Shown: positions 1 to 34,893 of the stretch, piece after piece
Position numbering within the stretch: the first letter of the stretch is position 1
How the letters are laid out: every line of letters starts with the position of its first letter
From: a virus
Lineage: Duplodnaviria > Caudoviricetes
Reading direction: 5' to 3' (one strand)
IMG/VR virus record: IMGVR_UViG_3300012001_000025
Coordinates: 1 to 34,893 of that record
DNA length: 34,893 nt
Notes under the pieces: model-generated
The model's input: the letters and a program-made list of their open reading frames with translations, nothing else
Database searches by the model: none
Told to the model about the DNA's origin: nothing
Translations under genes and position numbers: made by a program

Positions 1-2
1 CC

Positions 3-3000
3 GTGAAGCTGCAGAGGCTGTTCCAGCAGCAGATGGACGTGCGTTGGCGCAACCTGCGCAACATGGCCTCCGCAGCCACGTCGAAGCGATTCGGTGGCGC
101 GAGCGCCGAGACCGTGGCGCACGCCGTCGCCACCGGCGACGATCCGGTACGCGCATTCCAGTCGTGGATCGACGAGGCGATGCGTCAGGTAGTGCTCGGT
201 GTCCTCCCGATGTCGTGGATGGCACCCTTCATCTCGCGAGCCGCAGCCATGGCGGGAGAGCGAGCCTCCGCGCTGACCGCAGGCGATGCCCTCCGTCCTG
301 CGGTCAGTCGCGTGAGGACCCTGCAGACCATGGCGGTGACTGAGCTTCAGGGAATCTGCGAGGCGGTGTCGCAGCAGTGCGTCCGCGCGCTGGCGTCCGG
401 AATGCTGTCGCGGCAGACACCAAACCAGATTGCACGGGCGATGGCCAGCGTCATTGACACCGTCGGCAAGACACGCAGCCAGCAACTTGCGTCCTTCATC
501 ACCGTGCGCGCGTTCGCTGCGTCGACGCTGGATCATCTTCGTGCCGCTGGCGTGAGCCACGTCGGCATCCTAGCGGAGCGAGTCAGGAAGTCTGGCCCCG
601 GCCTCCTGACTCGCGACGCTGCCAAGAAGAAGGCAAAGAAGAAAAAGTGGGCGGAGCCCTCCGATCTGGTCGAGGTGCTCACCGCTGGCGACGACGACGT
701 GTGCCCGACCTGCGAGGACATCGCGGACGAGGGACCGTACACGCTGGACGACGCCGAGGGCCTCATCCCCGCGCACCCGAACTGCGTACTACCGGGGATG
801 GCCGTCGAGGGCAACGTGCTCGCTGCACTAAAATCCAGTTATTCTGGTCCAGCCCTTGAGATCGAGACGCGTAGTGGTAGACGGCTCAGCGTTACCGGAC
901 AGCACCCCATACTGACGTCGCTTGGTTTCGTTGCGGCTAAGGACCTTCGTGAGGGTATGAAGCTTATTTGCAAGGGCACGGATGTCAGGTGGTCCTTCAC
1001 ATCTCTTGTTGACGCGAACAATAACAACGGTCCAATCTTGATTGAGCAAATATACGATACGCTTCGAGCTCAGGGACTTTGCTCTGTCAGTCCAAGCGGT
1101 GACGATCTCCACGGCGACGCGAGGCACATCGATGGTGATGTCGATATTGTAGCGGTAGACTGGCGTTTGCTGTGTAATGTCCACTCGCAGTCGGAGAAGG
1201 GCCGCAGCAAGCTCGTTCTCCCAAGCGCCTACGCGAGACTTGTTGAACTGGTTCAATTTACTACGGTTAATCAGTTCTTTGCGCGAAGCCTTGCGACCAC
1301 GCGTAGCATCCCAAGCACCAGAGCACTGGTGCTCAATCAATTTGCGCGATTGCTTCAAGACACTCCACTTCAGGTACTCAGCCTCGGATCGTCCGCGCAC
1401 ACCAATATTAAGTTTCCGAAAATGCTTGATCAGTACGTTGCGTTCTATTCCACTTTGGTCCGAGATCTGTTTGAGCGAGATGCCGGACTCGTACTGCTTG
1501 ACCAATCTGGCAAGTTGTCCACGCTTGAAGATTACCTGCGGTCTACCGGCATTTCTAATGACGCGTTTCAGTATATTGTACACAACGCGTCGTCGTATCT
1601 TCAATTTCTCGACGATCTTGTGTCCAGACAACCCGGACTTGTAGAGTTCGATGATGTGATCTCGCTGCGCTCGTTCCATTATAACGGCCCCGTGTATGAC
1701 TTGCAAACCACTACGGGCAGCATGGTTGCACAGGGCATCTTTGAAAGCAACTGCCGCTGCGCCTTCGTGCCGTCCGCCGACGCGCGCTACGCGCACGACG
1801 CCGGTCCCGACGACGAGGCACGTGGACCAGACGGAAAATGGATAACAGGTGGTGGCAAGTCAGATAAATTTGTTGTTGCATATCACGGTACATTGATGAG
1901 TGCAGCTAAATCCATCGCAAAGAAGGGTTTCGTTCTAAAGGATTACAATAAGAATTCCCGGTTTGAGGATGCTGGTCAATACTACAAGGGTGAACGTGGT
2001 CACGCCATATTTGTCACAAATAATAAACAGACGGCTATACTTTATGCAAAAAGTCGCGCGGATGTAGGTCTTCCAAAGGCAATTGGAATTGTTGAGTTGC
2101 ACATTCCCAAAAATGAATGGAAAAAATTTAAGACTGATACGCTTGGAAATAAGGACAACACTGATAAAAAGGCTAAGAATGCTTACACAACTAAAATAAT
2201 TCCACCTGAATGGGTGCACAAAGTTTCCGGATATCCAGATTGGTACAAATTAGGGGGACCTCTTGGGAATCCAGTTAAAATAAAAGATGCAGAATTTGTC
2301 ACGATGTATCTAGTCACTGATCTTGCTTCACACGTTGTGCACGATGCCGGTCCCGACGACGAGGATCGCGACGACCACGGGCGATGGACCAGTGGCGGCG
2401 ACAGCAGTTTTGCGAAGGCCTCCAAGGAACGTCGCAGATTGAGCAATGATCCAGAGGGCAAGGAAGAAGTAGAAGACAAGTACGGCCTGAAGCACCTGAA
2501 GGTGAACCTAGCCATGGACAAGATGGATGAGGTTTATGCGGACACAGCCAAGCAGACGCGTGACAAGGAATTGACAAGTGATGAACAGAAGACCGTTCAC
2601 GCATACCAGACCAAGAAGGCACTGTCAGAGAAGTTGAACGCCAAATTGCGCGCAGGAGGAGAGCTCGACGACAAGCAGACATCGGTCGTCAAGATCCTGG
2701 ACAACGTGCTGAAGAATTCCTCGCTCAAGGAAGATCACACGCTTTACCGAGGACTCACTGGAAGGGCTGGTCGCGATCTAGTGTCTGGATTGAAGCCGGG
2801 AGACAAGTTGAGGGATGCTGGTTTCATGTCCACGAGTCTGGACGAGGACACGGCGCGCGGTTTCTCGCAGGGGTCAAAGGATCAAGCAGATCTTCACGTC
2901 ATGCGAATTCTCGCCGACAAGGGTCAGCAGGCTCTGTTGACCGGTGACAGAGGTGGCGCATCAGTGTCGGATCAGGAGTATGAGACCATACTGCCGAGGA

Positions 3001-6000
3001 ATACTTCCCTTGAGTTCAACGGCAAGTCGACCAAGGGTGACATAACGTACTACGACTTCAAGATCGCCAGTAAGAAGCTGACGAAGGACTACGACCCCGA
3101 CCAGCCGCGCGACGATCACGGCATGTGGGCCGGTGGCTTCGCCGGTGGTCCTCCGCTCAAGACGTGGCAGCCGCCGCAGTCCAACGAGGAGTGGAAGAGC
3201 GTCGCCGGGCAGGACCACACCATCGGCGAGCCCCCGGTCCCGCAGCCGAAGACGTCGTCCTACACATACACCGACAAGCAGACCGGGCAGCCGGTCACCA
3301 GGACCAGCACCAGCCGCGTCTCGAGCGGCGTGATCATGCGCGAGAAGGACGGACGCACGTGGATCATCAAGCCGACCAATGGCTACGGCGGCTATCGCTA
3401 CACCTTCCCCAAGGGCGGCGTCGAGGAGGGCCTGCACCCGCAGGCCAACGCCATCAAGGAGGCGTTCGAGGAGACCGGCCTCAAGGCGCGCATCACCGGC
3501 TTTGCCGGGGACTACGCGGGCGACACCGGGGTGACGCGCATGTATCACGCGGTGCGCGAGACCGGCCATCCCAAGGACAAGGGCTGGGAGACCGAGAAGG
3601 TGCGGCTCGCGCATCCCGCCGAGCTGCCGCTGCTGCTCAATCGCAGCCGCGACAAGAAGATCGCTGGGCAACACATCAATCCGGCGATGCTGGACCAAGG
3701 ACGACTATGACCCGGACGAGCCGCGCGACGACCACGGCATGTGGACCAGCGGCGGCGGCGCGGCGGGCTTCGCCAACAACGCTGAAGGAGGGCGGCGTCC
3801 AGCACGCGGTCGAGCACGACCCGGTCACCAACCTGCACAGCGTCAAGGTGCCGAAGAACGATGACCTGCCGTCACTGGAGGCCATAGCCAAGAGCCACGA
3901 GGATTTCTCGCACAAGGTCAAGGGTCTGCACAGCAACCACTACTTCTTCAAGGGCAAGGATGACGTCGGTCACGGCGACAAGTCGGCCAAGTACCCCGAC
4001 CACGTCATCAAGTTCAAGCAGCTATTGAACGAGAACGGCGTGGAGCACACGCACAACGATGCACCGTCGATGGGTGGTCACGACTTCCACGTTGAGACGC
4101 ACAACAAGGATTATGCGCTGGGACTCGCCAAGGATCACGGCATCCCGGTTCACCAGACGACGCAGACTGCGTCTGGTGCAGTCATCACGCTGCCGGAGAA
4201 GGCACCATCGAAGTCCGGTGAGGTATTGTCCGGTCACGGTGGCGAAGCTCCCATCGACATGCAGGACCTCACCAAAGTAAGTGGCAAGAAGGGCAGCAAC
4301 GAGGGCGGTGTCTACAAGGATGAGAAGAGTCTTTATCCTAAATCACAGTACTACATCAAGCAGCCCGCGACCCCCGACCACGTGCAGAACGAGCTGCTGA
4401 CCGCGCGGCTGTACCAGCTCGCGGGCGTCAAGACGCTGAACTACGTCCCGGTCAAGGGAGGCAATCACGTCGCCACCGAGATGGAGGACCTCGCCAAGAA
4501 CAATGTGTCGCAGCTGTCGTCGGTCGAGCGCATGCAGGCGCAGCACGACTTCGCGGTGCACGCTTGGCTGGCGAACTGGGACGCGGCTGGCATGGGCGGC
4601 GACAACGTCGGCGTGCGCAAGAACGGCGACGTGGTGACGCTCGACACCGGCGGTGGCCTGAAGTACCGCGCGCAGGGCGAGCCGAAGGGCATCGCCTTCG
4701 GGAATACAGTGACCGAAGTCGATACTCTCCGGGACAGCGCCAAGAACCACGACGCGGCCAAGCTGTACGGCACCATGTCCAACGGCGAGCTGATCGCCAG
4801 CATGAAGCGCGTGGTGGATATCCCGAACAGCAAGATCGCCAACACCATCAACGCGGCAATGCCGATGGCTCCGTACGACGAGCGCACGGCCCTCGTGGAC
4901 AAGATGATTGCCCGCAAGAACGACCTCGCGTCGCAGATGCAGAAGCTGACCAGTGCGTGGGCACAGCACCAGTCGACCGCGCAGACGATCGTGTCCGCAC
5001 CAAAGACCAGCACGACGCCCTCCGTCGTCGATCATCCGGCAAAGGCATTCCTGTCGCAGGTCAAGGGGACCAGCGCCGAGCGCGTGACTTGGCGCAAGGA
5101 ACTCGCCGCTACCCCGACGCCTTTTACTCCTGGCATGAAGCTAGTGAAGAGCGATCTTCAGCACAAGATCGTCGCATCCTTCTGGAAGCAGCACGGCAAG
5201 CTGACCGGCGACAAGAAGACGCAGATAGCGACCAAGCTGGCGCAGTACGCCAAGAAGTACGGCATGACCAACCCGTTGACCGCACCCACGGTCGCCGCAC
5301 CGCCCGCACCCAAGCCAGTCTTCGGCAAGGCATCGCCAACGCCACCTCTCGCGCACGCCGACATTGTCGCACCGAAGCCGTCGTCCATCGCCACTCAGGC
5401 CGAGCTCGAGAAGGCCAAGAAGAGCGTCAAGCTGCAGATGCAGTACGTGCCGGGGGCACAGGGACTCGAGAGCCACCCGGAGGCGCAGAAGCTGCTCGCC
5501 GCGTTCAACCAGAAGTACGAGGGCAAGTCGCTCGACACGCAATCACTCCACGAGAAGGTCGCCGACTTCAAGAAGCTGCAGAGCGACATGATCCCACTGA
5601 TGAGTGAGCAGCAGAAGCAGGCTGCGGCATCCGCGATCGTGGAGAAGGCCGCGCAATCCGAGAAGCTGGCCAAGGACAAGGCCGCTCTCGAGGCCAAGAT
5701 GAACGACCCCGAGGTGCAGAAGCACTACGAGGTGCTGAAGTCAATCGGTGCCGGGCAATATACACAGGGACTAGACAAGCTGATCGCGGAGCACGGCCTC
5801 GCCATCACGCCGGAGGAGGGTGCGTACATCCGCGCCTACGTCGGCAGCCACTACGGCCCGGTCAACGATCAGCTCCGCAAGGGCGTGCTGACCATGGCGC
5901 AGCACAAGTACGCCAACGCGCTGAACGACGCCCTGGCCAAGATGCCGAAGTACGTGGGTAACGTGGAGCGCGGCGCGCACCTGACGCCTGAGGCCTTCAA

Positions 6001-6235
6001 GAAGTACCAACAGGCAGTGGGCGGCGTCGCCGTCGAGCACCAGTTCACCAGCGCGGGCGTCAAGCACAAGCTGTGGGGCGATCACGTGTTCCACATCAAG
6101 AGCAAGAGCGCTGCCGACATTCGCTCGTTCAACTCCGGGGAGGGTGGTGGCGAGGTCGTGTTCCGGGCAGGTAGCAAGTTCCACGTCACGAAGGTAGACA
6201 CACCTAGCAAGCAGATATGGATGGAGGAACTGTGA
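3..6235 (+). CDS. Polyvalent MuF/SPP1 gp7-like head morphogenesis protein (5' end probably outside the window; two apparent +1 frameshifts near 3696 and 3775 join ORFs 3..3710 and 3125..6235)
   Basis: MuF motifs TAGDDDVCPTC and IPAHPN|CRC, followed by ART, ART, NUDIX, kinase-like and ART domains. A fourth linker KDDYDPDEPRDDHGMWTSGG is read in an intermediate frame at 3697-3756 and bridges the two ORFs. Lies upstream of the protease and capsid genes. Confidence 0.85.
783..1751 (+). mobile_element. Intein (323 aa) inserted in the MuF HPN|CRC motif
   Basis: Starts CVLPG (Cys1). Contains block B LSVTGQHPILT (TxxH), GFVAAKDLREG and block F VYDLQT. Ends ESN followed by a +1 Cys. Removal restores PAHPNCRC. 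Visibly lower GC than the upstream flank. Confidence 0.92.
828..1679 (-). CDS. Antisense gene nested in the intein: tandem HTH + NUMOD3-like + Vsr/DUF559-like PD-(D/E)XK nuclease, putative homing endonuclease (283 aa)
   Basis: ATG at 1679 with GGGG 8 nt upstream. HTH-like segments IIELYKSGLSGHKIVEKLKI and VKQYESGISLKQISDQSGI. Basic RGRKASRKELINRS. Nuclease-like ENELAAALLRLRVDITQQTPVYRYNIDITIDVPRVAVEI...LLNQDWTVVIV. Confidence 0.8.
   Translation of the reverse strand: MERAQRDHIIELYKSGLSGHKIVEKLKIRRRVVYNILKRVIRNAGRPQVIFKRGQLARLVKQYESGISLKQISDQSGIERNVLIKHFRKLNIGVRGRSEAEYLKWSVLKQSRKLIEHQCSGAWDATRGRKASRKELINRSKLNQFNKSRVGAWENELAAALLRLRVDITQQTPVYRYNIDITIDVPRVAVEIVTAWTDRAKSLSSKRIVYLLNQDWTVVIVRVNKRCEGPPDIRALANKLHTLTKVLSRNETKRRQYGVLSGNAEPSTTTRLDLKGWTRITGF
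1793..2364 (+). repeat. Direct repeat pair (26 nt, 1 mismatch) at 1793-1818 and 2339-2364 encoding HDAGPDDE
   Basis: gcacga(c/t)gccggtcccgacgacgagg occurs on both sides of the AT-rich ART cassette. Confidence 0.9.
1866..2330 (+). other. PARP-like/H-Y-type ADP-ribosyltransferase-fold domain within the MuF protein
   Basis: VAYHGT...SIAKKGF...GHAIFVTNNKQTAILYA...IVELHIP...IIPPEWV pattern. AT-rich cassette between direct repeats. Confidence 0.6.
2560..3070 (+). other. VIP2/C3-like (R-S-E) ADP-ribosyltransferase domain within the MuF protein
   Basis: LNAKLR...LYRGL...DAGFMSTSLD...QEYETILPRNT: catalytic R, STS and ExE motifs all present. Confidence 0.88.
3087..3744 (+). repeat. Direct repeat pair (42 nt, 4 mismatches) at 3087-3128 and 3703-3744 encoding DYDPD(Q/E)PRDDHGMW
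   Basis: Direct base-by-base comparison. The pair flanks the NUDIX cassette. Confidence 0.9.
3315..3690 (+). other. NUDIX hydrolase domain within the MuF protein
   Basis: SSGVIM...FPKGGVEEGLHPQANAIKEAFEETGL matches the Nudix box GX5EX7(R/K)EUXEEXGU. Confidence 0.9.
4250..4950 (+). other. HipA/PI3-PI4-kinase-like domain within the MuF protein
   Basis: GSNEGGVY...YYIK...NELLTARLYQLAGV...WLANWD...DNV...TLDTG resembles the Gly loop, beta3 Lys, alphaC Glu, catalytic D..N and DxG motifs. Confidence 0.65.
5790..6235 (+). other. Second VIP2-like ADP-ribosyltransferase domain (divergent) at the MuF C-terminus
   Basis: YGPVNDQLR...ALAKMPKY...VERG...FTSAG...GGEVVFRAGSKFHV. The STS and ExE motifs are degenerate. 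Confidence 0.75.
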
Positions 6236-6411
6236 TGGGCGACAAGCCATACACAACGACCGCGGACGAGGTGGTCATCGTGAGGCCGGGGGAGCCAACG
6301 CCATCGCTGACCGTGCTACCGGACGCACCGCCCCCCGGTCTGTCGCCGCAGGAGATGGAGACGTGGCTAGAGAACGAGGAGGACGAGCGGTTGTTTGGAG
6401 AGAACTCGTGA
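6235..6411 (+). CDS. Small acidic, Pro-rich hypothetical protein (58 aa)
   Basis: TGATG overlap with the MuF stop, GGAGG upstream. Sequence MGDKPYTT...WLENEEDERLFGENS. Confidence 0.65.
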   Translation: MGDKPYTTTADEVVIVRPGEPTPSLTVLPDAPPPGLSPQEMETWLENEEDERLFGENS

Positions 6412-6774
6412 TCCGCCTGATCGGACTGCCGCTCGCGGTGTTCGTCACGATGCTGTCGTTCCTCCTCGCGTCGCACGTGCTGGCGCGCGATGTCGACGGG
6501 CGCTTCGCCAGCAGCCCGCTCAAGCCTTGGTTCGATCGGCCTGCGGTCCCGCCGGGGTCCGTGCTGCTCGGACGCCGACGGAACCGCGGTCAGCGACCCA
6601 GACTGGGGGACCGAGGGCAATCACTATCGCGTGCGCATAGGGGGACGCTGGTACGACGTGCCCGATGACGCGGTGATCAGGGAGCCGAACAGGGCAGGCG
6701 TGACGATGGTCTGGCCCTACTACATCAACGGAGACGCGATCATTCGCTGCTTCATGCCTGGAGTTCTAACATGA
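6408..6774 (+). CDS. Secreted Cys-containing hypothetical protein (apparent +1 frameshift near 6538)
   Basis: GTGA overlap. Signal peptide VIRLIGLPLAVFVTMLSFLLASHVLA, then LKPWFD/GLRSRRGPCCSDADG...WYDVPDDAVI...IRCFMPG in the next frame. Confidence 0.7.
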
Positions 6775-8123
6775 TCCTATTCGACACGTTTGCGCTGGAC
6801 GGCGTTCGCCGCACGGCGGACGGCTACCTCGCGGCGTTCGCGCGGGTCGCCAGAACCGGCATTCAGGAATACAAGGGCAGCGAGCTGGGTCGCCCCGACC
6901 TCGGAGTGGTGCGCGTGTATCGCCCACCGGAGGAGGTGTTCCACTCCGACGCGCTCAAGTCCTTCGCGCACAGGCCGGTGACGCTCAAGCACCCGCGCGT
7001 GCCCGTGACCGCCAAGAACTGGAAGCGGTACGCTGGCGGGCAGACCGGGGAAGCCGTGGTGCGGGACGGCGAGTTCGTGCGCGTGCCTATGGTGATGATG
7101 GACCAGCAGCTCATCGACGCCTACGAGAAGGACGGCGTCAAGGAGTTGTCGATGGGTTACAGCACCGACTTGCAGTGGCGCACGGGGATGACCGACGCGG
7201 GTGAGCCCTACGACGCGGTGCAGACCGCGATCAGGGGCAATCACCTTGCCGTGGTGCCACTGGCGCGCGGCGGTGACAAGCTGCGCATCGGGGACACCAC
7301 GTTTCGCGGTCTGGTCGACAAGATCAATCAGAACCCGGACGACGATGAAGACGAGGATAAGACCGTCGATCCAAATGCAGACGAGGATGATGACGACTAT
7401 GTCGATGACGCAAACGGCGATGTCGACACCACCGACTGCCCCAAGTGTGGAGCAGAGATTCCCACCGGCGCTACGGATTGTCCGGAGTGTCATTATCACG
7501 TTACCAACGATGGAGCTATCAAGATGAAGATCATTACCGTTGACGGCCTCTCTGTCAGCGTGGCCGACGATCAGGGTGCCTCGATCATCGAACGTCACGT
7601 CAACAAGCTGGAGACCAAGGTCAAGGACTCCAAGGTCAAGGTGTCCGACGCGGAAGCCGTGGCGGCCAAGGCTACCACGGACCTCGCCGACGCGCAGAAA
7701 GCACTCTCCACCAAGGACGGCGAGATCGCCGTACTCAAGAAGCAGCTCGACGACGCCAAGGTCACCCCGGTGAAGCTCGACCAGATGGTCAAGGATCGTC
7801 TCAGCGTGATCGATGCCGCCGCGCCGCTGCTCGACAAGACCTTCGCCTTCGACGGCAAGTCGGTCGAGGAGATCAAGCGTGCCACCGTCGAGGCGTATCT
7901 CGGCGATGCTGCCAAGGGAATGGACGAGACCGCCATCGCGGGCGCGTTCGTTGCCGCCACCCTCGTCAAGGACAACAAGCGCGGCGGCTCGATGCCGATC
8001 CGCGACTCGCTGCGCGTTGCTGGCAATCATCGCCCCGGCACCGTCAACGACGCTCGCGAGACCGCCTACGACGAGAAGACCAACCGCCTGAGCAACGCTT
8101 GGCGCGGAGCCAAGGCGTCCTAG
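6771..8123 (+). CDS. DUF2213-type prohead protease/scaffold protein
   Basis: TADGYL...ARTGIQEY...VYRPPEEVF...FAHRPVTLKHP...ELSMGY...IRGNHLAVV..ARGG. Coiled-coil C-terminal half. Lies upstream of the capsid genes. Confidence 0.88.
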   Translation: MILFDTFALDGVRRTADGYLAAFARVARTGIQEYKGSELGRPDLGVVRVYRPPEEVFHSDALKSFAHRPVTLKHPRVPVTAKNWKRYAGGQTGEAVVRDGEFVRVPMVMMDQQLIDAYEKDGVKELSMGYSTDLQWRTGMTDAGEPYDAVQTAIRGNHLAVVPLARGGDKLRIGDTTFRGLVDKINQNPDDDEDEDKTVDPNADEDDDDYVDDANGDVDTTDCPKCGAEIPTGATDCPECHYHVTNDGAIKMKIITVDGLSVSVADDQGASIIERHVNKLETKVKDSKVKVSDAEAVAAKATTDLADAQKALSTKDGEIAVLKKQLDDAKVTPVKLDQMVKDRLSVIDAAAPLLDKTFAFDGKSVEEIKRATVEAYLGDAAKGMDETAIAGAFVAATLVKDNKRGGSMPIRDSLRVAGNHRPGTVNDARETAYDEKTNRLSNAWRGAKAS

Positions 8124-8196
8124 TCAACGTCTAGGCACCATCCCCATTAAAAATCACGTCCCGACAGTTTAGGGACAGAAACAGGAGACATGAACC

Positions 8197-8677
8197 ATGT
8201 TGCAATCTTCAGGCCCCGTCCAGTCGACCTATGGCCGGCTATATGACGGTCGGCTCGGTTGGCACCCCGGCCAGCGAGACTGGCTATGACGTCGACACCA
8301 AGATCTTCGAGGAGAACGCCAGCCCGGCAGCGGGCTGCGGCTTCGGCGTGGCCGTCTATCAGGGCACCGCTGATCGCGGTGCTCGCATCGGTGGCAGCGG
8401 CGATTTCCTCGGGATCACGATGGCCAACCCGACGCAGAACGTGTTGTCGTTCACTGACGCCTACGCAGGCGGCGACAACATGCCGGTCATGATTCGCGGT
8501 GACATCTGGGTCATCGCCGAGGCCGCAGTCACCGCAGGCGAGGCGCTCTACGCCGACGCGACGACTGGCGTCCTCGGTCACTCGGGTGGCACCCTCGTCG
8601 TTGGTGGTCGCTGGATGACCACTGCGGCTGCTGGCCAGCTCGCCGTCCTCCGTCTCGGCTCCACTGCTCAGGCGTAA
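8197..8677 (+). CDS. Head decoration/cement protein (apparent +1 frameshift near 8235)
   Basis: AGGAGA SD then ATG 8197 (MLQSSGPVQSTYG) joining ORF 8231..8677. Motifs FGVAV, RGDIWV, GRWMTTAAAGQLA. Lies between scaffold and capsid genes. Confidence 0.75.
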
Positions 8678-8737
8678 CACAGAACTTAAACGCTGACGCA
8701 ACAAGCGCGGCACACACTCACAAGGAGATAAACTAAA

Positions 8738-9700
8738 ATGCGACTCAATATGTTCGACTCGCAGCAAGCCTTGAGCTTTCTGATCGAGCAGACCTCGCAC
8801 ATCGATGCCGAGGTGTACAAGGTTCAGTACCCAGACATCATCTACTCGCAGCTGATCCCCATCGACACGTCAGCCAACGAGTGGGCCAAGTCCATCACCT
8901 ACTTCTCGATGGACAAGGTAGGTCAGGCCGATTGGTTCGACGGCAACGCGACCGACATGCGGCTGGCCAACATCAACCGCAACAAGTTCGAGCAGGGCGT
9001 CGAGATGGCCGGTATCGGCTATCGCTACACCCTCGAAGAACTTGGGCAGGCGATGCTGGTCTCCGGTCTCAACCTCAGCGCCGAACGCGCCGAGGCCGCG
9101 AGCTATGCCTACGAGTCCTTCATGGACAAGCTGGCTTACCTCGGCGACAGCAACAAGGGCTTCACCGGCCTGATCAACAACGCCAGTGTCACCATCATTC
9201 AGGCGGCAGCGACCGGCACCGGCAGCAGCAAGCTGTGGAGCACCAAGACCGCCGACCAGATGATCACTGACGTTCAGGCGGCGCTCAGCGGCGTCTACGA
9301 GGGATCGAACACGGTCGAGATGGCCGACACCATCCTGCTTCCGGTCGACGCCATCCAGCAGCTCTCCATCGCGCGCATTCCCAACACCACCGCCACGGCG
9401 CTGGAGTACCTCTCGAAGAACAACCTGTACACACACGTCACCGGGCAGACGTTGACCATTCGTGGCGTTCTCGGTCTAGGCACCGCAGGCGGCGGTGGCG
9501 TCGGTCGCATGGTCGCCTACCGCAAGGACCCGCGCGTACTGAAGCTGCACGTGCCCATGCCGCACCGCTTCCTGCCCGTGTGGCAGACTGGCCCGATGAC
9601 CTTCGACATTCCCGGCATCTTCCGCACCGGCAGTGTCGAGATTCGTCGCACGGCAGCGGTACGATACGTCGACGGCATCACCGACGGCTCCACGGTGTAA
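8738..9700 (+). CDS. Major capsid protein, DUF2184 (encapsulin-like HK97 fold)
   Basis: AAGGAG SD. FLIEQTSHIDAEVYKVQYPDIIY, GYRYTLEEL, GLINN, RMVAYRKDP, GSVEIRR..AVRYVDGI. 320 aa. Confidence 0.9.
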   Translation: MRLNMFDSQQALSFLIEQTSHIDAEVYKVQYPDIIYSQLIPIDTSANEWAKSITYFSMDKVGQADWFDGNATDMRLANINRNKFEQGVEMAGIGYRYTLEELGQAMLVSGLNLSAERAEAASYAYESFMDKLAYLGDSNKGFTGLINNASVTIIQAAATGTGSSKLWSTKTADQMITDVQAALSGVYEGSNTVEMADTILLPVDAIQQLSIARIPNTTATALEYLSKNNLYTHVTGQTLTIRGVLGLGTAGGGGVGRMVAYRKDPRVLKLHVPMPHRFLPVWQTGPMTFDIPGIFRTGSVEIRRTAAVRYVDGITDGSTV

Positions 9701-9706
9701 TTCAAC

Positions 9707-9744
9707 ATGAGTGCGCGGGGCCACGCGCGGTCCCGCGCACTCAT
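9707..9744 (+). terminator. Strong hairpin after the major capsid gene
   Basis: ATGAGTGCGCGGG...CCCGCGCACTCAT forms a 13-bp perfect stem, extendable by 3 bp. No clear U-tract. Confidence 0.6.
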
Positions 9745-9813
9745 TACTGGGGCCAACAAGTCATCACCGCAGGCATCACAGAAACTTCAACCAGAACCCA
9801 ATGGAGAATTGAC

Positions 9814-10263
9814 ATGGTAGACCAGAACGATACCACCGACAACACTGGTCGCGTGACCCACCACGACAAGCCCAAGACCTCGCGTCACAACGTCACCAAC
9901 CCGACGCGTGCGGACCACGTCATCAATACCGTGGACGGCAAGAAGATGGTGATCCCCGCTGGCAAGGTGGTGGAGAACGTCGAGATCGCGGACACTGAGG
10001 TAGAGTCGCTCAAGGACACACACAAGAAGATGGGCGATGGCAACTTCATCTCGCTGACACCGGGGTCCGGAGGCAACGACGGCAAGGGGCCGGAGTACAA
10101 GCCTCTGCCTAGCGATCAACTGACGCGCAGTCCACGACCCGGCGACGAGCCGTCCAAGGACAAGTCATTCGACCCGGCCCGCAACCCGCTGCCGGGACAG
10201 GACACGACCAACGTAGCTCGCGAGACGCAGGGCAAACCTGCGCAGCAACCCGTCAAGAAGTAA
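9814..10263 (+). CDS. Hypothetical protein with disordered C-terminus
   Basis: GGAGA SD before ATG 9814 (MVDQNDTT). Codon usage matches the phage. Sits immediately after the capsid gene. Confidence 0.75.
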   Translation: MVDQNDTTDNTGRVTHHDKPKTSRHNVTNPTRADHVINTVDGKKMVIPAGKVVENVEIADTEVESLKDTHKKMGDGNFISLTPGSGGNDGKGPEYKPLPSDQLTRSPRPGDEPSKDKSFDPARNPLPGQDTTNVARETQGKPAQQPVKK

Positions 10264-10274
10264 GCAGTCAGCCA

Positions 10275-10304
10275 CCAGCACCACGGGACCATTCGTGGTG
10301 CTGG
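10275..10304 (+). terminator. Intergenic hairpin
   Basis: CCAGCACCACG-8 nt-CGTGGTGCTGG, an 11-bp stem. No U-tract. Confidence 0.5.
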
Positions 10305-10337
10305 CCTCACTCAACCCAATCATAAGGAGCGGACCGC

Positions 10338-10757
10338 ATGTCCAATCAGTTTTACCCAAAGTTTAAGCAGTCCCTCCTGACGGAGGCCGATGCCAACAAG
10401 TCATTGGACCAGAACAGCTCGACCAATGGACCGTTCGCCGCGTTCATTGACGAGGGTACCTACACCTACAGCGCGTCGCATCAGTTCTACTCGGACCTGA
10501 GCGGCATCGTTGGCACCGACCAGAACATCGCCAGCCCGACAGTCGTCAACGGCCTGTTCGACGGCGCTGACGTCACGTTCACGTCCGTCACTGGCGCGTC
10601 CATCGAGGCCATCGTGATCTACCGCAAGAACTCCGGTGCCAACACGACGTGGCGTCTGGTGATGTTCGACGACACCTCGATCACGGGCATTCCGGTGACG
10701 CCGAACAGTGGCAACATCACCATCACGTGGAACGCGTCTGGGATTGCGCAACTGTGA
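10338..10757 (+). CDS. Putative small virion structural protein (beta-rich)
   Basis: AAGGAG SD. FDGADVTFTSVTGASIEAIVIY...PVTPNSGNITITWNASGI. Confidence 0.75.
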   Translation: MSNQFYPKFKQSLLTEADANKSLDQNSSTNGPFAAFIDEGTYTYSASHQFYSDLSGIVGTDQNIASPTVVNGLFDGADVTFTSVTGASIEAIVIYRKNSGANTTWRLVMFDDTSITGIPVTPNSGNITITWNASGIAQL

Positions 10758-11071
10758 GCCCCCCGGTACTCGCCAATCCCAAGGACCCGCTGCGTGGTGT
10801 CGGCCCGCAGGCCGGACGCGAATTGTTCGAGGCAATGTCACGTCTTGCCAGCGGTCACGCGCAGCAAGACGTCATCGACGCGGCGACCAGTATGCTGATC
10901 AACCTGATCCGGCAGAAGCACGCATCGCGCTCGCTGGCCGAGGCCGAGTTCGACGAGTTGCTTGGACGCAGCAAGTCGCTGCTGATGCAGCACTACGACG
11001 GCATGACGGGCCGTCGCAGGCCGACGTTCGCGTTCCCGCAATTCATCAACGTCAAGTCGGTGGTGCGCTAG
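10754..11071 (+). CDS. Hypothetical helical protein
   Basis: GTGA overlap with the previous stop. Fills the gap to 11072. Confidence 0.65.
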   Translation: MSPPVLANPKDPLRGVGPQAGRELFEAMSRLASGHAQQDVIDAATSMLINLIRQKHASRSLAEAEFDELLGRSKSLLMQHYDGMTGRRRPTFAFPQFINVKSVVR

Positions 11072-12818
11072 GTGGCTTTACCGGCAACGCAATGGTACGT
11101 GAACTTTGGCGATGGCTCGACGACAGGTTACTTCGCCGTGGCGAAGTTCACCGCGTCGCACGCCTACATCGTAGGGCAGTTGATCCGCCAGCTGACGGCA
11201 CCAGCCGTCGGCAGCGAGCGCGTGTTCGTCTGCATTCTTGGAGGCACGAGCGGCGCGGAACCGACGTGGACCATCACGCGCGGAGCCAAGAATACCAGCA
11301 CGACACCTGTGTTTCAGGAGTGCACTGGGCAGGCCGGTGTCAACGGCGACATCACGAATACCCCGGCATGGCTCGCGGTCAAGGCCACTGCGGTCGCGCT
11401 CGGCGCGATCATCAAGGACGCTGCTGGCACGCACCTGTTCATTGCGTCTACCGCAGGAACAGCGGGCAGTGGCGCAGAACCAAGCTGGAGCATCGGCACC
11501 GTTGGCAACACCACGGCGGACAACACCGTGACGTGGACCTATATCGGCCTCGCCTCGTCCTTCTCTGGTGGAGCCGCCCCTCATGCAAGACTGGCGAATG
11601 CGCTGACTGCCACGTGGTCGCAGGGTACCGAGACCATCTACGTCGGCGATAACCATGCCGAAACACAATCTACAGCCATAACGCTAACGGGGTCGAGTAG
11701 TATCGTTCTTGCATCACAGAACATATTGTGTCACGACCATTTGGGCAGCTATCCACCTGCGAGCAGTGACCTAACGACTGGGGCGAGCATCACCTCCTCC
11801 TCCGGGGCGATAACATGGTCGGCGCCTAACATTTATGTCAGGGGGATTGAGTCCAAGCATACCGGGACCACATCTATTGGAATAATGCTGGGCAACGGTA
11901 CAAACTGCTACCAAAGATTTGAACTCTGTCCTATCACGTTCACCAGCACTTCGCAATTCCTTGCTATCGGTACAACTGGCGCTTCACGTAATAGCCGCGT
12001 TATTCAAGACAACTGTACATTCACTTTTACTGGGCAACAAATTCAAACAAATAACATTTATGAGTGGGAATGGAGGAACAGCGCTTTCGTAGGGACGGCA
12101 TTTGCATCTGCAACAGGTCTTATACTCGGTGGTGCATGCAGCAGCGTATGGGTACACGGCGTCGATCTGAGCGTCATCACAACCACGCTTATGAGTTCAG
12201 CCAGTAATTCCTACGTCCTTCTTGACCGCTGCAAAATAAACGCATCGGCCACAATTGCCAACCCGTCTCAATCCAATAGCGCAACTTTAGTCCTTTCAAA
12301 ATGTGATAGTGGCTCTGTCAACTACCGCGATGAGTTATACACCCCCGGTGGCACCTTGACGACTGAGACAACTGTAGTGCGCACGGGGGGCCAGAGCGAC
12401 GGCACGACGGCAATCTCACGCAAAGTAGTAACTGGCACAAACGTGACATGGGTTGCCCCGTTCGAAGGTTTCCCAATCGTCGTGTGGAACGAAACGGTTG
12501 GTACACCAGTCACCATTACGCTCTACGGCATCTGGGGCGACGGAGCGGTGCCGAATAACGACGACTTCTGGATCGACGTGGAGTATCTCGGGACCAGTGC
12601 CGATCCGATCTTCGTCGCGCGCGACGGACACGAAGGCCGACGTGCTCGCATCAAATGCCGCACTTGACACTGACAGTTCGTCATGGGGTGGCTCTACTAC
12701 GCCATTCAGCGCGAGCGTCACAATAACGCCACAGGAGAAGGGGTACATCTACGTGATGCCGAAGACGGCGAAGCCATCGACCACCATCTATTATGACGAA
12801 AAATTGTTGGTGGCCTAA
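11072..12818 (+). CDS. Putative virion fibre/adhesin with two CBM-like modules and a beta-helix-like core (apparent +1 frameshift near 12611)
   Basis: Two modules ...VFVCILGGTSGAEPTW and ...LFIASTAGTAGSGAEPSW...DNTVTWTY. Ser/Thr/Asn/Cys-rich middle. ORF 11072..12667 continues in ORF 12453..12818. Confidence 0.65.
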
Positions 12819-12820
12819 CC

Positions 12821-14855
12821 GTGTCACGTCAAACAACTATTGTCGGCATATACGGACTCATTACTCTTGACGAGACGAGCACGCGTCAAAGTGCTCTGTC
12901 CAGTACAGCGATCAATGAAACACTGACGATTTTCTTATTCCCGCCGCTGCTCGCCAGTGAGAGCAACGTATTCGACCCCAGTGTCACCAGCGACTATGTG
13001 TTGATCGCTCCGCTGCTCGCCAGCGAGAACAGCTTCTTCGCCCCAACTGTTACCTGTGACTACACACTGGACGCTCCGCTGCTCGCCAGTGAGAACAACG
13101 TATTCGACCCCACCGTCACAACGCCCGGCGACGTGTTGTTCCCGCCGCTGCTCGCCAGTGAGAGCAACGCATTCGACCCCACCGTCACCCCCGGCTCGGT
13201 CGACGTTGATCCACCACTGCTCGCCAGCGAGAGTGTTGTCTACGACCCCACCGTCACCACGACATATGTGGTTCAGCCCGCATTGCTCGCCAGCGAGGGC
13301 GCGATCTACGACCCGACGGTCACCGCGACCTACGACTTGCTCGCGCCGGTGTTGTCTAGCGAGAACATCATCTACGATCCGGTCGTCACACATGGTGACG
13401 TTGTGCTACCGCCGCTGTTGGCCAGCGTCAGTGTCATATTTGCTCCAGCAGTCGTCTCGCAGTTCAACATGGGCGCTCCGCTGCTGACCAGCGCCAACGT
13501 GATCTATCCGCCGCGCATCGACCGCGCCGTGTTCACGTCGCTATTGACCAACGCGAGTAACATCCTCGATCCCACCGTGACTGGCTCGCTGGTGCCGCCG
13601 CTGCTGGTCAACGTCAACTCATTCTTCTCGTCAAGCGTGACCACCGGTCCGGTTACGGTAATGCCGCCGCTGCTCGTGGACGCAGAAGTGTTCTTCACGC
13701 CGACGGTGCAGTTGCAAAAGAAAACCGGTGGCAACGGTGGTGGCGGCTCGGGTGGCACCGTAAACAGCAACCTGAAATACGCATCCACCGTCACCATGAC
13801 CGAAGGTGGCTTGATCACCGCGTTGGAGGTCACGGCCAGCGTGTCCAACGTGGTCAACACACGCATGATGATCTACGCCAACGCTGCGGGCAACGTGCCG
13901 GGGGCACTGCTGGCGCGTAGTGTGGACAAGACAAGTGTAGCAGTGGGGACCAACGACTACGCGCTGTTAACGCCGCTCTCAGTGTTGGCGGGGACCGTGC
14001 TGTGGATCGCGCTGCAGAGCGACGGTAACTTCAACTGGTTCCTGACCAACTCGCCGGGCGGCGCGCGCTACAATACCGACCTGTTCTCGGATGGTCCATC
14101 CGATCCATTTGGATCGTCGTCGACAGACAACAAGAAGGCACCCGTATTCACGGTATTCTTGTCGGCGGTCAACGCGACAGTGCTTACACCCGTTGCTGGC
14201 CAGCGCCAGCCCGTTCCCGTCACCCGCTGTGACGCGCGACAACGCCGTGCTGCCGTCCCTGCTCGTGAACGACAATTTCTTCTATGCACCAAGCGTGCAG
14301 GTATACAGCGTTGTGCTGCCTCCACTGCTGAATAACGTGAGTGTGCTGTCGTCCCCGTCCGCGTTGATCGACACCGTTGCACTGCTGCCACCACTGCTCG
14401 GCAGCGAGAACGTCATCCTCTCGCCGAACGTGGGCTCCACAGGCACGGTGTTCCCGCCGCTACTCGCCAGCGAGAACGTCGTCTACGATCCGGTGGTCGT
14501 GCCCGTCGGCGGCACGGTGCTGCCACCGCTGCTCGACAACGAGAACGTCGTCTACGACCCCGTCGTGTCCATTGACGACCGCACGGTCGGCCCCCCGGTC
14601 ATTGCGAGCTGGGACCAGTTCATCTACGACCCGGTCGTGACCATCGAGGGTGGGCTGGTGTCGCTGGTCCCACCGCTACTCGAGAGCGAGAATCATCTGT
14701 TCCTGCCGAGCCTCGCGCCGGTCAGGCGGTCACGCGTGATCAACCTGACAGGCAGCAGGTCATCAGTGTCCCTCGCTGCGCGGAAGGACAACGGGGTTGC
14801 CCTGCGCGGTGACCGTGGGCACGCGGACATAGAACTGGAGCTGGACGATGCTTGA
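12821..14855 (+). CDS. Repeat protein with about 20 PPLLASENxxYDPxVT units (apparent +1 frameshift near 14190)
   Basis: Twelve roughly 22-aa repeats, a Gly-linked globular domain, then about 8 more repeats in ORF 14091..14855. Confidence 0.8.
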
Positions 14856-15210
14856 ACCGCAGAACTTCACCGTGTGGGCTGACAACGGCACGACGATCAA
14901 CATCGACATTGACCCGGACAATGGGGTGACATTGGTAGGCTCAACGATTTTGTTTCGGGTCTATGAGCAGGCGTTCGGTGAGCCAATACCCGGAGTGGAC
15001 CCGGTGATTGTGAAGTCGAATGCGCCGGGTGGCATAGTGGTCACGGACCCGGACAAGCAACAGCTCGCGGTCACCATCGACGCTGCCGACGTGGTGGCGT
15101 TGTTGCGCAACTATTACTGGGAGGCCACGGTGATCGACCCCGGCAGTGATCCGGTCACCATAGGGTTCGGCATCATGACGGTAGGCGGCACCGAGAACAG
15201 GGTAGCGTGA
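14848..15210 (+). CDS. Small beta-sandwich virion protein (BppU-N-like)
   Basis: LVGSTILFRV...GGIVVTD...VTIDAADV...YYWEATV...GIMTV. GGAG upstream. Confidence 0.6.
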   Translation: MLEPQNFTVWADNGTTINIDIDPDNGVTLVGSTILFRVYEQAFGEPIPGVDPVIVKSNAPGGIVVTDPDKQQLAVTIDAADVVALLRNYYWEATVIDPGSDPVTIGFGIMTVGGTENRVA

Positions 15211-15283
15211 TGTGGATACGCGCGGTCTCGAGATCGTCATCCAGATTTGCAGGATACAGATACAGCGGGAAAGGGAGAAATTG

Positions 15284-15574
15284 ATGACACCGAAACTGAG
15301 TGGAGCACTGGAGGCTCTGAAGAAATTGAAGTCATTTGCCGAGGACGAGGGAGACAAACTTGCCCGGCGATGCGTGGACGCCGAGCCACAATTGGTCAAG
15401 GCGTTCGAGGGCGCGCACGCGTCGGTCGACAAGCTGGTGACCGGGGTGCAGGACATTGTTGACTTCACGGACGCACTCAACAAGACCAACGGTGGTGACC
15501 CTTTGGACGAGTCCGAGAAATCCTCGACCGTTGTCGCAATGCCACCGCGCTCATCTGAGGTCGCACAGCGATGA
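15284..15574 (+). CDS. Hypothetical helical protein
   Basis: AAGGGAG SD before ATG 15284 (alternative GTG at 15212). ATGA overlap with the next gene. Confidence 0.65.
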   Translation: MTPKLSGALEALKKLKSFAEDEGDKLARRCVDAEPQLVKAFEGAHASVDKLVTGVQDIVDFTDALNKTNGGDPLDESEKSSTVVAMPPRSSEVAQR

Positions 15575-15936
15575 CCGCGCCCACTGCCCTCAGCATGAAG
15601 CTGAAATTTCCGGAGTTCGCCGGATTGGTGGACACCACCATCGAGTTCGCCATCGAGGAGGCTGGTATAAATTTCACCGGTAATTCCAACTGGGTCAGCG
15701 ACGCGAACCAGACCTTGGCCTACATGTACCTGACGGCGCACCACCTGATGGTCACATTGGCGCGGGTGCAATCTGGAACTGGACAGCGCATCAAGAGCGA
15801 GAGCATGGACGGCATGTCCATTACCTACGACACTGATGGCAAGACACCAGACTCCGGTGACTACACCACAACGTCCTATGGCTCGCGCTATCTCGACCTC
15901 ATCGAGATGAATTTTCCTGCGATTGGTCTGATCTGA
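15571..15936 (+). CDS. Head-tail connector, DUF4054-like
   Basis: KFPEF...YLTAHHL...SESMDGMSITY...TSYGSRYLDL. Confidence 0.8.
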   Translation: MTAPTALSMKLKFPEFAGLVDTTIEFAIEEAGINFTGNSNWVSDANQTLAYMYLTAHHLMVTLARVQSGTGQRIKSESMDGMSITYDTDGKTPDSGDYTTTSYGSRYLDLIEMNFPAIGLI

Positions 15937-16313
15937 TGCCGAACATCGACTGGACCCAGTCGCGATTGAAGTGGCACAATCTGATTGGCTTCTATTCCGG
16001 GTGGAACAGTGCCGTACTCAGGCGCGCTGGTATCACCGACCGTCCGTGCGTAGTCTGTGTCTCGGAGTTCACACCGCGCGAGCGCGCGGGTGGTATGGTC
16101 AACCCGGAGGACATGAAGGCGCGCGTTAGTGCACTGACACCAGACGGCGTCACGTTGCTGACACCGGAGCCGAACAACGATGCCGGTGACGTGTTGATAT
16201 TGTTCAACCCTGACGGTACGGAGCAGCGTCCGTATCGCATCACGGCGCGTCCCAAGCGGCAGGAGCCGCAGGCTGGCGTCACACTATTCTGGACCTTGCA
16301 GGTGAGGCGATGA
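15936..16313 (+). CDS. Putative head closure/stopper protein
   Basis: Position after the connector, 125 aa, ends FWTLQVRR. Translationally coupled on both sides. Confidence 0.6.
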   Translation: MPNIDWTQSRLKWHNLIGFYSGWNSAVLRRAGITDRPCVVCVSEFTPRERAGGMVNPEDMKARVSALTPDGVTLLTPEPNNDAGDVLILFNPDGTEQRPYRITARPKRQEPQAGVTLFWTLQVRR

Positions 16314-16804
16314 ACGACATCCGAGAGCTGATCATGACGCGCATCGGAGAGCTACTCGCCGAGGTGACTGGAATCGTCGGGGTGTTTCGTGACCGCGGGG
16401 AGCTACCACCGCAGGACAAGACCCCCGGCATCATCCTGCTGGATGGCAAGGAGGAGCTGAAGACGCCGCTGGGCGGCGACAACTTCACGGCCATGCCCGT
16501 CGCCGTGTTCACCCTGCTGCCGCAGGTGTTCCTCGTGTTGTCGCTGCGGGATACCGTCGACAACACCACATTGAACGGAGTGTCCGATCCTGTGTGGACG
16601 GAGATGTCCGCGTTCCGCGCAAAGATCGTCTACGCCATGCTGACCGACGACGATCTTGTCGCACTGATCGGGGACAACGGCTCTATCGAGTATCGTGGCT
16701 TCGATAGTGACATGCAGACTGGTAGCACCCTGGGATCGCTTGGTGCCACCATGCAATTCTACTTTGCGATCTCTTACGTGCTTGATCCAAGCGAACTTGT
16801 TTAA
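16310..16804 (+). CDS. Putative tail terminator protein
   Basis: Acidic 164-aa protein directly before the tail tube gene. IRELIM..I...PGIILLDG.E...ISYVLDP. Confidence 0.6.
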   Translation: MNDIRELIMTRIGELLAEVTGIVGVFRDRGELPPQDKTPGIILLDGKEELKTPLGGDNFTAMPVAVFTLLPQVFLVLSLRDTVDNTTLNGVSDPVWTEMSAFRAKIVYAMLTDDDLVALIGDNGSIEYRGFDSDMQTGSTLGSLGATMQFYFAISYVLDPSELV

Positions 16805-16826
16805 CCCCTGAAGGAGAACACTGACA

Positions 16827-17651
16827 ATGCCCGCAATTAAATCCCCCAACCCGCGCAACTATGCCGTCAGCAAGGGTTTCTGCATCTTCACCCCCGACGA
16901 CACGCTTGTCGATCACCACCTCGGCAACATGACGCAGTGGCTCTACACGCCGAAGATCGAGATTCTGCCTCACTACAGCACCATGGCTCCGATCAAGGTG
17001 CAGGACTTCACCACCATCCTTCAGGCCGGTGGCAGCGTGCGCGCCGATCTCGAGGAAATGACAGCGTACAATCTGTCCCTGTTCTTTCAGGGATCGGTCG
17101 ACGTCAGTGACCCGGACAACGTGAAGGTCGGCATCTACGACATCCTGGAGTCCATCACCGGCAGGATGCGGTTCTATGCTACCAACAACGTCGGTCCGCG
17201 TTGGGTGTTCGACCTCACGCGCGTTCAGCTCACCCCGAGCGACACGCTCAACATGATCTCGAACGAATACAACAAAATGCCGATCACCATGTCGCACATC
17301 ATCGACGACGAGGGGTTGTTTGGAACGATCACTCTGCAGCCCGACATCAGGACCGTGGCACCGCAGAACATCTTCGCACCGTTCATCGACGGTCCGCTGC
17401 ATCTCGGCGACGATCCAGCGTTCGCACAGGTCGGAGAAGTCATGCAGGCCAACGTGGGCCAGTGGATCGCGGCACAGGGCTTCGCCTATCAGTGGAAGCT
17501 CGCCGGTGTCAATATCAGCGGCGCGACCGCCAAGTATTACACGCCGGTCAGTGGCGATATCGGGTCAGTGCTGTCGTGTGCCATCACCGCGCGCAACACC
17601 ATCAGCACCACCACCGTCGTCAGCGGTGACACACTCGCGGTTCACGCGTAA
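16827..17651 (+). CDS. Major tail (tube) protein with C-terminal Ig-like domain
   Basis: AAGGAG SD. NYAVSKG...HLGN...LEEMTAYNL. C-terminus GQW...YQWKLAGVNISGATAKYYT...DIGSVLSCAITARN. Confidence 0.8.
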   Translation: MPAIKSPNPRNYAVSKGFCIFTPDDTLVDHHLGNMTQWLYTPKIEILPHYSTMAPIKVQDFTTILQAGGSVRADLEEMTAYNLSLFFQGSVDVSDPDNVKVGIYDILESITGRMRFYATNNVGPRWVFDLTRVQLTPSDTLNMISNEYNKMPITMSHIIDDEGLFGTITLQPDIRTVAPQNIFAPFIDGPLHLGDDPAFAQVGEVMQANVGQWIAAQGFAYQWKLAGVNISGATAKYYTPVSGDIGSVLSCAITARNTISTTTVVSGDTLAVHA

Positions 17652-17683
17652 CCAATAATATAAACGCGGGGAGATAAAGTGAC

Positions 17684-18157
17684 ATGAGTGGACTGATTGA
17701 ACTGGGACCCCTGACCGAGGAGATCAAGGTCAGGGGGAAGACATTGACGGTCGGTGGCCTGACGGTCGACGACCTCATATTCTTGGTGCAGGCGTTCCCG
17801 CAGATTCTCGACGTCATGGTCGAGGTGCGCGACGACCGCTTGTCCAGCGTCAAGAAGTTGGGGCCACGAATCATCGCGCACATCATTTCGTGCGCGACCG
17901 GGGACCGCAACGACGAGGCCGCGCTACGCGTGGCCGCAAAGCTACCAGCAGGCAAACAACTCGAGATATTCGAGAAGGCGTTTGAGCTGACGTTCGAGGA
18001 GGGAGTAGACCCTTTTCTAGATCGGCTGATGAGGATGGCAACTCATACAGCCAAGACGGTCGTGGGTTCGGAGAGTCCATCAGACGACTCGTTGTCCGCG
18101 TCGTTAGTGGGGGACGAGCCGAGAAAGACGCGCGTGCCTCTACGCCGCGCCAGCTAG
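17684..18157 (+). CDS. Tail assembly chaperone (G-like, unshifted product)
   Basis: Follows the tail tube gene. GGGAG upstream. Contains GAC CCT TTT. Confidence 0.75.
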   Translation: MSGLIELGPLTEEIKVRGKTLTVGGLTVDDLIFLVQAFPQILDVMVEVRDDRLSSVKKLGPRIIAHIISCATGDRNDEAALRVAAKLPAGKQLEIFEKAFELTFEEGVDPFLDRLMRMATHTAKTVVGSESPSDDSLSASLVGDEPRKTRVPLRRAS

Positions 18158-18294
18158 CCGCATGGGCGCTCGACATGGAGCGTGATCAGTCGAATAGACT
18201 GGCCGCGCTCGCCGTGGCCGTCCGCAACGCGCACCATGCCGACAAGGACTTCTTCACTCAGTACATGCAGGAGCTGAGACACAACGCATGGTAG
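18010..18294 (+). CDS. -1 frameshift extension of the tail chaperone (GT-like); slippery site C CCT TTT at 18010-18016
   Basis: X XXY YYZ heptamer in the correct phase. The -1 frame is open from the site to TAG 18292-18294: PFSRSADEDG...STPRQLAAWALDMERD...ELRHNAW. Not in the ORF track. Confidence 0.75.
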   Translation, partial: PFSRSADEDGNSYSQDGRGFGESIRRLVVRVVSGGRAEKDARASTPRQLAAWALDMERDQSNRLAALAVAVRNAHHADKDFFTQYMQELRHNAW

Positions 18295-18849
18295 GCATCA
18301 GGGTATACTTTGACGGCGACAAGACCGGGCCGCTGTTCCGGCGCGGTGCCGTCAGGCAATCCGACCGCGTGCGAGCGTCCGCTCGCGCGGCGGCGCAGGA
18401 TGCCCGCTGCCGAGATCAAGAAGCAGGGCGTCGAGGACATCAAGGCCGCCGGCAAGTTTGGCTCGCGCTGGACCGATGGTCTCAAGGTCGACGTCACCGA
18501 GGGCGGCGGCAACATCCGCGTCGCGGTGCGCGAGGAGGCCGAGCACTGGCAGGTGTTTCAGTTTGGAGCGATAATACACGGCAAGCCTCTGTTGTGGATA
18601 CCACTGTCGTTCGCTACCGACGCGCAGGGCATTCGCGCACGCGACTATCCGGGGCAACTGTTCCGCGTCAACCGCAAGAACGGGAAGGCACCTCTCCTAC
18701 TCACCCCCGGCAAGCCCGCTCAGCCGAAATACTTCGGCAAGGAGTCGGTGACAATACCGAAGAAATTCCATCTGATCGAAATCACGCGCGCTACGGCGAA
18801 GCGATTGAAGGAATTCTACAGCAGCAGGTTCAAGAACTATGGCAAATGA
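18288..18849 (+). CDS. Basic putative tail-completion/HK97 gp10-like protein (apparent +1 frameshift near 18403)
   Basis: MVGIRVYF...AAAQDA joins AAEIKKQG...VFQFGAIIHGKPLLWIPL...SVTIPKKFHL of ORF 18310..18849. Confidence 0.55.
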
Positions 18850-21800
18850 CGATGACATCGTACAGAATTTCAGGGTCGAGGGCGTCGAAGATGCTGCCGA
18901 GCAGGTAAAGAGCTTTGGTGACTCGACCGCCTCCTCGTTCAAGAAGATCGACGATCAGGTCGCCACCACTACAACGAAGCTCGGCGCGCTCAAGGAGCAG
19001 TTCGACGCGCTTGGCAACTATCAGGGTCCGGTCAATGCCGTCGCCGCGTCGGCCAAGCGCGCGGGCATAACTCCGGAGGAGTTCCAGCAGCGCACCGAGC
19101 AGTTCAAGCGGGGCTATACCCGCGATCAAGTGGGCAACGTGACGTCGCCCGCCGAATCCGCAGCACCTGAGCCAGATGATGGTGGTGGTGAGCCGCCGAA
19201 CAAGCCACCAAAGCAGAAGCCAGAGGACGCGGGCATCGACGTCGCGCGCGAGGCCCTAGACAAGTTTCGCGAGGCCATTCACGTTCTTCACCCGGCTCTG
19301 TCCGAGGCTGGCATCAGCACCGGGGTGCTGGGGGGCTTATTGCGCGCTGCCAGCGGTGGCATCGTAGCTCTCGCCGCTGCCATCGGCGGCACGCTCGTAG
19401 TCGCGATGGAGAAGGCTGCGGACGAGGCAAACGACGCCGCCAGTCGCATAAGCGCGTTCAAGGACAGCGCGGCGGATGGCAAGCGTACCTTCCAGGAACT
19501 GACCGAGGTATCCGACAAGCTGCGGGTGCCGACGACGTCGATCTCGGGCTCCTACGAGCAGATACTGCGCGCCAATCAGTCCGAGCCGGAGGGCAAGCGC
19601 TCAAGCGAGAATGATATCTTGAGCGCGCTCTCCACGATCCTGAAGGGTGGCATTGGAGAAAACAGAAACGATCCCGAGAAGGCAATCTCGGCAGTGACGT
19701 CAATGCTGGCGAGCATCAAGGAGAGCGGAACGCTGACGCCGGAGGCGGTCAAGGCGGCGCAGGAAGTCATACCGCAGACCGTCGCCGCCATTCTCAAGCA
19801 ACTGCCGCAGGGTCGAGCAGCAACCTCCAGCGACGTCACCAGCGCGATCAATCGCTCCGGTCCCGAGATCGAGAAGAACGTAGCGGATACGACGAAGAAT
19901 TTCGAGTCCGGCATTGGCGAGGCGTGGGGGTATCTGAAGACCGCCAGCGACAAGCTGGCCGAGGCTACGTCCGGCGGGCACGTCGTCGCGGATACGCTGG
20001 AGGGGATATCCCATCTTCTCGACCTGTTCTCCGGAGCCGTGAAGAAACTCCGAGAGCACCCGCTGATCATGGCCGGATTGAAGACCGGATTGAAGACCGC
20101 CACGTTGCCATTGGCCATGCAGGCATACGATGCCTACAAGAATTCCACTAGCACCGAGACCCCTGCCGGAGCGGCGTTCAACAAGAACGCGGCCAATAAC
20201 CCGCTGACCAGCAACAGGGACACCGGTGTATCCGAGAACGTCATCGCCCCGAGCGACCGCGTAAAGACAGCGTTCAACGCGCTGGCCGTGTCGACCGGGA
20301 ACACGCAGAAGACCTTGGACGCCTTCGCGTTGGCGCAGGGCAACGCGGCGAAGGCGCTGACCGCAGTGGATACGCGCAAGCAGGCCGGGATCGACCTCGC
20401 ATTCGAACCGGACCTGACGCGCAACAAATTGGAGAAGGAACAACTCGCGGTCACCAACGCCGACATCCATCTCGAGAACGCCAAGCTGTCGGGCATCGAG
20501 GCGATCAAGAACTTGGCCGAGTCGCGACTGGCACCGGAGACGGCGCGCGAGAACTTGATTGACGCCAACAGCAACTACGGCAAGGCGCTGTCGAAATTCT
20601 TCCAGGGTCGCGGCGTCGACACGTCGGCGCTCGATCAGGTCAATCAGGGGCAGGACGAGATCAACGCGCTGAACCGCGCAAGGACTGCAAAGAGGCGCGC
20701 CGAGATCGAGGACAAGTACGCATACCTAGAGCCGAAAAAGGCCGAGCTTGCCGCGCAGCAATCTGAGACCGAGATACGATCCGCCGAGATTGAGAAGAGC
20801 GATGCATTGCTGACGCTCGCGAAGGACGCGCAGGGTGCACCACTGTCCCACGAGTTGGCGCAGCTCAAGTATTCGCAGGCGCAGCTCGACGAGACCAAGG
20901 CACTCGGCACTGTCGGCAACAAGCAGCTCGATGTCCTGCAAGAAATAGCGGGGTTGATGCAAGGTGAGAACAAGGCCAAGGCCGACTCGAACCATGCCCC
21001 GGTCGCCAAGGACATCATTCCTGCCGCCGCATCGCTCGCCGCGCCACATCACCAGAACCTCGACCCGCACCAGATCAACGTGCCGGGATCACCATTTGGT
21101 CCTAGCGGCACACAGACCGACCCGCACCAGATCAGCGTCAATCCAATCAGCGAAAACACGTCCGCGCTGAAGGAAAACACTACGGCCACCACCAGCAATA
21201 CCTCGCAGGCAAAGGAGAACGTTGTCGCCCCTAACGACCGTGTAAAGATGGCGACGAAGCGCGAGGCTGATGTCACGCCGATAGGGGAGCCAGGTGATGG
21301 CTTCATGCACGAGCCGCGCAAGGACTTCGGCGATCAACGCGACGGCATCTACGATCCGGGGCCGTACAGTCACAACAAGAATGACCCGTGGGACAAGAGC
21401 GCGGGTTGGAACGCTCGACACGGATCAGGCATCGGCGATGGAGTCGGCCAGACGCCGACCTTCGACACGGAGAAGGTTCCACTCCCGGAGCCGAGACCGT
21501 CAGAGGCGCAGCCGCGCGCCGAGGCGCAGCCTGACCAGCAGTTCGCGTCCCTGATGGACAAGATAGGGGAAATCGTGAGCACCGTGTCCAGCAAGCTGGC
21601 ACAGCCGGACAATCCCGACAAGCTGCAGAACGGCGATCAGCCGGTCGATAACATGGGAGTGCGAGGCGAGGCAGCACCTAGCACCGACGATGCGGTGGTA
21701 AGTCTCAGCAGCTCGCTCTCAGATGCGGCGAGCAGCGCATCCTCCTTTGCCGACAAGCTGGCGAGCCTGAGCGTACCCACCTCCAGCAACGACAACGCAC

Positions 21801-22231
21801 CAGTGCACGCGGCTGCCGGTGGACACATCACCGGAGAGGGCACCGAGACCAGTGACTCGATCAACGCGCGATTGTCGCACAACGAGTTCGTGCAGCCCGC
21901 AGCGGCGGTGAACCACTACGGCCTCGACTTCATGCAGGCGGTGCAGACGCGCACGCTCCCCCGGTTCAGCGTCGGCGGTCTGTTCAAGAACTTTGCGCGT
22001 GCCATGGCACCCGCTCTACCGAGCTTTGCCGGGGGTGGGCACGTGCAGGTCGCGTCGCACGCGCTGGGGGACCTGAGTAACTTCGGAACGGTCGATCTGC
22101 GCACCAACCACGGTGAGCATCAGGTGATAACGCAGCGCGACACCATGAGACATCTCAGCTCGGCAGCAGCGAGCGCCAAGTCGTTCTCGACCGGACCAAA
22201 ACCGGGCTGGTATGGGGGAGCCGCACGATGA
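18839..22231 (+). CDS. Tape measure protein
   Basis: 1130 aa, Ala-rich and helical, with a hydrophobic segment GGIVALAAAIGGTLVV. C-terminal AAGGHITGEGTETSDSINARLSHNEFV motif typical of tape measure proteins. Confidence 0.85.
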   Translation: MANDDDIVQNFRVEGVEDAAEQVKSFGDSTASSFKKIDDQVATTTTKLGALKEQFDALGNYQGPVNAVAASAKRAGITPEEFQQRTEQFKRGYTRDQVGNVTSPAESAAPEPDDGGGEPPNKPPKQKPEDAGIDVAREALDKFREAIHVLHPALSEAGISTGVLGGLLRAASGGIVALAAAIGGTLVVAMEKAADEANDAASRISAFKDSAADGKRTFQELTEVSDKLRVPTTSISGSYEQILRANQSEPEGKRSSENDILSALSTILKGGIGENRNDPEKAISAVTSMLASIKESGTLTPEAVKAAQEVIPQTVAAILKQLPQGRAATSSDVTSAINRSGPEIEKNVADTTKNFESGIGEAWGYLKTASDKLAEATSGGHVVADTLEGISHLLDLFSGAVKKLREHPLIMAGLKTGLKTATLPLAMQAYDAYKNSTSTETPAGAAFNKNAANNPLTSNRDTGVSENVIAPSDRVKTAFNALAVSTGNTQKTLDAFALAQGNAAKALTAVDTRKQAGIDLAFEPDLTRNKLEKEQLAVTNADIHLENAKLSGIEAIKNLAESRLAPETARENLIDANSNYGKALSKFFQGRGVDTSALDQVNQGQDEINALNRARTAKRRAEIEDKYAYLEPKKAELAAQQSETEIRSAEIEKSDALLTLAKDAQGAPLSHELAQLKYSQAQLDETKALGTVGNKQLDVLQEIAGLMQGENKAKADSNHAPVAKDIIPAAASLAAPHHQNLDPHQINVPGSPFGPSGTQTDPHQISVNPISENTSALKENTTATTSNTSQAKENVVAPNDRVKMATKREADVTPIGEPGDGFMHEPRKDFGDQRDGIYDPGPYSHNKNDPWDKSAGWNARHGSGIGDGVGQTPTFDTEKVPLPEPRPSEAQPRAEAQPDQQFASLMDKIGEIVSTVSSKLAQPDNPDKLQNGDQPVDNMGVRGEAAPSTDDAVVSLSSSLSDAASSASSFADKLASLSVPTSSNDNAPVHAAAGGHITGEGTETSDSINARLSHNEFVQPAAAVNHYGLDFMQAVQTRTLPRFSVGGLFKNFARAMAPALPSFAGGGHVQVASHALGDLSNFGTVDLRTNHGEHQVITQRDTMRHLSSAAASAKSFSTGPKPGWYGGAAR

Positions 22232-22689
22232 CCATCGACGCCAATCTCAAGACCGTCGGCACCATTCTGACGATATCGGACGGCAATTCGGTGCTGCCGT
22301 TCTATTCGGCGCGCGGCCTAATCCAGACACTGTCTCCAATTGGCGCGGCTAAGTCGCAGCGTCGCACCGTTAATTTTGAGTTGGTAGACCTCTCGCTCTC
22401 CAGTGCTCGCAAGTATGCGTCGACGATATCCGCCAAGGACGTCAGGCCACCAAGTCGCGATGACGTGTGGCCGGGCAAAACGGTGACGGTGGGCTGCGCC
22501 TATCTGCTGTCCTACCCGACCGTTGGTGGCTCGCCCGCTCGCGACGTCGTGTCCGGGTCGCAAATCACTGACCTGCACGGCACCACGTTCTATCGTCCGC
22601 TCATGGTGTTCATGATTGGTGACTTGCAGGGCAAGTTCGACGAGTGGCAGGCAGGCTACGACTGGTCCATTGGTATGGAGGAGGTATAA
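22228..22689 (+). CDS. Putative distal tail protein
   Basis: ATGA overlap directly after the tape measure gene. YSARGLIQTL...RRTVN.ELVDLS...WSIGMEEV. Confidence 0.6.
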   Translation: MTIDANLKTVGTILTISDGNSVLPFYSARGLIQTLSPIGAAKSQRRTVNFELVDLSLSSARKYASTISAKDVRPPSRDDVWPGKTVTVGCAYLLSYPTVGGSPARDVVSGSQITDLHGTTFYRPLMVFMIGDLQGKFDEWQAGYDWSIGMEEV

Positions 22690-22694
22690 GTACG

Positions 22695-25346
22695 ATGGCA
22701 GTCGCCGGACCATTCTACTTTGCCTACGTGACCGATGACAGTGTGGCATTCGATCCATCGGTGCACAACGTGATGGACGAGTACGTATTCTCGTGGCAAC
22801 GCATCTTGAGCGAGACCGACAAGCCCGTGCTCGAGGGTGTGATACGCAATCCACACATCGGGGTGCTCAACGCGGCGCGACAGCAGTGGGTGTGGCTGAG
22901 CTGGCTCAATCCATCCAGTGGTCACGTTGAGCCATTGTTCATAGGTCGTGTTGCTGCCACCCCAACCAACGTGCTCGCGGAGATCATCACGCTCCAGTTC
23001 GTGTCGTGGCCGACTGACTATTTCAATCAGCAACAGAACTTGGCCGAGACGCTGAAGGTCGCGCCGTATTGGGACGAGGTAATGATCTCGGTCGAGAAGG
23101 CCGATGACCCGAACACCATTCTTGAGGCGCGCAGCGAATTGTTCTGTGTCGATCCAATCACGTTGATCGTCACCGCAGAGGACATCATCGACGGATCAGA
23201 CGGAAACGTTGATCTGACTGCGGACGACTTCTTCTACGACTCACTCGACATGCACGTGGGAGACGCGCCGCTGACCGCCGTGCTTGCGGACGTGACCGTG
23301 AGCTGGACCCAGACTGGTCGCGGGTTCGTCGACATGGGTAATCAGACCATATTGTCTTACGCTGGCGACGGCATCATATCCGACTGGCCAAGGCCACTGA
23401 CGCAGCTCGGTGGTGGATGGTCGGTACAGGACGCCTTCGCTGGTGACTCGGCTGCGGTCGAGTCGATGATCACAGGCACCATCAACTACAGTTGGACTAA
23501 CACTGACAAGGTACACGCAGACGGGGACGCGCTGAGCACCAACGTATCCATCACCACACCCGGGATGTCATCCGGGTTCCTGAAATATACGTTGACCGAG
23601 GTGAATGCATCCGGTGTGCTCGATCCATTCGCAGTCGACGAGAACGGCGATCCAGCGCCACTGAACATACCGCCGCACTACAGCGCGACATTCGCCTACT
23701 GCCCACAGTGGACAATCAATACATCACTGGTTCTGCGCTACGATCTCGCGCGACAGCGCACCGAGCGAGTGCGCATCATGCTCACGGCGGACTTGCAGGC
23801 CGTGATCAACGACCCGCTGGTCACGCAGAACAGCGAAACCATCACGATGGTTGGTCGCGACGTTGGCGTACCCATCATCAATCTGCTGAATTGGACCACC
23901 ATTGCCAACACCGACGTCGACGTCGATCAGATAATATTCCCCGACAATCCGCTGCTGCCCGGTGGTCGCACCGTGCAGATTTGCGTCGTGGCAGGGCACA
24001 CGAGCACCGAGGAGCCGGTGTTCAGCGACATCTCAGGCGACATCACGGTGGACGGCACCGCGCAATGGTCCAGCATCGGAGACCAAAGGGCCGTCGAGGG
24101 TGCACAGGACTGGTCTGCCGTCACCAGTGTGCCCCCCGGCACTATCATTCTGCCGCAGCTCCCGCTCTGGACCACGTGGCTTCAGGCGGCAAAGCCGGGA
24201 CTGAACCTGTTCCCAAAGCAGGGGTTCAGTGCATCCCTCAATCAGATCGTGCAGGGCACCAACGGCATCTTCTTTGTCTGCACGCTGGACGGGCTCACCA
24301 CAATCGGTGAGCCGTCGTGGTCGACGAGCTATGGATCGGTTACGACCTACGGCGCGTCCGAGTGGACCTGCATCGGTAGCGTGCTGCCCGATGGAAAAAC
24401 TCACTATCTCGCTCCGTTCGGTGGTGTCACAGGTGCACTCTACGTACTACCACAGTTCGGTGCTAACACTGCGCTTCACGCACAGGTCAGCGACGGCAGC
24501 GCGCTGTGGGTGGCCATTGGCACCGGGGACATTCCGGCTGGCGGCACCCCCGGTAACGTGTGGGCACGCAGCTACTTCCCCAGCGAGCGTGGCAAAAGGT
24601 CGCTGGAGTACGTCATGGCGGTGCAGCGGGCACACATCCGCAAGCGGGCAAGGGCTGTAGAGATCGAGTTTGAGTGCCCATTCGAGACCGGCGTCAACAT
24701 CACCTGCCGCAAGACCGTGACGCTTCACGACAGCCGAATACCGGGGGGCGTCGCGCTTGGCAAGGTGACGCGCGCGGTGTTGAGCGCGGACGGGGACACT
24801 GGCGAAGTCAAGTGTCACGTGACCATCGGATGTGCCGTGGGCAAGGGCAACGCGGTGACCACGGTGGCGGGTACACCTGTCCATGCTGCCGCAGGTTACG
24901 CGCAGAGCGGTTATCAGAAGGAGACGGGGGCGATCGTGGTGCTGCCGGATCTGAGTGACGTTGGCTACACGCCGCTGGTGGATGCACCAAACGATGACGG
25001 TCTGGTGCTGCCGCTGACGAAGGATCAGGTGGTGCTCAGCGAGAGCATCAAGGGCAGCAGCGCGGCACAGGGTGCTGCGGTGATGAATGCCTTTGCCAGT
25101 ATGGCGCAGGCGGCGCAGCTTGGAATGTTGCCAATAACATCCATCGATCAGTCGATAGCTGTTCAACAGCAACAAGAACTTCTGAATTCAAATTCCGTTA
25201 GTCGCGCGCTGCAACTCAATCCGATCTACTACGAGGCACAGCTTCGCCCGGTAACAAACGGCCCGTTCTGGGATGTCTACAAGGTAGTAACTCAACCGAT
25301 GACGGTGCCAATGGGCATCAACCTGACAGCAGCGAGCACACCATGA
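22695..25346 (+). CDS. Putative baseplate hub/tail tip protein with inserted CBM-like modules
   Basis: GGAGG SD before ATG 22695 (MAVAGPFYFAY). About 880 aa. RKRARAVEIEFE...VTLHDSRIPGG..LGKV. Confidence 0.7.
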   Translation: MAVAGPFYFAYVTDDSVAFDPSVHNVMDEYVFSWQRILSETDKPVLEGVIRNPHIGVLNAARQQWVWLSWLNPSSGHVEPLFIGRVAATPTNVLAEIITLQFVSWPTDYFNQQQNLAETLKVAPYWDEVMISVEKADDPNTILEARSELFCVDPITLIVTAEDIIDGSDGNVDLTADDFFYDSLDMHVGDAPLTAVLADVTVSWTQTGRGFVDMGNQTILSYAGDGIISDWPRPLTQLGGGWSVQDAFAGDSAAVESMITGTINYSWTNTDKVHADGDALSTNVSITTPGMSSGFLKYTLTEVNASGVLDPFAVDENGDPAPLNIPPHYSATFAYCPQWTINTSLVLRYDLARQRTERVRIMLTADLQAVINDPLVTQNSETITMVGRDVGVPIINLLNWTTIANTDVDVDQIIFPDNPLLPGGRTVQICVVAGHTSTEEPVFSDISGDITVDGTAQWSSIGDQRAVEGAQDWSAVTSVPPGTIILPQLPLWTTWLQAAKPGLNLFPKQGFSASLNQIVQGTNGIFFVCTLDGLTTIGEPSWSTSYGSVTTYGASEWTCIGSVLPDGKTHYLAPFGGVTGALYVLPQFGANTALHAQVSDGSALWVAIGTGDIPAGGTPGNVWARSYFPSERGKRSLEYVMAVQRAHIRKRARAVEIEFECPFETGVNITCRKTVTLHDSRIPGGVALGKVTRAVLSADGDTGEVKCHVTIGCAVGKGNAVTTVAGTPVHAAAGYAQSGYQKETGAIVVLPDLSDVGYTPLVDAPNDDGLVLPLTKDQVVLSESIKGSSAAQGAAVMNAFASMAQAAQLGMLPITSIDQSIAVQQQQELLNSNSVSRALQLNPIYYEAQLRPVTNGPFWDVYKVVTQPMTVPMGINLTAASTP

Positions 25347-25568
25347 GCAGTCTAGAGCAGGTAATAAGACCCTTCCAGAGCGGTCAAACTACTCCACCGC
25401 AGCAGTATTTTCAGGCCGGACAGCGTGGCGTTACCGCCGGTCGTTCTTCGATTCGGTAGGGGTGGCAGTGGCAAGGTGCTCAGTGGCAGCATGACGGTCT
25501 CGCAGACCTTCTACTGTACCAAGTACGTCAACGAGCAAACGACTGCTGATTTCGGGACCGCGTTCTGA
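25343..25568 (+). CDS. Small tail-region protein (apparent +1 frameshift near 25432; absent from the ORF track)
   Basis: ATGA overlap. MSSLEQVIRPFQSGQTTPP...QRGV then PPVVLRFGRGGSGK...DFGTAF to TGA 25566-25568. Confidence 0.6.
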
Positions 25569-25569
25569 C

Positions 25570-26958
25570 GTGACCAACGCGCCCGCCAGTCGCCAGACTC
25601 ACGTAATCCGCATCCTTGGCACCAACAAGAATGGCGACGTGCTGCCAGACATATGGGTGGACGTGGAGCGCATTGACGAGGCGCGCAGCGTCGATCAGGG
25701 TGACTCGCCTAATAACTGGCAGGGCATCGTTCGCCGCTTCCGGTGGGGTGATGATCCCGACTCCGAGGATGGAGTAGTAGAGCCACGCACTCGAGACGGT
25801 GTGCCAGTCGGCACTGGATCGCGCGACGTGATCGTGGTCAAGGTATGCTCTCCAGACGAGCTAGATATAACGAATCCGCAAGAGTGGGTATCAATAGATT
25901 CCATCAAGATCATGCGCATGATGGACTCCGATCAAGGCGTCGTACAGCGACACATCAATGATGAACTGACTGACGCACGTATTGTGGAGCGACGTCGCGT
26001 ATCACACTACGACACCAGCATCGACGTCGACGCGCAGGTCGCGTTCGACGCTGATCCGACCCGCACCGTGTTCGTGGTGCCAGGGGATCAGTATACTCGC
26101 GACGATAGCACCAAGGACGATAGCCAGTACGTCGAGACTGAGGTGATCACGTATCTCAAGGAGCGTAGCACGCACGACACGCAGACCGGAGCGCAGGACG
26201 ATCAAGGTCAGCAGATCAAGTTGCTGAATCAGTATCTGATCGATGAGTCCGATGATGCGGTGCTCGATGTGATCGGACCAGATGGCTTCAATCCACCGTG
26301 GCGGCTCGATCCGTATCAGAACATCGTCAATGTACAATTGAGATCACCGGGCAACATGATCCTGGCCTATGTCTACGCCGACACCGACGGGGCCTTTCCG
26401 GATCAACTCGTTTATCTTTATCTGACCGGAAGCAACGCGGGCAGCGAAGCTGAAACTGATGTCTTCGATGGTGTCCATGTCCCGGACCCGGCACACTTCA
26501 CCGCGCACAGTTCGAGTGCAAGTTTTACCGCGGCACAGAACGATGCAATTGCACTACTGAGTTTCGGGTCATCCACTGATATCGACCGAACTCTTGGATT
26601 CGCCTGTGACAGTTCACTCACGTTGTATGCCTTCGAAGCAGACGGAACCACCAAATGGTTCATTGACCTCAATGATTGGTTCGGTGGGGTGACGATCCCA
26701 TTTGCCAGTACGGAACTGGGCTGGGACTTGGTCGACCTGCGCGCCTTCGGAAACAGCGTTTATGTAACATTTCGCCTGACGTTTTTCTTTCCCGGCATCG
26801 AAAGTGATTCCACCGCAGTGGCGTGGGCCGCGTTCGACTCCAACGGCAACAACAGCGATTTTCAGATCATCACCGGGCCAACGATCTTCGATCTGTCGGG
26901 TGATTATACCAAATCTATTCCGGAAATATTCTTCTACGGCACAATCAAAACACCCTAA
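25570..26958 (+). CDS. Putative tail protein with a compositionally distinct C-terminal domain
   Basis: 462-aa acidic ORF. The N-terminal part ends PWRLDPYQNIVNV. The C-terminal ~200 aa are aromatic-rich with different codon usage. Confidence 0.7.
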   Translation: MTNAPASRQTHVIRILGTNKNGDVLPDIWVDVERIDEARSVDQGDSPNNWQGIVRRFRWGDDPDSEDGVVEPRTRDGVPVGTGSRDVIVVKVCSPDELDITNPQEWVSIDSIKIMRMMDSDQGVVQRHINDELTDARIVERRRVSHYDTSIDVDAQVAFDADPTRTVFVVPGDQYTRDDSTKDDSQYVETEVITYLKERSTHDTQTGAQDDQGQQIKLLNQYLIDESDDAVLDVIGPDGFNPPWRLDPYQNIVNVQLRSPGNMILAYVYADTDGAFPDQLVYLYLTGSNAGSEAETDVFDGVHVPDPAHFTAHSSSASFTAAQNDAIALLSFGSSTDIDRTLGFACDSSLTLYAFEADGTTKWFIDLNDWFGGVTIPFASTELGWDLVDLRAFGNSVYVTFRLTFFFPGIESDSTAVAWAAFDSNGNNSDFQIITGPTIFDLSGDYTKSIPEIFFYGTIKTP

Positions 26959-26976
26959 GTGAGGACTTAGCCCAAA

Positions 26977-28287
26977 ATGGTACAGACCTACAGACAAACT
27001 GACGCGGTCAGCGGACGATGGACTGGCAACAGCGGCGGCATCGACCTCAGCGCGCAGCAGATCGACGAGAATTTCTACGACCTGATCCAGTCCGTCGCGA
27101 CGCTCAGCGCCAGCATCGGATCGACCATAGGCATCTCATACATCACGCTGAGCGGCAACGACCTGACGTTCCACATGACGGACCACACCTTGCAGGGTCC
27201 ATTCACGTTCCCATCATCAGTATTTCTTGACCGTGGCACGTGGGCTCCGCTGACTGCCTACAGCGTGAACGACACGTTCAACATCAATGGCACGCTGTAT
27301 CTAGTCATCTATCCTCACACCAGTGCAGCCACGTTCAGCGCGGGCGCGAACGATGGTGCTGGTCACAACTACTACAGCGCGATGCTCACGGTGCCCGGCA
27401 GCGCCCTGCCCACCGGCGGCGCGGTCGGCATGATGCTCAAGAAGTCGGACGGACACGACTTTGATGTGACGTGGGGCTACCCGGTGCCGGTGGGCGGCGC
27501 TACTGGTGCCGTACTCACCAAGTCCAGCAGTTTAGACTTTGCGATGACGTGGTCCGCCACATCGACCTTTGACTTTGTGAGCGCACCACCACCATCACCG
27601 GCTGGTGTGGCTGGTCAGGTGCTGGAGACGGTGGACGGCACGCATACCAACACACGTTGGATAACACCGTCAAGCGGTGGTGGTGGCAACAGCAGCACGG
27701 TGACGTCGCTAGGAACTTCTGGATCGGTGTCGCTCGACCCAACACTAGGCGAGGTGTTCACGATATCACCGTCAGCCGCCGTGACGCTGAATGCTGCCTC
27801 GACACCAGCGGGTGCTCGTGTCTCTCTAGAAATATTGACGGTCAACAATTCTGGTTTCTTGATAACATTCGGCACGGGGTTCGCGGCTCGTGGCAACATG
27901 TCCTGCGTCAAGGCCAGCAGCGTGACCACAGCCATCGAGTTCGTCAGCGATGGCACCCAGTTCTTTGAGATAGGCCGAACAGACCACCGCGCCACAATAG
28001 CACTCGGCACTACGGGACTCCAGACCATGCACCCGGACCTCGGGGACGTGTTCACCGTGACCCCGACCGGAGACATCAGCCTGAATTCGTGGGACTCGCC
28101 CCCCGGTGCATTGGTCTCGCTGGTCATTACCACGTCAGGGACCACCAGCTACAATATAACTCCGGGGACCAACTGCAAGTCGCAGGGCGTGCTGGCAACC
28201 GGCACTGTGAGCGGCAAGGTGTTCACCGTGACGTTTGTTGGCGACGGCACCAATCTGAACGAAATCAGCCGCACCACGGCGATGTGA
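26977..28287 (+). CDS. Tail fibre-like protein
   Basis: LSAQQIDENF N-terminus, CBM5/12-like RGTWAPLTAYSVND, three xGGxxGxVLxK-type repeats, and a tandemly duplicated C-terminal domain. Confidence 0.75.
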   Translation: MVQTYRQTDAVSGRWTGNSGGIDLSAQQIDENFYDLIQSVATLSASIGSTIGISYITLSGNDLTFHMTDHTLQGPFTFPSSVFLDRGTWAPLTAYSVNDTFNINGTLYLVIYPHTSAATFSAGANDGAGHNYYSAMLTVPGSALPTGGAVGMMLKKSDGHDFDVTWGYPVPVGGATGAVLTKSSSLDFAMTWSATSTFDFVSAPPPSPAGVAGQVLETVDGTHTNTRWITPSSGGGGNSSTVTSLGTSGSVSLDPTLGEVFTISPSAAVTLNAASTPAGARVSLEILTVNNSGFLITFGTGFAARGNMSCVKASSVTTAIEFVSDGTQFFEIGRTDHRATIALGTTGLQTMHPDLGDVFTVTPTGDISLNSWDSPPGALVSLVITTSGTTSYNITPGTNCKSQGVLATGTVSGKVFTVTFVGDGTNLNEISRTTAM

Positions 28288-28289
28288 TC

Positions 28290-29300
28290 ATGAGACCGCC
28301 ACTCCACTTCATTGGCATGTTCGGCATCGGCGACTGCCTGCATCAACGTGCCGTGCTGCGGCGGCTTCTGGAGCACTACGACGTGTGGTTGGAGACCTGC
28401 CACATCTGGCAGCACCTCGACCTATTGGAGCACGGCAACCTGCATCTCATACTGAGACCAACCAGACTGTGGATGCACGAGCAGAACATTGCAAAGGAGC
28501 GTGGACGATATCCCGACGTGTATTGTCCAGCACGACAGATACCTCGCGGCGCTCATCAGATTCGCAACTGGTATCTCAAGAAGGAGATCGACCGCACCGG
28601 GTCGATATTGGGGGCGATGTTCTTAGCCGCAGGTCTGGAGTACGGAATTCCAGACTTCTCGCTGCCAATTCGGCCCGAGTGGAGAACGTCACGCGTGCTA
28701 AATGTGATCGAGATGGCGCGCGCCAGTGGCAGACCGATGATGATCTATCGACCGATAGTGCTGCGCAAGGAGTGGAACAGCGCGTCGCGCAACCCCGATC
28801 CGCAGTGCTACGAGCAGATATACGCGGCGTCGCGCAAACACTTCTTCACCGTCAGCATCGCGTCGCTGCGTACCAATGTGGAGTGGATCGTCGGACCCGA
28901 GCAGCCCGCCGATCTCAAGCTGCACGGAGGTCAGTTCGAGATGTGGGAGCTGGCGGCACTATTCGCCGAGGCGTCGGTCGTGTTCTGCAACGCGGGCATG
29001 GCCCCGGTGCTGGCGCAGGCCGTTGGCACGCCGAGCATCGTGATCTACGGTGGCAGGGAGAGCTTTCGCACTACGCAGCGCGCGGGCGCGCACCTCGCGC
29101 CGACGCTGGGCATAGACACCGTCGACCCGTGCGACTGTCACACCAATTTGCACAACTGCAACAAACAAGTCGACGTCCCGTCTGCCGTTACCCGGATTGA
29201 GGAATTCATAGATGCGCACGTTGCTGTTCGCGACGACCTACGTCGACACGCCAGACAAGATGGCGACGCTGAAGCTGTGGATCAAGCTGTCGATGCGTGA
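28290..29300 (+). CDS. GT-B glycosyltransferase (family 9/heptosyltransferase-like)
   Basis: GMFGIGDCLHQRAVLRRL at the N-terminus. ELAALFAEASVVFCNAGMAPVLAQAVGTPSIVIYG. C-terminal PCDC...CNK. Confidence 0.8.
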   Translation: MRPPLHFIGMFGIGDCLHQRAVLRRLLEHYDVWLETCHIWQHLDLLEHGNLHLILRPTRLWMHEQNIAKERGRYPDVYCPARQIPRGAHQIRNWYLKKEIDRTGSILGAMFLAAGLEYGIPDFSLPIRPEWRTSRVLNVIEMARASGRPMMIYRPIVLRKEWNSASRNPDPQCYEQIYAASRKHFFTVSIASLRTNVEWIVGPEQPADLKLHGGQFEMWELAALFAEASVVFCNAGMAPVLAQAVGTPSIVIYGGRESFRTTQRAGAHLAPTLGIDTVDPCDCHTNLHNCNKQVDVPSAVTRIEEFIDAHVAVRDDLRRHARQDGDAEAVDQAVDA

Positions 29301-29868
29301 CAAATGTGACCTGTTGCTCGTGGATAGCGCATCGCCGCGCTACCCATACGTGCCGCGCAAGATCAACTTCCTCTCGTTCACCAACAACGTCGGTCACCTC
29401 TCGCGCGGCGGACAGGATGGCTGGGGACGTGCATTCTGCAGGGGACTCGGCTACGCCGTTGAGCAGGGATACGACTATGTGGCGCACGTCGAGGGTGACA
29501 GTTTGCTGCACCCCCCGGTCAGCGATATGTTCGCGTGGATGCAGCGCGAGGCAGTCGACGTGATGTCGATTCCGGTGTCGTCGATGCCAAAGTGGATCGA
29601 GACCGGGTTGATGCTGTTCGACGTCCGGTGGTTACAGGACAACAACTTCGTGGAACGATACGACTGGAAGATGCGCAGCCGATACCCGGAACCGGAGGCG
29701 GTGGTCGGGGGTTTGGTTGGTGATTGGACTCGGCTGCCTTGGCGTGGGATGCGCGACGACTTCAATGAGCTGACCGAGGACAACTTGGATGCGCGCGAGT
29801 TGCAGTGGCTGACGCACGCCAAGCTGCCAGTGATGGAGAAATTTGCGGCAAGTGGAGAAGCATCGTGA
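29212..29868 (+). CDS. GT-A glycosyltransferase-like protein (GT2-like)
   Basis: LLLVDSASP...NNVGH...GLGYAVEQGYDYVAHVEGDSLL (ExD at the DxD position). GAGG SD. Confidence 0.65.
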   Translation: MRTLLFATTYVDTPDKMATLKLWIKLSMRDKCDLLLVDSASPRYPYVPRKINFLSFTNNVGHLSRGGQDGWGRAFCRGLGYAVEQGYDYVAHVEGDSLLHPPVSDMFAWMQREAVDVMSIPVSSMPKWIETGLMLFDVRWLQDNNFVERYDWKMRSRYPEPEAVVGGLVGDWTRLPWRGMRDDFNELTEDNLDARELQWLTHAKLPVMEKFAASGEAS

Positions 29869-31556
29869 CACTCAGGTTGAATCTCGGCTGCGGTGACAAC
29901 CGGCTGCCAGCGCCGTGGCAGAACCACGACGCGGACGTGGACATCACTAAGCGCCTGCCTTGGGCGGACAATAGCGTCCGGTTCATCGTGATCGAGCACT
30001 GTGTCGAGCACGTTGATTACTATCAGGCCATCGAGTTCTTCAAGGAGGCGCGACGCGTGCTCGAGATTGGTGGCGTGCTGCGAGTCACCGTGCCGTCGTT
30101 GACGCAGGTGATGAACTGTCAGGACCAGAGCTACTTCGACTGGTTGCACAAGAAGGGGTGGGCACCGACCGCCGACGACCGTGGGGCGATGCACGCGATG
30201 CTGTATTGCCACGGCCACAAGACCGCGTGGAACGCCATGCTGATGGAGGCGACGCTCTATTTTGCCGGGTTTAACGCTCCGCACAAGATGAACCTTGGTT
30301 GGTCCTCGCACCCGGAGCTTCGCGGCATCGAGGGCCACGGCAAGGTGATAGGTGAGAAGTTCAATGCCATCGAGTCGATCACCTTCGAGGCAGCCAAGAT
30401 GACCGGGGACCTCGCGCAAGATTACGATGAGAAGTTCTACGCGATGCACCGTGGCTGGCGCAGCGAATATGACAGTCTGGCTGGCACGCTGGTAGAGTGC
30501 TTGCCAAAGTTCAAGACGGTGGTGGACTTCGGATGTGGCAACGGGTTCATCGTCGATGCGCTGGAGCGACTTGGAAAATCGACGTTGGGCATTGACGGTT
30601 CCAAGAGCGTGCTCAAGTTCAATTCGAAGATACACATCGCCGACATCACCAAGCCTGTGGTCTGCATGGTCAGCGACCTCGTCATCTGCACGGAGGTTGC
30701 CGAGCACGTGGCCGAGCAGTATGCGGATGCGTTGGTGGACAACCTGTGTCGCGCCGCTCGCGCCACAATATTCTTCAGTGCTGCGCAGGCCGGGCACGGT
30801 GGGCACCTGCACCTGAACGAGCAGCCGAGGCAATACTGGATCGACAAATTTGACGCGCGTGGGTTCGATGTGGATGCCGTGGCCACCGACCGCATTGTGT
30901 CTGCGCTGCGCACCAAGAACAATAAAACGTGGTGGTTCGCCGAGAACTCCTTCGTGCTGCGCAGGCGACAGGAACAATTGGACCTCGCCGAGCGACAGCG
31001 TCGCCGGATCGCCATTGTGATCGGCGGCAGCGAGCGGGTGTGGAACGATGTAGAGCTTGCGGAACGTATGTGCAGAGAGAACAACCTCGATCCGGAATAC
31101 TTCGCCGCCAACGACATGATCGAGTTGTTCCCCAAACAGATAGTGGCAGTGACGCTTCATCCAGAAAAGCTGCAGAAGTGGATGAGTCAGCGGCACTCCG
31201 CGAAACACCCGATGCCGTCCGAGGTCTGGTCGCACAATGGCGGCAGCAGGCAGAGCAACCCGCACGTCACGCATCGCTTACAGGACTGGGGCGGCAGCGT
31301 CGGGCTGTTCTGCTACGTGGTAGCGAGGACGCGCGGACACGACCGCGTCATTCTGTGTGGGGTTCCGATGAACAGCGACAACCACTTTGTGCGCAATAGC
31401 AAGTGGACCGCCGTCAGCGCCTTTACCCGCGCGTGGGAAAATCACAAGCTGGAGATGACGCCACACGTGCGTAGCCTGTCGGGCGGCTGGACCGAGGCAC
31501 TGTTTGGACAACCAGACGCGACATGGCTCGACATCAAACAAACGGAGATGACATGA
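29865..31556 (+). CDS. Tandem class I SAM methyltransferases plus a C-terminal Rossmann-like (Maf/DUF115/GT29-like) domain
   Basis: LNLGCG...EHCVEH...RRVLEIGGVLRVTVP; VVDFGCGNG...CTEVAEH...HLNEQP; IAIVIGGS...AANDM...GGSVGL...VILCGVPM. Confidence 0.8.
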   Translation: MTLRLNLGCGDNRLPAPWQNHDADVDITKRLPWADNSVRFIVIEHCVEHVDYYQAIEFFKEARRVLEIGGVLRVTVPSLTQVMNCQDQSYFDWLHKKGWAPTADDRGAMHAMLYCHGHKTAWNAMLMEATLYFAGFNAPHKMNLGWSSHPELRGIEGHGKVIGEKFNAIESITFEAAKMTGDLAQDYDEKFYAMHRGWRSEYDSLAGTLVECLPKFKTVVDFGCGNGFIVDALERLGKSTLGIDGSKSVLKFNSKIHIADITKPVVCMVSDLVICTEVAEHVAEQYADALVDNLCRAARATIFFSAAQAGHGGHLHLNEQPRQYWIDKFDARGFDVDAVATDRIVSALRTKNNKTWWFAENSFVLRRRQEQLDLAERQRRRIAIVIGGSERVWNDVELAERMCRENNLDPEYFAANDMIELFPKQIVAVTLHPEKLQKWMSQRHSAKHPMPSEVWSHNGGSRQSNPHVTHRLQDWGGSVGLFCYVVARTRGHDRVILCGVPMNSDNHFVRNSKWTAVSAFTRAWENHKLEMTPHVRSLSGGWTEALFGQPDATWLDIKQTEMT

Positions 31557-32846
31557 TACCGAGAGTCGTGGATACCAGCCACCACAATACGGTGAACGAC
31601 CTGAGCGCGACGGCTGCGGCGGGCGTCTGGGGCGTCATTCACAAGGCGTCGCAGGGCAGCGGCTACCGCGACCCGGATTACGTCAAGCGTCGCAGGATGG
31701 CGGTGCAGGCGGGACTGCTCTGGGGCGCGTACCACTTCAACGACAGCACCGACGTCACATCGCAGGTCGACAATTTCCTGTCGGCGGCGCAGCCCGAGGA
31801 CGACACACTGCTGGTTCTCGACTACGAGGACGTGACCGACGCACACGGCAACCGGCTGCCAGAGTCGCGGCAGATGTCGCCGCAGAACATGGTCAAGTTC
31901 CTGCGCCTGATCGAGCAGCGCACCGGACGCAGGGCCACGATCTACAGCGGCAACAGGCTCAAGGAGAACATCGGCAGGCTGTCCGCCGAGGACCGCGCCT
32001 ACGTCTGCGGTCACAAGCTGTGGCTCTGCCAGTATGGGCCGACCGCGCACCTGCCTGACGGCTTCGACTCCTACTTCCTGTGGCAGTTCACCGACGGGCA
32101 CGCGGGACCGCAGCCGCACGTGATCGCGGGCATCAGCGGCAACGGCATCGACCTCAACCGCTTCGATGGCGCGCTCGACGAGCTTGCGCGTGGCGTGGGG
32201 CAACGGCGCATCTCAGCCCGAGAGCGCGGTATCCTCGCATGCGTCAGACGCCGCATCGGACAGTGACGACGACGCACCCCCGGCTGACCCAAAGTTGAAC
32301 GTGAGACCCCAGACCGCGACCTACGACGTGGCAGTGGAGGTGGTGCAGCGGAAATTGCAGGGGTTCGGCTATCACGAGGTCGGCGACGTCGACGGGCTGT
32401 GGGGCGGCAAGACCGCCGGGGCCATCAAGGCGTTCTTCAATGACCGGGGGGTGACGGCGGTGGCCGCGATGAGTAGCCCGGAATTGAGCACGGAGATCGG
32501 CAGGGCGACGAGCGAGCGATGGACGCGTCCGATCAGCGAGAAGCGCGCCAACGCCACGGCGCAGGACATCGCGCCGAAGGTCGAGGCCGTGCGCGTGAGC
32601 CTCTGGACGCAGTTCTGGGCCAAGGTCGGCGGGGCCGGTGCCGCATTGGGCCTGACCGGCAGCACCGTGCCGGACATGTTCAACTCCGCTCGGTCGACGC
32701 TCGATCCGATCAAGGACGCCTTCGCGAGCGTACCAGCGGGCGTGTGGTTCCTGCTGGCGATGGTCATAGCGGGCGGCGTCTGGTACGCCAGTCAGCGTAC
32801 CAGCTCCGCGACCACCAAGGACTTCAACACAGGGAGACTCAACTGA
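31553..32846 (+). CDS. Endolysin: GH25 muramidase + peptidoglycan-binding domain + C-terminal hydrophobic helices (apparent +1 frameshift near 32184)
   Basis: VVDTSHHN...IHKASQG...GAYHF...VLDYE...LWLCQY...LWQFTD...IDLNRF, then VQRKLQGFGY...VDGLWGGKTAGAIKAF and two hydrophobic segments. Confidence 0.85.
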
Positions 32847-33139
32847 TGCCAGCAATCATTCTCGCCATCGCGTCGTTCTTCGGAATCAGCCCACTCAGGT
32901 TGATCATCTACGCCGTTGCCATCGTCGCAGTCATCGTCGGTGGCCTCACCATTCGGCAGCACTACGTCAACCTCGGCTATCACAAGGCAATTGCCGACGT
33001 GAAGAAGCAGGACGACCGCGCCGTGGCCGCCGCTGATAAGGTGGAGGCCAAGGCCGCCAAGTGTGACGAGACCAGTGGTTACTGGGACGTCATAACGCAG
33101 AACTGCAGATTGCAGGACACAGCAGAGGAGAAAAAGTGA
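32846..33139 (+). CDS. Putative i-spanin (Rz-like)
   Basis: TGATG overlap. N-terminal TM segment LIIYAVAIVAVIVGGL, helical periplasmic part, two C-terminal Cys. Confidence 0.65.
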   Translation: MPAIILAIASFFGISPLRLIIYAVAIVAVIVGGLTIRQHYVNLGYHKAIADVKKQDDRAVAAADKVEAKAAKCDETSGYWDVITQNCRLQDTAEEKK

Positions 33140-33358
33140 TGGTTAGATTTACGAATATTTGCGCGATCATTCTACTTGGCATGTGGCTCGGCGGCTGCGC
33201 TGGCGTGATGCCGGGCAGCGTCGCAGGCGGCGAGTGTCGGGTGTTCCACGACCCCGGCTTCGCGGTGCGAGGCAAGCGTCTCAAGGACGCGCAGTGGATT
33301 GGTCGCCACGCAGGAGACCGGCATTCACGTTTGCGGGTGGAAGCGCCCGCGCAACTGA
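33139..33358 (+). CDS. Putative o-spanin lipoprotein (Rz1-like; apparent +1 frameshift near 33306)
   Basis: Lipobox LGGC after a hydrophobic signal. Corrected end WIGRTQETGIHVCGWKRPRN. Confidence 0.6.
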
Positions 33359-33375
33359 AGGTGAGTGACTAAGAA

Positions 33376-33690
33376 ATGTCGGACGAGAAGGATCACCACG
33401 ATCACATGGAATATCGCCAGTATGGTGAGCTAGACAACGACGATCCGCGTCTTCAGGTGAAAATACTGGCCTTGCGGATCGACAATCTGACTCGAGAGAA
33501 GGAGCACATCGAGGCCGAGTTAAAGGAGGAAGAACGGGCTCGGAAGGATTTAGATATACGAGTCGCAAGCATGGAGAAGTCGTTCCAGCGCGGCGCGGGT
33601 GCTCTCATAGTCATGCCAGTGGTGGGCACCTTCGTCGGCCTACTGTTAGCCTACGGCAGAACAATATTTGCGCCGTGGATGCCCAAATGA
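33376..33690 (+). CDS. Coiled-coil protein with a C-terminal TM helix (XhlA/holin-like accessory lysis protein)
   Basis: LRIDNLTREKEHIEAELKEEE...VASME followed by GAGALIVMPVVGTFVGLLLAY. Confidence 0.6.
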   Translation: MSDEKDHHDHMEYRQYGELDNDDPRLQVKILALRIDNLTREKEHIEAELKEEERARKDLDIRVASMEKSFQRGAGALIVMPVVGTFVGLLLAYGRTIFAPWMPK

Positions 33691-34136
33691 GCATAGGCAT
33701 GAAGAAGATACTGGTGTTCTCTGCGATAGTGTCGTTTCTGTGGATCACTCCAATTGCGTACATGTTCGCGGACAACGTGCCACCATACGTCTACGACGTG
33801 TCGCGGAGCTACGTCGTGCCGTCGCGCACCACCGTCGACAAGCAGGTGACGGTGCACTGGGCGTTCAAGCGCATCAACCGCGTGTGCCCCGGCAGCATTG
33901 TGCGCTACATCATCGACGAGCAGACGCGGATCAAGACCACCTACGACGCGACGGCGGTGGCTCCCACCATCGACGTCAAGGATCACGTGCTCAATCGCAC
34001 GTTCTATCTGCCGCCCGACATCACACCGGGTCCGAAGATTTATCGCGCCGAGATGTACTTCCAATGCAATCTGCTCCAGCATATCTTCCCACTGCATGTC
34101 GTGACGCCGGACCTGCACTTCGAGATCGTGCCGTGA
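33687..34136 (+). CDS. Membrane-anchored hypothetical protein
   Basis: ATGA overlap. N-terminal TM segment. Cys pair RVCPG...FQCNLLQ. Confidence 0.7.
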   Translation: MSIGMKKILVFSAIVSFLWITPIAYMFADNVPPYVYDVSRSYVVPSRTTVDKQVTVHWAFKRINRVCPGSIVRYIIDEQTRIKTTYDATAVAPTIDVKDHVLNRTFYLPPDITPGPKIYRAEMYFQCNLLQHIFPLHVVTPDLHFEIVP

Positions 34137-34180
34137 TCGCTCCCACCTAAACTTGGGTGGTGTTAACCAGGAGTTGCTAC

Positions 34181-34606
34181 ATGCGAACGATACTACTGTT
34201 GATTGGTATACTTGGCCTACTGACCAGCCCGGCTCAGGCGCGCCACTGGCACCACTGGCACCACTGGCACCACCTGACGCACCACCGAGTCGCTCAATGG
34301 GGCGGCGGTGCCACCGTGGCGCATCCCAGCGGCTGCCCCGGGCGGGCATTTTGCGGCTGCGGGGCCGCGCTGCGGGTATTTGGGAGGCCCGTGCGGAGCC
34401 TGTGGCTGGCGGCAGCTTGGTTCCGGTTCCCGCGCTCCGCGCCCGCGCCCGGCACCGTGGCGGTGCGGCGGCATCACGTGTTCGTGCTCGAGAGCCACGT
34501 CGAGGGTAACACGTGGATCGTCTACGACGCCAACAGCGGCGGGCACGCGACGCGCATCCATCCGCGAAGCATCGCGGGGTACACGATAGTCAACCCTCAC
34601 ACCTGA
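34181..34606 (+). CDS. Secreted protein with His/Trp repeat and a CHAP/papain-like Cys-His domain
   Basis: AGGAG SD. Signal peptide ending AQA. RHWHHWHHWHH. FCGCGAA...AAAW...PAPGTVAV..HHVF...VYDANSG. Confidence 0.75.
   Translation: MRTILLLIGILGLLTSPAQARHWHHWHHWHHLTHHRVAQWGGGATVAHPSGCPGRAFCGCGAALRVFGRPVRSLWLAAAWFRFPRSAPAPGTVAVRRHHVFVLESHVEGNTWIVYDANSGGHATRIHPRSIAGYTIVNPHT
34244..34270 (+). repeat. 9-nt tandem repeat (CACTGGCAC)x3
   Basis: Seen directly. Encodes HWH x3. Confidence 0.9.
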
Positions 34607-34609
34607 ATC

Positions 34610-34658
34610 CCGCCGACTGTCACTCGGCGGCGATGCCGGGGGCACACGCACCCCCGGC
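34610..34658. terminator. Two adjacent GC hairpins between convergent genes
   Basis: CCGCCGA/TCGGCGG (34610-34630) and GCCGGGGG/CCCCCGGC (34635-34658). Confidence 0.5.
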
Positions 34659-34690
34659 TCCTCCCTGCGCAAACTTGGCCCGGCCAGTCC

Positions 34691-34891
34691 CTACGATTGG
34701 TCGGGCTCTTTTGTGTCGCCTGGACTCCACGTGTAGATGACGCGTGAGTGCAAATATTGGAACCCAACTCGCGCGCACTTGTCGCAGACGCGATACATCA
34801 CGTCGAGGTGTCTGCGCCGCGAGTTCGGCTGGTTCTTGAAGTGTGGCTGCGTGTCGAACACCTTCATGCCGCGCTCGTTGGTGAGGCATAC
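34691..34891 (-). CDS. 3' end of a minus-strand hypothetical gene entering from beyond the window
   Basis: Open frame VCLTNERGMKVFDTQPHF...YRVCDKCARVGF...EPDQS* with phage-like codon usage. This is a different frame from the listed 34620..34889 ORF. Confidence 0.5.
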   Translation of the reverse strand, partial: VCLTNERGMKVFDTQPHFKNQPNSRRRHLDVMYRVCDKCARVGFQYLHSRVIYTWSPGDTKEPDQS

Positions 34892-34893
34892 GC

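Follow-up and report, generated by a model that had tools for sequence, protein, structure and literature searches.

Can a single stretch of phage DNA encode a protein-splicing element on one strand and, on the other, the enzyme that spreads it? The question is raised by the window, i.e. the whole stretch of 34,893 nucleotides that was analysed, in which an intein in a phage MuF-like gene lies opposite an open reading frame (ORF) for a putative nuclease (Table 1). There is a strong likelihood that one strand splices whilst the other carries a selectively maintained gene for a predicted Vsr/DUF559-like homing endonuclease (HEN), and the evidence for each part of this reading is set out below.

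Table 1. Features of the window discussed in the text.
Feature	Position	Strand	Remarks
Window	whole virus record, 34,893 bases		CheckV completeness 43%
N-extein, MuF-like head morphogenesis protein	3..782	+	ends ...IPAHPN; weak PHROG head morphogenesis/portal matches, E 5-7e-4
Intein, 323 aa	783..1751	+	Cys1, block B TGQH (TxxH), block F PVYDL (GPVYDL), terminal Ser-Asn, Cys+1
C-extein	1752..3710	+	CRCAF, then effector-like modules (unknown, ADP-ribosyltransferase, Nudix)
Antisense ORF, 283 aa, predicted HEN	828..1679	-	exact codon register with intein
HTH domain 1, residues 3-44	1548..1673	-	Pfam HTH_23 E 2e-6, above cut-off; helices in model
HTH domain 2, residues 55-89	1413..1517	-	weak Pfam HTH matches; model; family-profile match to 2LVS tandem-HTH
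DUF559/Vsr-like nuclease domain, ~residues 150-260	900..1232	-	E154, Q171, N178, D180, E191, R207
SD-like GGGG	1688..1691	-	8 nt before ATG, spelled by block F Gly-Pro codons; duplex -5.0 kcal vs null mean -2.1, p=0.003
Family-position sigma70-like promoter, TTGCTT-17-AACCAT	1722..1750	-	at chance in window copy (p=0.64); family sum far over null
Second promoter-like site, TTGCAA-17-TATAAT, 10/12	1678..1706	-	-10 overlaps antisense ATG

The intein and its host gene

The window is the structural arm of a tailed phage, with a plus-strand order of MuF-like protein, head maturation protease, major head protein, tail, tape measure and endolysin, and its record is present in four soil DNA runs from one study, with no RNA run listed. 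Directly before the endolysin, an ORF at 29805-31556 has weak methyltransferase PHROG matches. The MuF-like gene, which is followed by the protease and major head genes, may have had its start cut off by the start of the contig. No relatives of the N-extein were found among 600 pattern matches in viral contigs, and its matches in phage records were two haloarchaeal virus hits only. The C-extein likely continues to 6235, with the ORFs 3-3710 and 3125-6235 likely being one MuF polyvalent protein of ~2,070 aa that is broken by record errors, and the joined protein likely holds two ADP-ribosyltransferase (ART) domains and one Nudix domain. The modules at 1797-2330 and 3800-4900 have no Pfam match at E<=1; by eye, the first may be ART-like, and a stretch near 4300-4800 kinase-like. 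Other features of this region are two frame changes, near 3690 and 3780, single-base indels near these positions in the contigs of two runs relative to the record, a linker motif that is repeated in all three frames (1797, 2343, 3087 and 3721), and an AT-rich segment at 1800-2300, with GC as low as 36%.

The intein is translated in frame without a stop between the N-extein (...PAHPN) and the C-extein (CRCAF...), giving the site HPN/CRC, where the slash marks the junction. The features of a class 1 intein are present (Cys1, block B TxxH, block F, terminal Asn, Cys+1 and a conserved in-frame site). Pfam Intein_splicing matches with E 1.7e-8 and 34.9 bits, slightly missing the cut-off of 35.8, and a profile built from six of the sense inteins matches solved inteins. 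Empty HPN/CRC or HPN/CRS alleles occur in four phages, one of them being the Hardycor1 muf gene (HPN/CRC). A penultimate His is usual in class 1 inteins, though it is not required; in the window this residue is Ser, and the 24 cluster representatives (see below) have SN in 14 cases and HN in six. The 323-aa intein that had been called at the MuF HPN/CRC motif is thus upheld by its uninterrupted translation, all of the named motifs and the Intein_splicing match, and the plus-strand precursor would splice by the class 1 route, using Cys1, the block B His, Asn and Cys+1.

The middle of the intein on the sense strand (993-1676) is without a Pfam match at E<=1 and has no recognisable in-frame HEN. 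This agrees with the original prediction, which found no endonuclease motif there and read the segment as an antisense shadow, as does the fact that substitutions in the insert track the antisense frame (see below). Splicing would discard this shadow insert of ~230 aa, which would need only to be free of stops and tolerated.

The gene on the opposite strand

The intein with an antisense ORF in codon register is a real layout. The ORF runs from an ATG at 1679 to a stop at 830-828, and the stop-to-stop frame is longer, at 343 aa with a GTG at 1796. It had been described as lying wholly inside the intein, which is correct, but it is not confined to the insert, covering sense codons 16-70 of the N-terminal splicing region as well.

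The antisense protein has the DUF559/Vsr-like fold with an E..Q..YxxD..AVE core, by matches that lie under curated cut-offs and at a Foldseek E of 0.05. A profile of 14 family sequences matches 3R3P (I-Bth0305I) with E 8.9e-5 and 3HRL (DUF559) with E 1.1e-4, and the window protein alone matches NCBIfam DUF559 with E 4e-4. AlphaFold2, which had been proposed as a check of this strand, gave a pLDDT of 93.4 when run with 139 relatives, with two three-helix HTHs, a helical linker and an alpha/beta domain (single-sequence prediction was unusable past residue 91, pLDDT 43.5). Foldseek returned nothing for the model at E<=0.001; its nuclease rows were 3HRL (probability 1.00, TM 0.80 over the target), 3R3P (0.89) and 1VSR (0.63). 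Both the nuclease core and the two HTH-like segments named in the original prediction are therefore recovered, the second HTH by weak Pfam matches, the model and 2LVS. The NUMOD3-like stretch is not: Pfam NUMOD3 has no match in the protein at E<=1 and none in 14 relatives among the matches listed (25 of 51 families), and the label is a resemblance only.

A full HMMER scan found relatives of the antisense protein in 1241 clusters at E<=1e-3. A word-index search found none at E<=0.001 among 1566 candidates, a blank which, given the HMMER result, reflects the limit of that method's sensitivity. The residues of the putative centre are highly conserved in relatives (D180 in 140/140, E191 in 139/140, E154 in 136/140 and Q171 in 134/140), and the nearly invariant ones are all retained in the window copy. 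In I-Bth0305I, the residues aligned with E154 and D180 are E170 and D196. The EDxHD His (the H213 equivalent) is absent after E191 in the window copy, with a His within nine residues in 52 of the 140 relatives; the second Asp (the D222 column) is absent too, and none of the 140 relatives has Asp there. Judging from the model, the protein would be a Vsr/DUF559 enzyme by fold and should not be filed as EDxHD proper. The nucleases have one or two HTH units, at ~235-250 and 280-300 aa respectively, and intein length follows (L007, L008, L011, L012, L013).

With the antisense protein as query, tblastn matched 94 phage records; among the matches listed are MuF/head or hypothetical genes of phages of Gordonia, Salmonella, Pseudomonas, Vibrio, Aggregatibacter and others. 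The best phage matches lie in Gordonia phages Fosterous and Affeca, in MuF genes with antisense ORFs that are 31% identical to that of the window. The 48 loci examined exclude six duplicates and two loci from the window's own genome (L014, L015); two of the 48 (L039, L041) have no intein end. Both frames are open in all 46 complete loci, window included, the sense frame without a stop and the antisense frame for at least 240 codons, as the original prediction had asked of homologous inteins. These 46 loci, 33 of which were found through sense-strand queries, represent 34 distinct DNAs and 24 clusters at 70%, with one representative per cluster scored; the set is biased towards one sense motif, wide alignments having yielded no usable search pattern. 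The antisense gene is annotated in none of the ten GenBank regions first fetched, so such nucleases are mostly missed. Two loci stand out on the sense strand. In the closest relative (L001 1929-2909, minus strand) the intein begins with Ser1 after HPW and ends in Phe-Gln before Cys, which is unique among the 24 representatives, and in L021 the element sits in another extein context, NYCRH/CKTP as against the usual CRC/CKC.

The register of the two frames, in which sense position 1 is antisense position 3, allows selection to be followed by strand. In five close, ungapped and independent pairs, differences in the insert at sense positions 1/2/3 number 230/64/144 (230 vs 144, p=1e-5). The same pairs give 23/22/81 in the N-extein, 6/4/23 and 6/5/23 (together 12/9/46) in the two ends of the intein that are coded on the sense strand only, and 25/10/32 in the dual-constraint codons 16-70; insert and sense-only ends differ with a Fisher p of 8e-9. 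Substitution polarity is thus reversed in the insert, which is therefore governed by the antisense gene, and the pattern in these sequences indicates that the antisense frame is under purifying selection in the relatives. The per-strand comparison that had been suggested for homologous inteins, made here by codon position, comes out in favour of the antisense frame. The window and its closest relative (L001, 56% identical) show the same trend, at 124-130 vs 102-103, which is not significant alone (p 0.08-0.18).

Expression signals and mobility

On balance we favour a view in which the splicing motifs of the intein double as an expression cassette for the antisense gene. The product would belong to a lineage of Vsr-like enzymes able to cut although they lack the EDxHD His and second Asp, a lineage that would have spread, in MuF genes, among phages of many phyla. 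As read from the sequences, the -35 would come from the junction Asn/Cys codons, and the -10 from block G or from codons immediately preceding it. The YDL codons would provide the SD, and the start would be supplied by the block F His, or by a neighbouring His where that one is lost. The antisense gene would be transcribed from a sigma70-type promoter in the last ~10 codons of the intein and the splice junction. Its translation would begin at an ATG that the sense strand reads as the block F His codon, with an SD in the adjoining codons.

The block F His (H[VI][YF]x[LV]) is CAT, giving an antisense ATG, in 18 of the 18 cluster representatives that have it, compared with 96/219 for the other His codons of the intein and 4/21 for the block B His; in one non-representative (L024) it is CAC, giving a GTG start. 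The codons next to this His spell GAGG-type SDs, with a summed SD energy of -149 vs -49±12 in 300 synonymous shuffles. A sigma70-like pair in the last intein codons and the junction has a summed score of 319 vs 269±5 with extein usage (1000 shuffles) and 273±5 with intein usage (500 shuffles), scores for which the weights were chosen post hoc on sequences already seen, from clusters that share ancestry; the negative control at the N-terminal junction is mildly raised too (265 vs 251±5). The block F His is absent in six clusters, the window among these, and an ATG or GTG then follows 2-5 codons further on.

The window copy has Pro at the usual block F His and its start four codons further on, as does L013. 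The ATG and SD-like GGGG of the original prediction are both in place (1679 and 1691-1688). At the family promoter position, the -10 is AACCAT in the window as against TACGAT, TATAAT or TACCAT in the closest relatives, and the promoter score is at chance. The stronger promoter-like site at 1706-1678 owes its TATAAT to the His-Tyr-Asn codons CAT TAT AAC, which dictate it, and a transcript from this site would begin downstream of the ATG, without the start codon. It is conceivable, if unlikely, that the family works as proposed and the window copy is decaying or silent, its frame intact, its promoter weakened and its expression poor. The altered -10, the loss of the usual block F start and the strong promoter-like site overlapping the ATG would all fit such a copy; however, its 283 codons are free of stops and keep every nearly invariant residue, its SD beats the null (p=0.003) and L013 has the same shifted start.

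With a gene that is expressed, the tandem HTHs would bind, and the centre around D180/E191 would cut or nick, the empty ...HPN/CRC... site in a co-infecting phage or prophage, after which repair of the cut intein-free MuF allele would copy the intein in. The distribution in relatives is homing-like. In Guernseyvirinae, the N-extein is matched by 464 records and the intein by 72, and among nine hand-picked records three are empty and 816 bases shorter. Demigod and LSPA1 have inteins that are 96.6% identical with upstream exteins at 60-77%, and demigod and StyS-sam have identical inteins (100%) with upstream exteins at 84-93%. SaI_NFG_5577, which has the intein, and SP-049, which is empty, are 96-99% identical over the stretch 150-600 bases upstream of the site, with identity falling to 76-77% closer to it. 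This pattern in Salmonella phages, drawn from distant relatives picked by hand, is what homing with co-conversion would leave, and module exchange could mimic part of it. For the window's own gene, the 600 pattern matches in viral contigs included no empty allele, and no joint across the intein occurs in the run contigs, a result that is uninformative either way.

Phages often exchange modules. It is improbable, more so than a silent copy, that the antisense gene yields a genuine DNA-binding protein that is nickase-dead or regulatory, with the intein moving by ordinary recombination between phage head modules. Such a product would account for the lack of conservation of the DG..H...D motif of Vsr/DUF559/EDxHD enzymes, and dual coding alone slows intein divergence; yet no columns are more conserved than those of the acidic active-site residues, identical inteins sit in diverged exteins, and the swap boundary lies close to the site.

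The openness of the antisense frame was rejected as proof of a gene. The probability of no antisense stop is 10^-2.6 with window codon usage, 10^-5.5 with C-extein usage and 10^-1.3 with the intein's own usage, and the N-extein, with one in-register antisense stop in 260 codons, is itself nearly stop-free. This evidence is weak alone, and therefore the case for a gene rests on homology and substitution polarity. That the ORF arose by chance as a shadow of the sense frame, which such easily opened frames might suggest, is refuted to the point of being negligible by the domain matches and confident fold on the antisense strand as against none in the sense middle, the reversed polarity and the 46/46 open loci.

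Comparison with known systems

The notion that one strand splices and the other homes thus fares well, given a conserved and selected HTH plus nuclease gene and a homing-like spread in relatives. The suggestion that went with it, that no description of this architecture was known, does not stand: the window locus is one more case of a published layout. Full actinobacteriophage inteins with anti-sense VSR-like HENs, matching 3R3P, have been reported, with non-canonical inteins in minor capsid proteins (Gosselin, Arsenault, Gogarten; bioRxiv 10.1101/2025.01.02.630785). Beyond that preprint, no other description of the layout was found in literature outside the subscription journals. Older cases cited there are the anti-sense LAGLIDADG inteins of Synechocystis dnaX and a Chloroflexus SpoVR-like protein, in which the HEN likewise lies opposite a full intein and the nuclease family differs from that of the window.

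Other known systems share single parts of the arrangement. The EDxHD enzyme I-Bth0305I (PMC3239194) has an N-terminal HTH-type DNA-binding part and a C-terminal Vsr-like domain, the same order as in the window protein, with E170/D196 corresponding to E154/D180; unlike the latter, it sits in a group I intron, and its N208, H213 and D222 are without counterpart in the window. In fractured genes with split inteins (Dassa 2009; PMC2677866), a free-standing Vsr-like endonuclease gene with its own translation signals lies between the halves. The association of an intein with such a gene and such signals is shared, whereas in those genes all three coding regions share one strand and the intein is in two pieces, and in the window the intein is contiguous and the nuclease antisense. 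Polyvalent proteins in which MuF is joined to enzyme domains that the head likely delivers have been described (PMC5512222); it is only the extein of the window that resembles these, and the text of that article makes no mention of inteins.

The closest likeness is to the inteins of the preprint (bioRxiv 10.1101/2025.01.02.630785), as far as its main text describes them: a full intein, a separate antisense ORF with a helical N-terminal part, a Vsr-like core (residues 144-267 there, ~150-260 in the window), a match to 3R3P, and minor capsid proteins among the hosts, the host gene here being MuF-like. In contrast to its members, the window is a soil metagenome phage with a large, effector-fused MuF, and its ORF overlaps sense codons 16-70 whereas the second ORFs of the preprint typically lie outside the splicing domain. 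The preprint's main text has no mention of promoter or start codon and does not discuss the block F/G signals; the embedded cassette and the reduced active site, if true, are points outside it. As a natural instance of long antiparallel dual coding the family is clean, and since it has members in cultured phages of Salmonella and Gordonia for which matched empty alleles exist, the proposed antisense expression, cleavage and homing are directly testable.
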